A stretch of 64,000 nt of DNA from assembly GCA_963703315.1 (NCBI GenBank), contig OY969811.1, positions 320,001 through 384,000 on the forward strand, in the 5' to 3' direction. How positions within the stretch are numbered: the first letter of the stretch is position 1; each line of letters opens with the position of its first letter. A program made the position numbers and the translations under genes. The notes under the pieces were generated by a model. The model saw only the letters and a list, made by a program, of their open reading frames with translations. It searched no databases and was not told where the DNA came from. Positions 1 to 64,000 of the stretch are shown one piece after another. The DNA is from an uncultured cyanobacterium (lineage in GTDB: Bacteria > Cyanobacteriota > Cyanobacteriia > Pseudanabaenales > Pseudanabaenaceae).

Positions 1-837
1 GGGAGAGGGGCTAGGGGTGAGGGCATATCCTTTTCTTATGAAAGAGGGGCTAGGAGTAAGGGCATAGCCTTTTCCTTCTAAATGGGGATAGAACTGTTTT
101 TGCTCAATACAGGTCAGCCAAATTTGCCAAGCATGAAATAATGCTTCCCATTCTTGATTAGTTAAATCAGCAACGTTTTTGTCACCATTGATACCTGAAA
201 TTGCCAATAGCGATCGCACTAAGGACGAACTAACCCCTCGATAATTGCTGAGTAAATTGCGCTTAATTTCTTTGGGAATTAAAATCAGGCGATCGCGCCA
301 CGAGTCAAAGGATTCACTCAAACTGGGAATTGCTTCGAGCAATGCGGGTGGTAATTCGTAGCGATCGCCTGTTTGGATGGGTCGCACTCGTGACTGCTTG
401 CTACTGACTTGGTGAGCAGCAGTGACAATTTCGCCATTGGCATTCACTAAAATGGCATTGCTATATTTGCCCATCACTTCTAAATACAGATGCCACTGCA
501 CCACATCGTCAGGACGCTTAGCAAATTGCAGATCGACTACGCGCTCCCATTGACTCGTAAGCTGTACAGAAACTAGGGCAGATCCTGCCACTTGATGCAA
601 AATCTGTTGACTAAAGGTAAAAGTATCAGGCTGTTTCGGTGGTGGCACACTGATATGTAATCTCGCGGCTTGGGGATGCCATGATAGCAACAGCCATTGT
701 TTCTTTTCTAAAGTTCGTAATTGTAAATGAATCGTGTGGCGATCGCTTTGATGTACCTGCTCTAATCTCGCAGGCACACAAGCTTTGTTTAGCTCATGGG
801 TCAAAGCCACAAGTGTTGTCAGATCAGCAGGTTGCAT
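1..837 (-). CDS. NFACT/Rqc2 (fibronectin-binding-like) ribosome quality control protein, 5' part; runs off the window start
   Basis: Not in the ORF track. Manual translation from ATG 837: MQPADLTTLVALTHEL...LLSWHPQAARLHI...WERVVDLQFAKRP...LYLEVMGKYSNAILV; open to position 1. Confidence 0.85.
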   Translation of the reverse strand, partial: MQPADLTTLVALTHELNKACVPARLEQVHQSDRHTIHLQLRTLEKKQWLLLSWHPQAARLHISVPPPKQPDTFTFSQQILHQVAGSALVSVQLTSQWERVVDLQFAKRPDDVVQWHLYLEVMGKYSNAILVNANGEIVTAAHQVSSKQSRVRPIQTGDRYELPPALLEAIPSLSESFDSWRDRLILIPKEIKRNLLSNYRGVSSSLVRSLLAISGINGDKNVADLTNQEWEALFHAWQIWLTCIEQKQFYPHLEGKGYALTPSPSFIRKGYALTPSPSP

Positions 838-912
838 CGTTTTAATATCGTTTCATAAAAGAGAGTGGACGCAAAGCATCCACTCTCTTGTTCGTCTTAT
901 GGCTTTATGTGG

Positions 913-1227
913 TTATTTATCAGGATCAATACGTGGACGGATTTGTTCAGCTTCAGGACAATCATCGGATACCAGCAGGTCATGAGAGGATATTCCTGTT
1001 TTGGTGAAAGATGATAATCTCTGGGTCACAGCACCAATGCTTTCTAGTCTGACCATTTCTTCCCAAGAGCAAACCTCGTCTTCATCCTCAGTCTCGTATC
1101 GAATCGTTACCACGTCACCTTCAATATCTAGTATTTTAGCCCTTTCTAGCCAACGTCCCTGATCCCTCAGGTAAATCCAAACATCGCTCTTGGCTTCACA
1201 AAGTTGATATATTTTGCGATGTAGCAT
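913..1227 (-). CDS. Conserved cyanobacterial hypothetical protein (resembles DUF6679)
   Basis: MLHRKIYQLC...RDQGRW...SWEEMVRLESIGAV recalled as a conserved small cyanobacterial family. Confidence 0.65.
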   Translation of the reverse strand: MLHRKIYQLCEAKSDVWIYLRDQGRWLERAKILDIEGDVVTIRYETEDEDEVCSWEEMVRLESIGAVTQRLSSFTKTGISSHDLLVSDDCPEAEQIRPRIDPDK

Positions 1228-1438
1228 TCGCTTATGTCCTCAGGGTTACATAATTTTTAAGGCTAGAGCATACCTCAAAAGGTAAGAATCTAGCTATTAA
1301 TATTGTAAACGACTAAACAAACATTTAAGAGACATATTTTCCCCACTGTGAGTATCATGGTTGATCGGGGTTTTGATCGCGATCGCCTTTAACTTCCTGT
1401 GGCGCACGCTGCGCTTGCGCCACAGGCTTCAGAGCCTT

Positions 1439-3619
1439 TTATCGCTGTTCTTTAAACTGAATTACAACACGGCGGTTAAAGGCGTTATCTGTGGCTGTAT
1501 TATTTTTTCGCGATGGTTGCAACCAAGATAGAGCCTCAAAAGTAACTTTGTAATTATTATCAAGCCCGCGATCGCGTAGCATTCTCACTACTTCATTTGC
1601 TCTCGCTTGCGAAAGATCCAGATTATAGGCATAGTCGCCTGTCTTATCAGTGTGACCACTAATTTGAATAATGCCACGTCGCCCTTGGATCTTTGCCCAG
1701 AAATTATCGATTTTAACTTCTTCAGGTTGCATCAATTGGGTTTCGTTAGAAGGGAAAAAGATCGTCACTTCTAAGTCTGGATTGGTAATTGGTAAAACTG
1801 AAGTATTAACATTGCGATCGCCAGCTACTTTCCCAGCCGCATCCCCCGTTAATTGACTAGCTCTATTCTTAGAATTATCGTTAACTTTAGAATTATCGTT
1901 AATTACTGGATCAGAACTGTTTTTAGAATTATTTACGAGTTTGTTCTCATTATCTCCAGAACTATTGCTAGATGATTTGTCTCCTACTTTGTCAGGATTT
2001 TTACTAGATTTATTGCCACTCGCATCTGTCAAGCTTTTATTTGCCAGACTTTTATCTGCCAAGCTTTTATCTGCCAGACTTTTACCAACAGATTTATTGG
2101 AGTTATTAGAATTAGCTAGAGAGTTTGAATTTGCTGAGCTAGTTGGTAAGTTATTGTTGGAATTATTATTAGGGTCTGTTTTGGTATTAAGTACTGATTC
2201 TTTGATCGCACTTGGTAATATCTGAGTTTGCAATTTATTCTCATCCGATCGCTGAATTAAGATGGCAAAGGCGATCGCTGTGCCAATAAAAGCAGCACCA
2301 ACTAGTAAACCCGCTAATATTTTCCATAAGTTACTTGGTGCAGTGAGAATGCCGTCAAGTTCCTGTGCATCATCTTGATCAATATTTTGATCTGCTTTTT
2401 GATCTGCTTGCTGTGCTTGAAGCTCAAAATCAAATAACGTCTTTTTTGTGAAAGGAGCGATCGCGGCGGCAGTCCCCAAAGCGATCGTTTGACGAATGCG
2501 CTGATGACCGACTTCTAGCTCAAACCATTGCGAATCAGCACGCATCATAAAATCGACTTTAGCTGGTAAGCCCTTGTGATAGGATTTTACGCAATTTCCT
2601 GCATCATCATAAATCGAGCCGTTTTCCGCAATAATTTGATTCTCATTGACTACTTCCGCAAAAATCTGCGTGAGATTGGTCATTTCGCTAGCAATTTTGT
2701 AATCCCACAGATCAATATCTAAACCTGTATCAAAATCATCTAGTTCTTGCATCTGATAGCGATCGACATCCTTCCCAATCCCAATCAAGATTAATTTCAA
2801 ATAATTTCTTTTACCTACAGCAATTTCTAACGCTAATTCCTTGGTATAGGTCTTCACCTGATCGAGGTCGTCAATTCTGCCATCGGTTAAGAAAATATAC
2901 ATACCATGCTGGGCTTGCCGATATTGTTCTGCAAAATAGGCGATCGCGGGCAGTAGCTTTGTGGTCTTACCGAGTTTAAAAGAAGTAGGACCTGAGATGT
3001 TTAACTGCTGACAGCTAGCCGCATCAACCTCACCTAAAACCTGAATCTCATCCCCTTTGCCACAGCCCCAATAGATTAGTGAAGTCTTGCCAGTACCATC
3101 TAAACTACCTGCCAAATAAGCTGCAAAATCCTGTACTAAAGGCTGCAAGATATTTGCAGTATAGCTAATCTCATAACCACGATCTTGAATTTCCGCAAAT
3201 GCCTCACGCTGAATCCTCCGAATTGGTTCACCGTCTTCTAGATAAGAACGCAATCGACCTTGCTTAATATAATCAGTCAGTAAAGTCGGATCAACTCGCG
3301 CCTCTACCTTGCGTCCATAGGCTCGCTTCATAGAGGCGCTAGCATCTAGAGCTAGTCCAGTCCGCCACCCTTCAGCAAATCGTCCCTGTGGCTCCATCGC
3401 GATCGTAAATTCCACATGACATTCCGCAGCCTCTAAATTTAACTGAGAGGTCTCTTGCCGAACATTTACCTCTCCAAACTCTGCCACCACCAGATTCGCT
3501 GGCATTTGGAAACTATTGACTTCATTCTCAAATTCCACTTTATTCTGGAATTTATTTTTGATTTCACCATTAACTTCACGTTCTAATTCATGAGGCTCGG
3601 AATTATTTTCATGTAGCAT
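1439..3619 (-). CDS. vWA domain - single TM helix - Asn/Ser-rich linker - OmpA-like peptidoglycan-binding domain protein
   Basis: MIDAS DASAS and FLTDG; hydrophobic ILAGLLVGAAFIGTAIAFAILI; C-terminal GHTD...YNLDLSQARA...NRRV OmpA motifs. Confidence 0.8.
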   Translation of the reverse strand: MLHENNSEPHELEREVNGEIKNKFQNKVEFENEVNSFQMPANLVVAEFGEVNVRQETSQLNLEAAECHVEFTIAMEPQGRFAEGWRTGLALDASASMKRAYGRKVEARVDPTLLTDYIKQGRLRSYLEDGEPIRRIQREAFAEIQDRGYEISYTANILQPLVQDFAAYLAGSLDGTGKTSLIYWGCGKGDEIQVLGEVDAASCQQLNISGPTSFKLGKTTKLLPAIAYFAEQYRQAQHGMYIFLTDGRIDDLDQVKTYTKELALEIAVGKRNYLKLILIGIGKDVDRYQMQELDDFDTGLDIDLWDYKIASEMTNLTQIFAEVVNENQIIAENGSIYDDAGNCVKSYHKGLPAKVDFMMRADSQWFELEVGHQRIRQTIALGTAAAIAPFTKKTLFDFELQAQQADQKADQNIDQDDAQELDGILTAPSNLWKILAGLLVGAAFIGTAIAFAILIQRSDENKLQTQILPSAIKESVLNTKTDPNNNSNNNLPTSSANSNSLANSNNSNKSVGKSLADKSLADKSLANKSLTDASGNKSSKNPDKVGDKSSSNSSGDNENKLVNNSKNSSDPVINDNSKVNDNSKNRASQLTGDAAGKVAGDRNVNTSVLPITNPDLEVTIFFPSNETQLMQPEEVKIDNFWAKIQGRRGIIQISGHTDKTGDYAYNLDLSQARANEVVRMLRDRGLDNNYKVTFEALSWLQPSRKNNTATDNAFNRRVVIQFKEQR

Positions 3620-3716
3620 GGCAATCTACTTCTCTTGCTTCTAAATGCCTTGAAAAAACATCTTACTTTGTAAGGGCAATTCATGAATTGCCCTTACAAA
3701 GTAAGCCTTATCTTTA

Positions 3717-4724
3717 TTAAACAAAGTCCACAACATCTTGCCATTGTTCAGTTTGAGGAATGAGTGGAGCCTCCAGATCTTTAGGCAACGCTTCGGTAAT
3801 ATCTTGGGTCACATTGCCTCCAGAAAACTCTAGGGTAAAGGCAGTTGAACCCGCAGGAAGCTTGAAACGCATGAGTGCAGGTACACCAAAGTTATATTCT
3901 TCGCAGACTGTACCCGCCTGATTGAGAATGCGTCCATAATGCGTAACAATCGTTTCCGCAGATACAAACTCTTTAAAGATTTGTTCCAAAATCTGAATGT
4001 CATCAGCAACTTGATAATCCCAGAGATCGATATCACGCCCTGAAGCATCTTTGACAAAGCTACCTTCAAACATATTGTCTAGTTCTTCTAGCTGCTTCTC
4101 ATCGATCTCTTTGCCCACACCGATGAGCAGGAGTTTGATAAATGGCTTGATGTTGTCAGCAATCTCTAGAGCATATTTAAAGCAGTACTCCTTCACATCT
4201 TCAAGATCTTCAATAATCCCGTCGGTGATGATGAGACAGATTGCCGCAGGTTGCTTTACACCGATCGCTGGAGCATCTTTATATTTGTTAATGAAATATC
4301 TGAGTGGTGGTAATAGCTTTGTCCCTGTTCCCCAAGGAATTCTCGGACCTTTGATCGCGATTTGTTCGATTTCTTCACCACTGAAGCTACCCAAATCTTC
4401 GATGAGTTCACCTGCCGCGCCGCAAGCCCAGTTAATCAAGTCAACTTTTCCTGTTGCTGCAAAATTGGCAAGATATTTGACCATCACCCGCGCTACTGGC
4501 TCGACCACATTGTTGGTAACGGCAGCACTAGCAAAGAAGCTGCTGACCACACCACTGATGCCATAGATTTTTTTCATGGAGGCAGAACCATCTAGGGCTA
4601 AGCCAACCCTTGCCCCTTCAATGTCAGGAACCATCAGGATAGTTGCAACGATGTCAATTTCTCCGTTGTTTTGCGGATAAACATTGACTTCACCAAAGGG
4701 CTGAACGACACTTTTTAACTGCAT
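3717..4724 (-). CDS. vWA domain protein, paralogue of the N-terminal half of 1439-3619
   Basis: GLALDGSASMK, TKLLP, IITDG, LLIGVG, DIDLWDY motifs shared with the neighbour. Confidence 0.8.
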   Translation of the reverse strand: MQLKSVVQPFGEVNVYPQNNGEIDIVATILMVPDIEGARVGLALDGSASMKKIYGISGVVSSFFASAAVTNNVVEPVARVMVKYLANFAATGKVDLINWACGAAGELIEDLGSFSGEEIEQIAIKGPRIPWGTGTKLLPPLRYFINKYKDAPAIGVKQPAAICLIITDGIIEDLEDVKEYCFKYALEIADNIKPFIKLLLIGVGKEIDEKQLEELDNMFEGSFVKDASGRDIDLWDYQVADDIQILEQIFKEFVSAETIVTHYGRILNQAGTVCEEYNFGVPALMRFKLPAGSTAFTLEFSGGNVTQDITEALPKDLEAPLIPQTEQWQDVVDFV

Positions 4725-4813
4725 ACTCGGACTCGCTGATATTTCACATCAAAATAGTAACGTATAGCGCCGAAAGCGCTACTTAAAAATTCCACAAAAA
4801 TTTTTAAGTCTTT

Positions 4814-5320
4814 AAAGATTGATAACGGCGCTTCGCGCCGTTATCAATCTTTTGGGCTTTATATCTAGGCAAAACCTACATGGCTAAGCAGCGCAAGTTT
4901 TGAAACCAGAAGATGGTGGCGGAGAAAAGCTCCGCCACCATCTTCTGGGGTTTTAATTATATATGGTTTCACAGAGTCGTAAAAATTCGTTTGTATAGCG
5001 ATCGTCCGTAATGTTAGGATCAGATTTAAACCCAAAAGAGATTTGTGGTGCTTTACGCCACAAATCTCTTTTGGGTTTTATCTTCTAGCGGTGATAGCTA
5101 TAATTTTAATAAGCGTTATAGCGCTTTTCAAGCAAGCGAGGTACAGAAGACTGTAAAACGCTTAGGATTTACGCAACTCAACCAAGAACTAAAGTTCTTG
5201 GCTTAAAGCTAAAGTCAGCTAAAGCAGACTCAAGAGTGGCTATGATCGACCCGTTTCAACGGGTTTAAGCTTTCAGCCCGTAATTTATTACAGGGCTATT
5301 GCGTAAGCCCTAGCGCTATT
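4814..5320. repeat. Cluster of tandem/nested palindromic repeats and MITE-like elements
   Basis: Hairpins at about 4814-4852, 4907-4949 and 5027-5078; TATAGC...GCTATA-bounded unit 4994-5102; TAGGATTTACGCA...TGCGTAAGCCCTA-bounded unit about 5163-5312 with internal hairpins. Confidence 0.7.
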
Positions 5321-5375
5321 GGAAAAATATTGTTGACACTCACACAAAGTTACGCAAAAACAAGGGAACTGAATA

Positions 5376-7463
5376 GTGGATTTTAGTCTTCGAGAACACA
5401 CACAAGCTGTATGGGAGCAAATTGAACAAACTTGGAAGGATAGTCAAAAACCTGAAGGGGAAAGATTTCTCGGTAATAATCGGTTTTCACCGAAATCGGT
5501 AGAAGCATTACTCGATGTTTTAGCGGAAGACTTGCCAAGAATTGGAGCATTGTCGATTGATGCCCTAAATGTGAAATGGGGCGATCGCCAAAATCGTAAT
5601 TGGGTGAAAATTATCACCTTTGTATTTTCAGAATATGCTTATCACAAAGAAACAGAAGGAGTTTTTTGGGAAAGCCTTTTACAAAGACTTAAGCTGCATA
5701 ACTCCCAAGGCGCAAAACAAACCTTTGCTAAAATCCTCAAGGAAGGATTCACTCTGCTTGGTGTTGCTACAGCTAAGGGAAGTGCCAAATACCTTTCTAC
5801 GCTTTATTTACAAAGTGGAATTCCTCAGCAAAATATTAAACATTTCACGGAATTAGTTGAAGATATTGCTGATCATTTAGGATGGTGGAATATTGCCTAT
5901 CGGTATGAGGCGATCGATCTCGCTCAGACGCTATATGACCGAGCAGTAGAGAAATATCCAGAGCGATTGACGCTCAAACGTTTCTTAAAAAATAGTTGTC
6001 AAGATGATAAATCTGAGCAGGCTGATGTCGAGCCGATCGCTGGGAATATCCTCAAATATATTGCCGCGATCGCCTTAGAAATAGAGCGTAGAAGACTAAA
6101 TCCCAAAAAATTTGCAGATCAACAGGCTAGAGAGCTTTATCTACAAGGTTTTGGACTATCGAATTATTTCTTTCTGAGAGATTGGGATAAATTAATTTCG
6201 GTTTTAACTCCTAAGACAGTCTCGCCCCATAAAGCCAATCAGTTTATTCGCCAAAATAAACGTGAGCTTAAATTGCGTCTCGATCCTCTGGAGCTAAATT
6301 TACAGCTTGTTTTACCAGCTCAAAGACTCTGGCAAAAAGAATGGAAAACGTTAGGCGGTAGCCCTTGTCAGATATCTGAAACAAACTGGAAATCGATCAT
6401 CCCCTATCCAGATAGTTTAGAAATTCCCGAACTTTCTACTAATTTGACTGTCTTGAGCGATCGCTGGACATGGCATCTTCAAGATGGAACCCAGCAAGAT
6501 TTGCTAGAGTGGCATGGTGAGGGAATTGTAGATAGTTTCCCCCTATTAGTTTTTGATGCAGAGACAGGCGATCGCCTAATATTAAACGCATTAAACACAG
6601 ATGCTCCTCAAATTGTTGGTATCAATGAAGTTGTTTGCTATTTCCCGAAAGCGATAAACTTACAATTGAGTACAGAAGTTGAAGTTACCGATGATTGTTT
6701 TCCTTGTTTAATCGCTGATTGGCAAGCAAAGCAAATTCGACTCACTGGGCGATCGGCTTCTTTCTCTTTAGTCAGTGAAGAGGTGAATATAACAGTACAA
6801 TGGCAATCATTAAGTAGCGATCAGCCTATCGTGAGAGGATTACAAATCAAAGGGAAGCAAGCAACTTATTTAGAAACGCCACAAATTTACTATCCTTTGA
6901 ATGATTCTTCTGTCGAGTATATTCGTATTCAAATTGAGAATGTGGATAAACAAGCTACTCTTACACATCCAGATGCAGAGATTAAAATACTTGCCACAAA
7001 TGAGAAGTGGCAGCAGGTTTCTTTAAGTCAATGGGTTAAGGACACTGGAACTTATGAAGTGAAGCTTTGGGATAAGAATTTTTACTGGTCAACATCTTTT
7101 GTAATTAAGCAAAGTTATCAGGCTTTACCAAATCCTTATTGTTCTCACGTTCAGATTCAGAATACTAAGCAAGACAATGTATTTGCTTCGTTACCCATCC
7201 AATGCAAGGATAAGGAGGATTTTTGGAAAGAAGAAATCAAGATTGAAGGTTTATGGACATTTGAACCTGTCAATTTTGTTCTATCTAACAATAAAGAGAA
7301 TCAAACTTTCAGCTATTCTGTCCAAGCGGATCAGACGGGTTGCTTACATCTATCACTGACATCTTTGCGAGAAGCCTTACCCCAAAGCGATCGCTATTTC
7401 TTAGATTGGATAAGATTTGGAAACTATGAGCGACTGCTAGAAACAGTAAAACCTAAGAATTAG
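5376..7463 (+). CDS. Hypothetical protein, 695 aa; possibly DruH/STY4851-like defence-associated
   Basis: Long ORF; helical N-terminus with FW...KYLSTLYLQSGIP motif followed by a beta-rich region. The family link is recall only. Confidence 0.6.
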   Translation: MDFSLREHTQAVWEQIEQTWKDSQKPEGERFLGNNRFSPKSVEALLDVLAEDLPRIGALSIDALNVKWGDRQNRNWVKIITFVFSEYAYHKETEGVFWESLLQRLKLHNSQGAKQTFAKILKEGFTLLGVATAKGSAKYLSTLYLQSGIPQQNIKHFTELVEDIADHLGWWNIAYRYEAIDLAQTLYDRAVEKYPERLTLKRFLKNSCQDDKSEQADVEPIAGNILKYIAAIALEIERRRLNPKKFADQQARELYLQGFGLSNYFFLRDWDKLISVLTPKTVSPHKANQFIRQNKRELKLRLDPLELNLQLVLPAQRLWQKEWKTLGGSPCQISETNWKSIIPYPDSLEIPELSTNLTVLSDRWTWHLQDGTQQDLLEWHGEGIVDSFPLLVFDAETGDRLILNALNTDAPQIVGINEVVCYFPKAINLQLSTEVEVTDDCFPCLIADWQAKQIRLTGRSASFSLVSEEVNITVQWQSLSSDQPIVRGLQIKGKQATYLETPQIYYPLNDSSVEYIRIQIENVDKQATLTHPDAEIKILATNEKWQQVSLSQWVKDTGTYEVKLWDKNFYWSTSFVIKQSYQALPNPYCSHVQIQNTKQDNVFASLPIQCKDKEDFWKEEIKIEGLWTFEPVNFVLSNNKENQTFSYSVQADQTGCLHLSLTSLREALPQSDRYFLDWIRFGNYERLLETVKPKN

Positions 7464-7587
7464 AGATGCGGCGCGCCGCACCGCTAATTCTTGGTTTTTA
7501 ATGTCTATTTTTAAAAAACTAATAAAGGTTTGCGGGTTTGGTTTTGCCTACGGCAAAACCAAACCCGCTATTCAGGAGACAAAAGTT

Positions 7588-8328
7588 ATGAAGTATATGC
7601 ACAGCATCATTAAGGGACAGAGAAAGGCTGTAATTACAGAGGTTGAAAAACGTCTTAAAATTGCGGGTCTGGGTGGACAAGTCAAGGTGCAACCAGATTC
7701 AGTCTTAAAAAAAGAATTCTATATTGAAGTAGATTCAGAAGAATTAATTACGGATATTCGTCAAATTTTAAAGACACTCTGCAAAGAGAAAGCAGTAACT
7801 ATGCAGGGTGGATTGATTGAAGATGATGTTGCTAAGTCTCGCCAAAGGCTAAGTAAGCCTCTAAATGTTGCTCCTGCGGCTCCTGCTAAGTCTGTAAATG
7901 CAAAACCTCCGAGTCGAGATTATCCAATTGGCGAACAGGTAGTCATTTTACTCAGCAATCATCGATCGCCTATTAATGCTGCCATACCTTTCCCTTTAAC
8001 AAAAAAGCAACTTCTATCACTTTTAACATCCAGTGTCAGTCCTAGCTATTCCTCAGAGAAATTAGCTCAAGAATTAGAAGCAGCACTCAAGGAACTAGAA
8101 GCCAAAGGGGAAATATATGCTAACGAAGGCGATCGCTTTTGTATAGCCCAACCATCGGTGTTATATGAAAATGCTGTATTTCGAGGCGATCGCGCTTATT
8201 TACATCTTGCTCATCAGGTAGTGGGTAATCCTGTTACGGATAGTACAAAACTTACTTTTCCTGCCATTGAGTTTGATGTTCTCAAAGAACAGTTTTTAGA
8301 AAAAGGGATTAGTTTCCTAAAGAGTTAA
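7588..8328 (+). CDS. Hypothetical protein; possible NusG-NGN-like N-terminus and winged-helix-like C-terminal part
   Basis: ORF 7501-8328; AGGAG RBS precedes ATG 7588 and the upstream part is palindromic repeat. Confidence 0.55.
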   Translation: MKYMHSIIKGQRKAVITEVEKRLKIAGLGGQVKVQPDSVLKKEFYIEVDSEELITDIRQILKTLCKEKAVTMQGGLIEDDVAKSRQRLSKPLNVAPAAPAKSVNAKPPSRDYPIGEQVVILLSNHRSPINAAIPFPLTKKQLLSLLTSSVSPSYSSEKLAQELEAALKELEAKGEIYANEGDRFCIAQPSVLYENAVFRGDRAYLHLAHQVVGNPVTDSTKLTFPAIEFDVLKEQFLEKGISFLKS

Positions 8329-8361
8329 TGATATGACGCGCTCTGTGCGTCATATCATTAC

Positions 8362-8832
8362 TCAAAAATCTGCCTCGCGGTTAAGATGTTTGACCATCAA
8401 ATGCCGCTTTTCTCGTCGGAAGCCAAGTTTGGTATAGAGCGCCTCGGCTGGTTCATTCCAGTGATCTACAACCAAAGATAGCGATCGCATTCCTTGACTA
8501 TGCAAATATTCTTCAATCAAGGTAAATACTCTTTTACCAATACCCTGACCACGATAGTCTTCACGAATATATAACTCATCCACTAGTCCACATCGTCCAT
8601 GATATTCCATACTAAAAAAGAAGGTGAGAGCAACATATCCAATTGGACGATCGCGATCGCAAATCAACCAAATCAACCCAAGTTGCTCATCACTCAGTAA
8701 AGCTGTAAAAGCCTTGACTATAGATTCGTTAAAAGAAATTCCTTCAAATTGATAGAACTCCTGTACAAGTTCCATCAAGGGATCAATATCAATGAATTGA
8801 GCTAAGCGGAAATTAATATCTATCTGACTCAT
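8362..8832 (-). CDS. GNAT family N-acetyltransferase
   Basis: ELYIREDYRGQGIGK motif A; N..AEALYTKLGF. Confidence 0.9.
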   Translation of the reverse strand: MSQIDINFRLAQFIDIDPLMELVQEFYQFEGISFNESIVKAFTALLSDEQLGLIWLICDRDRPIGYVALTFFFSMEYHGRCGLVDELYIREDYRGQGIGKRVFTLIEEYLHSQGMRSLSLVVDHWNEPAEALYTKLGFRREKRHLMVKHLNREADF

Positions 8833-8835
8833 AGC

Positions 8836-9225
8836 TCACACATTCACTTTATAGTTCAAACTTAGTTCATCACCAGCCACACCACGCAGTCCCCAATTAT
8901 GACTCGGTGTCTCGATCAGAATAATTTCGATATCTAAGGGGGCTATGCCTAATTTCTCATTTAGTCGCTCAAATAACAAGCGATATAGAGATTTCTTCGC
9001 TTCTATAGAACGTCCTGTAAATAGCAGGATTTCGATGATGATATATTGTTCAGTGCGATCGCGAGGATATTCAAAATCTTCAGATTGCAATGGAAAGAAG
9101 CGCTGAAATTTCTTTTCAGGTGGATAGTTGAGGGCATCAACAACACAGGAATGAATAGTAGTCGATAGAACTTCACGATTTTGCTGAATAAAATCAGCGT
9201 TTCCATAAATTTTAGTTTGGGGCAT
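8836..9225 (-). CDS. Tautomerase family protein (4-oxalocrotonate tautomerase-like)
   Basis: N-terminal catalytic Pro (MPQ), GRSIEAKK, NWGLRG. Confidence 0.85.
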   Translation of the reverse strand: MPQTKIYGNADFIQQNREVLSTTIHSCVVDALNYPPEKKFQRFFPLQSEDFEYPRDRTEQYIIIEILLFTGRSIEAKKSLYRLLFERLNEKLGIAPLDIEIILIETPSHNWGLRGVAGDELSLNYKVNV

Positions 9226-9531
9226 AGCTTTTTCAGCGAGATCACTGGTTGTAAATTATAGGCAAGGTTCGAGCATAATAAATAGCTATTCCATGAAGTG
9301 AGTGGCGACGCGAAGCGTCTTGAGGCTTTGAGTAGCCCAGAGAAATTTTGGGAAGCGGCGCTCCGCGCCGCTTCCCAAAATTTCTCTGGGGTTTGATTAA
9401 GCGCAAAGCGCTGTATAGTCGTTGACACAACATAACTTTTATCAAGAGGCTATATTGTAGAGAGCAAAAGGAGTCAAATTCTGAGACTTCTATAGTCAAT
9501 TGCCAAAGAATCAATCATTACCGAATTATCT

Positions 9532-9933
9532 GTGCTAATAGGTTTCGATCCAGGAAAACAAAAATGTGGCGTTGCTGTCATGGGCTTAGATCGTAAGCTA
9601 CACTTTCAGGCAGTTATCCCCAGTACTGAGGCGATCGCCAAAGTTGGTAATTTATTAGATAGTTACCCCATATCTTTAATGGTGATGGGCGATCAAACTG
9701 CATCTAAGCAATGGAAGACTAACTTACAATCCTCATTCCCAGATTTACGAATTATTACCGTAGACGAGCGTTATAGCAGCGAAGAAGCACGTCAAAGATT
9801 TTGGGACATTTATCCCGCAAAAGGCTTAATGAAGTTAGTCCCACGAGGAATGCGATCGCCTGATCGCCCCATTGACGACATTGTGGCTACCATTTTGATC
9901 GAGCGATATCTCAGTCGTTTAATTAGCTCGTAA
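9532..9933 (+). CDS. yqgF: YqgF/RuvX-like RNase H-fold nuclease (pre-16S rRNA processing)
   Basis: GFDPGKQKCGVA, VDERYSSEEA, IDDIVA. Confidence 0.85.
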   Translation: MLIGFDPGKQKCGVAVMGLDRKLHFQAVIPSTEAIAKVGNLLDSYPISLMVMGDQTASKQWKTNLQSSFPDLRIITVDERYSSEEARQRFWDIYPAKGLMKLVPRGMRSPDRPIDDIVATILIERYLSRLISS

Positions 9934-10120
9934 CTCAAACCCAAATAATTTTAAATAAGACTGGCAAAGCCAGTCTTATTTAAAATTATTTGGGTTTTTC
10001 TCTAAAAGTTTTGTCAAGCTTCGTAAAGTAACGTTAAGTAAGCTTGAAGCAGGGGTATGTAGAAATGATATCTTTGCACTTGATATCAAAAGCGTATACG
10101 CAATTTGGGAGAACATCTCA

Positions 10121-10576
10121 ATGTCTGAAGAACAAGCACAAGAAGCAGCGACATTTACTGCTCCTAAACCCACTGGCAAAACCCCAATCTGGGGCGGTAG
10201 CACAGGTGGTTTGCTCAACGCAGCCTTCACTGAGGAAAAGTACCTGATCTCTTGGAATAGCCCCAAAGAGCAAGTATTTGAGCTTCCTACAGGCGGCGCT
10301 GCAACTATGGTCAAGGGCGACAACTTACTCTACTTAGCAAAGAAAGAGCAAGCGCTTGCTTTAGGTACACAGTTGCGTAAATTTAAGATCACCAACTACA
10401 AAATTTGGCGCGAATTTCCTAATGGCGACCAAGTTTATCTCCATCCTCTAGATGGTGTATTCCCTGAGAAGGTGAATGCTGGTCGTGTTGCCGCTAATAG
10501 CGTCAGCCGCAAGATTGGTGACAACCCTAATCCTATAAGCGTTAAGTTTACAGGTAAGGCAACTTACGATGCCTAA
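10121..10576 (+). CDS. psaD: Photosystem I reaction centre subunit II
   Basis: [42 protein letters not shown]. Confidence 0.97.
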
Positions 10577-10869
10577 TTAATAGCTTTGGCTATTACTACT
10601 GCTCTCATTCATTTTTTATTTTTTGCAAAAGCTACTGCGATCGCTTGATTTCGGTAGCTTTTGTGTTTTGTGGATACTCGCTGGCGCGAGTCCCACAGTC
10701 AGCAAAAGCTAATGCGATCGCTTGATTTCAGTAGCTTTGTATTAGCAGCTATGGCAGGCTACAGCCATAAGAGAGTGGCGGCGCGAAGCGCCGCCACTCT
10801 CTTATGGTTTTTATATAGGCTTTGGTAATGACTCTCATAGCTTTAGCGAATCTACCCTAAGTGGTATGG

Positions 10870-10887
10870 TGTGTTAAGAAATATAAA
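10870..10887. promoter_or_regulatory. Putative HLR1 (RpaB) site upstream of hli
   Basis: Reverse strand TTTATATT-N2-TTAACACA resembles KTTACAWW-N2-KTTACAWW, next to a possible -10 TATGGT. Confidence 0.35.
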
Positions 10888-10950
10888 GTATTATTAATTC
10901 AAGCAAAGATTTTAAAAGTCTAGAAATCAAAACACAAGGAGATAATTGCA

Positions 10951-11097
10951 ATGTCTGACACTACAGAACCCAAATTTGGCTTTAACAACTTCGCAGAAAC
11001 TTGGAACGGTCGTCTTGCAATGCTTGGCTTCGTTATCGGTTTAGCGACAGAGTTGCTCACTGGTCAAGGTATTCTTTCCCAAATCGGCTTGCTATAG
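10951..11097 (+). CDS. hli: High-light-inducible protein (Hli/SCP), 48 aa
   Basis: Below the ORF-track cutoff; MSDTTEPKFGFNNFAETWNGRLAMLGFVIGLATELLTGQGILSQIGLL with ExxNGRLAM motif; AGGAG RBS. Confidence 0.95.
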   Translation: MSDTTEPKFGFNNFAETWNGRLAMLGFVIGLATELLTGQGILSQIGLL

Positions 11098-11106
11098 TTT
11101 TTTATT

Positions 11107-11143
11107 AAAAGAAGGGTCAGCGCTTAGCGCTGACCCTTCTTTT
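11107..11143. terminator. Bidirectional hairpin terminator between convergent genes
   Basis: AAAAGAAGGGTCAGCGC-TTA-GCGCTGACCCTTCTTTT. Confidence 0.7.
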
Positions 11144-11972
11144 ATGCTTTTAAATATTCAAGAATTTTCTGAAAAAGTTTCACGATCGCATCTTCACCAT
11201 TATCGCGAATAAAAATATCAAAATTTGGATGCGAGTTTGCTTCAATTAACCAGTAATTATTCTGATCATCCAAAGCAATATCTAAACCCACATAGGCGAT
11301 CACCATTTTCTGAAAAATTGGTTGAATGAATTCGTCGATCGCCTGCATTACTTGAAAATCATTGACTTGTTTAGCGATCGCTCCTTCCCAATGCAAAGGA
11401 CTGAGATTACCTGTAAACTCTGCTTGTGAAATATCCTTTTCGTATAAAACTATCTGTGCTTGATTAAGACAAACAGAGCGATATTCCTTAACAATATTGA
11501 TAGGTTCCTGTACCAATGCAACGTAGTCATAGTTTTTACTATTGATATTAAAAATACGATCTAAAGCATCGCGGATCTGTGGCAAATTAATACACCTAAA
11601 AACATTATTACCACCCGATCCACGATTTCTTTTGAGAATAACTGGTAAATCAAAGTTTCTTTCTATTTCAGCAATGATTTTATCGATGGAAGGAAATTCT
11701 AAATATTCTAGATACTTTGCATCACAGTATGGAGAAATGAAAGACATAGTACGGGGCATCTTTACTATATCTTCAAATATTTGATAAAAATACTGTTTAT
11801 CCTTAAAAATCTCAGCGACAGATTGCGATGTTAAGGGCGTTGAGTAGTTAGTGAAATAAAATTCGCGATCGCTAACTTTTACTTTAACAAGGTTTTGATT
11901 AGGATGCAAAATTTCATATTCAATAGATAAATTATGGCAAGCTTTCAATAACATTTTAATATTTGTCAGCAT
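11142..11972 (-). CDS. ATP-grasp (RimK-like) ligase family protein
   Basis: PVILKRNRGSGG, LVQE, EYR, GLDIA, IEANSHP. Confidence 0.8.
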   Translation of the reverse strand: MLTNIKMLLKACHNLSIEYEILHPNQNLVKVKVSDREFYFTNYSTPLTSQSVAEIFKDKQYFYQIFEDIVKMPRTMSFISPYCDAKYLEYLEFPSIDKIIAEIERNFDLPVILKRNRGSGGNNVFRCINLPQIRDALDRIFNINSKNYDYVALVQEPINIVKEYRSVCLNQAQIVLYEKDISQAEFTGNLSPLHWEGAIAKQVNDFQVMQAIDEFIQPIFQKMVIAYVGLDIALDDQNNYWLIEANSHPNFDIFIRDNGEDAIVKLFQKILEYLKA

Positions 11973-12109
11973 AGTTACTTAGGTCTATTTGATAGATTTA
12001 GATTAAATAAAAATTGCGAGAAATTAGTTAGACATTAATGGAATAGATTACTACAGAAATTACAATTTTATCTCATTGATAGCCACTACAAAATTTTCTG
12101 TTTAGCCGC

Positions 12110-12224
12110 TATAGCTGTCGCCATTTGTATTAGGCTAAATCAAAACCCAAGAAGTGAATTGTGGCGCTTCGCCCCGCAACTCATCTTCTGGTTTTGTATC
12201 CTAACAATACTGGTGACAGCTATA
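12110..12224. mobile_element. MITE-like element, TATAGC-ended family
   Basis: TIRs TATAGCTGTCGCCA / TGGTGACAGCTATA; central GGCGCTTCGC hairpin; related copies at 49556, 4994 and about 46138-46243. Confidence 0.65.
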
Positions 12225-12287
12225 ACTCTATTGTCTTGTTTTATGAATCGTTGTAATTTAGAGTCAAAGCACATTAACATATTTTAA

Positions 12288-12398
12288 TAACTAGCTGGAC
12301 ATAAACATAATTAAAAGAACAAATCCAAAACCTGTGGCGCACGCGCAGCGTGCGCCACAGGTTTTGGGGTTTTATATTTAATTGCGCCCAGCTACTTA
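12288..12398. mobile_element. MITE-like element, TAAGTAGCT...AGCTACTTA family
   Basis: Near-identical to 49682-49785; internal CCTGTGGCGCACGC...GCGTGCGCCACAGG palindrome also stands alone at 1396-1426. Confidence 0.65.
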
Positions 12399-12477
12399 TA
12401 ACTAGGTTATACGATTTTAAGAGCTTCAATTCGACTGTTGTGTGACGATTAAAAATTAATTATCGGGGTGACTCTAT

Positions 12478-14754
12478 ATGTTAGAGAAAATCTTGCAGTT
12501 ACTAGAAATAAATGGGTTCATTCCCCACGGTCACTGCTATCTCTGGCAGACTAATCTTGTCGGACTGCACGTTCTCTCCGATGGATTAATCGCTTTAGCA
12601 TACTTTTCTATCCCAATTATGCTGATCTACTTTGTCCGTAAACGGCATGATGTAGCAGCATTTACGAAAGTATCTTTATTATTTAGCTCATTCATCATAG
12701 CTTGTGGCATTACCCATGTCATGGAAATTTGGACTCTCTGGTATCCAGTATATTGGCTGTCAGGTTTGCTCAAAGCAATCACCGCTATAATCTCTTTATA
12801 TACTGCATTTGAATTGATTTCCATAATTCCGATAGCATTAGCAATGCCAAGTGCTGAACAGTTAATGCAAGCGAATTATCAATTAGAGAAAGAGATTCAA
12901 GAGCGTCGTAGTACTGAAATTGCGCTTAGAGAAAGTGAAAAACGCTATCAAAGTCTCGTTTTGGAACTCGAAGAAAGAGTACAGAAGAGAACATCTGAAC
13001 TAGCTCTTCAGAATAAGGATCTAGAAATAGCGAGAAGTGAAGCTGAATTAGCCAATCAATCAAAAAGCGATTTCTTGGCAATGATGAGTCACGAAATCCG
13101 TACACCAATGAATGGAATAATTGGGATGACTAATCTATTGCTTGGTACTCAATTAACAGGTAAGCAGAAAAACTTTGTAAAAATTGTGCGTAATAGTGGT
13201 GAAGGACTTTTAACGATTCTTAATGATATTTTAGATTTTTCTAAAGTGGAATCAGGGAAGTTGGAACTAGAAGAACAGCCCTTTAATTTATTAGATTGTG
13301 TTCAGGAATCCTTGTCATTATTAAATCTTAAAGCCGAAGAAAAAAATGTTGAACTGAGCTATAAAGTTTTTCCAATCGTTCCGACCATAATTGTTAGTGA
13401 TATCACAAGAATTCGCCAAATTTTAGTCAATTTGGTAGGTAATGCGATTAAATTCACTAAAAAAGGGCGAGTACATTTAAATATAACCGCTTCTTTACTT
13501 GATAGCACATCTAAAGAAAGTAATCAAGAAAGTATAGAATCTTCAAAGTATCAACTTCTATTCTCAATCTGTGACTCAGGTATCGGTATTCCTGCGGATC
13601 GAATATCACAGTTGTTTGAGGCATTCACTCAAGTTGATGCTTCTATAACTCGCAACTATGGTGGTACAGGCTTAGGTTTAGCAATCTGTAAACAACTTAC
13701 CAGTATTATGGGGGGGACAATATGGGTAGAGAGTTTTGGAACTGTTGGTGGTAGCCCAGATGTTGAATGGTTTAAACAATATCAAATCCAAAATTCTGCC
13801 ACTAATGGTTCCACATTTTACTTTACGATCCTAGTGTCTTCAATATCACTAAACTCTTTTAATAACCTACAGAAATCTAATGGTTTTGAAAATAATCTAG
13901 AGTTTGTTAATTCTAATTTAGCTAAGCAATTTCCCTTAAGAATATTAGTTGCTGAAGATAATTCTGTTAATCAGCAGTTAATAAAATTTATGTTAGAACA
14001 GCTTGGCTATAGTTGCGATATTGTCGGCAATGGGATCGAAGTCATTGAAGCCTGTAATCGTTGTTTCTACGATTTGATCCTCATGGATATTCAAATGCCT
14101 GAAATGGATGGCATTGAAGCAACAAAAAAAATTCGTAATTTAGATGGGTATACATCGCAAACTACGCGGATTGTGGCAGTTACAGCAAGTGTGATGAAAG
14201 GCGATCGCCAAAAATTTCTCGAAGCGGGAATGGATGATTACATTTCTAAACCAATTAAAATGAGTGAGCTATTTCAAGCATTATTGAATAATCAATCTTC
14301 CTACAATAATCCAGACAGTTCTAGCTCTTTAGATCTTAATAACGAGCTAGAAAACAAGGAGAGTATAGATGAACAGAATGTAATTGATATGCAGATTTTT
14401 AGTGATGTGTTCGTTATGCTAGGTGCAAACAATGATTCAACTCCCTTTCTTCGTTTAATTGATTTATACCTACAAAGTTTGTCAGAGTTGAAATCAATGG
14501 TGATTAATGGAATTGATAATCAAGATGCTGATTCTCTAGCAATGGGATGTCATGCTCTCAAATCTCCAAGTGCTTCATTGGGGGCGGTCACTTTATCTCA
14601 AATCTGTAAGACTCTAGAGAATAAAGTCGTTAATGGCGCGATCGCCTGTTTATCTGAGGATTTACTAGCACTAGGTGATGAGTTTTGTCAGGAATGCGAT
14701 CGCGTCAAAGTAGCTTTAGAAAAACAAAGACAGTTACTTGTATCAAAACCATAA
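12478..14754 (+). CDS. Hybrid sensor histidine kinase: ETR1-type ethylene-binding TM domain, HisKA, HATPase, REC, Hpt
   Basis: [13 protein letters not shown] and [39 protein letters not shown]. Confidence 0.9.
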
Positions 14755-14797
14755 CTTGTTTTTCCGCCGAAGGCGGAAAAACAAGCCTTTAATGTAA

Positions 14798-17434
14798 TTA
14801 AGCAAGAGCGTGTCTTAACTCATGTTCAGCAGCTTCTAGGGCTTCTGGCAATTTACTGGCATCCTTGCCACCTGCTTGAGCGAGGTTCGGACGACCACCA
14901 CCGCCGCCGCCACAGATTTTGGCGATCGCGCCGATGAATTTGCCCGCTTGCAAACCCTTCGCGATTACTTCTTTACTGAAGGAAGCAACTAGGGTCACTT
15001 TGCCATCATCGCTAAAAGAACCAAGTACAACTGCACTATGACCTAGCTTTGCCGAGAGTTTTTCTGCCGCCGCTTTCAAAGCTTCGGCTTCAATATCGGA
15101 AAGTTGGGCAACGAGGATTTTAAATTCGCCTACGGCTTCGGCTTCGTGAATTAGAGAATCTGCTTTAACTAGGGCTAGTTGCTGTTTAAGATGTTCAACT
15201 TCTTTCTGTGCAGTTTTTAGCTCATGTTGCAAACCTGTAATCCGATCGCTAATTTCTTCAGGCTTGATTTTAAAGCGATCGCTTAAATCTTTAGTGATGT
15301 TGTCGCGCACAGTCAGATATTCTAGAACTGCTTGCCCTGCGATCGCTTCGATGCGACGCACACCAGAGGCAACGCCAGATTCGGAAATGATTTTAAACAA
15401 ACCAATTTCGCTGGTGTTCTTAACATGAGTACCGCCGCAAAGTTCCATTGATACATTGGGAATATCGATGACGCGGACTTCTGCGCCATACTTTTCACCG
15501 AACATAGCGATCGCGCCTTTAGCTTTGGCTTGAGCGATGGGCAGTACTTCAATTACGGAGTCATGGGCTTCGGCAATCCAGTTATTGATTTGCAGTTCAA
15601 TCTGGTGAATTTCTTCGGTCGTAACTCCACGATTGAGATTAAAGTCAAAACGGAGGCGATCGCTATCGACTAAAGAACCTGCTTGAGAAACGTTAGAGTC
15701 AACGATTTTCTTCAAAGCTGCTTGTAATAGATGCGTGGCAGTGTGATGAGCTTGAATGCGCCGACGTTCGGATAAGGCGATTTGGGCATTGACACTATCA
15801 CCGACAGCAATTTCGCCTCGTTCAATTTGTCCAATATGGATAAATAAATCAGCTTGTTTTTGGACATCACTAATTTTGGCGATCGCTTCACCAATAGCTA
15901 AAAATCCTGTGTCTCCAATCTGTCCACCAGACTCCGCATAGAAAGGTGTGCGGTCTAATACGATTTGGACTTTGTTACCAGCGATCGCCTTCTTAGCAAG
16001 TTCGCCATTGACGAGAATTGCTTTGACAGTGCCAGTGCTACTTAGTTCCGTATAGCCTAGAAATTCCGTTTTGCCAATTTCCTTCGCGATATTTACCCAG
16101 TTATCTTTTGCCATCAGATCAATATCTTCATGGGCAGCTTGCGATCGCTCCTGTTGCTTTTTCATTTCTGCTTCAAAGCCATCGGCATCAACGCTGAAAC
16201 CTTCCTCTTCGGCAATCTCTTGAGTTAATTCAAGCGGGAATCCGTAGGTGTCATAAAGAGTGAAAGAATCAACGCCAGAAATAGTCTTACTAGCTTTGAC
16301 TTCAGGTTTAGCCAGAATCTCTTCTAACAACTTCTCACCACGTTCTAAAGTCTGTAAGAAGCGAGTCTCTTCGATTTTGATTTCATCTTTGATAACGTGT
16401 TCACGTTCGCGAGTGTTGGGATAAACCGACTCGGAAAGGGCGATCGCTACTTCCGCAACTTCTGAGGCAAATGTTCCAGAGATCCCAATCAAGCGCCCGT
16501 GACGCACCACCCGACGCAAGAGGCGGCGCAAAATGTAACCACGTCCAACGTTAGAGGCATTGATCCCATCAGCAATCATGTGAACGACTGAGCGCACATG
16601 ATCACCAATCACCTTGAGCGAAGTCTTCACCTTCTCATCGCTCTTGTGATAGTCAATCCCTGCAATATCGGCGGCTTTTTTGATGATTGGAAAGATTAAA
16701 TCGGTTTCGTAATTATTAGGAACGCCTTGCAATACCTGCGCCATCCGTTCCAAACCTAAGCCCGTATCAATGTTCTGCTTCTTTAGAGGTGTGAGATTAC
16801 CATGACTATCACGGTTCAATTCCATGAATACAAGGTTATAAATCTCTAGGAAGCGTGAATCATCTTCTAAATCAATATGCTCATCACCTAATTCAGGATG
16901 GAAGTCATAATAGATTTCCGAGCAAGGTCCACAGGGACCCGTCGCACCCGAAGCCCAAAAGTTATCGTCACCCATACGCTGAATCCGATGAGCAGGAATG
17001 CCGATCGCATCGCGCCAAATCGCAAAGGCATCTTCATCGGTGTGATAGACACTAACCACGAGGCGATCAGGTGGCAATTGAAATACTTTCGTGACTAATT
17101 CCCATCCCCACGCGATCGCTTCTTTTTTAAAATAATCACCAAAGCTGAAATTCCCTAACATTTCAAAAAACGTATGGTGACGCGCCGTTCTACCCACATT
17201 CTCGATGTCATTGGTACGGATACATTTCTGAGATGTAGTGGCGCGAGGAACTTCAGGCTCCTGCTGTCCTAAGAAAATTGGCTTAAATGGTAGCATTCCC
17301 GCGATCGTGAGTAGTACGGTGGGATCGGCGGGGACGAGGGAGGCGCTAGGTAGGACTTTGTGATTACGCTCTTCAAAAAAATTGAGAAACTTCGAGCGAA
17401 TTTCAGCACCAGTGAGGGAGGGAAGGCTAGCCAT
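14798..17434 (-). CDS. alaS: Alanine--tRNA ligase
   Basis: [39 protein letters not shown]. Confidence 0.98.
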
Positions 17435-17548
17435 AAAAGTTTGAATCAGTCCAGACAGTAGGTAAGATTTTTAGAAGAGAGGATAAGCTTGCCTTGGGGA
17501 ATATTTGGCAAACCTGTAGAAATTATTACAAATTTTAATAATACTTTT

Positions 17549-18253
17549 ATGCTAACACGCACTGATCTTCAAAATGAGCTAGATGCACTGGCTAGCCCGA
17601 CCAAAGCGATCGCCCTTGCGCGATTTTTTAAAACTGGTAAGGGCGAATATGGCGAAGGCGATCGCTTTTTGGGGATTACCGTGCCAGAGCAACGAAAATT
17701 AGCAAAAAAGTTTGTGAGTCTGAGCTTTGATTCCCTAGAAGAATTATTGCAAACTGATATTCATGAATATCGGCTGACCGCTTTATTAATTCTTACTTAT
17801 CAATTTCCTAAAGCCGATCTCGCCCAACGCACCGAAATTGTCACTTTCTATTTAAATCATACCCAATGGATTAACAACTGGGATTTAGTTGATGTCAGTT
17901 GCCGTCAAATTTTGGGTGTATATCTGCTCGATCAAGATCGGAGCATTCTCTCTCAACTAGCCCGATCGCCAAGTCTTTGGGAACAGAGAATCGCGATCGT
18001 CTCCACCTTAGAATTTATCAAGCATGAGCAATTTACGGATACGCTCCAGATTGCCATAATTTTGTTAAATCATCGCCATGATCTAATCCATAAAGCTGTT
18101 GGTTGGATGTTGCGAGAAGTTGGTAAACAAGACCGCCAAGTTTTAGTCGAATTTCTAGATCTCCATTATCAGCAAATGCCCCGCACGATGCTCCGCTACG
18201 CGATCGAGCATTTTGATGAACCAGTCCGCAAAGCTTACTTATACAAAAACTAA
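17549..18253 (+). CDS. DNA alkylation repair protein (AlkD-like)
   Basis: FFKTGKGEYGEGDRFLG, NNWDLVD, HKAVGWMLRE, MPRTMLRYAIE; ATG 17549 preferred over TTG 17489. Confidence 0.9.
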   Translation: MLTRTDLQNELDALASPTKAIALARFFKTGKGEYGEGDRFLGITVPEQRKLAKKFVSLSFDSLEELLQTDIHEYRLTALLILTYQFPKADLAQRTEIVTFYLNHTQWINNWDLVDVSCRQILGVYLLDQDRSILSQLARSPSLWEQRIAIVSTLEFIKHEQFTDTLQIAIILLNHRHDLIHKAVGWMLREVGKQDRQVLVEFLDLHYQQMPRTMLRYAIEHFDEPVRKAYLYKN

Positions 18254-18345
18254 AAATGGCATAGCCATTTTTAGTTTTGAAAACCCTTACTGGGTTTAGT
18301 TTTTAATTTACAAAAGTGTGACCACACTTTTGTAAATTGGTATTA
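18240..18345. mobile_element. About 105-bp MITE-like repeat; inverted copy at 51744-51849
   Basis: Two internal hairpins (AAAACTAAAAATGGC..GCCATTTTTAGTTTT and AAAAGTGTG..CACACTTTT); TATAC(C/A)AA / TTGGTAT ends. Confidence 0.7.
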
Positions 18346-18406
18346 CGCCGCAATTAAGGCTTTGATGAACAAGGGGCTTAAGCCCCTTGCCTATAAGCGA
18401 TCGCCG

Positions 18407-19186
18407 TTAATTAGCTCGTACATCTTGGCAATACTGCTTGATTGCCTCCATGATCACGCTTTGCAAGTCAGCGTACTTTCTGGCAAAGGGTGGTTGCCAA
18501 TCCGATAGCCCTAAAACATCATGGGTTACGAGAATTTGTCCATCACAGTCCTTTCCTGCACCAATGCCAATCGTAGGAATGGGGAGCAGATCGGTAATTT
18601 TTGCGGCGAGTTCCGTAGGGATATTTTCTAATAACAGGGCAAACACTCCTGCTTCAACCAATGCCTTTGATTGGTGCAAAATTTCTTCAGCAGTTTCGGG
18701 CGTGCTACCTTGCACTCGATAACCTGTGCGATGGACGGACTGTGGTGTAAGTCCTAGATGACCCATTACAGGAATGCCAATCTGTACGAGCTTGCGAATT
18801 GTCTCCACGATATCGGGATAGCCACCTTCGAGCTTGATCCCCTTTGCGTCAGTTTCTTTAAAAATCCGTCCTGCCGATCGCATTGCTTCTTCCGTACTCA
18901 CTTGATAACTGAGAAAGGGCATATCCACAATTAGTAACGCATTTTCCACACCACGCCCAACGGCTTGAGCATGGCGGATCATGTCATCAAGGGTGACGGG
19001 CAGCGTATTTTTGTATCCAAGCGCCACCATTGCGAGGGAATCCCCCACCAAAATCATATCTACACCTGCTTTGTCTATCAGCTTGGCGATCGCATAGTCA
19101 CTGGCGGTAAGAGCCGCGATCGGCTTTTTCTGCTGTTTCCATTTTTGCAATTGGGCGATCGTCACTGGCATCGTGGCATTCCTCAT
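18407..19186 (-). CDS. panB: 3-methyl-2-oxobutanoate hydroxymethyltransferase
   Basis: [36 protein letters not shown]. Confidence 0.97.
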
Positions 19187-19336
19187 GATTTACGGCTGAT
19201 TAATTTTTTGATTTTGTGAAAGACGCAGAGTGCGTCTTTCACAAAATCAAAAAATTAAGAGAGCTAACATCTAATAATGTAAACTTTTTAAAGCAATTGA
19301 ATAAGGTTAATTGAGTTCGGTACGAGAAGCAAAATT

Positions 19337-19528
19337 ATGCAAGTTGGTCAAAAAGTTCGTGTTCGTAGTTTTAAAGATGGCAGTGGCAAGGCGATCGCTA
19401 ATAAAATTGGTGCAGTCGGCGTAATCAAAGAACAAAAAATTCTTGATGGCAGCAAATGGGGCTACATCGTCAAGTTCGATGACAGCACTAAGTCTTGGTT
19501 CTTTGAAGACGAGTTAGAAGCAGCCTAA
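19337..19528 (+). CDS. petP: Cytochrome b6f-associated subunit PetP (DUF2862)
   Basis: MQVGQKVRV...DGS..GYIVKFDD...WFFEDEL. Confidence 0.85.
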   Translation: MQVGQKVRVRSFKDGSGKAIANKIGAVGVIKEQKILDGSKWGYIVKFDDSTKSWFFEDELEAA

Positions 19529-19616
19529 GCCAAGTAATCCTAATATCTCACCATGTAAAGTCTCGCAATGCGGGACTTCATAAATACTCCTTTAAATTTA
19601 ATTAACCACTTGCCCT

Positions 19617-19922
19617 ATGGCAGATATTAACCGTCAAGATATCATTCGGGGCATGATGGCTGAGGTTGATGGACTAAGCTATAGTATGGCTTCAGCTAGC
19701 CTTGAAGCAGTTTTAACCTGCGTCACCCAAGCTTTAGCCAATCACCAATCGATCATGTTGAGTGATTTTGGTAAGTTTGGAGTACGCCATCGTCGCGCCC
19801 GTTCGGGAAGTCATCCTCGCACCCATCAACCGATTGTTATTCCCGAAGTAATCGTTCCCCATTTCACCCCCAGTCCCCATTTAAAAAAATTAGTGCAGAA
19901 GCCTAATGAGAAAACCCAATGA
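19617..19922 (+). CDS. Divergent HU/IHF family DNA-binding protein
   Basis: LSDFGKF, RRARSGSHPRTHQPIVIP, PHFTPSPHLK. Confidence 0.85.
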   Translation: MADINRQDIIRGMMAEVDGLSYSMASASLEAVLTCVTQALANHQSIMLSDFGKFGVRHRRARSGSHPRTHQPIVIPEVIVPHFTPSPHLKKLVQKPNEKTQ

Positions 19923-20983
19923 GCCTAATTCTGACATTTCTCGGTAAAGGTGGCGTTGGTAAGACGACAACCGCGATCGCGGTTGCTCGTGCTTTTGCCA
20001 ACCAAGGCAAACAAGTTTTATACGTTGGTCAACAAGCAGGTGATAGTCTCAGCATGAGACTTGGAGTTGATCTTAGTAGTGATGTCCAACCCGTTGCGCC
20101 CAATTTCGCGGCGGTACATTTACAGTCAACAGTACTGCTCGAAAGATATTGGGACAGGATGAAAGGCTTAGAAACCCAATTTTTGCGGACTCCATTTTTT
20201 AAAGAGGTCTATGGTCAAGAGCTTGGTATTTTACCGGGGATGGATGCGGCTCTAGGCTTAAGCTTTTTGCGCGAACGGGATGCAGAAGGCAGATATGACG
20301 TAATTGTTTACGATGGCGTGGGCGATCTGGAAACCTTACGGATGTTGGGAATGCCAGAAATTTTAGGCTGGTATCTGCGTCGCTTTAAACAGGTCTTAAC
20401 AGGTTCGGCGATCGGTCAAGCGATATCTCCCTTTGTGGAGCCAATTTTAAGAAGTATCCTTCAAGTTTCGAGTACCGATGATATTTCACAACAGGCTGGG
20501 GAAATGTCGTCAGTCTTAACTCGCGGTCAAAAAGCAGTTAATGATCCCAATCGTGTGGCGGCTTACCTAGTTACTACTAGTGATCCCTATGCGATCGCTA
20601 CGGCTAAATATCTCTGGGGCAGCGCTCAACAGGTAGGTTTAACCGTTGGTGGTGTCTTTGCACGGGAGGCGATCGCTGAAACCGACTTTGCACCGCTAGC
20701 GATCGCCTCAATTCCCGATCAAGTTACTGAGTTAACGATTCCCGATCATCTAAAAGCAAACCTTGCCCCAAAACCAATTGAAATCAATACGGTAACTAAG
20801 CAAGTCAAGCTATTTTTACCAACATTTAATAAAAAACAGGTCAAGTTAATTCAGCTAGGTCCCGAAGTCACCATCGAAGCAGGCGATCAACGCCGTAATA
20901 TTTTCCTGCCCAATGAACTAGCAGGTAAACAAGCCACAGGTGCAAAATTTCAAGATTCTTATCTGATTATTTCTTTTGGATAG
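19919..20983 (+). CDS. ArsA/Get3-like ATPase with C-terminal HSP20-like domain
   Basis: GKGGVGKTT, LPGMD, EAGDQRRNIFLP. Confidence 0.9.
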   Translation: MSLILTFLGKGGVGKTTTAIAVARAFANQGKQVLYVGQQAGDSLSMRLGVDLSSDVQPVAPNFAAVHLQSTVLLERYWDRMKGLETQFLRTPFFKEVYGQELGILPGMDAALGLSFLRERDAEGRYDVIVYDGVGDLETLRMLGMPEILGWYLRRFKQVLTGSAIGQAISPFVEPILRSILQVSSTDDISQQAGEMSSVLTRGQKAVNDPNRVAAYLVTTSDPYAIATAKYLWGSAQQVGLTVGGVFAREAIAETDFAPLAIASIPDQVTELTIPDHLKANLAPKPIEINTVTKQVKLFLPTFNKKQVKLIQLGPEVTIEAGDQRRNIFLPNELAGKQATGAKFQDSYLIISFG

Positions 20984-21012
20984 CAATTATCGGAGTAAGT
21001 AAAAATCCTTTT

Positions 21013-21088
21013 TGTAGGGTGTGTTAGCGCAGCGTAACGCACTATCTAACCTTTGATAGTGCGTTACGCTGTGGCTAACGCACCCTAC
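21013..21088. repeat. GTAG-type REP doublet (REPIN-like)
   Basis: GTAGGGTGTGTTAGCGCAGCGTAACGCAC...GTGCGTTACGCTGTGGCTAACGCACCCTAC; related single copy at about 58796-58826. Confidence 0.65.
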
Positions 21089-21164
21089 AGTAATCTTCAC
21101 GCTGATTTTTAGATGATGGGGAATTGGGCTAAAATGGGACTTTGTTGGTCAGGTCTGTTATTCA

Positions 21165-23111
21165 ATGAGCGAGATTAAGAGTAATTCCCTAAATTCAGCC
21201 AATCAAGTGCCAAATCAAGTACAGTTCCTTGATGAGTTTGAAGTAGTTGTCGTTGGTGCAGGTCATGCGGGTTGCGAAGCCGCCCTCGCCGCCGCCAGAA
21301 TGGGCTGCAAAACCTTATTACTAACTCTGAATCTCGATCGCATTGCATGGCAACCCTGTAACCCCGCCGTTGGGGGGCCTGCCAAGTCGCAACTCGTTCA
21401 TGAAGTCGATGCCCTCGGTGGTGAAATTGGCAAAATCACCGATCGCACCTATCTCCAAAAAAGAATTCTCAATGCTTCACGGGGACCTGCTGTCTGGGCG
21501 TTACGCGCCCAAACCGATAAACGCGAATATGCCGCCGAAATGAAAACGGTGGTGGAAAATGAGCCGAATCTCTCCGTGCGTGAGGGAACGGTAATTAACG
21601 TTTTATTAGATGCTAATCAAGGGATTGTCGGAGTTGAAACTCAATTTGGAGTGGGCTATGCCTGTCAAGCCGTAATCTTGACCACAGGCACATTTCTCAA
21701 TGGCAAGATCTGGGTGGGCAATCGCTCCATGTCCGCAGGTCGAGCAGGAGAATTTGCAGTGGCGGGACTTACGGAAACTCTCAATGCCTTAGGATTTGTA
21801 ACTGATCGCCTGAAAACTGGCACACCAGCGCGAGTTGATCGCCGCAGTGTGGACTATAGCAAAATGGAAGTCCAACCTTCGGATACCGAACAGAATTGGT
21901 TTAGCTTCGATCCGAGTGCATGGGTAGAACGGGAACAGATGAACTGTTACTTAACTCGCACCACTGCCGAAACCCATAAAATTATTCGTGATAATCTGCA
22001 TCTCACGCCTGTCTATGGTGGCTTTATCGATGCGAAAGGACCTCGCTATTGTCCGAGTATCGAAGATAAAATCGTGCGCTTTGCTGATAAAGAGAGCCAT
22101 CAAATTTTTATCGAACCAGAAGGTCGAAATATTCCTGAACTCTATATTCAAGGCTTCTCCACGGGAATGCCAGAGAATATTCAACTGCAAATGTTGAGAA
22201 CTCTCCCCGGTCTCGAAAATTGCAATATGCTTCGTGCCGCCTATGCAGTGGAATATGACTATATTCCTGCGACTCAGTGTTATCCCACCTTGATGACCAA
22301 GTTAATCGAAGGTCTATTTTGTGCAGGACAAATTAATGGAACTACTGGTTACGAAGAAGCTGCCGCACAGGGATTGATTGCGGGGATGAATGCCGCCCTT
22401 TTTGCCAAAGGGAAGGAAATGGTTGTCTTACCTCGCGCCAGTAGCTATATCGGTACGCTGATCGATGATCTTTGCACAAAGGAATTGCGTGAACCTTATC
22501 GAATGCTCACCAGTCGTTCTGAATATCGCTTGATTTTGCGATCGGACAATGCCGATCGCCGCCTCACACCCATCGGACGCGAAATTGGTTTAGTCGATGA
22601 TCGCCGTTGGCAACTCTTCTGTGATAAGCAAGAGCGCGTTCATGCGGAAGTACAACGTCTCAATCAAACTCGTGTCAAGGAAAAAGAAGAACTTGGTCAA
22701 AGGATTACGGCAGAAACAGGTGAAGCAATTCGTGGCGCAATTACGCTTTCGGATTTGCTGCGTCGTCCTAAGTTTAACTATGCGGAGTTAATTCACTACG
22801 GTTTAGCTGATCCAAATTTGAATCGTTTTGAACGTCTAGCTGCGGAAATTGAAGTCAAGTATGTTGGCTATATCCAACGCCAAGAGCATCAAATCGAGGA
22901 GGTTGCCAAACATAGCGATCGCAAGTTACCAACTGATATTGATTACAATGCGATCGAGACTCTATCTAAAGAATCAAGAGAGAAGTTGAGTAAGATTCGT
23001 CCGATGACGATTGGACAGGCTAGCCGTATTGGTGGGGTGAATCCTGCGGATGTGAATGCATTGCTAGTGTATTTAGAGATTCAACATCGACTGGCAGCGA
23101 AGACAAGATAA
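21165..23111 (+). CDS. mnmG: tRNA uridine-5-carboxymethylaminomethyl(34) synthesis enzyme
   Basis: [52 protein letters not shown]. Confidence 0.98.
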
Positions 23112-23138
23112 TTAGTTTTAGCGATCGCCCTAAGCACC

Positions 23139-25445
23139 ATGACTCAAGAGCCAGAACCGAAACCAAAGCTATCTCTCGAAGAGCAGATCACCGATATTGT
23201 TTTGAAAACGATCAAGACTGGTGGCATTGCTGGTGGTGGGATTGGTGCATTTTGGCAGTTGTTTATGGCGAGTGATATTCCCAAGGCGATCGCCTCGATG
23301 GTAATTGGTGCTGGTATATCCTATGGCGCGGCTTTGCTACAACCAATTCATGAGGGTAATAAAAAGCGCTTTAAGGGTTTAGGTGAGTCGGCAGATCGGG
23401 GTATCGAAAAGCTTGGCGAAAACGTAGCGGCAAATTGGCAAGCACTTGGCTTTGATGCGAAGTATCTACAATGTCAGATGTGGGACTGTCATGAAGACTA
23501 TGCGGTGGGATTGCGGGAAGATGAGAACTTGCCTGTGAATAATCCTTTGCTGCGTGAGGTATTTGTACCTTTGGAGCTATCTTCAGATTCCATTGCATCG
23601 GGTTATGAATTTCGCGATCGCGATGAAAGGTGCCAGCAGATTCAGATTTGGGAATTACTGGAAAGGGTAAAGCAGGATAATCGGTTGCGCCAGATTGCGA
23701 TTAGGGCTTGGGGCGGTTATGGCAAATCAACTTTGTTAAAGCATCTGACTTACATTTACAGCACTGGTGAATATAACAAGGGTGATTTTCGTAAATATAA
23801 GGCTCCTAAGTTTGTGCCATTTTTGCTCTATCTAGCAGGATCTTGGAAAGAGATCGCCAAAGAGAATCCGCCAGATTTGCCCGAACTATTGACCACGTTT
23901 CACATTGGGCGATTATCCAAAATCAAGGAGTTAGAAACGGTTCCACCGAATTGGGCGCTAAATTTACTACGGCGCGGTGATGCTCTGGTGATGTTTGATG
24001 GATTTGATGAAGTGCCACCTGTGCAGAGAGCAAAGGTGAGTGAGTGGCTGAGTGCAGAAATGCAGAAATATCGTGAAGCAGTTTTCATTGTGACTTCGCG
24101 CCCGACTGCTTTTCGAGAAGATTATGTAGCACGAAAACCAACTGCGAGTTTTTGGATTCAGGATTTTAATCAGGAACAGCGTAAGCAATTTGTGGAGCAG
24201 TGGTATTTGTGCCAAGAGCGCTATGCGAGGGCTGGACGGAATACTCCTGATGTGGAGGCGAAGGCGAAGGAGAGAGCGAAGTCTCTATTAGAACAAATTC
24301 AGGCACGTCCAGAGTTGAATGATATTGCGGGGAATGTGTTGCTATTGAATATGATGGCGCGGTTTCATCGGGATAATAAGATGGGGGCGGAGTTACCACA
24401 GCGTAAGGTGGAGCTATATCAAGAGATTTGTGAGTTACAGTTGGGGCGGCGACCAAGTGCTAGGGGAATTGCTCTGTTGCTAACTTCTATTAATCAACGT
24501 CAAGAGGTGTTGCAAGTTGTAGCTTTGAAAATGATGAAACGGGCTGTGTTTGACAGTGATAAAGAAGGTTTCAAACAAATTCAAAGGGATAGTTTATTGC
24601 AACTTATTCAAATGTATTTAGCAATGATCAAATCCGATGTTGATTCGCGGGAATTTTTAGCGCAAATGGTTCAGGTGAGTGAACTCTTAGTTGAAAGAGA
24701 TGGAAATATTTATCAGTTTTCGCACTTGAGCTTTCAGGAGTTTTTAGCAGCTTCAGAAATTGTCAGATTACAACAAGAAACCTTGTTATATGAGCATTTA
24801 AGCTTGAGTGCATGGAAAGATATGATTTTGTTCTATGCCAGTTTGGTTAATCCGACAAGGTTGATCCAAGAGGCAATTAATCGTAATGAAACAGATTTAG
24901 CGTATCTTATCTATCAACAAATTGATAAGAATTTAAATTTGTCGGCGGATGAGAGAAAGACTTTGGATAGTTTAAAAGAATCGGTTAATACCTCACGCTA
25001 TCATCAATTAGAAGAATATCTCAAAGCAAAGGAATGGTATAAAGCAGATGAAGAAACCTATAAGTTGATGATTACGGCGGTGGGTAAGGATGTTGGACAG
25101 GGATTTAGTTTAGATAATTTACGCAATTTCCCCTGTGATGAGTTACTGGCTATAGATCGCTTGTGGGTAAAACATAGCAATGGACTTTATGGCTTTAGCG
25201 TCCAGAAGGATATTTATGTCAAATGTGGTGGTAAGCTAGATTTTAGTTTGCCAAGTTCAGAGATTTGGGAAGAATTTTGCGATCGCACGGCATGGAAAAG
25301 CGAGGGTAAATGGGTGGACTATCCCCAACAATTTTTTGATAATAATTTTATGTATGTAAAGGGACACCTCCCAATGGGGACACCTCCCAATTTGGAGGGT
25401 GGCGATGCATACTTCTTTTCTCGCATCAAGACTTGTGAAGTGTAA
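23139..25445 (+). CDS. NACHT NTPase with C-terminal GUN4 domain
   Basis: Walker A AWGGYGKST, Walker B MFDGFDE, VTSRP, FSHLSFQEF; GUN4 W..ADEET, FPC..L..IDRLW..S.G.YGFSVQ, GHLP. Confidence 0.9.
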   Translation: MTQEPEPKPKLSLEEQITDIVLKTIKTGGIAGGGIGAFWQLFMASDIPKAIASMVIGAGISYGAALLQPIHEGNKKRFKGLGESADRGIEKLGENVAANWQALGFDAKYLQCQMWDCHEDYAVGLREDENLPVNNPLLREVFVPLELSSDSIASGYEFRDRDERCQQIQIWELLERVKQDNRLRQIAIRAWGGYGKSTLLKHLTYIYSTGEYNKGDFRKYKAPKFVPFLLYLAGSWKEIAKENPPDLPELLTTFHIGRLSKIKELETVPPNWALNLLRRGDALVMFDGFDEVPPVQRAKVSEWLSAEMQKYREAVFIVTSRPTAFREDYVARKPTASFWIQDFNQEQRKQFVEQWYLCQERYARAGRNTPDVEAKAKERAKSLLEQIQARPELNDIAGNVLLLNMMARFHRDNKMGAELPQRKVELYQEICELQLGRRPSARGIALLLTSINQRQEVLQVVALKMMKRAVFDSDKEGFKQIQRDSLLQLIQMYLAMIKSDVDSREFLAQMVQVSELLVERDGNIYQFSHLSFQEFLAASEIVRLQQETLLYEHLSLSAWKDMILFYASLVNPTRLIQEAINRNETDLAYLIYQQIDKNLNLSADERKTLDSLKESVNTSRYHQLEEYLKAKEWYKADEETYKLMITAVGKDVGQGFSLDNLRNFPCDELLAIDRLWVKHSNGLYGFSVQKDIYVKCGGKLDFSLPSSEIWEEFCDRTAWKSEGKWVDYPQQFFDNNFMYVKGHLPMGTPPNLEGGDAYFFSRIKTCEV

Positions 25446-25546
25446 ACCATAAAACTTTCACACTTCTATTAACTTTTGTAAACCGACAATTAGCTACAAC
25501 ATAATGCGCTTTTCCGATATCCGTTACCTGTCAACAGCGTCTTCAT

Positions 25547-27250
25547 CCCACATTCCGCTCGTAATGGAAGGAAAAAAACAATTACGAAACAGGAGCAGGG
25601 AGCAAATAGTAGCGTTGGCAGGAGGGAGAAAAGAAATTCAAAATGTGAAGGCGAAGCGGAGACAAATTTGCAACTTGAGTCAGGTTCTGAAAAGAAACTA
25701 AATGAACCGCCATAAAACATTGAAAAATCCAACGCAAAGTTGGCGAATTAGTGGGTTTACCCAATTGATTAGGAATAGTATCTTGAGCGATGGCTAAGGC
25801 AAGTCTGAGTTGACGTTGGGCTAAATTATAAACGAGCAAGCACAGTGCCATAATCATGCCCAAAGCCTCAATGCGTTTAGCAGACTTGAGAAAAACACTC
25901 GAAGTAAAAAACAAAGGATCTTTGAGGAAACGAAAACCACGCTCAGTGCTCTGCTGAGCCTTGTATTCCCGTAAAGCATCATCAGCCGTGAATTGTAAGG
26001 AATCAAGAATATTCGTGGCTAAAATAAACCTGCCACAACGCTGTTGCTGAGCCAAGATTTCTGAGTCTATAGGAATCACCGTTGCAGTAATCCGATAACT
26101 AATGCTGGTGGGTATAGCATCAGGTTGTGGCTTACCCCGTTTCGCATAATGTGGTTTTTCTACTGCCTGAATATGGTCGAGTTGATGCCATTTCATCTTG
26201 GTTGATAATTTTTCAGCAGCAGCGATCGCGTCAGCAGCACAGGCAAAATCTTGTCCCGCCAAAGTGTGTAAATCTTGATGACATTTTTGCTGGACTTGCT
26301 CAAGCTTTTTGTCTAACTTTTTGATGTCTGATTTACGTCTTGCTTGGCTATCAACTAAAATCCATCTCTGTCTTACACCACCATACTCACTCACAGTTTC
26401 GGCTGTCCTGTATCCCTTAAATTTACTTTCTTGTAGGTCAGTTGTGCTTGACACTAAGTCACTTGCAGTTTTGATGCTTAATGGCACTCGGGTTAGCCAT
26501 TTTAGTCCTGTCATTGCTACCAGATTTTCTTCACTGTATAGCGCTGCATCGCCTACGCATATTCCCTCAAATGTCCACTGGGTTTTGAATTCTTGTAATA
26601 GTCCTGCAAATCTTGCTTTGTCGGCTTGATTTCCACTTACCACTTCCATCATTACGGGAATGTCTCCATCTCCTACACAGATCAGGTTCATCATAAATTG
26701 CTTCAGGTCGGGGCGATGGTCGCGTGAATATCCGTGTGTGATTTCGATACTCCCTTCTTCCTCTCTGCCATATTCCCCATCTACGTGAAATGAGGTTGAG
26801 TCTATATGTCCTGTTTCTACCTTGACATCGTATTTCGCTACTGCTTTCAGGCTGATTCCTAAAAATGTCTCACTCAGTCCTGCTTCATGTAAGTCATCCA
26901 GTACTTTACCGATGCGGTCATCATTGATTTGTTCGGCTGTTATCCCTTCCCCCAATAAGTGCTCGGTTGCTTTTCCTTCAAAGAATTTACCAAACATATA
27001 CAGGGGCGCTGATACAAATCCTAATCCATTCAGGAGCATTGCTTTGACGATTACCCCTGCGCTTACTTTTTCTCTTGAGCTTCTCCCGATTATCGTGTTT
27101 ATTTCTTCCACGATTCCCATCTCGTCGATGATTCCTGCCACGATCCCTAGATGGTCTAGGTTCGTTACTTTCATCTCTGTATTAATATCTGCCTCCTCTT
27201 TTTGCCTTTTCTCTAATTATTTTACCCTTCCATTACGAGCGGAATGTGGG
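25547..27250 (-). mobile_element. Complete IS1634-family insertion sequence
   Basis: 25-bp perfect TIR CCCACATTCCGCTCGTAATGGAAGG; 5-bp TSD TTCAT at 25542-25546 and 27251-27255. Confidence 0.92.
25582..27174 (-). CDS. IS1634 family DDE transposase
   Basis: LDHLGIVAG, HIDSTSF, GYSRDHRPDLKQ, ERGFRFLKDP. Confidence 0.93.
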   Translation of the reverse strand: MKVTNLDHLGIVAGIIDEMGIVEEINTIIGRSSREKVSAGVIVKAMLLNGLGFVSAPLYMFGKFFEGKATEHLLGEGITAEQINDDRIGKVLDDLHEAGLSETFLGISLKAVAKYDVKVETGHIDSTSFHVDGEYGREEEGSIEITHGYSRDHRPDLKQFMMNLICVGDGDIPVMMEVVSGNQADKARFAGLLQEFKTQWTFEGICVGDAALYSEENLVAMTGLKWLTRVPLSIKTASDLVSSTTDLQESKFKGYRTAETVSEYGGVRQRWILVDSQARRKSDIKKLDKKLEQVQQKCHQDLHTLAGQDFACAADAIAAAEKLSTKMKWHQLDHIQAVEKPHYAKRGKPQPDAIPTSISYRITATVIPIDSEILAQQQRCGRFILATNILDSLQFTADDALREYKAQQSTERGFRFLKDPLFFTSSVFLKSAKRIEALGMIMALCLLVYNLAQRQLRLALAIAQDTIPNQLGKPTNSPTLRWIFQCFMAVHLVSFQNLTQVANLSPLRLHILNFFSPSCQRYYLLPAPVS

Positions 27251-27338
27251 TTCATTGTCACCACCGTCATTTTCCGACAATTTCTGGCAAAACATTATTC
27301 CCATAATTCTCGTAGATACTGTCTTGAGTACCAAAAAG

Positions 27339-28325
27339 TCAAGAGGGAATTTGAACAAAATTTGGGTCGAAAGAACGCTGAGACTTGAGAACGCCAAAGA
27401 CCTGTCGTAACAGCTTGTGCATGACAGCCCCAATGACAGACATTTTGGACTTACCCTTAGCCGTAAGGCGAGCGCAGAAAGCAGCAATCGGCAAATTATA
27501 ACGACGGGCAACAATCGCAGGCATAAACAAAGCTTTACGCAAACGCGAATTACCAATTTTAGATAAACGTGGCTTACCATGAATCGAAGAACCAGATGAG
27601 AACTCACGGGGAGTTAAACCCGCAAAAGCTGCCAGTTGATCAGCAGTATCAAAGGCAGAAATATCCCGAATTTCCGCCAGTAATATAGTTGCGGTCAGTT
27701 CAGCAATACCAGGAATAGAAGTCAACAAATCCCGTTGAGATTTCAAATGAGGGTGTTGATCAAAGTGCTGACGGATCAATTTTTTGGTCATCTCAATTTG
27801 CTCTTTGAGAAAATCAATGTGAGCATTAATTGCCTCAACCAAAATTGGATCAGCCGTAGCAAGACGATTCTGCTCTTGCTGCTGCATAGCAGTTAAGCTA
27901 TCTAAACGATGCACCAATGCTTGTAGTTGCTCAATTTCTAATGCTGGTGGTGTCCAAAGAGCAGGTTTTAAGGCTGCACAAAATCTAGCAATGACTTTAG
28001 CATCAGCACGGTCAGTCTTTGTACGACTTAACTCACTCTTGCCAAAGGCTTTGGGACGGGATGGATTAACAATACTTACTTTGTATCCTGCCTCTACTAA
28101 GAATCTAGCTAACCCATTGCCGTAAGTGCTGGTAGCTTCCATACAACTATGCAAGTTTGTCACATTTTGAAGGTTTAGCCATTCTTGTAATTCAGCAAAT
28201 CCTTCAGGATTGTTGGCAAATACTTTGCTCTTGATTTTGGCGTTGCCTTGGATTAGAGCAACATCAAATTTGGCTTTGCTGATATCTATTCCTAAAACAT
28301 CATATACTTCATTGTTATTGTTCAT
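27339..28325 (-). CDS. IS110 DEDD bridge recombinase
   Basis: GIDISK, MEAT, KTDRAD (DEDD); SIPGI; GLTPREFSSGSS catalytic-Ser loop; GNSRLRKAL. Confidence 0.95.
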   Translation of the reverse strand: MNNNNEVYDVLGIDISKAKFDVALIQGNAKIKSKVFANNPEGFAELQEWLNLQNVTNLHSCMEATSTYGNGLARFLVEAGYKVSIVNPSRPKAFGKSELSRTKTDRADAKVIARFCAALKPALWTPPALEIEQLQALVHRLDSLTAMQQQEQNRLATADPILVEAINAHIDFLKEQIEMTKKLIRQHFDQHPHLKSQRDLLTSIPGIAELTATILLAEIRDISAFDTADQLAAFAGLTPREFSSGSSIHGKPRLSKIGNSRLRKALFMPAIVARRYNLPIAAFCARLTAKGKSKMSVIGAVMHKLLRQVFGVLKSQRSFDPNFVQIPS

Positions 28326-28364
28326 TGGGGGCAGTCCTCTTGCTAGATTTGTCCATCAAGCAAT

Positions 28365-28567
28365 CAGTGGTATTGAACTATCCTTGTGAATGCAGGTTTA
28401 CCCGTTGGGCGACCTCTGATACTGTCCAGTCTTTACTTGTTTCCACTGTTTAAGCAGAGACGACTCTATCTACAAAACGGGCTTGGTGTCCCTAGGGGCA
28501 GATCGAGTTTATCTCTGCTTTTGCTTTTTCGGATTGTAGTAAAGATTTTATCCTTTACTTTTCCTCC
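28365..28567 (-). ncRNA. Putative bridge RNA of the IS110 element (ends approximate)
   Basis: 5' hairpin; target loop closed by AAGCAGAGA/TCTCTGCTT with guides TCTGCCCCT and TTTTGTAG; donor loop GGACAGTATCA...TTCACAAGG. Confidence 0.8.
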
Positions 28568-28577
28568 TAGATACAAG

Positions 28578-28776
28578 GGGCAGAGCATTCCCGCAGAAAT
28601 TTATGATTTTTCAGATCCTCTCAAATCGGGAATGCTCTGCCCTAAACCTCACACATTTACCGACAATCCCCAAACCGCAGAGATAAATTATTCGTTACAG
28701 CAAAGAGGGTAGAGCATTTGCCGATAGAGATTTCGGTGATAATTTACAAATATTGGCGCAAATGCTCTACCCCTAC
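28578..28776. repeat. Two REP inverted doublets upstream of RAYT
   Basis: GGGCAGAGCATTCCCG...CGGGAATGCTCTGCCC and GGGTAGAGCATTTG...CAAATGCTCTACCCCTAC. Confidence 0.8.
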
Positions 28777-28803
28777 ATTTGCCACATCTGCCATATTTAT
28801 TTT

Positions 28804-29283
28804 ATGTCTTACAATCCTGAAATTCATTATCGACGTTCTATCCGTTTGCAAGGATATGACTATACAAGCGCAGGAATCTATTTTGTAACCATCTGTTGCC
28901 ATCAAAGACAGCATTTGTTTGGAGAAATAGAAAATGGAGAGATGAAAATAAATGCGATCGGTCAAATTGTCTCTAACCTATGGCAAAAGATTCCTCAGCA
29001 TTTTCCGAATGTAGAGCTTGATGCATTTATTCTGATGCCCGATCACCTACATGGAATCATCGTAATTTCAGAATCAAAGGGAAAATCCTCCTTAGCCAAT
29101 ATTATCCAAAATTTTAAATCTATTTCCTCTCGCAAAATCAATCGTATTAACAAAAACTACGGCGTATCGATTTGGCAACGCAATTATTACGAAAAGATTA
29201 TCAGATCTGAACAGGAATTAAAAAATCTGCGTGAATACATTAAAAATAATCCAGCTAATTGGACAGATTGCAATACCGAATAA
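28804..29283 (+). CDS. REP-associated tyrosine transposase (RAYT, Y1 HUH family)
   Basis: RRSIRLQGYDY, YFVTIC, MPDHLHGI (HUH), WQRNYYEKIIR, YIKNNP; ATG 28804 lies just after the REPs. Confidence 0.88.
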   Translation: MSYNPEIHYRRSIRLQGYDYTSAGIYFVTICCHQRQHLFGEIENGEMKINAIGQIVSNLWQKIPQHFPNVELDAFILMPDHLHGIIVISESKGKSSLANIIQNFKSISSRKINRINKNYGVSIWQRNYYEKIIRSEQELKNLREYIKNNPANWTDCNTE

Positions 29284-29316
29284 ATCGAGATAATGTTTTT
29301 ATTCGCATGATTCTCT

Positions 29317-29519
29317 TAGGGGCAGAGCATTCCCGCAGAAATTTATGATTTTTCAGATCCTCTCAAATCGGGAATGCTCTGCCCTAAACCTCCCACATTC
29401 ATCGACAATCCCCAAACCGCAGGGATAAATTATGGATAAAAGCCAAGAGGGTAGAGCATTTGCGGATATAGATAGTAGTAGCAATTTGAAAGATAGTGAC
29501 GCAAATGCTCTACCCCTAC
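29317..29519. repeat. Two REP inverted doublets downstream of RAYT; direct repeat of 28578-28776
   Basis: First about 70 bp identical to the upstream block. Confidence 0.8.
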
Positions 29520-29531
29520 TGGCTCCTTCTC

Positions 29532-30764
29532 TTATTTGAACTTATCGAGAATGCGGCGCATGGCTTCATTCACGTTATCGCGACTGTTGAAAGCTGAAAT
29601 ACGGAAGTAACCTTCACCTGCTGCACCAAAACCAGAACCAGGGGTTCCGACCACATTACAGGTTTGCAAGAGCTTATCAAAGAAATCCCAACTGGTCAGC
29701 CCTGCGGGAGTCTTCACCCATACATAGGGAGCATTCTCGCCACCATAGACAGCCAAACCTGCTTCGGTCAATTTTTCACGGATAATCTTGGCGTTTTCCA
29801 TGTAGAAGTCAATCAAGGCTCTAGTTTGTGCTTTGCCTTCTTCAGAATAGACGGCTTCCGCACCACGTTGGACAATGTAGGAAACACCATTAAACTTAGT
29901 GGATTGACGACGATTCCAGAGCTTCCATAATTCGACATTAGAACCGTCTTTTGCCTTGCCAATCAAGTTCTTAGGCACTACAGTTAACGCGCAACGAGTA
30001 CCTGTAAATCCTGCATTCTTGGAGAAGGAACGGAACTCGATCGCACATTCCTTAGCGCCTTCAATTTCATAAATGGAGTGAGGAAGACTAGGATCGGTGA
30101 TAAAGGCTTCGTAGGCAGCATCAAAGAAGATGATTGAACCATTTGCCCGCGCATAATCGACCCATGCTTGCAAATGTTCCTTAGTCGCAGTTGCGCCTGT
30201 GGGATTGTTGGGGAAGCAGAGATAAATCAGATCGACTTTTTGGGTAGGAATCTCGGCGGTGAAATTATTTTCGGCGGTGACGGGTAAATAAACTAAGCCT
30301 TCGTATTCGCCTTTTTCGTTGATATCACCTGTGTGACCAGCCATGACGTTGGTATCGACATACACGGGATAGACAGGATCGGTGACAGCAATGATATTGT
30401 CATCGCCAAAAATATCGAGAATGTTGCCGCAGTCGCACTTAGAACCATCGGAAATGAAAATCTCGGAAGCGTCAATATCACAGCCTCTCGCCTGAAAATC
30501 ATGGGCGGCAATCTTTTCACGTAACCATGCGTAGCCTTGTTCAGGACCATAGCCCTTAAATGAACTGCGATCGCCCATATCTTCAACCGCTTTGATCATG
30601 GCATCACGACAGGCTTGGGGCAACGGTTCGGTGACATCGCCAATGCCGAGGCGGATCACTTTTGCGTCAGGATTTGCCTCGATAAAGGCGTTTACCCGTC
30701 TTGCGATTTCGGGAAACAGGTAGCCTGCCTTGAGTTTGAGATAGTTGTCGTTAACGGTAGCCAT
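29532..30764 (-). CDS. dapL: LL-diaminopimelate aminotransferase
   Basis: [42 protein letters not shown]. Confidence 0.97.
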
Positions 30765-30817
30765 GATGGATGAGTTAATCTTTTTTGATTTTTGGATAGT
30801 TTTATATTATGCCTTTA

Positions 30818-30912
30818 TATAGCGTTTCACAGTCTAGTGAAGTATGGGATTGTTTCCCTGCTAAAGGCGGGGAAACAATCCTCTGTACCTTGCGTGCTTG
30901 AAAAGCGCTATA
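30818..30912. mobile_element. TATAGC-ended MITE-like repeat; inverted related copy at about 46472-46552
   Basis: Shared GGATTGTTTCCC...GGCGGGGAAACAATCC hairpin and flanks. Confidence 0.6.
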
Positions 30913-32074
30913 TAGGTGTCTCACTAAACTGCATATACAACTCTTTGAACGCAGTAATTACTTCAGGAGACAAGTTTTTTTCCCGATCGCTATAAAATTT
31001 TTGAAATTCAGTGATCGGATCAAAGCGATCGTAATCTTGCGGTTCGGGAACCTGCGCCGATGCATTGACGATTAACTTTGGTTCCACCATTACCGCTTGA
31101 GGGCAGACTTTTCGCACCCGATCCGCGAGTCCGATGGGCGGCGTATCTACAGCGATCGTAAATTTTAAATATCCCGCATAATCACGGTGTGCTTCCAAAT
31201 TTTCTTCTAAATCATTAAGATGACATTCCACGCGCTTTAGTGGCTTCTGACAAGTAAGTGGCTGAAACTGTACTTTTGCAGGTCTACCAGTTTCCACTTC
31301 AATTAAATTAAATCCTTTCTCTTCACCAACTTCCCCAAAATCTACTTGAATTAAAGAACCTGCGTAATAAGTCGGTGCAGCATTGGGAATTTGTTGTGGT
31401 CGATGGATATGACCTAACCCTACATATTGACATTCTGAAGGAATAGATTGCCCTGAAAGACTATAGACATCACCACTATAAAATGCGGCTTCAGAACCTG
31501 TAAACTTCGCTCCATCAATGGTCATGTGTGCCATCATCACATTCACAGCATCCGTTTTAAAGGCATTGGCGAGATTCTGAAGAACATAGGTAACTGTCGT
31601 TTTGTAATCATTACGCTGTTCTACAGCATCTTTACTCCACACATCCTCAGCCGCTAATAACTTCCGTTCTGAAGCAAAGGGCATCGCACCAACACAAAGC
31701 TTACCGCTAGCAGTTTCAAGATTGACAACGCCGCCTTCTTCCGCAATTCTGGGACGACCTAAGGCTCTCACCCCTGCTAGAGATAACAAATGCGCGAGGC
31801 TATCAATCCGATTGGCAGAATCATGATTTCCTGCGATCGCTATTGAGGGAATGCTTAACTGATTAAGTTTATAGAAAAAATCATAGGCAATTCGCTCTGC
31901 TTCAGTTGTGGGGTTTGGTATATCAAAAATATCACCTGACACCAAGACTGCATCAACTTCAAATTCCTTTGCATATTGGAGGATCTCATCTAGGGCTAAG
32001 GCGATTTCAGGTGTGCGATCGACTCCTTTTAACTTTCTGCCCAAATGCCAATCAGAGGTATGTATTAAACGCAT
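30908..32074 (-). CDS. sbcD: Exonuclease SbcCD subunit D
   Basis: HTSDWHLG, GDIFD, GNHDS, LGHIH. Confidence 0.93.
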   Translation of the reverse strand: MRLIHTSDWHLGRKLKGVDRTPEIALALDEILQYAKEFEVDAVLVSGDIFDIPNPTTEAERIAYDFFYKLNQLSIPSIAIAGNHDSANRIDSLAHLLSLAGVRALGRPRIAEEGGVVNLETASGKLCVGAMPFASERKLLAAEDVWSKDAVEQRNDYKTTVTYVLQNLANAFKTDAVNVMMAHMTIDGAKFTGSEAAFYSGDVYSLSGQSIPSECQYVGLGHIHRPQQIPNAAPTYYAGSLIQVDFGEVGEEKGFNLIEVETGRPAKVQFQPLTCQKPLKRVECHLNDLEENLEAHRDYAGYLKFTIAVDTPPIGLADRVRKVCPQAVMVEPKLIVNASAQVPEPQDYDRFDPITEFQKFYSDREKNLSPEVITAFKELYMQFSETPI

Positions 32075-32096
32075 GATTCAATATTAAGTAGCATTG

Positions 32097-33017
32097 TCAT
32101 AATTCATTACCGTAATAAATCCTCACTCCCCACATTACGACTAAGAGAATTAGTAGCACAATATCGCGGGGAAGTAATTTGAGAGGATTCCAGATCACAA
32201 GGTGAGTATTCGGACTAGTGAAGCCGCGTACTTGCATGGCACTAGCGGTTTGCTCAGCACGAATGAAAAGATTATCGATTAAGCGCTCTGCTAGAATTAG
32301 CCAAATCTGCGTAGTACGTTTGAATCCCAGTCTTTTCCAATTAATCGAACGAGTACGCATGGCTCTACCGAGGTTCTGGACTTCTTCTAAAACTAGAGGA
32401 ACAAAACGGAGAGCAAGAGTCAAGGTGAGAACAATTTCGACAACGGGAATTTTGATTAATTTCAATGGCGCAAATATGGCAGCGATCGCGGCTGTAATTT
32501 CTTCAGGAGCCGTAACTAGCAGAAATAAAGTCGGTGCATAGAGATAGGTGAAAATCAATGTACAGACGCGCACACCTAAATCCAGAGATTTGCGTGTAAC
32601 CGTGATATTGCCCGCTTTCCAGACCACGTAACTATAGGGAGTTGGTTGAGGAAGTTTGAGCGTTAATGCGGGAGCGATGATGACTTTATCACTAGTACTT
32701 ATTTCAGGAATCGGGCGGCGTGGCTGCACAGTAGTATTAAAGCCATCAGGGGAAATCGTGGCGATCGCTAAGGTCATAAAAGCTAATAACAACAAAATCC
32801 CCATTTGCTGTTTCCACACCCGCATCGGAATTTTTGAGGCAAGGGTGAGCATAATTAGGAGAACGGCGATCGCAATCCGCCAAGGTTCATTAGCTTGAAT
32901 TGGTGACAACAAAATCGTGAGCAGTCCAAACAACTTAATGCGCGGATCAAGTCGATGGAGCCATGTAATTGGCTGCTCAAGGTAAAGTCCGATAGGAAGC
33001 GATCGCAGTATATCCAC
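32097..33017 (-). CDS. ECF transporter T component (CbiQ/Ycf92-like)
   Basis: LHRLDPRIK, LALRFVPLVLEE, AMQVRGF. Confidence 0.9.
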   Translation of the reverse strand: MDILRSLPIGLYLEQPITWLHRLDPRIKLFGLLTILLSPIQANEPWRIAIAVLLIMLTLASKIPMRVWKQQMGILLLLAFMTLAIATISPDGFNTTVQPRRPIPEISTSDKVIIAPALTLKLPQPTPYSYVVWKAGNITVTRKSLDLGVRVCTLIFTYLYAPTLFLLVTAPEEITAAIAAIFAPLKLIKIPVVEIVLTLTLALRFVPLVLEEVQNLGRAMRTRSINWKRLGFKRTTQIWLILAERLIDNLFIRAEQTASAMQVRGFTSPNTHLVIWNPLKLLPRDIVLLILLVVMWGVRIYYGNEL

Positions 33018-33094
33018 TATATTCTGATATTTTTCGGGGATTTGGTTCTAGCAATTTACAATATAGCAATTAAGCGCAGCAGCATTTAGTAACT

Positions 33095-34393
33095 ATGCCC
33101 ATCGAATCTGAACAATTATTAGAACTTGCCCTCAAATCTGGCTGTGAAGCGGCGGAAGTCTACGAATCCCGATCCGTTTCCCGACCTGTATTTTTTGAGG
33201 CAAATCGGCTTAAGCAGCTAGAAAGTATTGATTCTGAAGGTGTGGGGTTAAGGATTTGGAAAGATAGCAAAGTGGGCTTAGCGATCGCCTACGGCACTGT
33301 CGAGCCAAAGGACTTGGTGGAACAGGCGATCGCCTTAAGCACCTTAAATGAACCTGAAGAGATTTTATTACGCGACTCGACTGTTGCTGACTATCCCAAA
33401 CTCTATGGTCAGGAAGTTAAGGTTGAGCAAATGATTGATTGGGGAAAATCAGCGATCGCGCAGCTACTAGATCATTATCCTGAAGCAATCTGTGGTGCGG
33501 AATGGGAATGTGGACAGGAGACAATCAGGATTCTCAATAGCAAAGGTTTGGACTGTGGCTATACGGATATTACGGTGGATGGCTCTCTGAGTGCGGAGTT
33601 GACGCGGGGTGATGACTTTCTCAATGTTTGGTATGGGCAGTCAGAACGTGGAAATCTAGATCCTGAGGCGATCGCCAAGAAAGTCTTGCAATATCTCGAC
33701 TGGGCTAAAAAAAATGCTAAATCTCCATCGGGTAAAGTACCAGTAATTTTTACAGGCAAGGCGGCAGATTTGCTCTGGGGAGTCGTGGCGATCGCGATGA
33801 GTGGGCGACAGGTGCAGCAAAAGGCAACACCTTGGCTCGAAAAAATCGGACAGCCTGTAATTTCGGATATTTTCACCGTCAGTCAGCAGCCAGATTTTGG
33901 TGTGTATAGCTTGCCTTTTGATGATGAAGGCACACCGACACAGGCAGTTACTTGGATCGATCGCGGTGTATTGCAAGACTTTTATGGTGATGTGCGGACT
34001 TGCCAAGAGTTAGGGATTACGGCAACAGGCAACGGTTTTCGTGGCGATTTGGGCAACTATCCTAGCCCCGGATTATTTAATCTGGCGATCGCTGCTAGTC
34101 AAACGATTCAAGGCGATATTCTGGAGCTTGCCGCAACTCTCAAGGATGGCTTAATCGTCGATCAAGTTCTCGGTGATGATTCCGATTTATCAGGAGATTT
34201 CTCGATCAATATCGATTTAGGCTACCGTGTCAAAAATGGCAAAATTATCGGGCGGGTCAAGGATACGATGCTGTCAGGAAATATCTATACAGCGCTTAAT
34301 CAGGTGATTGGGGTGGCAAGCGATCGGCAATGGCATGGCTCACTATATGTACCTGCGATGATTGTTGAAGGACTATCGATTACTAGTCGTTAA
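33095..34393 (+). CDS. TldD/PmbA family protein (PmbA-like)
   Basis: PFDDEG, TGNGFRG, SGDFS, GRVKDTMLSGN. Confidence 0.9.
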   Translation: MPIESEQLLELALKSGCEAAEVYESRSVSRPVFFEANRLKQLESIDSEGVGLRIWKDSKVGLAIAYGTVEPKDLVEQAIALSTLNEPEEILLRDSTVADYPKLYGQEVKVEQMIDWGKSAIAQLLDHYPEAICGAEWECGQETIRILNSKGLDCGYTDITVDGSLSAELTRGDDFLNVWYGQSERGNLDPEAIAKKVLQYLDWAKKNAKSPSGKVPVIFTGKAADLLWGVVAIAMSGRQVQQKATPWLEKIGQPVISDIFTVSQQPDFGVYSLPFDDEGTPTQAVTWIDRGVLQDFYGDVRTCQELGITATGNGFRGDLGNYPSPGLFNLAIAASQTIQGDILELAATLKDGLIVDQVLGDDSDLSGDFSINIDLGYRVKNGKIIGRVKDTMLSGNIYTALNQVIGVASDRQWHGSLYVPAMIVEGLSITSR

Positions 34394-34507
34394 GTCATGA
34401 GAACGCCGCACATTGCCTGTCTATCTTTTTTGCTGACGATTGCTATAATGGCTATATGATGATTTTTAAGGCTTCCCAGAAGCCTTAAAAATCATCATCA
34501 ATATTTT

Positions 34508-34581
<74 letters not shown>

Positions 34582-34592
34582 TCATCTAGCAA

Positions 34593-34645
34593 TGCAAATA
34601 AAAAAAGGATTGCGAACATTGTTCGCAATCCTTTTTTTATTTGCA
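34593..34645. terminator. Bidirectional terminator between tRNA-Arg and petD
   Basis: Perfect inverted repeat with A/T tracts. Confidence 0.75.
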
Positions 34646-34655
34646 GATGCAAAGT

Positions 34656-35141
34656 TTAGAACAAGCCAAGAGTTAAGGACTTGTCAATAGGTAAGGTGGA
34701 GCCGATACCCAAGTAAAGGGTGAAAGCAGTACCAAATAGGAAGACAGCCATCGCAACAGGGCGACGGAAAGGATTTTGGAACTTGTTGACGTTCTCGATG
34801 AAGGGAATCAAGATTAAACCAACGGGGATCAAGCTTTGGAGCAATACGCCCAAGAGTTTGTTAGGTACAATTCGCAAAATTTGGAATGCAGGGTACAAGA
34901 ACCACTCTGGCAAGATTTCCAAAGGAGTCGCAAAAGGATTAGCAGGTTCGCCAACCAAGGTGGGGTCAAGTACTGCCAAACCAGTGATCAAAGCGATCGT
35001 GCCAAAAATTACCACAGGGAACATATACAACAGGTCATTTGGCCAAGCTGGTTCGCCATAGTAGTTGTGACCCATATTCTTTTCCAGCTTTGCACGTAAA
35101 ACTGGATCATTCAAATCAGGAAACTTTTCAATCTTTGCCAT
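34656..35141 (-). CDS. petD: Cytochrome b6f subunit IV
   Basis: [31 protein letters not shown]. Confidence 0.98.
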
Positions 35142-35245
35142 GTTATTTCTCTATTTATTGACAGATTTTCTAAAATTATCTAATACGAAAATCTTAAACT
35201 GGTTTTCCAGATAAGAAACCTTACAAAAAGCTTTGCAATCAATTC

Positions 35246-35893
35246 TTATAAGGGACCAGAAATACCTTGTTTGCGGATCATCAAGAAATGAGCCAGCATG
35301 AATACTGCAATCAACCAAGGCAATACAAAGGTATGCAAGCTGTAGAAACGGGTCAGGGTTGCTTGACCAACGCTTTGACCACCACGTAGTAGTTCAACTA
35401 GGGTTCCACCAACAACAGGAATTGCTTCAGGTACGCCAGATACAATCTTTACCGCCCAGTAGCCAACTTGATCCCAAGGTAAGGAGTAACCAGTTACGCC
35501 GAAGGTAACGGTGATCACTGCCAAGATTACGCCAGTAACCCAAGTCAATTCGCGGGGTTTTTTGAAACCGCCAGTCAAGTACACACGGAAAACGTGCAAG
35601 ATCATCATTAAGACCATCATACTTGCCGACCAACGGTGGATCGAGCGAATCAACCAACCGAAGTTAACATCGGTCATGATGTAGCGCACAGATTCAAATG
35701 CTTCTGTTACCGATGGTTTGTAATAAAAGGTCATCGCGAAACCTGTCGCGAACTGAATCAGGAAGCAGGTGAGGGTGATGCCGCCTAGACAGTAGAAAAT
35801 ATTGACGTGAGGAGGAACGTACTTACTTGTAATGTCCTCAGCGATCGCCCCGACTTCAAGGCGATCGTTAAACCAATCGTAAACTTTACTCAT
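35246..35893 (-). CDS. petB: Cytochrome b6
   Basis: [38 protein letters not shown]. Confidence 0.98.
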
Positions 35894-36015
35894 GTAATTG
35901 AAAAACCCAAGATTGCTGAACTAGTTAACAATTTTTTGATAGCTGTAACTTATTTTAATACTTATGATCAGGTGTAGGCAAACCTAAAGAAGGTTTTTAA
36001 CAAGTTTCACTAAAT

Positions 36016-36055
36016 ATATAGAAAGATATAGCAAGATATAGCAAGATATAGCAAG
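36016..36055 (+). repeat. 10-bp tandem repeat ATATAG(C/A)AAG x4
   Basis: Directly visible in the petB/M23 divergent intergenic region. Confidence 0.85.
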
Positions 36056-36077
36056 TTTTCTTGCCTTATTACCCTGC

Positions 36078-36752
36078 ATGAAAATACATTTGCGTCTCAG
36101 ATTAGCAGTTTTTGTGATTTCTCTGTCCTGTCCTTGCTTAGCTCCTGTATTGTCTCAAGTTTGCTCCAAGGAATATTCTCATCCAAACTTGGAAAATCAT
36201 GACGAAGAATATTCGCCGACCCAGCGTGTTGCTGCTGTTCGTAGCGATCGCTCTTTAACCTTGCCTTGGGCTTTACCCACAGAATTTACTGCAATCGATC
36301 CATTTGTAGGTAAGGACTATCAACTAGCGGCGCATGAAGGAATTGACTTTATTCACGGTAACCAGTTAGTTACGCAAGTATCGGTGCGATCGGTATCAGA
36401 TGGCAGAGTGGTGTATGTTCGTCGTGATTGTCCGCAATCAAATTTATTTGAACCCAACAGTTTGCACCGTGACTGTGGTGGTGATTGGGGAAACCATATT
36501 GTGATTCGGCATCCTAATGGACTATTCACCCGTTATGCACACCTTTATCCTGATAGCATTCAAGTAAAAGTTGGGCAGAAAATCACTCGTGGTCAAGAGC
36601 TTGGCAAAATGGGAAATTCAGGACGGAGTGATATCAGACATTTACATTTTGAGTTAGGTGTTGCCATTAAGATTAATCCCTGTGCGCCAGCGCAATCTTT
36701 TCACTATGTTTACAATCCAGCTACTTATTTACAATGGGACAATATCCAATAG
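36078..36752 (+). CDS. M23 family metallopeptidase with signal peptide
   Basis: HEGID, YAHL, GNSG, HLHFE. Confidence 0.88.
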   Translation: MKIHLRLRLAVFVISLSCPCLAPVLSQVCSKEYSHPNLENHDEEYSPTQRVAAVRSDRSLTLPWALPTEFTAIDPFVGKDYQLAAHEGIDFIHGNQLVTQVSVRSVSDGRVVYVRRDCPQSNLFEPNSLHRDCGGDWGNHIVIRHPNGLFTRYAHLYPDSIQVKVGQKITRGQELGKMGNSGRSDIRHLHFELGVAIKINPCAPAQSFHYVYNPATYLQWDNIQ

Positions 36753-36812
36753 AGAATGACGGCGCGAAGCGCCGCCATTCTCTGTACGTGCAACCTAGCA
36801 AAATTTAAATGT

Positions 36813-37400
36813 ATGAATGATTTAACTGATAAATCCCTTGAGAAGGAAAGCGATCGCGATCGCCAAGATGCTAACAGCGTTGATATTCGCGAGATGAATA
36901 TTGATGACATTGCACCAATTTTTCATTTAGGCGAACAATTATTTACCAGCGACTTGTATCCTTACCTCTATCGCACATGGGACGAGTGGGAGGTGATCGG
37001 GATGTATAACACTGATTCTGAATATTGCTTAGTTGCCGAAATCGATGATCAGCTTGCAGGATTTATTCTCGGCACAATCATCAATAAAGCTTCATGGAAA
37101 TATGGCTATATCACTTGGCTAGGTGTCAATCCCAATTTTCAAAGGCGGGGCGTAGCCGATCGCCTAGTCGATAAGATCATCGAACGGATGATTGAAGACA
37201 ATGTGCGCCTAATGCTTGTTGATACTGATCCTGCTAATACTCCTGCCATTAATTTCTTTAACCGCAAAGGTTTCGGCAATGCTAGAGAACACGTATTTTT
37301 GTCATTAAATCTCGCTAAGCATGAGTATTACGGCAGATTGATTAATTACGAACGCGATAAAGCCGAGCGCAACCGTCCGCGATCGCGCCGCCGAACTTAA
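36813..37400 (+). CDS. GNAT family N-acetyltransferase
   Basis: VNPNFQRRGVA, NTPAINFF..KGF; the upstream ATG 36756 sits inside a palindromic repeat. Confidence 0.88.
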   Translation: MNDLTDKSLEKESDRDRQDANSVDIREMNIDDIAPIFHLGEQLFTSDLYPYLYRTWDEWEVIGMYNTDSEYCLVAEIDDQLAGFILGTIINKASWKYGYITWLGVNPNFQRRGVADRLVDKIIERMIEDNVRLMLVDTDPANTPAINFFNRKGFGNAREHVFLSLNLAKHEYYGRLINYERDKAERNRPRSRRRT

Positions 37401-37605
37401 ATTTAATTTTGCTTAAAGTTTGTTTAGGAGATCAATCCGCCTTAGACAGGATTGATGGTGGAAAGAACTAGGCGATCACTTTGCTTTGAAAGTAACTGGA
37501 TATTTATACGGCAGTTGCAGATGAGTTATCAGTTAGCCTAATGAGATTTTTAGGTATAGCGTAGCTTGAGTTAAATTGCAAACAATAGAATTTAGAGAGC
37601 CATGA

Positions 37606-38220
37606 GTGAAGTTAAATATGCATCCAGAAGATACAGCCGCTCGATATGATCGTATTGCCCAATGGTGGCAAACTCAGCATCAAGATTCGCTTTATGGTGT
37701 TGCCCAATTGGAGCGAGCGATCAAATATACTCCTAAGAATCATTTAGCTATTGATATAGGGTGTGGAAGCAGTGGGCGTTTTTTTAAAGTTCTAAGCGAA
37801 CATGGATTTCAGGCGGAAGGACTTGATATTTCTGTGGAAATGATTAACTTAGCTAAAAAACTGCATCCAAATGTCACATTCTATAGGGAAGACATTTCTG
37901 CTTGGAATCCGCCCAAATCTTATAGCTTGATTGTTGCTTGGGACAGCACGTTTCATCTACCGTTAGATATGCAGGAAGAGGTCGTAAAAAAACTATGCGA
38001 TGCTCTTGAAGGTGATGGCGTGCTAATGTTCACCTGTGGGGGTGGGTATAAGCATAGTGAAGTTTCTGGAGCATTTCAAGGTCAGAAATTTGAGTACAGT
38101 ACGCTGGGTGTAAATGCTTTTCTAAAGATTCTGAATGATCATAATTGTACGTGTCTTCACCTTGAATATGATCAATATCCTGAGAATCACGTTTACATCA
38201 TTGCTCAAAAACACGATTGA
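37606..38220 (+). CDS. Class I SAM-dependent methyltransferase
   Basis: IDIGCGSSG, GLDISVEMI. Confidence 0.88.
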   Translation: MKLNMHPEDTAARYDRIAQWWQTQHQDSLYGVAQLERAIKYTPKNHLAIDIGCGSSGRFFKVLSEHGFQAEGLDISVEMINLAKKLHPNVTFYREDISAWNPPKSYSLIVAWDSTFHLPLDMQEEVVKKLCDALEGDGVLMFTCGGGYKHSEVSGAFQGQKFEYSTLGVNAFLKILNDHNCTCLHLEYDQYPENHVYIIAQKHD

Positions 38221-38236
38221 TCGCTGTAACGGAAGT

Positions 38237-38334
38237 GCGATCGCTGGTTCGTCTGGATTGTAATAAACCGCCATATTCACACCGAAGTACCAATCATCGC
38301 GATCTGCCCAAATATCAGCTAACAAACTCAGTAT
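38237..38334 (-). pseudogene. Uma2-family endonuclease fragment
   Basis: LLADIWADRDDWYFGVNMAVYYNPDEPAIA resembles an internal segment of cyanobacterial Uma2 proteins; both ends missing. Confidence 0.6.
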
Positions 38335-39243
38335 TCAATCTTGGTCAGGCTTCTGGCTTGATACATTTTTAGCGATATCGATAAATTGCTGCAAAATGAG
38401 TGAAGAATTCTCTTGTCGCCAAGCGATAGCTAATGGATTGGCGATCGCCTTCTCTCGAATAGGGCGATAAGTAACTCCTTCTCGTCGAAGATTCTGCACG
38501 CTGGATGGCAAAATACTGATACCCATTTCGCCTGCAACTAGCCCCAAAATCGTGACCATAAAGATCGCTTCTTGAGCCATCTTAGGAACAAATCCTGCTT
38601 GAGCACATAAAGCGTAAATTTGCTCTGATAAACCAAACACAACTGGACGGAGAGGCATAATAAACTCTTCCTCCGCTAAATCAGTCAGCGAAATTGTGGA
38701 TTGGATTGTTAGCGGATGGTGTTTGGGTAAAACAACCACCAAAGTCTCTTCTGAGAGAAGTGTCACTTCTAGATCATTAGCTTCAATCAGGGCAGGAGTT
38801 CGATAGGCAAAAATGATGTCGGTCTGGTGATCGTGCAATCCCTGAATTTGGGAACCACTACTGGCTTCTCGTAAAATCAGATTTGCTGATGGATAGTGTT
38901 GCCGAAAAGTCCGCAGAATATTGGGTAAGACACCATTAGCCATTGAGCTAGTAAAGCCTATTGTCAAATGATCTAATTCCCCTTGGTGAATGCGTTGTGT
39001 TTTGCGTATCGCCTGTTTTAAGTTTGCTAGAGTCGAACGCGCTTCTTCTAAAAATGCTTGTCCTGCCACCGTTAGCTGGATCGGGCGCTTGTCTCGATTG
39101 AATAGCTCAACGCCTAATTCCTTTTCTAGATCTCGAATTTGCTGACTCAATGGCGGCTGGGCGATCTGTAACCTTTCTGCGGCACGGCTAAAGTTTAGCT
39201 CATCGGCAACCGCAACGAAGTAACGAAGATGACGAAGTTCCAT
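38335..39243 (-). CDS. LysR family transcriptional regulator
   Basis: MELRHLRYF...NFSRAAERLQIAQPPLSQQI. Confidence 0.95.
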   Translation of the reverse strand: MELRHLRYFVAVADELNFSRAAERLQIAQPPLSQQIRDLEKELGVELFNRDKRPIQLTVAGQAFLEEARSTLANLKQAIRKTQRIHQGELDHLTIGFTSSMANGVLPNILRTFRQHYPSANLILREASSGSQIQGLHDHQTDIIFAYRTPALIEANDLEVTLLSEETLVVVLPKHHPLTIQSTISLTDLAEEEFIMPLRPVVFGLSEQIYALCAQAGFVPKMAQEAIFMVTILGLVAGEMGISILPSSVQNLRREGVTYRPIREKAIANPLAIAWRQENSSLILQQFIDIAKNVSSQKPDQD

Positions 39244-39346
39244 ATCAGTACTACTATACCTAAAATTAGATAATAGTATACTCAGTATAGGCTGTACATA
39301 TATTAATGGTTACCCTATAGTGAGCATGACGGGTACGCAGATTTGA

Positions 39347-40273
39347 ATGTCCTATGTTTCTAAGGAAGGTTTTGCTAGTATGGTAAGTCCAATTCGACGA
39401 GTTGTGATTGTTGGTGGAACTCATGGGAACGAATTGACAGGGATTTACTTGGTCAAGAAGTTTCAGCAATACCCACATTTGTTACATCGAGAAAGTCTTG
39501 AATGCATCACTTTATTAGCTAATCCCAAAGCGATCGCAGCCAATCGACGTTATATTGCTCGTGATTTGAATCGTTGTTTTGCCAATGAAGATTTGGCTAA
39601 TCCAGCGTTAAAAAGCTATGAAGACAGACGTGCTAAAAAAATTGCTGCCCAACTGGGACCAAAATCTCAGCCCCACGCTGACGTGATTATTGATCTTCAC
39701 AGCACAACTGCGAATATGGGCTTGACCGTTTTACCATCCAGTAAAAATCCATTGAATTTGCGATTAGCAGCCTATCTGAGCACACTAAATCCATTGGTTC
39801 GTGTTTGTTGTGGAGTGCAGTGCAATCAAGACTCTCCAGTGTTGCGATCTCTCTCCCCTCTGGGCTGCACTCTTGAAGTTGGTGCGATCGCCCAAGGTGT
39901 ACTCAATGCTGATTATTTGCAGCAAACAGAACAATTAGTTCATGCCATTTTGGATTATCTCGATGCCCTGAATCAGGGAGAAATTTTGTCTGTGCCATCG
40001 AGTTTAGATGTGTACCAGATGATTTCATCCGTGGACTATCCCAGAGATTTATCGGGTGAACTGCAAGCCATCATTCATCCTCAACTTCAGAATAAAGACT
40101 ATGAACCTTTATCCTATGGTGAACCGATGTTTATCAAATTTACAGGAGAATCAATTTCTTACCAAGGAGAAGACACTGTTTACCCCGTATTTATTAATGA
40201 GGCAGCGTATTACGAGCAAAAAATCGCAATGACGTTGACCTACAAACAACAGTTGAGTTTAGAAACAGTGTAG
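39347..40273 (+). CDS. Aspartoacylase (AstE/AspA family)
   Basis: GGTHGNE, DLNRCF, DLHSTTANMG, FINEAAYYE. Confidence 0.92.
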   Translation: MSYVSKEGFASMVSPIRRVVIVGGTHGNELTGIYLVKKFQQYPHLLHRESLECITLLANPKAIAANRRYIARDLNRCFANEDLANPALKSYEDRRAKKIAAQLGPKSQPHADVIIDLHSTTANMGLTVLPSSKNPLNLRLAAYLSTLNPLVRVCCGVQCNQDSPVLRSLSPLGCTLEVGAIAQGVLNADYLQQTEQLVHAILDYLDALNQGEILSVPSSLDVYQMISSVDYPRDLSGELQAIIHPQLQNKDYEPLSYGEPMFIKFTGESISYQGEDTVYPVFINEAAYYEQKIAMTLTYKQQLSLETV

Positions 40274-40447
40274 CGATAATCCACCAACTCTTCGCGGGAA
40301 AAAACTATGATGAACCAGAAAGGCACTGGTCAGGTAATGAGGGATGGGTGCTGAAACACGCATTTTATGCCAACGAAAAAGGTGCAAATATGTCGATCAC
40401 GCTTTAACTGTCCAGTGCCGATTTGTCTGAGGCTTGTTATTAATGGG

Positions 40448-41389
40448 TTAGGTCAAAACTGCAAAATGATTTAAGGCAGTCTGGCAGTCAGATTTAATCT
40501 GTTCCTTGAGGGCATCCAGTGATGCAAATTTTTGTTCGGGGCGAATAAATTTGACGAGATCTACATTTAGTTCTTGATCATATAGATCATCTTGCCAATC
40601 AAATAGATGCACTTCCACCGATCGCCGATCGCCATTAACTGTTGGTCTTAAGCCAATGTTCATCACCCCAAATAGGGGTTTAGGGCTAGAGCTAATATTT
40701 ACCTGTACAGCATAAACGCCATCACGGGGCAGACATTTTTGAACTGGTAGATCGAGATTTGCTGTCGGGAAGCCGATGGTGCGTCCTAACTGCTTGCCTT
40801 GGACGACTTTGCCTACCAGATTATAAGGACGACCGAGCAGAGCATTAGCGAGATCGACTTCACCCTTAGCTAAAGCTGCCCGAATATTTGAGCTACTGAT
40901 CCGAATCGGGGAGGGATCTTTGAGGAGCATGGTTTGTTCAGTAATTACCGTCAGGCGATCGCCCCAAATTTTCTGTAGGTCAGTAATGTTGCCTTGACGT
41001 TTCTGCCCGAAGTGAAAATCACAGCCAACACTGATTAACTCCACTTGGAGGGAGTCAATTAAAATTTTCTGAATAAATTCAGCAGCCGTAAGTTTGGCGA
41101 GATTCGCGTCAAAGGGTAGTAAAACTAACTGCTCGACACCAATAGATTCTAGCAAGGCTACTTTTTCGTCAAAGGGAGCAAGTAGCGATCGCGATTGTTT
41201 GCTAAAAAATTCTTGAGGATGGGGCGAAAACGAAACAACGGTACTCGTTAAATGTTGATAATTACTACCTAATGCATTAGGCAAAATCGGCGCAATCACA
41301 TGGCGATGTCCTATATGCACGCCATCAAAGTTACCGAGGGCGATCGCTGTCGGGCGGGAAATTTGGGTTGGGTCAAATATTACTCTCAC
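40448..41389 (-). CDS. ribF: Bifunctional riboflavin kinase/FAD synthetase
   Basis: GNFDGVHIGH, ISSS, GRTIGFPTAN, EVH. Confidence 0.96.
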   Translation of the reverse strand: MRVIFDPTQISRPTAIALGNFDGVHIGHRHVIAPILPNALGSNYQHLTSTVVSFSPHPQEFFSKQSRSLLAPFDEKVALLESIGVEQLVLLPFDANLAKLTAAEFIQKILIDSLQVELISVGCDFHFGQKRQGNITDLQKIWGDRLTVITEQTMLLKDPSPIRISSSNIRAALAKGEVDLANALLGRPYNLVGKVVQGKQLGRTIGFPTANLDLPVQKCLPRDGVYAVQVNISSSPKPLFGVMNIGLRPTVNGDRRSVEVHLFDWQDDLYDQELNVDLVKFIRPEQKFASLDALKEQIKSDCQTALNHFAVLT

Positions 41390-41586
41390 GCTTAATATTT
41401 TGACACAATTCTGTGATGTGATCTCAGAGCTAATTTTGAGTTTAGGCTCACCCTAGTTTAAAATCCAGAAAAGAGTGGCGGCGCTGTGCGCCGCCACTCT
41501 TTTGTTATATAGAGCTATAAGTTCAAAATTTAGCTTTTGTCATGACATTCTGGTATGTTTGAGATCCCGCCGTTAGCTTACTATCC

Positions 41587-43359
41587 ATGACCGTTAGAGA
41601 AACATTTCGCCGCACCAAAATTGTCGCTACTATTGGTCCCGCAACCAGTAGCCCTGATATGATTCGCCAGCTTATTGAAGCAGGTGCAACAACTTTTCGT
41701 CTGAACTTTTCGCATGGAACCCATGCAGATCACCATCGCAGCATCTGTAATATTCGCCAAGTATCTAGTGAACTAAATCAACCCGTTGGCATTTTACAAG
41801 ATTTACAAGGTCCAAAAATTCGCCTCGGTGTATTTAAAGATGGTCCCATTACCTTAGACAAAGGTGATAAATTTACCCTGACTAGCCGCCAAGTGGCAGG
41901 GACATCAGAAATTAGCTGCATTACTTATGAAACCCTTGCGGAAGAAGTGCCTATTGGCGCGGTCATCATGCTGGATGACGGCAAGGTAGAAATGGTCGTC
42001 GAAGATGTGAATGCAGAATTAGGCGATCTTTATTGTCGTGTGGTTATTGGTGGCACATTATCGAATAACAAAGGTGTCAATTTTCCAAATGTCCACTTAT
42101 CTGTCAGTGCCATGACTGATAAGGATCGTGAAGACTTGCGCTTTGGTTTGTCGGAAGGTGTGGATTGGGTAGCGTTGAGTTTTGTTTGTACACCTGAAGA
42201 TGTACTTGAAGTTAAAGATTTAATTGCTGCCTCAGGGCGTAAAGCTAGCGTCGTTGCCAAAATCGAGAAGCATGAAGCGATCGCCAATATGGAAGCGATT
42301 CTCTCGGTATGTGATGGCGTAATGGTGGCGCGTGGTGATTTGGGTGTAGAAATCCCTGCGGAAGATGTCCCGATCGCCCAAAAGCAATTAATTAAAACTG
42401 CTAATCGTCTTGGTATTCCCGTCATTACGGCAACCCAAATGCTCGATAGCATGGTGAATAATCCCCGTGCGACTCGCGCCGAAATTTCCGATGTAGCCAA
42501 CGCGATCATTGATGGTACTGATGCCGTCATGCTTTCTAATGAAACTGCGGTCGGTAAATATCCAATCTTGGCAGTAGAAACGATGGCAAGAATTGCCGTT
42601 CGCATCGAAAGAGAGCAGGATCTCCAAATGCAACCCCTTGAAAGTATGGGACGTGCAGTTCCTAATGCGATCAGTCAGGCGGTTGGTAGTATTGCGATGC
42701 AACTAAATGCTGCTGCGATCGTGACATTGACCAAAACAGGTTCCACCGCCCGAAACGTTAGCAAATTCCGTCCTCCAATTCCGATTTTGGCAGTTACCCC
42801 TAATGTCCAAGTCGCACGGCGCTTGCAAATGGTTTGGGGTGTACAGCCTCTAGTTCTGATTTCCTTACCATCCGCGAGACAAAACTTTGAAGCAGCACTT
42901 AACCTCGCTCAAGAAATGAAGCTATTAAGTGCAGGCGATCTCGTAGTTATGTCAGCAGGTACATTGCAAGATGTGGCAGGCTCTACAGATTTGATCAAAG
43001 TTGAATTTGTCTCATCGGTCGTTGGTAAAGGCTTAAGCATTGGTTCTGGCATGGTGCATGGTCGGGCAAGGGTTGCATTCCACCATCTTGATGTGCGCGA
43101 TTTTAATGAGGGTGAAATCTTGGTAATCGATCACACCGATGCTGACTATATCGAAGTAATTCGCAAAGCATCGGCTGTCATTACTGAAGAATCTAGCCTT
43201 GATTCCCATGCTGTTGTGATTGGGCGCAGGTTAGGCATCCCAATTCTGGTTGGGGTTAAAAATGCCACAGGTTTTATCCGTGATGGTGAACCACTGAGTG
43301 TTAACTTCAGCAAGGGCATGATCTACTCTGGTTCGCGATCGGACGATCTGACGTTTTAG
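41587..43359 (+). CDS. pyk: Pyruvate kinase with C-terminal PEP-utilising domain
   Basis: TKIVATIGP, RLNFSHG, MVARGDLG, ATQMLDSM. Confidence 0.97.
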   Translation: MTVRETFRRTKIVATIGPATSSPDMIRQLIEAGATTFRLNFSHGTHADHHRSICNIRQVSSELNQPVGILQDLQGPKIRLGVFKDGPITLDKGDKFTLTSRQVAGTSEISCITYETLAEEVPIGAVIMLDDGKVEMVVEDVNAELGDLYCRVVIGGTLSNNKGVNFPNVHLSVSAMTDKDREDLRFGLSEGVDWVALSFVCTPEDVLEVKDLIAASGRKASVVAKIEKHEAIANMEAILSVCDGVMVARGDLGVEIPAEDVPIAQKQLIKTANRLGIPVITATQMLDSMVNNPRATRAEISDVANAIIDGTDAVMLSNETAVGKYPILAVETMARIAVRIEREQDLQMQPLESMGRAVPNAISQAVGSIAMQLNAAAIVTLTKTGSTARNVSKFRPPIPILAVTPNVQVARRLQMVWGVQPLVLISLPSARQNFEAALNLAQEMKLLSAGDLVVMSAGTLQDVAGSTDLIKVEFVSSVVGKGLSIGSGMVHGRARVAFHHLDVRDFNEGEILVIDHTDADYIEVIRKASAVITEESSLDSHAVVIGRRLGIPILVGVKNATGFIRDGEPLSVNFSKGMIYSGSRSDDLTF

Positions 43360-43407
43360 TTATATTGGATAGAGTGCGTTGCTCTATCCACATTTTTTGA
43401 GTTAATC

Positions 43408-44562
43408 ATGGAAAATTTTGCTTTTTACAATCCCGTCAAAATTCTTTTCGGCAAAGGTCAAATTGCGAGTATTGCCCAAGAAATTCCTACGGGTGCAAAG
43501 GTTCTGGTCACCTATGGTGGCGGTAGCATCAAAAGCAATGGTGTATATGAGCAGGTAAAGACCGCTTTAGCAGGTCATACCTTTCTCGAATTCGGTGGCA
43601 TTGAACCCAATCCCCATCTAGAAACCTTGCTTAAGGCAGTGGAACTCATCCGTTCTGAAGGAATTGATTTCTTGTTAGCGGTAGGTGGTGGTTCTGTGCT
43701 TGATGGCACAAAATTTATTGCCGCAGCAGTTAATTTTGAGGGTGATCCTTGGGATATTTTGGCAAAACAAGCTCCTGTAAAAACAGCCCTTCCCTTGGGT
43801 ACGGTTTTAACTTTGCCTGCCACTGGTTCAGAAATGAATACCAATTCAGTGGTGACAAAATGGGAAACTCAGGAGAAATTATTTTTTGCTAGTCCCTTAG
43901 TATTTCCTAAATTCTCAGTACTCGATCCTGAAACTACTTACTCTCTACCACCGAGACAAATTGGCAATGGTATTGTCGATGCCTTTACCCATGTTGTCGA
44001 GCAGTATTTGACTTATCCTGTCAATGCACCATTACAAGACCGTTGGGCAGAGTCCATTCTCCAAACCTTGATCGAAGAAGGACCTAAAACCTTAGCTAAT
44101 CCTCATGATTATGAGTCACGGGCAAATGTGGTCTGGGCTGCAACTTTGGCACTGAATGGACTGATCGGTGCAGGTGTGCCGCAGGACTGGACAACCCACA
44201 TGATCGGACATGAGTTAACAGCACTGCATGGTCTTGATCATGCTCAAACTCTAGCGGTGGTTTTGCCAAATACTCTGACAGTAACGCGCGATCGCAAACG
44301 TGAAAAGCTCTTGCAATATGCGTCAAGGGTTTGGGGGCTAGTCGATGGTACTGAAGAATCACGTATTGATCAAGCAATTCAGAAAACCCGCGACTTTTTT
44401 GAATCCGTCGGTGTGCGTACGAAGCTCTCCGATTACGGTGTGGGCTTAGATGTAATTCCGTTAATCACCGATCGCTTTGAGAAACGTGGTTTTGTGGCTC
44501 TAGGCGAACATCAAGATGTCACGCCTAAGGTTGTGGAACAAATTTTAGCGCTTTGCGCTTAA
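43408..44562 (+). CDS. Iron-containing alcohol dehydrogenase (YqhD/Bdh-like)
   Basis: GGGSVLDGTK, TLPATGSE, DAFTH, HMIGHEL. Confidence 0.92.
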   Translation: MENFAFYNPVKILFGKGQIASIAQEIPTGAKVLVTYGGGSIKSNGVYEQVKTALAGHTFLEFGGIEPNPHLETLLKAVELIRSEGIDFLLAVGGGSVLDGTKFIAAAVNFEGDPWDILAKQAPVKTALPLGTVLTLPATGSEMNTNSVVTKWETQEKLFFASPLVFPKFSVLDPETTYSLPPRQIGNGIVDAFTHVVEQYLTYPVNAPLQDRWAESILQTLIEEGPKTLANPHDYESRANVVWAATLALNGLIGAGVPQDWTTHMIGHELTALHGLDHAQTLAVVLPNTLTVTRDRKREKLLQYASRVWGLVDGTEESRIDQAIQKTRDFFESVGVRTKLSDYGVGLDVIPLITDRFEKRGFVALGEHQDVTPKVVEQILALCA

Positions 44563-44613
44563 CTCCTAAAAGTGCTGCAAAGCAGCACTTTTATTTATTT
44601 AATGTTGACGTAT

Positions 44614-45081
44614 ATGACCCAAAAACTACTATTTGTTTGTTTAGGAAATATTTGCCGATCGCCTGCTGCGGAAAATATCATGAATCATTTGATTGCACGA
44701 GAAGGACTAACAGAGCAATTTAGCTGTGATTCCGCAGGTACAGGTGGCTGGCACGTGGGCGCACCACCTGATCGCCGTATGCGAGCCGCCGCTAAAGAAC
44801 GTGGGTTAGATTTTATTGGTTCCGCCAGACAATTTGAGGCGATCGACTTACGCGAGTTTGATTTAATTCTGGCAATGGATAAAGATAATTACCGCAATAT
44901 TCTCGCTCTTGATCCGCAAGGTAAATTTAGGGACAAAGTAAAAATGATGTGTGATTATTGCCAAACACATAGTGATAAAGAAGTTCCTGATCCTTACTAT
45001 GGTGGTGCAGATGGTTTTAACTATGTCATTGATCTACTATTCGATGCCTGTAGTGGACTTCTCAAATCCCTCAAACCTTAA
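44614..45081 (+). CDS. Low molecular weight protein-tyrosine phosphatase
   Basis: CLGNICRS, DSAGT, VPDPYY. Confidence 0.94.
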   Translation: MTQKLLFVCLGNICRSPAAENIMNHLIAREGLTEQFSCDSAGTGGWHVGAPPDRRMRAAAKERGLDFIGSARQFEAIDLREFDLILAMDKDNYRNILALDPQGKFRDKVKMMCDYCQTHSDKEVPDPYYGGADGFNYVIDLLFDACSGLLKSLKP

Positions 45082-45102
45082 ACTAAACTTCGGTACAGAG
45101 AA

Positions 45103-45999
45103 ATGACAGAAACAAAAGCATTGAAATACGCCTACTATTCTGGCTGCGTTGCCAAAGGTGCTTGCAAAGAACTTCACGCATCGACCACTGCGATCGCCCA
45201 AGCCTTAGGTATTGAATTAGTGGAATTAACTAAGGCAACCTGTTGCGGCTCAGGGACATTCAAAGAGACCGATGAGCTAATGGAAGATGTCGTCAATGCT
45301 CGTAATATTTCTCTTGCCGAAGAATTAAATCTCACTGTGATGACGCAATGTAGCACATGTCAGGGTGTACTTGGACGTGTCAATGATAAGCTCAAAAGTT
45401 CAGAAACTAGTCGCAAAGATGAAGTCAATGCCCTGCTTAATACTCAAGGTCATAATTTTCAAGGTTCGACCGAAGTATTGCATTTACTTTGGATTCTCAT
45501 TCGTGACTATGGTTTAGAAAATATTGCTGCTAAAGTCACTCGTTCTCTCGCAAATCTCAAATGTGCTTCCTTTTATGGATGTTATTTATTGCGATCGCAA
45601 ACTGTTACCCGCTTTGACGATCCTTATAAACCCGAATCCCTAGAAAATATTTTTCGTACTGTCGGCGCAACTCCTGTCTATTATGAAGGGCGTGTCCAGT
45701 GCTGTGGCTGGCCAATTTCCAGTTATGCGCCCAAAGAATCTTTCTCAATGGCAGGAAGACACCTCAGTGCCGCGATCGCCGCAGGTGCTGATTGTATCGT
45801 CACTCCATGCCCTCTCTGTCACTTAAACCTCGATTCCCGTCAGCCTGAAGTCGAGAAGGTAATTGGTCAAAAACTTGGCATTCCGATTTTGCACTTACCA
45901 CAGTTGATTGGCTTAGCGATCGGTATCGATCCTAAAGTTCTGGGCTTAGATCGCCACATCGTTTCCACAAGCTCAATTTTGCAAAAAATCACCAAGTAA
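45103..45999 (+). CDS. CCG-domain HdrB/SdhE-like iron-sulfur subunit
   Basis: Two CCG motifs, CSTC and CPLC. Confidence 0.9.
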   Translation: MTETKALKYAYYSGCVAKGACKELHASTTAIAQALGIELVELTKATCCGSGTFKETDELMEDVVNARNISLAEELNLTVMTQCSTCQGVLGRVNDKLKSSETSRKDEVNALLNTQGHNFQGSTEVLHLLWILIRDYGLENIAAKVTRSLANLKCASFYGCYLLRSQTVTRFDDPYKPESLENIFRTVGATPVYYEGRVQCCGWPISSYAPKESFSMAGRHLSAAIAAGADCIVTPCPLCHLNLDSRQPEVEKVIGQKLGIPILHLPQLIGLAIGIDPKVLGLDRHIVSTSSILQKITK

Positions 46000-46034
46000 A
46001 AAGGCGTTGCACATATTCATAATGACAATCAAAA

Positions 46035-46243
46035 TAAGTAGATAGGCATAAGTAAACTTAAAACCTAGAAGCTTGTACCGCCCGCTACGCGGGCGGTACA
46101 AGCTCTGGTTTTGGGTTTTAACTATGCTGAGCTACTTAGTCAAGCAAGTTAAGACATAAAACCCAAAAGAGAGTTGCGGCGCTTCGCGCCGCAACTCTCT
46201 TTTGGGTTTTGGGTTTGTCCTAACATAACTGACTAAAGCTATA
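46035..46243. repeat. Two adjacent MITE-like palindromic elements
   Basis: TAAGTAG...CTACTTA unit 46035-46138, then a GGCGCTTCGCGCC-centred unit ending GCTATA. Confidence 0.6.
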
Positions 46244-46334
46244 ACATTATGTGCAACGCCGCTTTCAAAAAATTGCATCAAAAATATTTGACAAACTGTA
46301 CCATCATCGTTGTAAGATATAAATCCTGAAGTCA

Positions 46335-46418
46335 GGGCGAATGGCGGAATTGGTAGACGCATCAGACTCAAAATCTGACGACAGCGATGTCATGAGAGTT
46401 CGATTCTCTCTTTGCCCA
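46335..46418 (+). tRNA. tRNA-Leu(CAA)
   Basis: Acceptor GGGCGAA/TTTGCCC, anticodon arm TCAGA-CTCAAAA-TCTGA, long variable arm. Confidence 0.96.
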
Positions 46419-46543
46419 TAACAAAAAACTCAATAAGTAACAAGTACTTCTAAGTATCAAAGTTGCTTTTCTATAGCACTTTGCAAGCAAGGTACAGAGG
46501 ATTGTTTCCCCGCCGAAGGCGGGGAAACAATCCCATACTTCAT

Positions 46544-49534
46544 TTACGAATCGTAAGCTTCTATGGGTAGGCAAGAGCAAACAAAATTGCGATCGCCAAA
46601 AGCATTATCAATGCGTCCCACACTTGCCCAGAATTTATGCTCCTTGAGCCAAGGTGCAGGATAGGCGGCTTGATGGCGGCTATAGGCGTGTGACCAATCA
46701 TCGGCTAATAAGGTTTCAGCAGTATGCGGTGCATTTTTAAGCGGATTATCCAGCTTGTCGAGATCACCAGAGGCGATCGCATTTACCTCTTGCTTAATGG
46801 CGATCATCGCATCACAGAAGCGATCGAGTTCCGCTTTCGATTCACTTTCCGTTGGCTCGATCATCATCGTTCCCGCCACTGGCCAAGAAACCGTCGGCGC
46901 ATGGAAGCCATAGTCCATCAAGCGCTTGGCAATATCATCCACCTCGATTCCTGCAATATTCTTACAATCATGGAGGTCAATAATACATTCATGGGCAACT
47001 AAGCCATTTTTGCCTGTATAGAGAATTGGATAGTGGGTTGCAAGACGTTGAGCCATATAGTTAGCATTGAGAATCGCTACTTCTGTCGCCAGTTTCAAAC
47101 CTTTCGCTCCCATCAAAGCAATATATACCCAAGAGATCGTGAGAATACTCGCACTACCCCAGGGAGCCGCCGAAATTGTATTTGGTTCTACAACTTCTGC
47201 AAAAGGATGATTTGGTAAAAATGGAACTAATTGGGGAGCGACACAAATTGGTCCCATCCCTGGTCCACCACCACCGTGAGGAATGCAAAAAGTCTTATGC
47301 AGGTTCAAATGACAGACATCCGCACCGATATCTCCCGGACGACAGAGACCGACTTGAGCATTCATATTCGCGCCATCCATATATACTTGTCCACCGTAAT
47401 AGTGAACGATATCGCAAATATCCTTAATCGATTCCTCAAATACGCCATGAGTAGAAGGATAAGTCACCATCAAGGCGGCGAGTTCATGCTGATGTTTTTC
47501 GGCTTTTGCCTTGAGGTCAGCAACATCAATATTGCCTTCGCGATCGCAATTTACAGTAACCACCTTCATCCCTGCCATGACAGCACTCGCAGGGTTTGTA
47601 CCATGCGCTGAGGTGGGAATTAGGCAAATATGGCGATTGGTTTGACCACGATGTTGATGGTAGGCGCGAATTGTGAGTAAACCTGCATATTCACCCTGAG
47701 ATCCTGCATTCGGCTGAAGTGATACACCTGCAAAACCCGTAATTTCCGCAAGCCAAGTTTCCAATTGTTGAAATAGAATTTGATAGCCTTGGGTTTGCTC
47801 CAATGGCACAAAGGGATGAATATTCCCAAATTCTGCCCATGTCACAGGAAGCATCTCAGAAGTAGCATTGAGCTTCATCGTACAGGAACCAAGGGGAATC
47901 ATCGATGTAGTCAGCGATAAATCTTTCGATTGGAGACGATAGATATAGCGTAATAATTCTGATTCGGAATGATAGGAATTGAATGTAGGATGGGTGAGGT
48001 AAGGAGAATTACGAATTAGGGAATTGGGAATTACGAATTCCTGACTCGTAATTCGTAATTCGTAATTCGTAATTTCTAATTGTTCTTCAGCAAATATAGA
48101 AATGAGATCAAGCAAATCCTGTTTAGAGACGGTTTCATCGAGACTGATGGCGATCGCATTATCTGCTAAATACCGTAGATTAATTTGTTTGGCGGCGGCT
48201 CTAGTTTTAATTTCATCGCTAGAGATTCCCTTTAGCTCAATGCGAATTGTATCGAAGAAAGCTTGATGCGTAACTGTATGACCAAGATCGGCGATCGCTT
48301 GGGCAAGGCTTGCAGTTAAAAGATTGACACGCTGAGCAATCCGTTTTAATCCTTCAGCACCGTGATAAACCGCATACATACTCGCCATAATTGCCAGCAG
48401 TACCTGAGCCGTACAAATATTGCTAGTTGCCTTATCGCGGCGAATATGTTGCTCGCGGGTTTGCAATGCGAGACGTAACGCAGGACGACCATGTACATCT
48501 TTAGAAACTCCCACTAAGCGTCCCGGCATTTGTCGTTTGTAAGCTTCCTTAGTTGCCATGTAAGCAGCGTGAGGACCACCATAACCAAAGGGAACGCCAA
48601 ATCTCTGGGCGCTACCGATTGCAATATCTGCACCCAATTCCGCAGGAGATTTAATCAATGTGAGTGCTAATAAATCAGCAGCAACGATCGCTAAACCACC
48701 CTGAGCATGAATTTGCGAAATAACCTCTGTGTAGTCATAGATTGCGCCATCGCTAGCAGGATATTGCAATAAAGCGCCAAAGTAATTCTTATCAAATACC
48801 ACTTGATCATGCTTGGCAATCACTACTTCAATCCCCAAGGGAATTGCACGGGTTTTGACAACAGCGATCGTTTGGGGATGACAATCGCTGGATACAAAGA
48901 ACTTATTCCCCTTATTCTTAGCGATTCCCGCCGCCATTGTCATCGCTTCCGCCGCCGCCGTTCCTTCATCTAAAAGGGAAGCATTAGCAATCTCTAAACC
49001 TGTCAAATCGATAATCATAGTTTGGAAATTGAGCAGAGCCTCCAAACGACCTTGAGCAATTTCGGCTTGATAAGGTGTGTACTGCGTATACCACCCCGGA
49101 TTTTCTAAAATATTGCGTTGAATAATCGGTGGTGTGATGCAGTTGTAATAGCCTGTACCGATATACGATCGCCAAACTTGGTTTTTCGAGGCGATCGCCT
49201 TTAATTCTTGTAACAGTTCATATTCCCCGCGTGCTTCCCCTAGTTGCAATGGCTGCTTAATTCTGATCGCCGCAGGCACGGTCTTATCAATCATTTCATC
49301 AAGAGAGTCGCAGCCGATCGCCATTAACATCTGCTGAATTTCTGAAGAGCTTGCACCGATATGACGACGAACAAAGCTATCGGTTGGTGCAAACGCATCG
49401 TCACTGAGGCAATCTGCTAGATAGTCATCATGTTCGGTATTAGTTGAAAAGACTGGAACCCCCAATTCTTTTATTTCTGTGGTTTCTGTAATCGAAGAAT
49501 CTTGGGTTGTCACGGTAAGCGAAGGTTCCAACAT
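46544..49534 (-). CDS. gcvP: Glycine dehydrogenase (decarboxylating)
   Basis: [40 protein letters not shown] 49534 preferred because 49576 lies in a MITE. Confidence 0.97.
48006..48080. repeat. STRR-like heptamer tandem repeats inside gcvP
   Basis: GAATTAC-type units followed by inverted TCGTAAT x4. Confidence 0.8.
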
Positions 49535-49555
49535 AGATTTTGTAACTTGTGTATA

Positions 49556-49785
49556 TATAGCTGTCGCCATTTGCATTAGGACAAATCAAAAACTCAGAAG
49601 TGAGTGGCGGCACTTCGCGCCGCCACTCACTTCTAGTTTTGTATCTTGCATCTATGCTATTACAAAATTATTACAAAGTGTTAAGTAGCTGGACATAATT
49701 AAAAACCAGAGCAACAACCTGTGGCACACGCTGCGCGTGCGCCACAGGTTGTTGGGTTTTATATTTAATTGCGCCCAGCTACTTA
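49556..49785. repeat. Two MITE-like elements, same families and order as 12110-12398
   Basis: TATAGCTGTCGCCATTTG unit, then TAAGTAGCTGGACATAA...GCCCAGCTACTTA unit. Confidence 0.7.
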
Positions 49786-49893
49786 CGCATATCTAAAAAA
49801 GGAGCGACAACACAAAGCTATCTTTTTAAGTTTGACGATCTGATGATGAGCCTAATAGCAATATTATTCATCGAAAATAATCTTGCTTAAAAC

Positions 49894-49913
49894 TTTGTAA
49901 AGTTTAGTACAAT
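49894..49913. promoter_or_regulatory. Putative HLR1 (RpaB) site overlapping -10 TACAAT of ndhD
   Basis: Reverse strand TGTACTAA-AC-TTTACAAA; second half-site is a perfect KTTACAWW. Confidence 0.45.
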
Positions 49914-49952
49914 GCTTAATATTCCTCTTGGTAAGTATTTAGACTTATTGAC

Positions 49953-51665
49953 ATGACACTAGACCAATTCCCTTGGCTTACCGCGATCGTCCTGCTGCCC
50001 CTCGTAGCTTCGTTACTAATCCCCATATTGCCAGACAAAGAAGGCAAAACTGTGCGTTGGTATGCATTAGGTGTAGGCATCGCTGATTTTATTTTGATGT
50101 GCTATGCCTTTTGGAAGAACTACGATCCGAGCAGTGCAACGTTTCAACTCACGGAAAAGTACAATTGGATACCCCAACTAGGTCTGAGTTGGTCGGTTTC
50201 AGTTGATGGAATATCTGCTCCTTTAGTGATATTGGCAGGACTAGTAACTACGCTGTCAATATTTGCCGCATGGCAAGTCAATATTAAACCCCGCTTATTT
50301 TATTTTCTACTGTTAATCCTTTACTCCGCTCAGATTGGTGTATTTGTTGCCCAAGATCTGCTGATGTTCTTCATCATGTGGGAAGTGGAATTAATTCCTG
50401 TATATCTGCTCGTTTCGATTTGGGGTGGTCAAAAACGTCAATATGCTGCGACTAAGTTTTTGCTTTATACCGCCGCCGCTTCAATTTTTATTCTGGTAGC
50501 AGGGCTAGCGATGGCTCTCTATGGCAATAACCTTACCTTTGACATTGCGGAGCTAGCACTTAAGGAGTTTCCCCTTGCCTTAGAGCTTCCACTATATGCA
50601 GGTTTGTTAATTGCTTTTGGGGTGAAACTAGCTATTTTCCCATTACATACTTGGTTGCCTGATGCTCACGGTGAAGCATCTTCCCCTGTATCAATGATCT
50701 TGGCAGGTGTCTTGTTAAAAATGGGTGGTTATGGCTTAATTCGTCTAAATATGGGATTACTTGACCAAGCTCATGTTTATTTTGCGCCGATTCTGGCTAC
50801 GTTAGGGGTGATCAATATTGTCTATGGTGCAGTAAATTCTTTTGCTCAAACCAACATGAAGCGCCGCCTTGCTTTCTCATCGGTCTCACACATGGGATTT
50901 GTGTTGATCGGGCTAGCATCCTTTACCGATTTGGGTATTAGCGGGGCAATGCTGCAAATGATTTCACACGGGTTGATTGCTTCAGTGTTGTTCTTCCTTG
51001 CTGGTGTTACTTACGATCGCACCCATACGATGTTATTGAACGAGATGGGTTATATCGGAAAAGTCATGCCAAAGGTGTTTGCTCTGTTCACTGTGGGCGC
51101 ATTAGCATCGCTCGCCTTGCCCGGAATGAGTGGTTTTGCTAGTGAAATCTCGATCTTTATGGGTATCACTACTAGCGATGTTTATAGTTCGACTTTCCGT
51201 ACTGTGACGGTTTTCCTAGCTGCTATTGGGGTCATTCTCACGCCGATTTATCTACTTTCCATGTTGCGTCAGATTTTCTACGCCTGTGAGGGCAATCCTG
51301 TTTGTGACATTAATCCTTCCTGCGATTTGTCTGACATTACCCTTAAGTCTCAAGGTAATCAGGATGTGGTTTGTTTTGGTACAAGCTGTGCTTTACCGAT
51401 TGACTCTGATTTTAGTGATGCCCAGCCTCGCGAAATTTTTATCGCCCTCTGTTTTATCGTTCCCATCATTGCGATCGGTGCTTATCCTAAACTTGCCACC
51501 AATTTTTATGATGCGACGACAGTGGCAATTAATTCGCAAATGCGTCTTGCCCATGAACAGGTTGCTTTGACTAAGAATGCTGGAGCGGAAATAGTTGCTC
51601 AGCAATCTGCTTTTCCTGTACTTTCTGAGGCTACTCCCTTGTCAACCAAAAAACACGCATTGTGA
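49953..51665 (+). CDS. ndhD: NAD(P)H-quinone oxidoreductase subunit 4 (NdhD2-like)
   Basis: [41 protein letters not shown] insertion. Confidence 0.93.
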
Positions 51666-51835
51666 ATTGAATAATTAGGCGTGCGCGACTTCGCCGCGCA
51701 CGCCTAATTATTCATGGAGTAAAGCAAATTTGGTTTTAGCGATTAATACCAATTCACGAAAGTGTGACCACACTTTTGTGAATTAAAAACCAAACCTAGT
51801 AAGGGTTCTCAAAACTAAAAATGGCGTAGCCATTT

Positions 51836-52996
51836 TTAGTTTTGGTATAAATAAAGGTCGGCAAGTCTTTGGGCTGCTTGAGCTTGCTGATTTGCCAAAC
51901 TTTTAGGAGCAAGAACGATCGCATTATCCATAAAGCGATTGACCCAGCGACTAAATTCACTTAGCGATCGCTCTGGTAGCGAAATACTGTAATCGATATA
52001 ATCAGGCTTCCCTCTTCGATCAATCAATTGAGAAATATGTCTTTTTTCTCCCTCTTCGATAAAGGCAATTACAGGTGCGAAAAAACGTATCTTAACTTGA
52101 ATATATTCTAGAGTTCCTGCAAGCTCTCTAACTTGGTCAGATGGTTCACCGAGAAACAAACCCCAACCTTTTTTAAACAGATTCATTGCCACAGTTAAAC
52201 TTGTTTTTTGGAGATCCGTTCCTCTAGGCTGATTAACGAATTGGATCTGGTCAGTGAAGCGATCGATCCGTTCGATTTCTAAATGACCATTATCGACGTA
52301 CTCATAGAGCAAATACCAAGCAATATCGTGATAAATCAATTGCAATGGGAAGACTTGTAAATATCCGATTTTATGGCTATAGGGATCGGTATAACGATAG
52401 ATGGTGATTGCTTGCCCGATCGCGATCGCTTCTTCAACTTGATCTAAACAATGATAAAGGTTGTAGCGATTTTTCTTGATATCTAGCATTTCATCAAGGT
52501 CAGTGTAGATAATCGCTCGATCTATTTGCGATCGCACGGGATAGAGATAGTCTGTGGATTCTAATATTTGTTTGCCGCGCAGTTTCTTTTCGAGTTCTTG
52601 GTAAATACGGATCGCTTGTGGCGATCGCTGATATTTTGCCATAGATGCTAGGGCGTTGAGCGCTACTTGCAAGTCTTTAAATGACATCACTCCTGTTCCT
52701 AAGAAGTAGCCCCAACGATAAATTCGCTTTTCTAAAAGACCATATTTACGGAGTGTAACTAAGTCTTTGCGAAGGGTGGGAATGGAATATTTAGTTAAGG
52801 AAATATTGTATTGTTGGGCAACTTCATAAACTTTTGCTTGAACGGCTTCTAGGGATTCATGGGCAGATTGGGAGTTATTGCCGATGCGATCTGGGCAGCC
52901 GATGCCAGGGTAATGAATGAAAGTGGCGATGAGGAGAAGGAGTCGCTCAAAGGCTTGGCGATCGCTGTAGGGATGTAAGTTACTAGTCTTCGGCAT
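51836..52996 (-). CDS. WYL-domain transcriptional regulator, divergent from the cas operon
   Basis: N-terminal wHTH (TLRKDL); PLQLIYHDIAWYLL; ERIDR. Confidence 0.9.
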   Translation of the reverse strand: MPKTSNLHPYSDRQAFERLLLLIATFIHYPGIGCPDRIGNNSQSAHESLEAVQAKVYEVAQQYNISLTKYSIPTLRKDLVTLRKYGLLEKRIYRWGYFLGTGVMSFKDLQVALNALASMAKYQRSPQAIRIYQELEKKLRGKQILESTDYLYPVRSQIDRAIIYTDLDEMLDIKKNRYNLYHCLDQVEEAIAIGQAITIYRYTDPYSHKIGYLQVFPLQLIYHDIAWYLLYEYVDNGHLEIERIDRFTDQIQFVNQPRGTDLQKTSLTVAMNLFKKGWGLFLGEPSDQVRELAGTLEYIQVKIRFFAPVIAFIEEGEKRHISQLIDRRGKPDYIDYSISLPERSLSEFSRWVNRFMDNAIVLAPKSLANQQAQAAQRLADLYLYQN

Positions 52997-53149
52997 AGTG
53001 ATATGTCAAGTAAATGACAATATTTATTAAAAATTATAATTAGCCGTGAATTTATTTTTATTAATATATTTTGAGCCATATATATAAATTGCAAAAATAT
53101 TCTCATAAACTGGCTATAGTGATAAATATCTGATAAATTGCTTTTATAA

Positions 53150-54751
53150 ATGTGTTTGGGAGGTAAAGCGATCGCGGTCATGGATGTACTAACACAAGAA
53201 AAATCCCAAACGAGTGAATCTGAGAGTGGGAAATATACGGTGATTACTTTTGCTCCTGTGCAAGGCTTTATCGAGAAGTCCCGTAAGTTGCGCGATCTCT
53301 ATGGTGCATCGCAAATTCTCTCGTACTTAAGTTGGAAGATCGTTTGTGCGGCTAACAGTAAAAACTGTGAAGTGATTTCACCTGCGATCGCAATCGATAA
53401 TGCCTCTGAGATGGCTAATGTTGATATTGTGCAGGGTATGCCCAATCGAATTTTGATATTGGGTGATTTCTCGCATAACGATGCTCAGAAAGCTTTAACA
53501 GAAGGCTGGAAAGAAATTGTGACGGCTTGCCGTAGTTGGCTGAGAGATAATTTGCAAATTGATGATGAGGGCTGGTTTAACTCTTGGACAAGATGGCAAA
53601 TTCACGCTTGGGAAGTGTTTTGGGGTAGTGGTCAAAGTATTGAGTTTGCAATGCGCGATTTGGAAACTCGGAAGTTGCGGCGGGCTTGGACTGTTCCGAA
53701 TTGGAATGGTGAAAGTTCGAGTTTGTCGGGGCATGATGCGATCGCACATCCAAGTATGGATAATTTAGGAACGAATGAAGTAGAAATCAAAAAGTTTTAC
53801 AAGAGGCTTGCCGAAGTTCTCGATCCTTCTGGTGATGAGAACGATCGCGCTTATATCAATGAAAATGAGCGATTGAGTATTCCTGAATTAATCAAAAGAT
53901 TGGTTACTTATGAGGCGATCGCTAAAAAAATCCATCGCGATCTTTACGCGCCGACTTTTCGAGAAGTGCTTCGCAAAGATGACAAATCTGGTGCGACCTA
54001 TTGGACTGGTTGGTTTATGGGTGACGGCGATAAGGTTGGCGATCACCTCAAGAGGCTTACAGATAATGCTAGCGTCACTCAATTTAGCCAGTCTCTGAGA
54101 GCTTGGGGTAAGCAATTTCAAACAGATTTTGATAAAAAAGGTCGTGTAGTTTATGCGGGAGGAGATGATTTTCTCGGTGTGATGTATGGGGACAAACAGA
54201 CTCCTAAATTAGATAGCCGTGAAGTAATTGAATGGTTGCTGAATTTGCGTCATAGTTGGGAAAAAGGAAACCTTGGGATTACGCTCAGTGTGGGTTTTGT
54301 GTGGGCGGGGCATAGTGTACCGCAGCGTGATGTGTTGCAGCATTGCCGCGAGGCTGAGAAGTTAGCTAAGAATTTAGGGCGCGATCGCGTGACGATTCGG
54401 GTTCTGTTTAACAATGGGCAGTTTGTGCAGTGGACTACGCCTTGGAAATATTTGGAATGGTTAGCAGATTATCGCGATCGCAATGACAATACTGGCAAAG
54501 ATGCGAATTGGAGCCATGTATATACCGATCTGGCACAGCTCAAAGCTCGTCATGCGATTCCACCTGCTACTGCTGAAACAGCTAATGATGTGATCGCGCT
54601 TGAGTTGTTTGGGTTGTATTTCGGCAAAGATAAGCAGGAAACGCTCTCTCAACAACGTGGAAAAATTACAGGATCTGAAGATTCCAAATCAATGATTGAA
54701 TGGATTGACGGCATGATTAAAGTGGGGTGGCAGTTATGTTCAAATTCCTAA
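53150..54751 (+). CDS. cas10: Cas10/Cmr2, short HD-less form, type III-B variant (alternative start 53180)
   Basis: PVQGFIEKSRKLRDLYGASQILS, MGDGDKVG, VYAGGDD, TLSVG. Confidence 0.92.
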   Translation: MCLGGKAIAVMDVLTQEKSQTSESESGKYTVITFAPVQGFIEKSRKLRDLYGASQILSYLSWKIVCAANSKNCEVISPAIAIDNASEMANVDIVQGMPNRILILGDFSHNDAQKALTEGWKEIVTACRSWLRDNLQIDDEGWFNSWTRWQIHAWEVFWGSGQSIEFAMRDLETRKLRRAWTVPNWNGESSSLSGHDAIAHPSMDNLGTNEVEIKKFYKRLAEVLDPSGDENDRAYINENERLSIPELIKRLVTYEAIAKKIHRDLYAPTFREVLRKDDKSGATYWTGWFMGDGDKVGDHLKRLTDNASVTQFSQSLRAWGKQFQTDFDKKGRVVYAGGDDFLGVMYGDKQTPKLDSREVIEWLLNLRHSWEKGNLGITLSVGFVWAGHSVPQRDVLQHCREAEKLAKNLGRDRVTIRVLFNNGQFVQWTTPWKYLEWLADYRDRNDNTGKDANWSHVYTDLAQLKARHAIPPATAETANDVIALELFGLYFGKDKQETLSQQRGKITGSEDSKSMIEWIDGMIKVGWQLCSNS

Positions 54752-55803
54752 TTGTGATACGTCCTTTGGGATTGCTTTATGGCAGCGCTGGCGCATTTCT
54801 GTCTCCTGAAAACTTAGTTGGACGCTCTGGCGCAAAATTTCCACCTGATGCGGGAACGCTTTCGGGATTGATTTTGGCGACAAATCAAGAGCAGAAGTTT
54901 ACCGAGCATCAAGAGCTAAAAACTAATCTGGCTGTAGCTGGTGCTTTTTGGGCAGAGTCAGATCATCCTGAAAACTTTTTTGTGCCAATTCCTCGATCGC
55001 GCATTGTCGGCGAGAAGAATAAGGATTTTGATGAATGGGCGCTAATCAATCACAAATGGGAGCGTCAACATCCCGATCTCGATCCTGAATATCAATGGCA
55101 GAGTATCAACTCTTGGCACAAGCAAACCCCACAGCTAAAGCGTCCTGAAAAAGGCAAGTGGAATGATGTTGGTAAAACTCCTTGGGAATTTATGCCGATT
55201 TTGCATCCCTATCTCAAAGATGATGAGAAACACGTCCGCGATCGCGATGGATTGTTTTTAGAGAATGCTGTGCAGATGCGTGAAGATAGCTGTTTGGTGT
55301 ATCTCTCGACGCATAAATTGCCTGATGGTTGGTATCGCTTTGGTGGAGAAAATCACATTGTGGAAATCACTAGTCAAGCAATTACAGAGCATAGTTCGAT
55401 CTGCAAGTTACTGAAGCAGAAAATTGGGCGGAGTTTTGCGCTGATTACGCCTGCGGTATGGGGAAGCAATAATCTATCAACTCGCTATCCTAACGATGTG
55501 CGCTTTAGCAACAAGCGTCCTGAGATGCTGACCGATCGCCCTGAGCCTTGGCGTTATCGTGTGGGTAAGGGTGAGGCGCAAAACAAACGCGCCAGTAAGT
55601 TGAGCATTGGTCGCTATGCTGTGCCTGCGGGAACTGTCTATGTGGTCAAACATCCCCTCGATCTCACTTGGTGGGACTTCCCGCCTGAGTGGTTTGCGTC
55701 GGGTGAGGGGCTACCGTTGCGGCAGTTTGGTTGTGGGTTGTGCTTACCTGTGGAAATCAAAATCGAGCCTAAAGTTGAGCCTAAAGCTGACCAAAAAAAT
55801 TAA
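54736..55803 (+). CDS. cmr3: Cmr3 (Cas5 family)
   Basis: FPPDAGT, YRFGGE, LITPA, RYAVPAGTVY, terminal G-loop; follows cas10. Confidence 0.88.
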   Translation: MFKFLIVIRPLGLLYGSAGAFLSPENLVGRSGAKFPPDAGTLSGLILATNQEQKFTEHQELKTNLAVAGAFWAESDHPENFFVPIPRSRIVGEKNKDFDEWALINHKWERQHPDLDPEYQWQSINSWHKQTPQLKRPEKGKWNDVGKTPWEFMPILHPYLKDDEKHVRDRDGLFLENAVQMREDSCLVYLSTHKLPDGWYRFGGENHIVEITSQAITEHSSICKLLKQKIGRSFALITPAVWGSNNLSTRYPNDVRFSNKRPEMLTDRPEPWRYRVGKGEAQNKRASKLSIGRYAVPAGTVYVVKHPLDLTWWDFPPEWFASGEGLPLRQFGCGLCLPVEIKIEPKVEPKADQKN

Positions 55804-55821
55804 ACAAAAAGGAGAGGATTA

Positions 55822-56652
55822 ATGTACAAAAAAGCCTATGGAATTATTGAAACCCTTGCGCCTTTGCATGTTGGAGCTGCCGCAGGTGAGGAGTCTGGTA
55901 ATCTCAATTTGATTTTTCGCGATCAATTTACGCAGACGGGGATTATCGCAGGGAGTTCGATTCGCGGACGCTTTCGGGCAGATATGCGCGAGACGGAAAA
56001 GGGTTTAGAGAATACATGGTACGGACATGAATCTGTGGAGGGTAGACCTGATGGTGGGACTACGGAAGCGATCGTCAAATTTGAATATGCTTCGCTGGTT
56101 TGGTTGCCTGTATTTTGTCCAGGACAGCCTGTCGTTTGGATTAGTTGCCCAAGATTGCTTAAGCGATACAAACTGATTACTGGTTGCGATGCGCCTATTC
56201 CCAAACCTTACACGGCGGCGAAAACTCTGCGGGGTCGTCAAATTAGCGATCGCGGTACTGCTAAACAAATCCTATTTTTCAACCTTGGATTTATGGAAAT
56301 CGAGCAGCAAATCGAAGCTGAAGCAATGCAGAAATGGATTCCTACTGGTGCAGATCTGGCGGTTGAGAGTTTAGTGGTGGTTGGCGATAACGATATTGCG
56401 ATGTTGCATGACATGGCTTTGTATCGCCAGAGTCGCATCAAGATGATGGACGACATGAAAAAGGTAGATGGAGGAGCATTTTTTAATGTGGAGGCTTTGC
56501 CAGAGGGAAGCGTTTTAATATTTCCGATCGCTTTGAAGCAATCGGGCTGGAAACCTTTTGTTAATGGTGATTCGCAGGATATGTATTTTGGTGGTTTGGA
56601 GTCGGTTGGCTTTGGTCGTTGTAATGTCACACTTGCAGGAGAGTATCAGTAA
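55822..56652 (+). CDS. cmr4: Cmr4 (Cas7 family RAMP)
   Basis: PLHVG, GSSIRGRFR, EALPEG, GGLESVGFG. Confidence 0.9.
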   Translation: MYKKAYGIIETLAPLHVGAAAGEESGNLNLIFRDQFTQTGIIAGSSIRGRFRADMRETEKGLENTWYGHESVEGRPDGGTTEAIVKFEYASLVWLPVFCPGQPVVWISCPRLLKRYKLITGCDAPIPKPYTAAKTLRGRQISDRGTAKQILFFNLGFMEIEQQIEAEAMQKWIPTGADLAVESLVVVGDNDIAMLHDMALYRQSRIKMMDDMKKVDGGAFFNVEALPEGSVLIFPIALKQSGWKPFVNGDSQDMYFGGLESVGFGRCNVTLAGEYQ

Positions 56653-57056
56653 TGGCTTGGAAAACCTATGATTTGGATCGCATTGCTCAGAAGTTAGTTT
56701 TAGATGCGAAAGAACGCGATAAAGATTCTTTGGGACAAGCGTTTAAGATGCGTGTAGCTGTAGCTTATGGCTTGGAGCGCTTCTGGGGTGAGCATTTGCG
56801 CTTGCAAGGTAAGAAAGCAGATGAGCATAAAGCTAAGTATTGGAAAGAGACTTGGGATCAGCTTGTAGCAGTAATGCTAAAAGCTGGGGTAAAAATCCCC
56901 AACGATCCTGTGCAATCAGACAATGAGAAAGCTGTAAGGTCTATGGCAGAGAAACTTTGGGAAATAGACATCCAAGATCAACGGGTGGCGATCGCTGTGC
57001 TAACGCAGCTTTGTGACTGTCTGGTTTGGTGGACTCAGCGCTATAAGAAAAAATAG
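56652..57056 (+). CDS. cmr5: Cmr5/Cas11 small subunit
   Basis: Small helical protein at the expected operon position, translationally coupled to cmr4. Confidence 0.7.
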   Translation: MAWKTYDLDRIAQKLVLDAKERDKDSLGQAFKMRVAVAYGLERFWGEHLRLQGKKADEHKAKYWKETWDQLVAVMLKAGVKIPNDPVQSDNEKAVRSMAEKLWEIDIQDQRVAIAVLTQLCDCLVWWTQRYKKK

Positions 57057-57074
57057 TTTTTAGGGACTAAAAAG

Positions 57075-58784
57075 ATGTCAAATATTCCCGATGCTTATAG
57101 AAAAGTGCCGATGATGTTTCAGGCGCAAACGAATGGGCGCTGTCAATTGCAACGTCTCGATCCAGATCGTAAAAAGGATGGCGATTCGCAAGATGCTGAG
57201 ATCTGGTGTGAGGAGTGGACAAGTGAAACTTATCCTGTTGCGCCGATATTTGAGGAGCCAGTCAAAAAGCGAGAATATACGATTAGTTGGCGATTTGTGA
57301 CAAATTCGGGTCAGGATGATGGCGTGATTCGTCCTGTCATTGGTGCGTCTGGCTATCCCTTTTACCCCGGTTCGAGTATGAAGGGAGCTTTTCGTCAGGC
57401 TTGCAATCGGTTATTTAGCGATCGCCTTGGTAAATATTGCGGACAGGAGATTTCTAAGGGAGATTTCTCCCCAGGGATTTTGCGCTTTCATGGTGGTTAT
57501 CCTGTAGATAGCAGTTGGACTGATGGGTTAGTTGATCTCATTCATCCACAGCAAAAGTTACAGGTAATGAATAGTGAAAAAGAAGGAGCCAAAATCCAAA
57601 TTTCACTCTATCAACCCACAATTCAATTTGGGATTTCGGCTTCGGAGGAGCTTGATGAATCTGAGTGGGAGGAGATCTGGCAGATTTGGGAAGCGGCGCT
57701 GGGGCGTGGGATTGGTTGTCGGGTTTCCGCAGGTTATGGTCATCGCGATCAATTAAAGGGTGAGTTGTTGTATCCGCCGCATCTGTTGAAAGGGCAAGGA
57801 ATGGCATCTAAGCGCTTAGATGAATCTGGCGAGTTTCGTCCCAATATTTTTCGGGCGGCGATTCGTGGTCATGCGTTACGGATTTTTGGTGGTTTGACGG
57901 ATGCAGAGACAGCAAAGCGAGAAGTCGAGAGAATTTTTGGCGGTGTTTCAGGGCATGGTGTATGGGGCTTATTGATGATGAACTTTGTGACAACTAGCCT
58001 TGATGAGCAAATGTTTGGCAATGAACCTAGCTATCAAGTAGAAGGAGAACTAGGCTGGTTACTATCACAAGATCTTTCAGAAGAACGTAAAACTGCTTTA
58101 AAAAATCTAATCCTACATCTAAATCAATTTGCCATGATCTTTGGTGGTTTTGGTAAATCATGGCGCAGAGCCGATCATCGGTTATTTTATGAGAAATATT
58201 ATAGGCAGCATAATAAAAAATATCTGATCGGCTGTCATTGGGAATGGGAAGGTGAATTTCGCCGTGATGTTAAGGTTTATAACCTCAGTCATATTTCTGC
58301 TTTTTTAAATCAGTTGCAAAATGTAGCTAAAATCTGGCTAAAACTACAAGGCGTAAAGATTGGAACAAGCTATGCAGATGATTGGCGAGAATCATGGCAC
58401 GTTGACAATGTGCAGGTTTGGGGCAGGCGTGCAGATGATGATTTAGATTCTGAAGCTATTTATTGGTTACATGGAGATTATCAAGATGCAGATAAAAGGA
58501 TGCGTATTCCTGCATTATCTATTAAGCAATCATCTGTTACAGGAGGGCAAATTGGGCAACGACAAATACAGATCGGGCGACTGTGGCATCGAATGTATCC
58601 TTTAAAAAAGCAAGTTCGAGATCCTAATGATTCAACAAAATGGCTTGTAAAAGATACTAATCAATATATTGAACTATTGACAATTTTCCCTGATAAATCT
58701 GACAAATGCTTAGATTTTCTCGATTTCTTGGCTGATGATAGTCCGTTTGAACAGCTATGGGGAAAGCCTTGGGAAATAGAATAG
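57075..58784 (+). CDS. Double-RAMP protein (Cmr6-Cmr1 fusion)
   Basis: First RAMP: YPGSSMKGAFR...GIGCRVSAGYG; second RAMP: FRAAIR...FGG...GGFGKSWRR. Confidence 0.8.
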   Translation: MSNIPDAYRKVPMMFQAQTNGRCQLQRLDPDRKKDGDSQDAEIWCEEWTSETYPVAPIFEEPVKKREYTISWRFVTNSGQDDGVIRPVIGASGYPFYPGSSMKGAFRQACNRLFSDRLGKYCGQEISKGDFSPGILRFHGGYPVDSSWTDGLVDLIHPQQKLQVMNSEKEGAKIQISLYQPTIQFGISASEELDESEWEEIWQIWEAALGRGIGCRVSAGYGHRDQLKGELLYPPHLLKGQGMASKRLDESGEFRPNIFRAAIRGHALRIFGGLTDAETAKREVERIFGGVSGHGVWGLLMMNFVTTSLDEQMFGNEPSYQVEGELGWLLSQDLSEERKTALKNLILHLNQFAMIFGGFGKSWRRADHRLFYEKYYRQHNKKYLIGCHWEWEGEFRRDVKVYNLSHISAFLNQLQNVAKIWLKLQGVKIGTSYADDWRESWHVDNVQVWGRRADDDLDSEAIYWLHGDYQDADKRMRIPALSIKQSSVTGGQIGQRQIQIGRLWHRMYPLKKQVRDPNDSTKWLVKDTNQYIELLTIFPDKSDKCLDFLDFLADDSPFEQLWGKPWEIE

Positions 58785-58862
58785 TTGATGAAGATGATGG
58801 GTTACGCTGTCGCTAACCCATCCTACGGTTGATTCACTATAGAGAAAGAAGACTATAAAACT

Positions 58863-59468
58863 ATGGCTTACAGTGATTTTACGGTTGAACAAATTATAGA
58901 TAAGTTCTCTCTCGATTTTGTTGAGCAGGACTTGTTTGCATCTTCAAAAAGTACGATTCAGGCTAGTAGTTGGTTATTGGAAACCCTTGCGAAGGGTAAG
59001 AAATTTGCGCTCACGACTAGCAGCGAAAAGGCAAAATCTGAGTTTATTATTGCGCCAATTTTGTTGGAAGTAGAGGCGCATTTTTCGACACAGTTGGCTA
59101 TTTATTCGGGCAAAAACCTTGATAGCGATCGCGAGGCGGGACTGGTAGGAGAATGTGATTTTATTCTTGGTAAGGGTACGACTTCAACTTTTATTAGCAC
59201 GCCAATTATGACGATCGTTGAGGCTAAGCGCGATAACTTGGAGAATGGGTTAGGGCAATGTGCTGCTCAAATGTATGGGGCAATTCGCTATAACCAAAAG
59301 CATGGTGAAACCTTGGATAAGGTCTATGGATGTGTGACGACGGGCAATTTATGGCAGTTTTTGAAGTTAGAAAATAAGTTGCTGACTCTTGATAGTAATG
59401 TTTTCTATCTCAATGAGCTTGATCGGATTTTGAGTTGTTTTAGTACGATCATCACTGAGTTTCTGTAG
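58863..59468 (+). CDS. PD-(D/E)xK-like (HsdR_N-like) cyanobacterial protein
   Basis: GECDF, IVEAK, GLGQC, YGCVTTG.LWQF. Confidence 0.7.
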   Translation: MAYSDFTVEQIIDKFSLDFVEQDLFASSKSTIQASSWLLETLAKGKKFALTTSSEKAKSEFIIAPILLEVEAHFSTQLAIYSGKNLDSDREAGLVGECDFILGKGTTSTFISTPIMTIVEAKRDNLENGLGQCAAQMYGAIRYNQKHGETLDKVYGCVTTGNLWQFLKLENKLLTLDSNVFYLNELDRILSCFSTIITEFL

Positions 59469-59499
59469 TCTTTTTTGTAAATCTTGGAGCTTAATCAAG

Positions 59500-60894
59500 A
59501 TGTCTGTAGTTTGGATTGTGACGACGGGTAATAGTGATGTCAAGCTGACAGATGATACTGGCTCGACACATTTGCTAGATAAAAAAGGTGAGCAGTTATA
59601 TTACTGTGGATTTTCTGCATCAGACGATAGTGATGATAGTGATGTCACACTGTTTACTTTGCCTGCAAGGGTAATGGGAATTAGCTATGGTGATGCAATT
59701 GGAACACATTGGGATCGTTTGACTTTTCCTTTGTTGGATGGATTTTGTCAGGAATTTAAGACTGAGAAAAGGAATAAGCCCGATCGCATTATTGTTTTGC
59801 TGACCGATCAGGAGGCGATTTTTGATGATTACAGTCGAGGTGATGCTGCTTGTCCTTATTGGCAGGATACATATACGCTTCAGCCAATTTTGAAGCATTA
59901 TTTTTCGCAAGTGTTTGGTGAAAAATTTGCTAATGAAAAGATTGAATTTTCGGTTTTGAAGCCGCAACAGGGGGCGGATGGGTTAGATGATTGGGATGCG
60001 ACATTGACGCTAGTAAAGGCGGAGTTGGCGAGGTGGGAAGAAAATAAGTGGATTTCTAAGAGCGATCGCGTGATTGTTAGTCATCAGGCGGGGACTCCTG
60101 CAATTTCTTCGGCAGTACAGTTAACTTGTTTGATTCGCTTTGGTAAAAAGGTGGAATTTCTGGTTAGCAGTGAGTTAGATCCAGATAGGACTAAGTTTTT
60201 AAAGGGTTCGTCCTATTTTGAGACGTTGCAATTTAAGAAGTTAGAGGATTTGCTAGCAAGGGATGATTATGCTGGGGTTGCTAGTGTTGTGGACAGTCTG
60301 GGTTTAGAAGATTCTGTGCTGAAGGTGAAGTTGGATCATTTACTCGAACTGGCGAAGTTGTGGAATGCAGCTAAGTTTGATGAGTTTGCTAACAGGATGG
60401 AATTGGTGACCTCTAGTCGAGTTAGGGAATGGTGGTGGAAGGGCTATGAGATGGCTTATCTGGCTGTGGTGAGGATGAAAAATGGTGATCCAACTGAGGC
60501 GCTTTTTCATAGTGTGAGAGCGATCGAGGGGTTGATTTGTGAATGGGCGATTCATAAAGAAAGGCGATCGGATTTGTATGGAAAGAGTTTGTATGATTTG
60601 TTCAAATTAAGAAACCCTGAGTCTAATAGTCTGCCGATTAAGGTTGTTTGGTCAAAGTTAGCTTCTGTCAGAAATAAGCTATTCCATACTTTGCGAGGTA
60701 TTTCGGCTGAGGAGGTTTGGGATGCTTGGGATGAAAACTCAAAATCTGACTGGGAAAATAGAATGTTTACTTGTCTTAATTTTGTAACTAGGAATGATAG
60801 ATCTCAAGAGTTTAAATCTCTGAAAGATGCTAGTTTGATGTCACAGGTGCATAAGGATTTGGAGGAAGTGATTAAGGCGATCGCTTCTTATTAG
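59500..60894 (+). CDS. Putative CARF-HEPN type III effector (Csx1/Csm6-like)
   Basis: Rossmann-like start WIVTTGNSD, VSHQAGTPAISSA; C-terminal RAIE and RNKLFH (RxxxxH). Confidence 0.7.
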   Translation: MSVVWIVTTGNSDVKLTDDTGSTHLLDKKGEQLYYCGFSASDDSDDSDVTLFTLPARVMGISYGDAIGTHWDRLTFPLLDGFCQEFKTEKRNKPDRIIVLLTDQEAIFDDYSRGDAACPYWQDTYTLQPILKHYFSQVFGEKFANEKIEFSVLKPQQGADGLDDWDATLTLVKAELARWEENKWISKSDRVIVSHQAGTPAISSAVQLTCLIRFGKKVEFLVSSELDPDRTKFLKGSSYFETLQFKKLEDLLARDDYAGVASVVDSLGLEDSVLKVKLDHLLELAKLWNAAKFDEFANRMELVTSSRVREWWWKGYEMAYLAVVRMKNGDPTEALFHSVRAIEGLICEWAIHKERRSDLYGKSLYDLFKLRNPESNSLPIKVVWSKLASVRNKLFHTLRGISAEEVWDAWDENSKSDWENRMFTCLNFVTRNDRSQEFKSLKDASLMSQVHKDLEEVIKAIASY

Positions 60895-60930
60895 CTGATG
60901 AGTTATTGTCAGTTTTGGCTATCAAAATTA

Positions 60931-63900
60931 GTTTCCTACTCTATAGGGGACGCGATCAATTGGAAACAATGGTTGGTAAGTAGACTGTGTGATAGTAGAC
61001 AATCTCCTATACGCTAGGAGATGCGATCAATTGGAAACGCAAAGGTAAAGGTTGCTAATGTTGCGGGTGCTGATCTCCTACTCGCTAGGGGACGCGATCA
61101 ATTGGAAACCCAACTTTAAACACTTGGACATTTTCCAATGTAGCGATTCTCCTACTCGCTAGGGGACGCGATCAATTGGAAACCAGATGACATCATCTGA
61201 ACCAAATCTTCATCAAAGAACTTATCTCCTACTCGCTGGGGGACGCGATCGATTGGAAACATAAAAGCAAGGGCAGCAGCAATCAAAGCAGGCATATTTG
61301 TTCTCCTACTCGCTAGGGGACGCGATCAATTGGAAACCACTGTTTAGGCTGCCTAGCATCACATACACCTCGTTTTCCCTACTCGTTAGGGGACGCGATC
61401 AATTGGAAACGTAAATTCTTCCAACGTTTGACCGAACTTGTCGTCAATCCCCTACTCGCTAGGGGATGCGATCGATTGGAAACCTAATCTCACGATGCTC
61501 TACCGCTTCAAATAAGCAGTTTTCCCCTACTCGCTAGGGGACGCGATCAATTGGAAACCCCTGCGATTGATGGATAGTCAGCGCGAAAGCATATCGCATC
61601 CCCTACTCGCTAGGGGACGCGATCAATTGAAAACTCAATAATCAAAGTCTTTTAGTGATGAGTGAGATTGTTCCCCTACTTGCTAGGGGACGCGATCGAT
61701 TGGAAACGACATGTAATCATGTCCTGCTTTATACTTTTTATGATCTCCTACTCGCTAGGGGACGCGATCGATTGGAAAAACGGCTATACATTGCTCTGCA
61801 TGGTTCATGATAGGAATCTCCTACTCGCTAGGGGGCGCGATCGATTGGAAACTACCATAATGGCTTGGCTCCGTATTTGTGTGTCATTTCCCCTACTCGC
61901 TAGGGGATGCGATCAATTGGAAATGCTCCTCACTTCTGATGTTCCCAGACGTAAAACCAATCTCCTACTCGCTAGGGGACGCGATCAATTGGAAACAGCC
62001 ACGCTAGGGAATCTGGTTTTGTTGTGCCTTTTGGTCTCTCCTACTCGCTAGGGGTCGCGATCAATTGGAAACCCGCCTATTACTCGACGAATAACATTTG
62101 TCGCAACAAAAAAGTTCCCTACACGCTAGGGAACGCGATCAATTGGAAACACGTAGCCCTGTATGATGTTTGTGATTACTGGGTCATTAATCCCCTACTC
62201 GCTAGGGGATGCGATCGATTGGAAACTGACAACGCTTAATCGCTTGGTATGTCTGCTCAAAACTATTCTCCTACTTGTAAGGGGACGTGATCAATTGGAA
62301 ACTGAAACCAAGTGAGAGTGATGCTTTATGATGGTTTGTCTCCTACTCGCTAGGGGATGCGATCGATTGGAAACTGATGAGCTACCCGATCTTGGCTGTA
62401 AAAATCACCCTTCTCCTACTCGCTAGGAGACGAGATCGATTGGAAATGTCAGGTACTTGCCCGAGGAAGTCACCTTACCCTTGTCTCCTACTCGCGAGGG
62501 GACGCGATCGATTGGAAATGTCCAACAGAGAAAAGTAAAGTAAAGTTCGGATACATCTCCTACTCGTTAGGGGACGCGATCGATTGGAAATTGAACTTCA
62601 ACCATGTCGCACTCAACCCAAGCGCAAACCGATTTGTCTCCTACTCGCTAGGGGACGCGATCGATTGGAAACATCTCACCGTGCTTGCGACACCATTCCG
62701 AGAGTTGATCCCCTACTCGCTAGGGGACGCGATCGATTGGAAACAACTGAGCTTTTAGAAATACAATGTCGTTGATCGATATTCTCCTACTCGCTAGGGG
62801 ATGCGATCGATTGGAAACTGAGGATTATATCTTTCTTCAGTATCAGTTTCTTCAATCTCCTACTCGCTAGGGGATGCGATCGATTGGAAACCGATCAACC
62901 GCGATCGCCTCCTGAGTCCGACGGGCTTCTCCTACTCGTTAGGGGACGCGATCGATTGGAAACACTTTGCTGTATAGGGAATAGGTGAGAAAGCTGTAAA
63001 TCCCCTACTCGCTAGGGGACGCGATCAATTGGAAACGCATACTTGTCTAGGATCGGTGGGATGTATTTCCAAGTCTCCTACTCGCTAGGGGACGCGATCG
63101 ATTGGAAACGCATGACGGCTTTACGATTCGATAAAGTCTTTTCGTTCTCCTACTCGCTAGGGGACGCGATCGATTGGAAACGTTTTTATAATGTCTGAAT
63201 GTCTATGAGTCATTTTTTATCCCCTACTCGCTAGGGGACGAGATCGATTGGAAACCCCGCAAAGTTAATCCACTGAAATCACTCAATTTTGTTTCCTACT
63301 CGTTAGGGGACGCGATCGATTGGAAACCCTTTGGTTGTGAAAACTGCATTTCGTGACGTGGTCTCCCCTACTCGCTAGGGGACGCGATCGATTGGAAACC
63401 GATCTAGCCATGATTGTTTGATCACAAACTCGCAAATCTCCTACACGCTAGGGGACGCGATCGATTGGAAACACCCATTGGAGCAGCGCTTTAAATGTGT
63501 CGAGATCTTTCTCCTACTCGCTAGGGGACGCGATCGATTGGAAACTGTTCAGCCTTGTAAGCCCAAGCAGTAAGCTTGTTTCTCCTACTTGCTAGGGGAC
63601 GTGATCAATTGGAAACTACTTAGTTTCAAGCGCCTTGCCTGTGCGGGTGATTTTTCTCCTACTCGCTAGGGGACGCGATCGATTGGAAACGGTGGATTTG
63701 AGTAACGTAATAATAGAATAGTTTCCAACTTAGTCTCCTACTCGCTAGGGGACGCGATCGATTGGAAACTTGATCTCGATAATACGGTCGATCCCGTCAA
63801 TAGAAGTCTCCTACTCGTTAGGGGACGCGATCGATTGGAAACCCCTCGGCATCAAGGGTACTGAATCCGTAGACATCACTCTCCTACTCGCTAGGGGACG

Positions 63901-64000
63901 CGATCGATTGGAAACTTTGCTTGAGTTGTAGCGGTCAAATAATCGGTATTATCCCCTACTCGCTAGGGGACGCGATCGATTGGAAACCCGTCTCTCCCAG
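60931..64000 (+). CRISPR. CRISPR array, 42 repeats counted, continues beyond the window; consensus (N)TCTCCTACTCGCTAGGGGACGCGATCGATTGGAAAC
   Basis: Regular 36-37-nt repeats with about 34-44-nt spacers that appear unique; 3' end ATTGGAAAC. Confidence 0.98.

Follow-up and report, generated by a model that had tools for sequence, protein, structure and literature searches.

The locus examined here raises the question of how an insertion sequence in a Pseudanabaena-like cyanobacterial genome finds its target, and whether an RNA encoded by the element itself could guide it to the repeats next to which it lies. The window (the whole 64-kb stretch of DNA that was analysed) contains such an element at 27314..28577 on the minus strand, next to a REP hairpin and close to a gene for a REP-associated tyrosine transposase (RAYT). 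Judged from its sequence, this is very probably an IS110-family insertion sequence of the IS621/ISCro4 type with a bridge RNA in its left end, which is active or has been active recently.

Limits, copies and insertion sites of the element

The whole element comprises 1264 bp, counting one CT core, and extends from its left end (LE, 28577) to its right end (RE, 27314). A blastn search of the whole genome showed seven full-length copies, four at 100% and three at 99.92% DNA identity, all of which start with CTTGTATC and finish with ACAGTATCT. The only differences among the copies were G74A in one of them and, in two copies, an additional C ahead of the ATG. CT was found on both sides of all seven copies, and a single CT was present in empty sites. 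In agreement with the IS110 family, the element showed no terminal inverted repeats, no target duplication, a short core and a long non-coding LE. The original prediction, made from the sequence alone, had placed an IS110 element here and proposed a mapping of its genomic copies; all coordinates that it gave proved right, and the mapping yielded seven copies with identical ends. The non-coding ends were 252 nt (LE) and 25 nt (RE) long, and since the predicted RNA is carried by the LE, the element was placed in the IS110 group. In the IS1111 group with seekRNA, which belongs to the same superfamily and follows the same RNA-guided principle, the guide RNA lies downstream of the transposase instead.

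The recombinase gene (27339..28325, minus strand) encodes 328 aa with DEDD RuvC-like and Tnp domains. Both PF01548 (E 8.5e-27) and PF02371 (E 1.4e-26) were found above their curated cut-offs, and the model for IS110-family RNA-guided transposases, NF033542, scored 244.7 bits compared to a cut-off of 140. In a phmmer alignment to IS621 (PDB 8wt6, the chain numbering of which is 2 higher than that in PMC11208158), D14, E63, D105, D108 and S244 aligned with D11, E60, D102, D105 and S241 of IS621, where the roles of the catalytic residues have been described (PMC11208158), and the aligned catalytic S244 was followed by G245. The best relatives with solved structures were ISCro4 (E 3.5e-76) and IS621 (E 7e-73). 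The protein was identical and intact in all seven copies, and its identity to homologues on enterobacterial plasmids was about 47%.

Six of the seven copies adjoin a REP hairpin at its 3′ end (..GCTCT[G/A]CCC-CT-AC..). The left flanks end in GCTCTGCCC in five copies, in GCTCTACCC in one and in GCAGTATTCCC in one, and all seven right flanks begin with AC followed by a purine. Removal of the element therefore leaves GCTCTGCCC-CT-ACG, which is the restored REP end that had been predicted. The remaining copy was integrated into a protein-coding frame without a REP hairpin, where five of the seven left-target positions match, plus the core and AC. A donor-like target was considered for this copy and rejected: its flank CAGTAT was out of register, with 0/7 matches to the left arm of the donor.

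Within the window, the insertion site is the minus-strand 3′ end of a REP hairpin (GGGCAGAGCATTCCCGC ... GCGGGAATGCTCTGCCC; 28578..28642, plus strand) belonging to a hairpin family found genome-wide. An unoccupied target-like site, TCTACCC-CT-AC, was found at 28766..28776 (plus strand; genome position 348766), at the end of a second REP hairpin of the GCGCAAATGC class and just before the RAYT gene (28861..29253, plus strand). The RAYT scored 85.3 bits against NF047646, compared to a cut-off of 80, and was the sole match in the genome above the cut-off of this family. Its gene is flanked by hairpins of both REP classes (28578-28642 and approximately 28700-28776, with another at 29509), and the hairpin pair of approximately 200 bp was found repeated in all 12 genomes of the genus that were searched. 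The target is the REP class adjoining the only RAYT gene of the genome. The local RAYT-associated REP had been named as the target beforehand, and this was upheld.

The 11-mer TCTGCCCCTAC was found unoccupied five times in the genome, each time at the 3′ end of a REP hairpin. Occupancy was 5/10 for perfect sites, 1/10 for wobble sites (TCTACCC) and 0/12 for TTTGCCC sites, leaving five perfect and nine wobble sites free, and all 14 free TCT[A/G]CCCCTAC sites in the genome were in REP context. In a congener (L076), the orthologous REP by the RAYT gene was found to be an empty site reading ..CGTAG followed directly by GGGCAGAGC.. Of 24 public sequencing runs, all in the form of contigs, four were aligned to the locus; no joints were reported, which says nothing about circles, empty alleles, starts, ends or strand. 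Two observations were made in these runs. In X1, a loose end at 28576 joined the REP via CT to a sequence absent from this genome, so that its orthology cannot be judged. In an RNA-library run (X6), contigs covered parts of the LE and the ORF, one of them extending into a different flank; these do not demonstrate transcription of the window copy.

Predicted bridge RNA, guides and their covariation with flanks

The predicted bridge RNA body (LE 11-213; 28365..28567, minus strand) showed a fold z-score of -2.63 and is divided into a 5′ stem-loop (LE 11-47; 28531..28567), a target-binding loop module (LE 58-126; 28452..28520) and a donor-binding loop module (LE 130-213; 28365..28448), all on the minus strand. 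In LE numbering, the target loop has an outer stem formed by 58-67/117-126 and 70-73/112-115 and an inner stem-loop at 86-99, and the donor loop has stems at 130-135/208-213 and 147-150/199-202 and an inner stem-loop of 22 nt at 163-184. Both pair counts lean towards the structure, because this had been built on the window sequence and the sequences of the second alignment had in addition been fitted to the model: 87.6% of cells were paired in eight close relatives, with both sides changed in 11 of 45 pairs, and 93.9% in 14 covariance-model hits, with both sides changed in 31 of 35 pairs, compared to 28-50% in a control in which the partners were slid.

The covariance model, built from seven cyanobacterial LEs, found LEs of distant relatives over their full length, among them those of enterobacterial plasmid copies (L053, E 1.8e-7; L054, E 2.5e-7; L071, E 1.6e-5) and of a Deinococcus copy (E 0.0098). 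Another distant LE (L069), in which the guide equals the flank by eye, was not recovered by the model when hits with E values of up to 1 were admitted. RNAalifold applied to a plain MAFFT alignment of 16 LEs was rejected, as it mostly joined the first 5 nt to the right donor guide, which reflects donor-guide complementarity and not a stem. It missed the outer stems too and was therefore replaced by the hand-drawn structure and the covariance model. In Rfam, nothing reached the gathering score in 27000-29000, and the weak mir-3202 matches corresponded to the REP hairpin.

The left target guide (LTG), TCTGCCCCT (28494..28502, minus strand), consists of the 7 nt of the left flank plus the CT core. 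It was equal to the left flank in five of the seven copies, differed by one G/A in another and matched 5 of 7 positions in the last one. TCTGCCCCT occurred three times in the window (0.45 expected from shuffling), namely in the loop, at the junction and in one further REP. The right target guide (RTG), GUAG (28470..28473, minus strand), is complementary to the core CT plus AC, and all seven right flanks read CT-AC-purine. Three U at 28474-28476 could lengthen this pairing; GTAG plus the next U was used in all seven copies, and no further position was used in all of them, the right target having a purine at position 12 in 7/7 copies and at positions 13, 14, and 15 in 4/7, 4/7, and 2/7. The target-loop handshake guide AU (28468..28469, minus strand) corresponds in letters and place to A81/U82 of IS621; once strands have been exchanged, it can form pairs with the AT at donor positions 6-7.

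On the donor side, the left donor guide (LDG), ACAGUAUC (28418..28425, minus strand), is identical to the RE plus the C of the core, and ACAGTATC was found exactly twice, at the RE (27315-27322) and in the loop (28418-28425). The right donor guide (RDG), AUUCACAAG (28383..28391, minus strand), is discontiguous and predicted to pair with CTTGTAT at the LE, with UC bulged. The adjoining GA (28381..28382, minus strand) was assigned as the donor-loop handshake guide, in which the G can form a pair with the C at target position 7. Both the discontiguous pairing scheme and the definition of the handshake follow PMC11208158. Most of this layout had been read correctly in the original prediction: the stem AAGCAGAGA/TCTCTGCTT was found where it had been located, as were the left target plus core at 28494-28502 and the left donor at 28418-28425. 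Two of its segments were in the right place and were refined, TTTTGTAG at 28470-28477 to the GTAG plus next U shared by all copies, and CACAAG at 28383-28388 to a part of the 9-nt RDG (ATTCACAAG), which has a 2-nt bulge.

Guides and flanks were compared for 18 insertions with 15 different guides, comprising the element and relatives at 47-97% protein identity. The LTG was equal to the 7-nt left flank at 7/7 positions in 11 insertions and at 6/7 in four, and the remaining three showed 5/7, 4/7 (L045) and 1/7 (L032) matches. By comparison, non-cognate guide-flank pairs (n = 300) showed a mean of 2.3/7 matches, with at least six matches in 5/300. The RTG also follows the flank, with GAAG facing CT-TC in L068 and GGAG facing CT-CC in L070, and the LDG follows the RE (ACAGCAT in L057 and ACGGAAT in L070). 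The donor-loop handshake follows target position 7 (T:A in L040; C:G in L057 and L070) and was unpaired with it in L068. The RE pattern was unmatched in L031, L053, L054, and L071, and the right flanks of these four were left out of the scoring. Loop sequences were thus shown to change together with the flanks across relatives, as would be expected from the target-loop guiding proposed originally.

Based on these comparisons, we propose that a bridge RNA some 200 nt long is encoded in the 252-nt LE. In the target loop, TCTGCCCCT on the 5′ side and GUAG on the 3′ side would pair with the two strands of TCTGCCC-CT-AC, an 11-bp site at the 3′ end of the REP hairpins of the host, and in the donor loop ACAGUAUC and AUUCACAAG would pair with the joined ends of the element itself, ACAGTAT-CT-TGTAT. 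The RNA-bound DEDD/Ser recombinase would exchange strands at the common CT core, and the circle would be inserted with CT on either side and no duplication. The G at guide position 4 would form a wobble pair with T, by which a second REP class, TCTACCC, could also be reached.

Comparison with IS621 and the computed circle junction

The 14-nt donor ACAGTAT-CT-TGTAT was the same as that of IS621 from E. coli (Hiraizumi et al., 2024, supplementary table 1, PMC11208158). The two elements also share the protein family and the catalytic residues (PDB 8wt6), the CT core, the RTG GUAG, the target-loop handshake AU, the LDG and the length (22 nt) of the stem-loop between LDG and RDG. The wild-type IS621 bridge RNA from the supplement of PMC11208158 was compared by eye. 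On the target side, the two RNAs follow the same order: LTG (9 nt), linker (1 nt), stem-loop (14 nt here and 12 nt in IS621, i.e., 2 nt longer here), GU, 3 nt, GUAG, and AU; on the donor side, both have an 8-nt LDG, 2 nt, the 22-nt stem-loop, 2 nt, a 9-nt RDG, a 2-nt handshake, and U. The comparison of 28365-28567 with the IS621 model, which had been suggested as a check, thus gave agreement segment by segment. Both elements insert where a REP ends in ..CCTAC, the E. coli REP queries ending in ..ATCAGGCCTACG (PMC11208160), and in both of them position 4 of the LTG is a G facing T in natural targets (G53:tT11* of IS621; PMC11208158).

Differences from IS621 were found in the LTG (TCTGCCC here, AUCGGGC in IS621), in the donor-loop handshake (GA here, GU in IS621) and in the RDG, where AUUCACAAG and AUUUGCAAG of IS621 are identical at 7 of 9 positions and a G:T pair of IS621 becomes an A:T pair. 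The prediction of an IS621-type donor combined with a different target guide is therefore supported by the identical donor and the divergent LTG. The hosts differ (a cyanobacterium here, Escherichia coli for IS621), the proteins are only distant kin (E 7e-73), and the element was unmatched by blastn in E. coli genomes (20,395 records). Besides, the ISCro4 transposase (PDB 9t56) was the best match among solved structures (residues 9-321), in a comparison of the proteins. ISPpu9 and ISPpu10 of Pseudomonas putida resemble the element by description, being IS110-family elements with approximately seven copies within REPs according to the abstracts of PMC12288879 and 10.64898/2026.03.19.712850. In its abstract, ISPpu9 is described as having an additional small-RNA gene downstream of the transposase, for which the 25-nt RE has no room here.

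The -35-like hexamer TTGACT (27337..27342, minus strand) overlaps the recombinase stop codon TGA (27339-27341), and TAT plus the CT core (27314..27318, minus strand) makes a junction-spanning -10-like TATCTT together with the T of the LE. In the computed circle junction, TTGACT-18 nt-TATCTT showed 9/12 consensus matches (sigma-70-like), in a geometry unlike that of IS621 and most relatives; the originally predicted reading of ACAGTAT-CT-TGTAT, with its 18-nt distance, was hereby reproduced computationally. The -35 box is located 8 nt further from the junction than in IS621 because of an 8-nt insertion in the RE. The -10 candidate thus spans the core, and with the altered spacing there are two candidates for the -10 that is used. 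According to our proposal, end joining would set TTGACT at this distance from TATCTT, so that the excised circle would be the main source of both the RNA and the recombinase. The joined-end 14-mer that marks the circle junction had 0 matches in the assembly.

It is rather unlikely that integrated copies, through read-through or a weak internal start, account for most expression of the bridge RNA and the recombinase, with the junction promoter being incidental. The altered spacing between -35 and junction in the window clade would fit such expression, but no promoter-like site was found in the integrated form on the minus strand of 27250-28700. Moreover, a promoter formed only at the junction, with the -35 in the RE and the -10 at or just past the junction, was found in 9 of 11 elements tested, and by eye an RE-side -35 with a junction -10 is also present in the IS621 donor sequence, which argues for expression from the circle.

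Target recognition and relation to the REP population

The REP hairpin itself could contribute to the choice of target, recognized by protein or as DNA structure, with RNA pairing being just one of two required matches ("sequence-structure dual-match"). Such logic has been proposed for ISPpu10 (2026 preprint, abstract of 10.64898/2026.03.19.712850), and it is consistent with the location of six of seven copies and of most insertions of the relatives at hairpin bases; because 14 of 14 free sites are in REP context, sequence and structure are inseparable in this genome. However, the copy in the coding frame was integrated without any hairpin into a partly matching target, the covariation of 15 different guides with their flanks explains the sites without structure, and IS621 was shown to be reprogrammable to non-REP targets (Durrant et al., 2024, PMC11208160). 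We therefore consider recognition of the hairpin unlikely and prefer guidance by the RNA. It is very improbable that the copies are immobile relics whose guide-like matches persist only for lack of decay so far. The absence of the circle junction from the assembly and the perfect and wobble sites still free are compatible with relics, but the copies differ at two positions in total and have intact frames, five of the ten perfect sites hold a copy, and the orthologous REP is empty in the congener. Close relatives in other genomes have other guides, in agreement with other flanks, which requires ongoing function.

The bridge-RNA mechanism and the targeting of REPs by IS621 have already been published; the element is a new cyanobacterial example of the mechanism described in 2024 and not a new mechanism, and it leaves the understanding of that mechanism unchanged. 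It represents a natural cyanobacterial bridge recombinase with seven near-identical copies, countable free and filled sites, a single RAYT and a donor code identical to that of IS621. This system allows a direct test, in a real genome, of guide mismatch and G:T wobble in target choice, and the recombinase is a candidate native tool for genome engineering in cyanobacteria.

More tentatively, and with less than even confidence, the element may be a hyperparasite, its RNA guide following the RAYT-REP population of the host in three ways: by wobble, by guide changes and by mobilization in trans. As to wobble, the G at guide position 4 may let one RNA reach both TCTGCCC and TCTACCC by G:T pairing. 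As to guide changes, the guides of relatives in other Pseudanabaena go along with compensatory changes in the stem of the REP (TAAACCC in L031 and L043), and a metagenome contig contained a TTTGCCCCT variant that matches the third REP class of this genome, in which no site is occupied so far. Finally, co-resident elements with one donor code may mobilize each other in trans. The L032 site, poorly matched by its own guide, showed a 7/7 match to the guide of the co-resident L040, and a census of copies in genome G089 gave only one copy of each of the two element types.

The element, its copies and their target sites

The IS110-family element is 1264 bp long (27314–28577, minus strand) and consists, on that strand, of a 252-nt non-coding left end (LE; LE1 = 28577), an ORF of 328 codons (28325–27339) and a 25-nt right end. 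The predicted recombinase matched PF01548 (E = 8.5e-27), PF02371 (E = 1.4e-26) and the NCBIfam model NF033542, "IS110 family RNA-guided transposase" (244.7 bits compared to a cut-off of 140), and public databases already list it under the name "IS110 family transposase [Pseudanabaena]". Its only two solved relatives were ISCro4 (9t56, E = 3.5e-76) and IS621 (8wt6, E = 7e-73). In the alignment to 8wt6, whose deposited chain is numbered two higher than in the paper, D14, E63, D105, D108 and S244-G245 corresponded to D11, E60, D102, D105 and S241-G242 of IS621 as named by Hiraizumi et al. (PMC11208158).

A BLASTn search of the whole 4.57-Mb genome detected seven full-length copies, four with 100% and three with 99.92% identity. 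The copies vary at just two places: the one at genome position 2716312 carries G74A, and two have an additional C directly ahead of the ATG. All seven encode the same protein without stops, start with CTTGTATC and end with ACAGTATCT. The left flank ended in GCTCTGCCC in five copies and in GCTCTACCC and GCAGTATTCCC in one each, and all right flanks began with AC and a purine. With one CT counted as the element's, the empty site thus reads TCT[G/A]CCC-CT-AC, and six of the seven copies were located in such sites at REPs (repeated hairpins of the host). The insertion site is the 3′ end of a hairpin repeat of approximately 65–75 nt, of the class GGGCAGAGCATTCCC...GGGAATGCTCTGCCC or a second class GGGTAGAGCATTTGCG...CGCAAATGCTCTACCC. 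Unoccupied sites were found in the genome as TCTGCCCCTAC (five) and TCTACCCCTAC (nine), all 14 preceded by GCTCT and in REP context, and a congener (L076) has an empty site, ..CGTAG|GGGCAGAGC.., at the orthologous hairpin next to its gene for the REP-associated tyrosine transposase (RAYT). Copy flanks, free sites and this empty hairpin together show that the original prediction had restored the target correctly.

Occupancy was found to track the guide, although in small numbers: across the genome 5/10 perfect sites, 1/10 TCTACCC sites and 0/12 TTTGCCC sites were occupied. TCTACCC gives a G:T wobble at guide position 4, the position at which G53 of the IS621 guide is opposite T in a natural REP target (PMC11208158), and TTTGCCC gives a C:A mismatch at position 2. 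The copy in the TCTACCC site (2716312–2717575) is also the one carrying G74A, at LE 74, two letters ahead of the guide, where by spacing IS621 has its syn-G48 linker nucleotide. The only non-REP copy (L065, G000:C1:3868924–3870187) is integrated at TATTCCC-CT-AC (5/7) and splits a frame of 599 codons, the halves of which match GmrSD_N (E = 3.9e-22 and a weak 2e-4) besides a weak GmrSD_C match; a likely defence gene was inactivated in this off-target insertion.

The RAYT gene (28861–29253), the only one in the genome over the family cut-off, lies 284 bp from the element, with a divergent REP hairpin pair in between; this pair of approximately 200 bp occurs repeatedly in each of the 12 genomes searched within the genus. 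Two pairs of copies are arranged head to head with left ends facing (G000:C1:2714875–2717575 and 3075044–3077747). Their 172–175-bp spacers are the divergent REP pair, one per class, so both outward-facing targets are filled, whereas in the window one is filled and 28766–28776 is free. An IS1634-family transposase gene (25582–27174, minus strand; DUF4277 and DDE_Tnp_1; NF033559, 386 bits), 139 bp past the right end, belongs to a second, unrelated insertion sequence.

Predicted bridge RNA and covariation of its guides

The IS621 bridge RNA is described as a 5′ stem-loop, a target-binding loop and a donor-binding loop (PMC11208160, PMC11208158). The target-binding loop contains a 9-nt left target guide (LTG, A50–U58), a stem-loop, a 4-nt right target guide (RTG, G77–G80) and a handshake at 81–82; the donor-binding loop contains a left donor guide (LDG, A123–C130), a stem-loop, a discontiguous right donor guide (RDG, A157–G165), in which U159/U160 are flipped out and G161 pairs with T, and a handshake at 166–167 (PMC11208158). 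The wild-type IS621 bridge RNA and donor, taken from supplementary table 1 of PMC11208158, were compared with the window element by eye only. The IS621 target loop runs AUCGGGCCU, U, a 12-nt stem-loop, GU, UGC, GUAG and AU, and that of the window element UCUGCCCCU (LE 76–84), A, a 14-nt stem-loop (LE 86–99), GU, UUU, GUAG (LE 105–108) and AU (LE 109–110); GUAG and AU are common to both, whereas the LTG and the stem-loop length differ. The IS621 donor loop runs ACAGUAUC, AU, a 22-nt stem-loop, GU, AUUUGCAAG, GU and U, and that of the window element ACAGUAUC (LE 153–160), AG, a 22-nt stem-loop (LE 163–184), GC, AUUCACAAG (LE 187–195), GA and U, with identical LDG and stem-loop length and a different RDG and handshake (GA compared to GU). 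Since the 14 nt around the core of the IS621 donor (..AACAGTAT-CT-TGTATTATCC..) are those of the joined ends of the window element, the description as an IS621-type donor with a different target guide holds in this by-eye comparison. Under the published discontiguous scheme the RDG is fully complementary to CTTGTAT (CAAG with CTTG, A with T, UC bulged, AU with AT), and the CACAAG proposed as right donor proved to be its central part.

The fold of the whole left end gave z = −2.63. Both pair counts below lean towards the structure, because the window sequence was the source of the drawing and the second alignment was fitted to its model. The hand-drawn structure (5′ stem-loop, two-part outer stems, inner stem-loops), placed on eight close relatives, paired 87.6% of cells compared to 29–50% with slid partners, with both-side changes in 11/45 pairs; in the alignment of a covariance model built on seven cyanobacterial sequences, 93.9% of cells pair, with both-side changes in 31/35 pairs. 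Of the 13 loci searched with this model, 12 (all except L069) gave a full-length match in the expected position, among them a Deinococcus copy (E = 0.0098) and enterobacterial plasmid copies (E = 1.8e-7, 2.5e-7 and 1.6e-5).

Within the 64-kb window TCTGCCCCT occurs three times (loop, junction and one further REP) compared to 0.45 expected from shuffles, and ACAGTATC exactly twice (right end and loop). The third TCTGCCCCT (29318–29326, minus strand), located downstream of the RAYT gene, lacks an AC after it and is unoccupied. Covariation in nature is a stronger test than such counts. Relatives with 47–97% protein identity from Pseudanabaena, Chamaesiphon, Phormidium, Leptolyngbya, Kovacikia, Deinococcus and enterobacterial plasmids provided 18 insertions with 15 different guides, for which the seven non-core LTG letters were scored against seven flank letters. 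They agreed at 7/7 in 11 insertions, at 6/7 in four and at 5/7, 4/7 and 1/7 in one each, whereas 300 non-cognate pairs averaged 2.3/7, with five reaching at least 6. Two of the four 6/7 insertions (L034 and L057) have guide G against target A, an rG:dT wobble. The RTG covaries with the right flank (GUAG/CT-AC in most, GAAG/CT-TC in L068, GGAG/CT-CC in L070) and the LDG with the right end (ACAGCAU in L057, ACGGAAU in L070). In the donor loop, the first letter of the handshake tracks target position 7 (G/C in most, U/A in L040, C/G in L057 and L070), except in L068 (G with G).

Candidate junction promoter and probable mode of transposition

A consensus scan for sigma-70-like sites found none on the minus strand of 27250–28700 in the integrated copy. 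Circle junctions computed by script and scanned with the same criteria contained one site each in the window element, L030 and L032, TTGACT-18 nt-TATCTT, which is thus the candidate promoter of the original prediction and the only site passing the scan. Its −35 box (27337–27342) overlaps the recombinase stop codon, and in its −10 box the right end supplies TAT, the core CT and the left end T. The junctions of six other relatives gave TTGAC[T/A/C], 17–18 nt and TAT[C/G][C/T]T with the −10 box at LE 5–10, and those of two relatives gave no promoter-like site. By eye, IS621 has the geometry of these six (TTGCAG-17-TATTAT; bridge RNA starting at LE 17; PMC11208158). In the window clade the right end carries 8 inserted nt, TTTTGGTA, which shift the −35 box, and a tandem TAT-CT-TG-TAT-CT motif provides a second candidate −10 box, located 7 nt upstream of the usual position.

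The element is very probably a working IS621-type system, in which the circle would express RNA and recombinase, the RNA would pair with target and donor, in each case on both strands, Ser244 and the DEDD site would exchange strands at CT, and the element would land at REP ends. Expression from integrated copies is compatible with the abstract of PMC13626964, but is doubtful given the scan of the integrated copy. A hairpin structure co-required for target choice appears unlikely: all good sites lie in REPs, so sequence and structure are inseparable in this genome, but the one non-REP copy speaks against a strict need. That the element is a dead relic is highly improbable, because the copies are near-identical, their frames are intact and the guides of relatives keep pace with their flanks.

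Bridge RNAs, flank covariation, REP targeting by IS621 and the junction promoter have been published, together with a prediction of thousands of orthologues (PMC11208160, PMC11208158). Literature searches found no paper joining "Pseudanabaena" and "IS110", although bioRxiv supplements with screened orthologues may include the window element, and only unrelated papers for "IS110", "cyanobacteria" and "bridge RNA" together. The element is a well-documented natural test bed that would not surprise a specialist.

Deviating copies among relatives

One Phormidium-labelled MAG (G089) contains two different IS110 elements, L032 (= L056, contig C20) and L040 (contig C93), each with one assembled copy, at the same repeat, ..GGCGGTTGAAACCGCGA-CT, to which the L040 guide ACCGCGA matches at 7/7 and the L032 guide GAAACCC at 1/7. 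Since the donor code is common to both, L032 may have been inserted in trans by the L040 RNA.

A single biofilm-metagenome contig from a public run (X2, record 16), covering window 28421–28560, is a close variant with the guide TTTGCCCCT and changes also in the three letters ahead of GUAG; TTTGCCC-CT-AC, with 12 free and no occupied sites, is the third REP class of the window genome. The copy in a Pseudanabaenales MAG (L031) looks degenerate, with AT instead of CT as guide core, 4 nt lost after the RTG and ACAGTTTC as LDG. In one Chamaesiphon copy (L037) the covariance model matched in two pieces (781–862 and 1020–1163) approximately 157 nt apart, and other, hairpin-rich sequence apparently interrupts the target loop or takes its place. 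A second, different IS110-type left end (L035:470–628, minus strand), with the guide CCCGCCC-CT, similar to that of L058, lies head to head with the L035 element, approximately 320 nt upstream of it.

Follow-up and report, generated by a model that had tools for sequence, protein, structure and literature searches.

A cyanobacterial type III-B CRISPR variant with an Asp-less Cmr4 and an HD-less Cas10 is a candidate RNA sensor signalling through cyclic oligoadenylate

Within the window, the whole 64,000-nucleotide stretch of DNA analysed here, lies what on sequence grounds is a cyanobacterial type III-B variant. A divergent WYL gene is followed by Cas10, Cmr3, Cmr4, Cmr5, a Cmr6–Cmr1 fusion, a PD-(D/E)xK gene, a CARF-HEPN gene and a CRISPR3-like array of 56 repeats, and the type III-B subunit set is complete (Cas10/Cmr2, Cmr3, Cmr4, Cmr5, Cmr6 and Cmr1, the last two fused). 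All features described in an earlier, sequence-only reading were recovered at their positions; the WYL gene upstream of the operon, the PD-(D/E)xK gene that separates the CARF gene from the fusion, and the array, which begins 37 bp past the end of the CARF-HEPN gene at 60894, are additions to it. The WYL/WCX-domain protein (51836..52996, minus strand, 386 aa; PADLOC WYL E 1e-38, weak Pfam WYL/WCX), which we take to be a probable regulator, is encoded at 15 of 32 well-flanked related loci. All other genes lie on the plus strand, among them Cmr3 of the Cas5 group (54727..55803; Pfam Cas_Cmr3 E 3e-6, PADLOC E 1e-11) and the Cas11 small subunit Cmr5 (56652..57056; PADLOC E 1e-64). The last gene (59500..60894, 464 aa) is the Csx1-like CARF-HEPN effector that had been proposed, with a CARF1-HEPN match in PADLOC at E 5.6e-131 and an R391-x4-H396 motif (60670-60687) whose Arg and His are present in 26 of 26 relatives; CARF/SAVED effector genes occur at 28 of the 32 well-flanked loci and Csx3 at only 3. 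The PD-(D/E)xK-family protein (58863..59468; PADLOC E 6e-47) was rejected as a dedicated effector because it has nine paralogues elsewhere in the genome and is patchy at related loci; this putative nuclease family member is probably a passenger.

The array (60932..64000, plus strand, 42 repeats in the window) ends at window-equivalent position 65010 and belongs to the sole CRISPR system found in the genome. Its 36-nt polymorphic repeats are of the CRISPR3 family, with the 5′ stem-loop and conserved 3′ end of the III-Bv type. Spacers are antisense to coding strands in 40 of 53 cases (p=0.0003). Nothing among 50,697 phage records matched the 3071 nt of array inside the window, and spacers compared with the host genome gave only chance-level matches of 16-21 nt, with no targets identified. 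In the one-contig genome (99.67% complete), neither PF10040 nor TIGR01877 matched a cas6 gene, with positive controls, and no dedicated ring nuclease was found, the control of the Csx3 search itself giving no match. A tblastn search of the genome with 38 accessory proteins returned HD-domain paralogues only.

Cas10 (53150..54751, 533 aa, start possibly at 53180) retains both palm motifs and lacks the HD nuclease, which is optional in type III-B. Its Palm1 motif begins at about residue 29 and thus leaves no space for an HD domain, and profile searches gave no HD family match; a split HD gene upstream is ruled out, since that space is occupied by the divergent WYL gene. The Zn finger survives as a remnant (53711..53899) in which four of four cysteines are replaced: when the clade profile is aligned to DtCmr2 (9arw_A), ESSSLSG falls on CSICG of the first motif and LSIPELIKR on LCGVCFTKR of the second, and a CxxC appears anywhere in Cas10 in only 1 of 64 relatives. 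The active palm motifs of type III-B (DxD and GGDD) are present, as GDGD at residues 291-294 and GGDD at 337-340 (54158..54169); of the 64 relatives with 450 aa or more, 63 retain the latter. The description of Cas10 in the sequence-only reading, without HD domain or Zn-finger cysteines but with GGDD, thus holds in full.

The Cas7 backbone protein Cmr4 (55822..56652, 276 aa; TIGR02580 E 2e-18) departs from canonical type III-B in the loop that should carry the catalytic Asp of the D-x-P motif. As had been noted for the segment between LHVG and IFRD, no Asp occurs from H16 to R33. In profile alignments of this remodelled loop (H16-D34, 55867..55923), which is one residue shorter than the canonical segment, the canonical Asp aligns with N29 if a gap is allowed or with L28 (55903-55905) if residues are counted back without a gap from the invariant Arg. 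All 59 sequences of a canonical alignment carry this Asp, and 68 of the 78 full-length distant homologues have it at Arg-5, so its absence here is not due to chance. It is missing from the loop in 79 of 79 close homologues and from the catalytic position in Cmr4 of Synechocystis CRISPR3 with 119 of 119 CRISPR3-type relatives, and in 95 of 95 proteins of a third lineage. Among the 30 top TIGR02580 loci retrieved, 26 of 26 of the same class lack it and 4 of 4 from other classes have it. Being common to three lineages, the loss is old and not decay, and a strain-specific mutation or sequencing error is ruled out. The Asp probably disappeared a single time, early in the history of the cyanobacterial III-B branch; the absence of HD is a distinct trait of the lineage studied here. 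The Cmr4 tree, from a quick search, has long branches and groups the three lineages at an SH-aLRT of only 92. We found no paper that notes the Cmr4 loss. Cas7 proteins naturally without Asp are known from types VII, III-G and III-H (PMC12669027).

The locus resembles III-Bv, as had been suggested from its layout, in its fusion, its lack of cas6 and its repeat family, but Synechocystis sp. PCC 6803 CRISPR3 belongs to a sister lineage and its layout differs. Both have a Cmr1–Cmr6 fusion and no cas6 (PMC6546367), a repeat with 5′ hairpin and GGAAAC end, an Asp-less Cmr4 loop with Gly-Asn, and a Zn-finger region without cysteines. Their Cmr4 proteins are only about 30% identical, the single-stranded part of the repeat is less AU-rich here, and Synechocystis CRISPR3 has cas1, cas2, csx18, Csx3-AAA and Csx15/20-type genes, none of which was found here. 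Its Cas10 has 979 aa and an N-terminal HD motif; such a long Cas10 is a property of that model system rather than part of the stated III-Bv definition, and is absent here. CRISPR3-type RNA is processed by RNase E, with crRNA handles of 13-14 nt. Canonical Cmr complexes (P. furiosus, S. islandicus and 9arw_A) share subunits and folds, and probably the cyclic oligoadenylate route to Csx1, with this locus but keep D-x-P, Cmr1 and Cmr6 are separate proteins in canonical III-B, and 9arw_A, a solved HD-less Cas10, keeps its Zn finger. Type VII is similar in lacking adaptation genes and having variable repeats (PMC12669027) but has the beta-CASP nuclease Cas14 and no Cas10, whereas Cas10 is present here and none of the eight genes gave such a match. 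III-G and III-H combine an inactive palm with an active HD domain, the reverse of the intact palm without HD seen here. Clusters 3-5 of Microcystis aeruginosa FACHB-524 also encode five-subunit III-B complexes with a Cmr1-6 fusion; in the only cluster tested, which has a long Cas10, phage protection by the complex was 10-fold in the absence of Csx1, Csx1 raised protection about 10-fold, and Asp-based Cmr4 cleavage was assumed, not assayed (PMC11855584).

We consider it probable that this compact five-gene complex, without a nuclease of its own, senses RNA and relies on cyclic oligoadenylate alone for defence. This claim of the sequence-only reading is supported in part by what the genes show, namely that an HD DNase and the canonical RNase Asp are both missing and that the cyclase motifs and an effector gene of the cyclic oligoadenylate type are intact; the absence of RNA cleavage and the ‘sustained’ nature of signalling are what we infer. 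In such a mechanism, host RNases E and J would make the crRNAs, as in Synechocystis CRISPR3, and the complex would bind invader mRNA without slicing it at 6-nt intervals. Cas10 would then produce cyclic oligoadenylate, most likely cA4, and the CARF-HEPN RNase would degrade RNA non-specifically, leading to dormancy or death, until host RNases or target release, together with a CARF domain that cleaves cA4 in a self-limiting way, shut the signal off. We count in favour of the sensor the loss of Asp in three lineages, loops free of acid at 3 of 26 loci, GGDD in 63 of 64 relatives, CARF/SAVED genes at 28 of 32 loci, antisense spacers in 40 of 53 cases, a DD in the Cmr6 half of the fusion aligned with the ‘DE’ of A. 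fulgidus Cmr6, natural Asp-less Cas7 elsewhere (PMC12669027) and, in P. furiosus, the abolition of Cmr4 cleavage by Asp-to-Asn alone (PMC7192623). An engineered type III-A counterpart, TtCsm with RNase-dead Csm3-D34A, retains RNA binding and signalling and is an approximately 3-fold more sensitive sensor (PMC8157118). Counted against the sensor are the lack of a dedicated ring nuclease in the genome and the presence of Csx3 at only 3 of 32 loci, as well as the protection that the long-Cas10 Microcystis complex gave without Csx1. RNase-dead Cmr4 is reported to make S. islandicus cells dormant or to kill them, and in P. furiosus it proved unobtainable (PMC7192623), and plain loss of Asp should therefore be costly.

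The lineage-invariant loops and the shared-derived Gly-Asn and R202-Q203 could conversely form a new active site. On this main rival, to which we give a clearly smaller though appreciable chance, Cmr4 slices through a remodelled centre of Asn27, a loop Glu such as E23 or E24 and thumb residues R202/Q203, and the locus is an ordinary HD-less III-B system with unusual chemistry. E23/E24 (55888-55893) and N27 (55900-55902) are invariant in 79 of 79 close homologues, Gly-Asn is the sole loop feature common to all three Asp-less lineages, R202-Q203 is shared-derived in the two largest, crRNA lengths of 42 and 48 nt are compatible with an ordinary Cmr4 filament, and the toxicity of RNase-dead Cmr4 reported elsewhere points the same way. 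Yet invariance alone says little, since 74 of the 276 Cmr4 positions do not vary across the clade alignment, and no acid is conserved in position across lineages: sister loops carry a single Glu, an Asp that lies further upstream or, at 3 of 26 same-class loci, no acid. E24, moreover, falls on a Glu present in P. furiosus alongside D26. The EE pair, proposed earlier as an alternative centre, is indeed invariant, but only in its own lineage, and is therefore a weak candidate. The AlphaFold2 model of Cmr4 has the correct fold and matches solved Cmr4 chains at E ~1e-14, but loop residues 19-29 lie below pLDDT 50, which precludes superposition on D26 of P. furiosus; the PDB copy searched contained no structure of this lineage or the CRISPR3 type.

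It seems improbable that cleavage has instead moved to the Cmr6–Cmr1 fusion (57075..58784, 569 aa, two RAMP halves; PADLOC E 3e-205) or to recruited host RNase E/J, as type VII uses Cas14. The fusion carries the invariant His residues H266, H368, H466 and H505, and RNases E and J already process CRISPR3 RNA. The Synechocystis fusion, however, lacks these His motifs (by eye), no core gene matches a beta-CASP or other RNase family, and the fusion model (pLDDT 84) has only Cas7-group folds among the matches listed. Its N-terminal half matches Cmr6, a subunit not known to cut; the C-terminal half, for which no direct Cmr1 match was found, is assigned to Cmr1 by its modelled RAMP fold and its position. 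Least plausible of all is a decaying or silent remnant. In its favour are the failure to find cas1 or cas2 in the genome, the strong polymorphism of the repeats and the duplication of two spacers. Against it, none of the eight ORFs is disrupted, their motifs are kept across many genera, and contigs assembled from RNA libraries of related strains, taken from 4 of 13 listed runs, span the operon (weak support, with no DNA control and no strand, level or crRNA ends).

Target cleavage by Cas7 is taken to be the built-in timer that ends type III signalling, and its removal is reported to be toxic in two archaeal models. A widespread natural lineage without the Asp, here HD-less too, makes the need for slicing testable in tractable cyanobacteria, and either outcome would be informative, revealing an off-switch independent of cleavage or a new Cas7 active site; if the complex does cut, its Cas7 chemistry would dispense with an Asp on which the type III backbones tested depend. 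A compact natural complex that does not cut, if confirmed, would suit RNA detection or binding, uses for which dead mutants currently have to be engineered (PMC8157118). On balance we lean towards the view that the main III-B branch of oxygenic cyanobacteria, including Synechocystis CRISPR3, has naturally abandoned target-RNA slicing, and that the lineage described here, DNase-less as well, may do nothing but synthesise a messenger when triggered by RNA, its off-switch being independent of target cutting.

The window locus is type III-B by gene content. An open reading frame listing combined with Pfam, NCBIfam and PADLOC scans places a WYL gene on the minus strand (51836-52996), divergent from the Cas10 gene (53150-54751), and the same listing with family scans identifies, in order, the genes for Cmr3, Cmr4 (55822-56652), Cmr5 directly after it, a 569-aa Cmr6-Cmr1 fusion, a PD-(D/E)xK protein and, last before the CRISPR array, a CARF-HEPN protein (59500-60894). 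The features picked out by the sequence-only reading, namely a Cas10 that keeps GGDD without an HD domain, a Cmr4 without the catalytic Asp and a CARF-HEPN gene at the operon end, are borne out. The source genome is a single contig, 99.67% complete, whose only two RAMP genes both belong to this locus; with positive controls detected, it gave no match anywhere to cas1 or cas2 and none to two cas6 models. A tblastn search with 38 accessory proteins of related loci found no additional CARF, SAVED, Csx3 or Csx15/20-type gene in it. By Cmr4, the nearest relatives are Pseudanabaena and Tumidithrix records (93-97% identity).

Since Palm1 of Cas10 begins near residue 29, there is no space for an HD domain. 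Among 72 related loci with a Cas10 match, 64 yielded ORFs of at least 450 aa: 63 of these keep GGDD, only one has CxxC at any position, and no HD dipeptide precedes Palm1 in the 60 whose Palm1 start was located. The clade profile aligns with 9arw_A (E 1e-28), the two serine/proline-rich motifs mapping to the two halves of its Zn finger; as 9arw_A is a solved HD-less Cas10, this trait alone is not unusual.

The Cmr4 loop sets the locus apart from canonical systems. Across 79 of 80 related loci (55-97% identity; one truncated ORF left out), no Asp lies between H16 and R33, and E23, E24 and N27 are invariant, with L28 kept in 78 and N29 in 77. In 68 of 78 full-length distant homologues the residue five positions ahead of the invariant Arg is Asp; the other ten are five CRISPR3-type, two with Glu, two with Asn and one unparsed. 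Counted back from that Arg, L28 falls at the Asp position; in gapped profile alignments N29 does, and neither is a carboxylate. The corresponding P. furiosus mutant, D26N, is RNase-dead (PMC7192623, excerpt). An AlphaFold2 model (mean pLDDT 81.5), best matched by solved Cmr4 chains, leaves residues 19-29 disordered.

Among the 32 related loci that have 3 kb or more of sequence on both flanks, at least 28 carry CARF or SAVED genes: CARF-HEPN in at least 19, CARF-TM in at least seven, CARF-RelE in at least four, SAVED-TM in at least three and CARF-nuclease in at least two, with Csx3 in at least three. These counts are lower bounds because labels cover 33 cluster representatives and 116 of 204 unlabelled neighbours, among which Cas6 had no match. 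Judging from these effector classes, cA4 would be the messenger. Both cA4-activated Csx1 and self-limiting CARFs are known (PMC12409355, excerpt). Compared with most of its close relatives, the window CARF-HEPN protein has ~65 aa fewer within the HEPN region and a divergent C-terminal part, which suggests module exchange. Six III-B loci (L045, L046, L048, L065, L076, L079) carry an E2-like and ThiF/E1 gene pair upstream of cas10, often with an NYN gene and a small 'CorA-like' match. In L037, L039 and L043 a stand-alone HD_4 (RelA/SpoT-type hydrolase) gene, possibly encoding a messenger-degrading enzyme, adjoins an HTH-WYL gene and, in L039 and L043, lies immediately 5' of cas10. A small ~110-aa family without a Pfam or PADLOC match lies beside or within the operon in L010, L011, L022, L033 and L054 (e.g. 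L054:6325-6666).

We favour, with moderate confidence, a mechanism in which the complex would bind invader mRNA without slicing it, make cyclic oligoadenylate (cOA) and so switch on the CARF-HEPN RNase; crRNA maturation might fall to RNase E/J, by analogy with CRISPR3 (PMC12464536, excerpt). The earlier proposal of an RNA sensor and signal generator is plausible but unproven. Several observations weigh against the favoured mechanism. According to excerpts, Cmr4 stripped of its RNase activity triggers autoimmunity in S. islandicus (PMC9368842), the same kind of mutant proved unobtainable in P. furiosus (PMC7192623), and a Microcystis complex gave 10-fold protection without Csx1 (PMC11855584); no ring nuclease was found in the source genome. 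CRISPR3, with its HD motif, interferes with both target orientations and is unimpaired by single accessory deletions (PMC6546367, excerpt). The main rival, a Cmr4 with a remodelled catalytic centre, seems to us rather unlikely. The E23/E24 pair, suggested earlier as such a centre, makes a weak candidate: it is restricted to the window lineage, and E24 lines up with a Glu found in P. furiosus alongside D26. The fusion has only Cas7-like folds among the structure matches listed, and its DD corresponds in alignment to a 'DE' in Cmr6 of A. fulgidus.

The array begins 37 bp after the CARF-HEPN gene (60932-64000, continuing to window-equivalent 65010); of the 56 repeats in the genome, 42 lie inside the window. 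Scored with a codon model of the host, 40 of the 53 distinct spacers fit better as antisense to a coding strand (p=0.0003; random genomic 36-mers 50%, known coding 36-mers 80%), a bias that supports mRNA targeting and plus-strand array transcription. No protospacer was found for the array spacers. RNA-library contigs of related strains, weak evidence with no DNA control, cover the operon, one across 54284-58201. Repeat sequences vary to an unusual degree, and even the most frequent 37-mer is seen just 4 times among 57. In this genome, where cas1/cas2 were not found, spacers 43 and 46 have the same sequence, while spacers 18 and 53 differ only slightly. Past the window, an 853-bp block (window-equivalent 65011-65900), flanked by the last good repeat and a degenerate repeat, holds two small ORFs that we take to resemble XisH/XisI. 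Elsewhere (853-49800), palindromic repeats of ~40-50 nt (families D4, D5, D8) are scattered intergenically (e.g. 10765-10802, 46163-46200).

The proposed kinship with III-Bv holds for the fusion, the lack of cas6 and the repeat family, but CRISPR3 has an HD motif that the window Cas10 lacks. PADLOC holds close models of the window Cas10, Cmr5 and fusion. Type VII, III-G and III-H systems are described as having a Cas7 without the Asp, combined there with either Cas14 or an HD plus dead palms (PMC12669027, excerpt); the window locus is the opposite combination, with a live palm and neither HD nor Asp. In the literature searched, where Behler 2018 is represented by citing papers and it or a thesis could mention either, we found no report of Asp loss or of an RNA-cleavage assay for cyanobacterial III-B, and the term 'Cmr4' did not turn up in three Makarova 2025 supplements, searched as far as available.

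Loss of the Asp extends across cyanobacterial lineages. The Synechocystis 6803 CRISPR3 Cmr4, 30% identical to the window protein, also lacks it (loop TQEGNLLGIAR), as do 119 of its best 120 homologues, the remaining one being a fragment without the region. Long Cas10s of this branch (L127, L129-L132) often lack the HD dipeptide, so further loci may lack both nucleases. A third lineage (loop SRGNNNPI[FY]R; 95 of 102 matches, short ones dropped) carries Asn where the Asp would stand in 81 of them and Asp there in none; GGDD is kept in 4/4 Cas10s read. In its loci L122-L125, Cas10 is ~740-760 aa, with GGDD, an N-terminal extension in which no HD motif was seen, and CARF-like neighbour genes. A TIGR02580 search of the phylum matched 117 of 401 genomes; among the best 30 of ~210 matches (L094 read by eye), Cmr4 lacks the Asp in 26/26 host-class loci, which share G-N and a Gly-to-Arg span one residue shorter (three lack any acidic loop residue), and is canonical in 4/4 loci from other classes. 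The two large lineages have shared-derived columns, among them G-N-L and R202-Q203, and all three lineages group together in a quick tree (78 rows; SH-aLRT 92; long-branch warning), which is consistent with, though not proof of, a single early loss of the Asp. The striking feature is a trait of the entire branch rather than a peculiarity of the window locus.

What the first reader, a model, noticed from the sequence alone, without database searches (positions are those of the whole stretch)
60931..63987. Highly heterogeneous CRISPR repeats whose variants mostly preserve or perfect the hairpin
Seen (manual count): only 7 of 42 repeats match the 36-nt consensus. Variants recur at non-adjacent positions: TCCCC for TCTCC in 11, GATGC in 7, CGTTAG in 5. 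Stem variants usually keep pairing: TCCCCTA/TAGGGGA, TCTCCTA/TAGGAGA (repeats 2 and 21), TTCCCTA/TAGGGAA (repeat 17). The base 5' of the 36-mer is nearly free (A16 T14 G9 C3). Known: Cas1-Cas2 normally copies the leader-side repeat exactly. Inference: error-prone or template-switching repeat copying, intra-array conversion, or structure-only recognition by a non-Cas6 nuclease.
Basis: partly seen in the sequence, partly recalled or inferred. Interest (0 to 1): 0.7.

Follow-up and report, generated by a model that had tools for sequence, protein, structure and literature searches.

The report
Decaying CRISPR array without adaptation genes
This is a real CRISPR array in a Pseudanabaena cyanobacterium whose repeats have drifted apart by point mutation, most likely because the genome has lost the genes that add new spacers and so renew the repeats; this is an extreme case of a known kind of decay, not a new copying mechanism.

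Summary
The array has 56 repeats of 36 nt, 42 of them in the window. Only 7 of 42 (8 of 56) equal the consensus, and there are 33 distinct variants. That is 49 mismatches per 1000 nt, about five times the published type III-B average for internal repeats.

The variants are real. Short-read contigs from one run match them exactly, and a second study's contig carries three of the same odd repeats.

The array lies 37 nt after csx1 of an apparently intact type III-B locus (HD-less Cas10 with GGDD, Cmr3-6, PD-DExK, Csx1). I found no Cas1, Cas2 or Cas6 in the 4.57 Mb genome.

The same repeat occurs in 14 of 36 congeners searched.
- Arrays next to csx18-cas1-cas2 are uniform (238 of 243; 6 of 6).
- All four Cas1-less genomes have scrambled arrays.

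So copying is faithful, and the heterogeneity is post-acquisition decay. It is transition-dominated (310 against 89), with top-strand C>T hot spots and a few block duplications.

The stem core, the presumed cleavage site and most of the 3' handle stay fixed. Covariation is weak, but pair-breaking changes are under-represented.

The repeat and adaptation module are homologous to the RNase E-processed CRISPR3 (III-Bv) of Synechocystis, so non-Cas6 processing is plausible but untested.

The parts
51836..52996 (-). CARF-WYL regulator gene, divergent from the cmr operon
   Evidence: PADLOC WYL/Csx1 'CARF+WYL' 1.1e-38; Pfam WYL and WCX, both weak
53150..54751 (+). Short Cas10/Cmr2 (533 aa): GGDD motif present at residue 337, no HD motif in the first 120 residues
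   Evidence: PADLOC Cas10b PDLC02051 2e-207; Pfam Cas10 palm2 and Cmr2_N; motif check
54727..55803 (+). Cmr3
   Evidence: PADLOC Cmr3 9.6e-12; Pfam Cas_Cmr3 3.2e-6
55822..56652 (+). Cmr4
   Evidence: PADLOC Cmr4 5.9e-23; 32% identical to pSYSA Cmr4, E 1e-30
56652..57056 (+). Cmr5
   Evidence: PADLOC Cmr5 PDLC01476 1.1e-64
57075..58784 (+). Large Cmr6-family RAMP (569 aa)
   Evidence: PADLOC Cmr6 PDLC01212 2.6e-205; 22% identical over 367 aa to the pSYSA CRISPR3 649-aa RAMP, E 3e-11
58863..59468 (+). CRISPR-associated PD-DExK nuclease-like protein
   Evidence: PADLOC PD_DExK 5.6e-47
59500..60894 (+). Csx1 (CARF-HEPN), with an R-x4-H motif (RNKLFH) at residue 391
   Evidence: PADLOC CARF_HEPN 5.6e-131 and Csx1 2.2e-92; motif check
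60895..60931 (+). 37-nt junction between the csx1 stop and repeat 1. The junction is 41-43 nt and conserved in the six relatives listed. There is no long leader.
   Evidence: No sigma-70-like site was found on the + strand by the simple scan.
60932..64000 (+). CRISPR array: 42 repeats in the window (the last at 63952-63987), and 14 more beyond it up to window-equivalent 65010. Repeats are 36 nt and spacers 35-45 nt. A truncated repeat remnant follows the last repeat.

Best explanation
The array belongs to a type III-B (Cmr) effector-plus-Csx1 locus with no Cas6 gene. In this genome the locus has also lost its adaptation module (csx18-cas1-cas2) and its long leader. No new spacers are added, so the leader-side repeat is no longer copied and nothing renews the repeats. 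Each repeat has therefore accumulated its own point mutations. These are mostly transitions, chiefly C>T on the crRNA-sense strand, at about ten tolerated positions. A few repeat-spacer blocks have also been duplicated. Selection for working crRNAs keeps three parts fixed: the core of the 5' hairpin (CCTA/TAGG), positions G23-A24-T25, and most of the 3' handle.

Shown: the heterogeneity is real and inherited. Cas1, Cas2 and Cas6 were not detected. Relatives with an adjacent cas1-cas2 have uniform arrays. The substitutions are site-specific and transition-biased.

Inferred: selection as the cause of the cold sites; that the array is still expressed and used; that a host RNase (RNase E, as in Synechocystis CRISPR3) reads the hairpin and cuts near G23/A24; and that cytosine deamination causes the hot spots, at positions 22 and 27 possibly of methylated CGATCG.
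For: 1. No Cas1 (PF01867), Cas2 (PF09827) or Cas6 (PF01881, PF10040, TIGR01877) in the 4.565 Mb genome, which is one contig and 99.67% complete. It holds one full array plus a 2-repeat relic.

2. The same repeat is in 14 of 36 congeners searched and in 0 of 24 other-family genomes.

3. Arrays with an adjacent cas1-cas2 are uniform: G002 238 of 243, with its 5 non-consensus repeats among the last 24 of the 243, towards the trailer end; G014 6 of 6; pSYSA CRISPR3 38 of 39. Leptolyngbya boryana has two repeat types, counted 42 and 13 times.

4. All four Cas1-less genomes have scrambled arrays. The share equal to each array's commonest variant is G000 8 of 56, G028 11 of 43, G030 2 of 10, G006 3 of 9.

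5. G026 and Tumidithrix show uniform blocks towards the csx1 end and heterogeneous older repeats.

6. In G000, adjacent repeats are no more alike than random pairs (157 against 161.4, P=0.27). In G023 and Tumidithrix they are (P<0.0002).

7. In 332 repeats from 8 heterogeneous arrays there are 310 transition runs against 89 transversion runs. C>T accounts for 143 and G>A for 72, of which 41 are at position 27. The cold sites have these run counts: G23 0, A24 0, T30 0, T25 1, G16 1, T6 1, C4 2, C5 3.

8. Pair-breaking changes are depleted: pooled 35 observed against 80.3 expected, or 54.8 with positions 3 and 27 fixed; 0 of 2000 simulations were as low.

9. Spacers shared between genomes are flanked by partly shared repeat variants (C3, T12, T20), with further differences on top.

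10. The effector looks intact: GGDD in Cas10, R-x4-H in Csx1, and full-length HMM matches.

11. Mitrofanov et al. 2026 (PMC12839519; abstract and first part of Results read) report that III-B arrays have the highest repeat mutation load: 18.74 per 1000 nt overall and 9.51 for internal repeats.
Against: 1. G005 and G032 do have Cas1 genes, on other contigs, yet their arrays are as scrambled (4 of 28 and 5 of 33 equal the commonest variant). I did not test whether those Cas1 genes serve this repeat.

2. The csx1-proximal 23 repeats carry more mismatches than the remaining 33 (2.39 against 1.33 per repeat). This is the opposite of a simple 'older is further from the leader' gradient.

3. At the shared or duplicated spacers, the flanking repeats differ more than the spacers do. 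By my own eye-count this is about 20 of 288 nt against 5 of 188 nt. That hints at a process faster than plain mutation.

4. In G023, position 3 flips between C and T many times in otherwise perfect repeats.

5. Cold sites could be mutational cold spots rather than selected sites. G>A at stem G positions (14 runs over 4 sites) is no rarer than at non-stem G positions other than G27 (17 runs over 5 sites).

6. The held assembly is one contig, so plasmids that could carry cas1, cas2 or cas6 may be missing.

7. Kinship makes the cross-genome association weak statistically.
Confidence: 0.68

Rival explanations
1. Intra-array recombination, gene conversion and block duplication, possibly together with exchange between strains, is the main source of the variants that recur at non-adjacent positions. 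Point mutation only supplies the raw variants.
For: There are two spacer duplications inside the G000 array: spacers 43 and 46 are identical 36 of 36, and spacers 18 and 53 match 39 of 40. Repeats 43/44 and 46/47 carry identical variant pairs. Repeats 17 and 48 share a four-site haplotype (T2, C3, A9, A27). All four allele combinations occur for most pairs of hot sites. The X2 strain shares repeats 18-20 and then continues with a different spacer. Spacers shared between species occur singly, not in colinear blocks.
Against: Conversion should spread transversions and rare variants as readily as transitions. Instead the recurrent variants are dominated by C>T at a few sites, and the same hot sites recur in 8 arrays. 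Frequent conversion would tend to homogenise the array. Linked multi-site haplotypes are few.
Confidence: 0.17
2. Repeats are made heterogeneous when spacers are acquired, by error-prone gap filling, by template switching in the hairpin that perfects the quasi-palindrome, or by imprecise integration at the 5' end of the repeat.
For: The most variable position (3) turns a T.G mismatch into a perfect C-G pair, and G17A does the same from the other arm. In G023, C3 and T3 alternate in otherwise perfect repeats.
Against: G002 has 243 repeats with T3 and none changed to C3; 238 of the 243 are identical, and cas1-cas2 is adjacent. G026 has a csx1-proximal block of 21 repeats, 20 of them identical. 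pSYSA has 38 of 39. G000 has no Cas1 or Cas2. Hot sites also lie in the loop and linker, where nothing could template them.
Confidence: 0.06
3. The variants are sequencing or assembly errors.
For: None was found. The array is repetitive, and complete single-contig genomes often come from long reads.
Against: All 22 laid contigs of X1 are 99% or more alike, and the 8 pieces shown have 0 other letters. X2, from another study, shares repeats 18-20. The same variant alleles recur in 7 other genomes.
Confidence: 0.01

Closest known systems
Synechocystis sp. PCC 6803 pSYSA CRISPR3, subtype III-Bv, matured by RNase E and RNase J (Scholz 2013, PMC3575380, passages and Table 1 read; Microlife 2025, PMC12464536, passages read; Behler 2018 known only through those papers' citations)
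   Same: Both have a 36-nt repeat with a 5' hairpin. The last 13 nt are identical at 12 of 13 positions and the last 10 nt are fully identical. Neither has a cas6. Both have almost no leader: the pSYSA transcription start is 1 nt before repeat 1, and here there are 37 nt after csx1. The congener G002 has an 86-aa ORF where L. boryana and pSYSA have csx18, followed by cas1 and cas2; its Cas1 is 59% identical to the pSYSA CRISPR3 Cas1. Cmr4 is 32% identical.
   Different: The effector is diverged. Cas10 here is 533 aa without HD, against 979 aa in pSYSA, and shares only local similarity (E 3e-7). Cmr6 is 22% identical. The linker before the presumed cut is GC-rich (CGCG) here rather than AU-rich. 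The pSYSA repeats are uniform (38 of 39) and cas1-cas2 sits next to the array. G000 has no adaptation genes, and only 8 of its 56 repeats equal the consensus.
Mutated repeats in type III-B arrays (Mitrofanov et al. 2026, PMC12839519; abstract and first part of Results read)
   Same: III-B has the highest repeat mutation load of the ten subtypes tabulated. Both end repeats are more mutated than internal ones, as here (repeats 1 and 2 have 4 and 5 mismatches).
   Different: The load here is 49 per 1000 nt across the whole array, against the tabulated 18.74 overall and 9.51 for internal repeats. I did not see whether that survey related the load to the absence of cas1. Its supplements were not read.
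Leptolyngbya boryana pLBX type III-B locus (NZ_AP014640.1)
   Same: The gene order is the same: WYL, Cas10 (46.7% identical), Cmr3-6, a Csx1-like gene, then an array. No cas6 is annotated within 12 kb. The repeat has a 5' hairpin and ends in ATGGAAAC.
   Different: It has csx18-cas1-cas2, two arrays with homologous leaders of about 280 nt, and uniform repeats.

Membership tests
CRISPR array | Regularly spaced direct repeats separated by unique spacers of similar length | tested here: met
   56 repeats of 36 nt; spacers of 35-45 nt; all spacers unique apart from two duplicated pairs
Type III-B (Cmr) CRISPR-Cas | Cas10/Cmr2 together with Cmr3, Cmr4, Cmr5 and Cmr6 next to the array | tested here: met
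   PADLOC hits: Cas10b 2e-207, Cmr3 9.6e-12, Cmr4 5.9e-23, Cmr5 1.1e-64, Cmr6 2.6e-205. No separate Cmr1 was seen.
Subtype III-Bv (Synechocystis CRISPR3-like) | No cas6 gene serving the array | tested here: met
   PF01881, PF10040 and TIGR01877 find nothing in G000. PF01881 and PF10040 find nothing in the complete genome G002. A very divergent or plasmid-borne Cas6 is not excluded.
Subtype III-Bv (Synechocystis CRISPR3-like) | Homologous repeat with a 5' hairpin and a long 3' handle | tested here: met
   12 of 13 terminal nucleotides identical; both repeats fold into a 5' hairpin
Subtype III-Bv (Synechocystis CRISPR3-like) | Orthologous effector proteins | tested here: inconclusive
   Cmr4 is 32% identical (E 1e-30). 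Cmr6 is 22% identical (E 3e-11). Cas10 shows local matches only (E 3e-7) and is 533 aa against 979 aa. pSYSA was not among the tblastn hits in the plasmid collection.
Subtype III-Bv (Synechocystis CRISPR3-like) | crRNA 5' ends made by RNase E, giving 13/14-nt handles | not testable with these tools
   No RNA run is listed for this stretch. The only indirect hint is that G23, A24 and T25 are the coldest positions of the repeat (0, 0 and 1 runs in 332 repeats).
Subtype III-Bv (Synechocystis CRISPR3-like) | csx18-cas1-cas2 adaptation module beside the array | tested here: not met
   Absent from G000. In congener G002 an 86-aa ORF, cas1 and cas2 lie beside the array in the order csx18-cas1-cas2 of L. 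boryana and pSYSA; the Cas1 is 59% identical to that of pSYSA.
Orphan (cas-less) degenerate array | No cas genes next to the array | tested here: not met
   A full effector operon ends 37 nt before repeat 1. Only the adaptation and Cas6 functions are missing.

The most novel reading that the evidence does not exclude
In this Pseudanabaena lineage, RNase E-type maturation reads only a short hairpin and a few bases of the repeat. That would let an interference-only type III-B system keep using a 'frozen' spacer memory long after cas1-cas2 was lost. The scrambled arrays of at least four Cas1-less species would then amount to a natural mutational scan of what such a repeat needs: the CCUA/UAGG core, G23-A24-U25, and most of the UUGGAAAC tag. 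The hot spots at positions 22 and 27 would reflect deamination, and possibly repair, at methylated CGATCG sites related to HIP1.
Probability: 0.3. Interest if true: 0.55.

Novelty: new member of a known kind. Interest (0 to 1): 0.33.

Why it matters
The case shows, with matched relatives, that repeat uniformity in this family depends on continuing acquisition. Once cas1-cas2 is gone, repeats drift at a handful of tolerated positions while the effector genes stay intact. This gives a ready-made map of which repeat positions a Cas6-less, probably RNase E-dependent type III-B system can and cannot vary. It is also a warning for array finders and orientation predictors that expect near-identical repeats. 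It does not point to a new copying or conversion mechanism.

Tried and rejected
- **RNA evidence.** No RNA holder is listed for the stretch, so expression and crRNA ends could not be examined.
- **Phage targets.** blastn of the in-window array against 50,697 phage records gave no match.
- **Rfam.** No family matched at E up to 0.1.
- **Promoter and terminator scan of 60600-61100.** No site was found on the + strand and no terminator. This is uninformative for cyanobacterial promoters.
- **Methylation idea.** The genome has three full C5-methyltransferase matches plus one 22-position fragment and 8231 HIP1 sites. However, the C>T neighbour of HIP1 (332 copies) is no commoner than the C>A neighbour (333 copies). 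CGATCA/TGATCG is only modestly the commonest 6-mer neighbour of CGATCG (ratio 2.04, against 0.35-1.68 for the others). The result is inconclusive.
- **Hairpin energy alone.** The consensus folds at -7.2 kcal/mol, but 67 of 200 shuffles fold as well. The hairpin is not special by energy.
- **tblastn of Cmr6 and Cas10 against plasmids.** pSYSA was not listed. Direct pairwise comparison was needed.
- **Earlier-findings look-up.** It returned nothing.
- **Other candidate arrays.** The other candidates from my k-mer scan are repeats inside protein-coding sequence.
- **Literature.** A search for Pseudanabaena + CRISPR + repeat listed 12 of 51 papers, none on this topic by title or abstract.
Full report
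**What is there**

Window 60932-63987 holds 42 direct repeats of 36 nt separated by spacers of 35-45 nt. The window is G000:C1:320001-384000 of a one-contig genome of 4,565,174 bases. The array continues to window-equivalent 65010, giving 56 repeats, and a truncated repeat remnant follows.

- 7 of 42 repeats (8 of 56) equal the consensus.
- TCCCC occurs in 11 of 42, GATGC in 7, and CGTTAG in 5.
- The base before the repeat is A16 T14 G9 C3.

There are 33 distinct repeat sequences among the 56. The total is 99 mismatches in 2016 nt, or 49 per 1000 nt.

**Are the variants real?**

Yes.
- All 22 contigs laid from public run X1 are 99% or more alike to the stretch. The 8 pieces shown have no other letters over repeats 1-3, 4-8, 15-17, 20-23 and further pieces.
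- One X1 loose end looks like a short-read library adaptor. That identification is from my recall.
- A contig from a different study (X2) spans 62154-62375. It covers repeats 18-20, including repeat 19 with its five mismatches, and has two other letters. It then continues into a different spacer.
- X1 may be the source sample, so only X2 and the other genomes below are independent.

**Context**

Upstream lies an apparently intact type III-B locus:
- a divergent CARF-WYL gene;
- a short Cas10 (533 aa; GGDD present, no HD motif in the first 120 residues);
- Cmr3, Cmr4 and Cmr5;
- a 569-aa Cmr6-family protein;
- a PD-DExK protein;
- Csx1 (CARF-HEPN, with an R-x4-H motif).

Repeat 1 starts 37 nt after the csx1 stop codon.

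Whole-genome six-frame searches found no Cas1, Cas2 or Cas6 (PF01867, PF09827, PF01881, PF10040, TIGR01877). The controls for each of these searches did find the family in some of the 14 known genomes. My k-mer scan found no second full array. There is only a two-repeat relic and one solitary repeat-like sequence elsewhere in the genome.

Caveat: only one contig is held, so plasmids may be missing.

**Relatives**

The repeat, allowing up to 3 mismatches in 33 nt, occurs in 14 of 36 same-genus genomes searched and in 0 of 24 genomes of other families. Record titles name the genus as Pseudanabaena, and a near relative is Tumidithrix helvetica PCC 7403.

Uniformity tracks the adaptation module:

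| Genome | Repeats equal to the array's commonest variant | Cas1 |
|---|---|---|
| G002 (complete genome) | 238 of 243 | adjacent (86-aa ORF, cas1, cas2, about 200-nt leader) |
| G014 | 6 of 6 | on the same contig |
| G008 | 35 of 40 and 22 of 28 | elsewhere in the genome |
| G026 | 20 of 26 | elsewhere in the genome |
| G000 | 8 of 56 | none in the genome |
| G028 | 11 of 43 | none in the genome |
| G030 | 2 of 10 | none in the genome |
| G006 | 3 of 9 | none in the genome |
| G005 | 4 of 28 | elsewhere in the genome |
| G032 | 5 of 33 | elsewhere in the genome |

- The 86-aa ORF of G002 sits where csx18 lies in L. boryana and pSYSA; I did not test what it is.
- In G002 the five non-consensus repeats are among the last 24 of the 243, towards the trailer end.
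- In G026 the first 21 repeats, nearest csx1, include the 20 identical ones. The last five are heterogeneous.
- Tumidithrix has 17 perfect repeats in a row after two degenerate ones, then a heterogeneous tail.
- G005 and G032 are exceptions that I did not resolve: they have Cas1 genes elsewhere, yet their arrays are scrambled.
- G023 is intermediate, with blocks plus C3/T3 alternation.

The arrangement 'csx1 stop, about 41-43 nt, repeat 1' is conserved in Tumidithrix, G005, G030, G023, G032 and G008.

These genomes are related to one another and few in number, so the association is suggestive rather than a statistical test.

**Pattern of change**

- In G000, adjacent repeats are no more alike than shuffled ones (157 against 161.4; P=0.27). 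So no copy-inheritance signal remains. G023 and Tumidithrix do keep that signal (P<0.0002).
- I pooled 332 repeats from the 8 heterogeneous arrays. I chose these arrays because they are heterogeneous; G002, G008, G014 and G026 were left out. Repeats with more than 6 substitutions were dropped.
- In the pool, runs of minor alleles number 310 transitions and 89 transversions. C>T accounts for 143 and G>A for 72, of which 41 are at position 27.
- Run counts at the hot positions are: position 3, 60; position 27, 44; position 20, 40; position 22, 29; position 12, 27; position 10, 22; position 2, 21; position 36, 18.
- Run counts at the cold positions are: G23, 0; A24, 0; T30, 0; T25, 1; G16, 1; T6, 1; C4, 2; C5, 3.

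**The hairpin**

The consensus folds as a 7-bp stem with a 5-nt loop at the 5' end, at -7.2 kcal/mol. The TCCCC variant folds at -10.2 kcal/mol.
- Stem cells pair in 98.7% of the G000 variants, against 98.0 +/- 0.3% after shuffling; 39 of 500 shuffles reach the observed value, and there is one two-sided change.
- In 134 pooled distinct variants they pair in 96.3%, against 95.8 +/- 0.2%. For the percentage paired, 14 of 500 shuffles reach the observed value, and for the covariation score 4 of 500. Three cells have two-sided changes. The tool warns that related sequences inflate such figures.
- Re-dealing each variant's substitutions over same-letter positions predicts many more broken pairs than are seen. 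For G000 the figures are 14.9 expected against 3 observed, P=0.0002, or 7.1 against 3, P=0.039, with positions 3 and 27 fixed. For the pool they are 80.3, or 54.8 with those positions fixed, against 35 observed; 0 of 2000 simulations were as low.

The hairpin is therefore spared more than chance would give, mainly through wobble-compatible C/U changes at the two outer pairs. Compensatory evolution is barely detectable. G>A at stem G positions is no rarer than at other G positions apart from position 27.

**Recombination**

- Two spacers are duplicated inside the G000 array (36 of 36 and 39 of 40 identical). One duplicate carries the same flanking repeat variants.
- Single spacers are shared with other species: G000 with G028, 38 of 38; G000 with G032, 32 of 36, all four differences being transitions; G005 with G032, 37 of 38.
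- The repeats flanking these shared spacers share some variants (C3, T12, T20) but differ at others.
- By my own eye-count the flanking repeats differ more (about 20 of 288 nt) than the spacers do (5 of 188 nt). This is unexplained and leaves room for conversion.

**Comparison with known systems**

- Scholz et al. 2013 (PMC3575380; Table 1 and passages read) give the Synechocystis CRISPR3 repeat. They report a transcription start 1 nt before repeat 1, no Cas6 dependence and a 13-nt tag.
- The 2025 Microlife paper (PMC12464536; passages read) describes RNase E recognising the 5' stem-loop and cutting 13/14 nt from the 3' end, with RNase J assisting.
- I extracted the pSYSA repeats from the record. 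Of 39 repeats, 38 are identical. Their last 13 nt match the consensus here at 12 of 13 positions.
- G002's Cas1 is 59% identical to the CRISPR3 Cas1.
- The effectors are distant: Cmr4 is 32% identical, Cmr6 22%, and Cas10 shows local matches only.
- A closer effector relative is on Leptolyngbya boryana pLBX, with Cas10 46.7% identical. It has the same gene order plus csx18-cas1-cas2, and its two arrays have uniform repeats.

By analogy, G23/A24 would be the RNase E cut site here. That these are the coldest positions of the repeat fits, but it is an inference.

Mitrofanov et al. 2026 (PMC12839519; abstract and first part of Results read) show that III-B arrays carry the most repeat mutations of any tabulated subtype. 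G000 is roughly five-fold above their average for internal repeats.

**Verdict**

This is an extreme but ordinary-in-kind case. The array belongs to a III-Bv-like system that has lost its adaptation genes, and its repeats are decaying under partial purifying selection. Faithful copying in relatives argues against error-prone copying. Processing by a nuclease other than Cas6 is plausible but untested. Conversion and duplication contribute, to an unknown but probably minor degree.

Noticed in passing
G000:C1:1050399-1050509 (- strand), outside the window: A relic mini-array of the same family: two degenerate repeats (12 and 7 mismatches to the consensus) 75 nt apart start to start.
   Followed up: partly
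G000:C1:3917503-3917538 (- strand), outside the window: A solitary repeat-like sequence with 8 mismatches to the consensus.
   Followed up: partly
window 61110-61147: A 266-nt contig of run X2 matches this spacer over 38 nt with 2 other letters and has non-repeat sequence on both sides. It is possibly a protospacer in a mobile element from that sample.
   Followed up: no
window 62227-62266, and window-equivalent 64790-64829, 64065-64100 and 64284-64319: Two spacer duplications inside the array: spacers 18 and 53 match 39 of 40, and spacers 43 and 46 match 36 of 36. The second pair has identical flanking repeat variants.
   Followed up: partly
window 60932-62600 compared with the rest of the array: The 23 repeats nearest csx1 average 2.39 mismatches, against 1.33 for the other 33. 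A27 is concentrated there too, in 12 of the first 19 repeats. This is the opposite of the usual gradient in which the trailer end is the most degenerate.
   Followed up: no
L023/L041 (G026, P. biceps PCC 7429 array): The base 5' of the repeat is G in 24 of 26 units, whereas it is nearly free in the other arrays, including the active-looking G002. This may reflect a different preference at the spacer end.
   Followed up: no
L022 (G002), between repeats 3 and 4: A non-repeat insertion sits inside this CRISPR array, leaving a 352-nt start-to-start gap.
   Followed up: no
L025 (G023), between repeats 3 and 4: A 933-nt non-repeat insertion sits inside this CRISPR array.
   Followed up: no
whole genome G000: The octamer GCGATCGC (HIP1) occurs 8231 times in 4.57 Mb at 42% G+C. 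The repeat contains GCGATCGA, and the last repeat (A28C) makes a perfect HIP1. Three full C5-cytosine methyltransferase matches are present, plus one 22-position fragment.
   Followed up: partly
window-equivalent 65110-65860, just after the array: Two small ORFs (about 140 and 112 aa) resemble, from my recall only, the cyanobacterial XisH/XisI pair. They were not tested with any library.
   Followed up: no
window 61662-62051: A 129-aa ORF listed on the + strand lies wholly inside the array and is almost certainly spurious.
   Followed up: no
L050:19159-19378 and 24451-24670 (L. boryana pLBX): The two arrays flanking csx18-cas1-cas2 have homologous leaders (74-76% identical) but different repeat sequences.
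   Followed up: no
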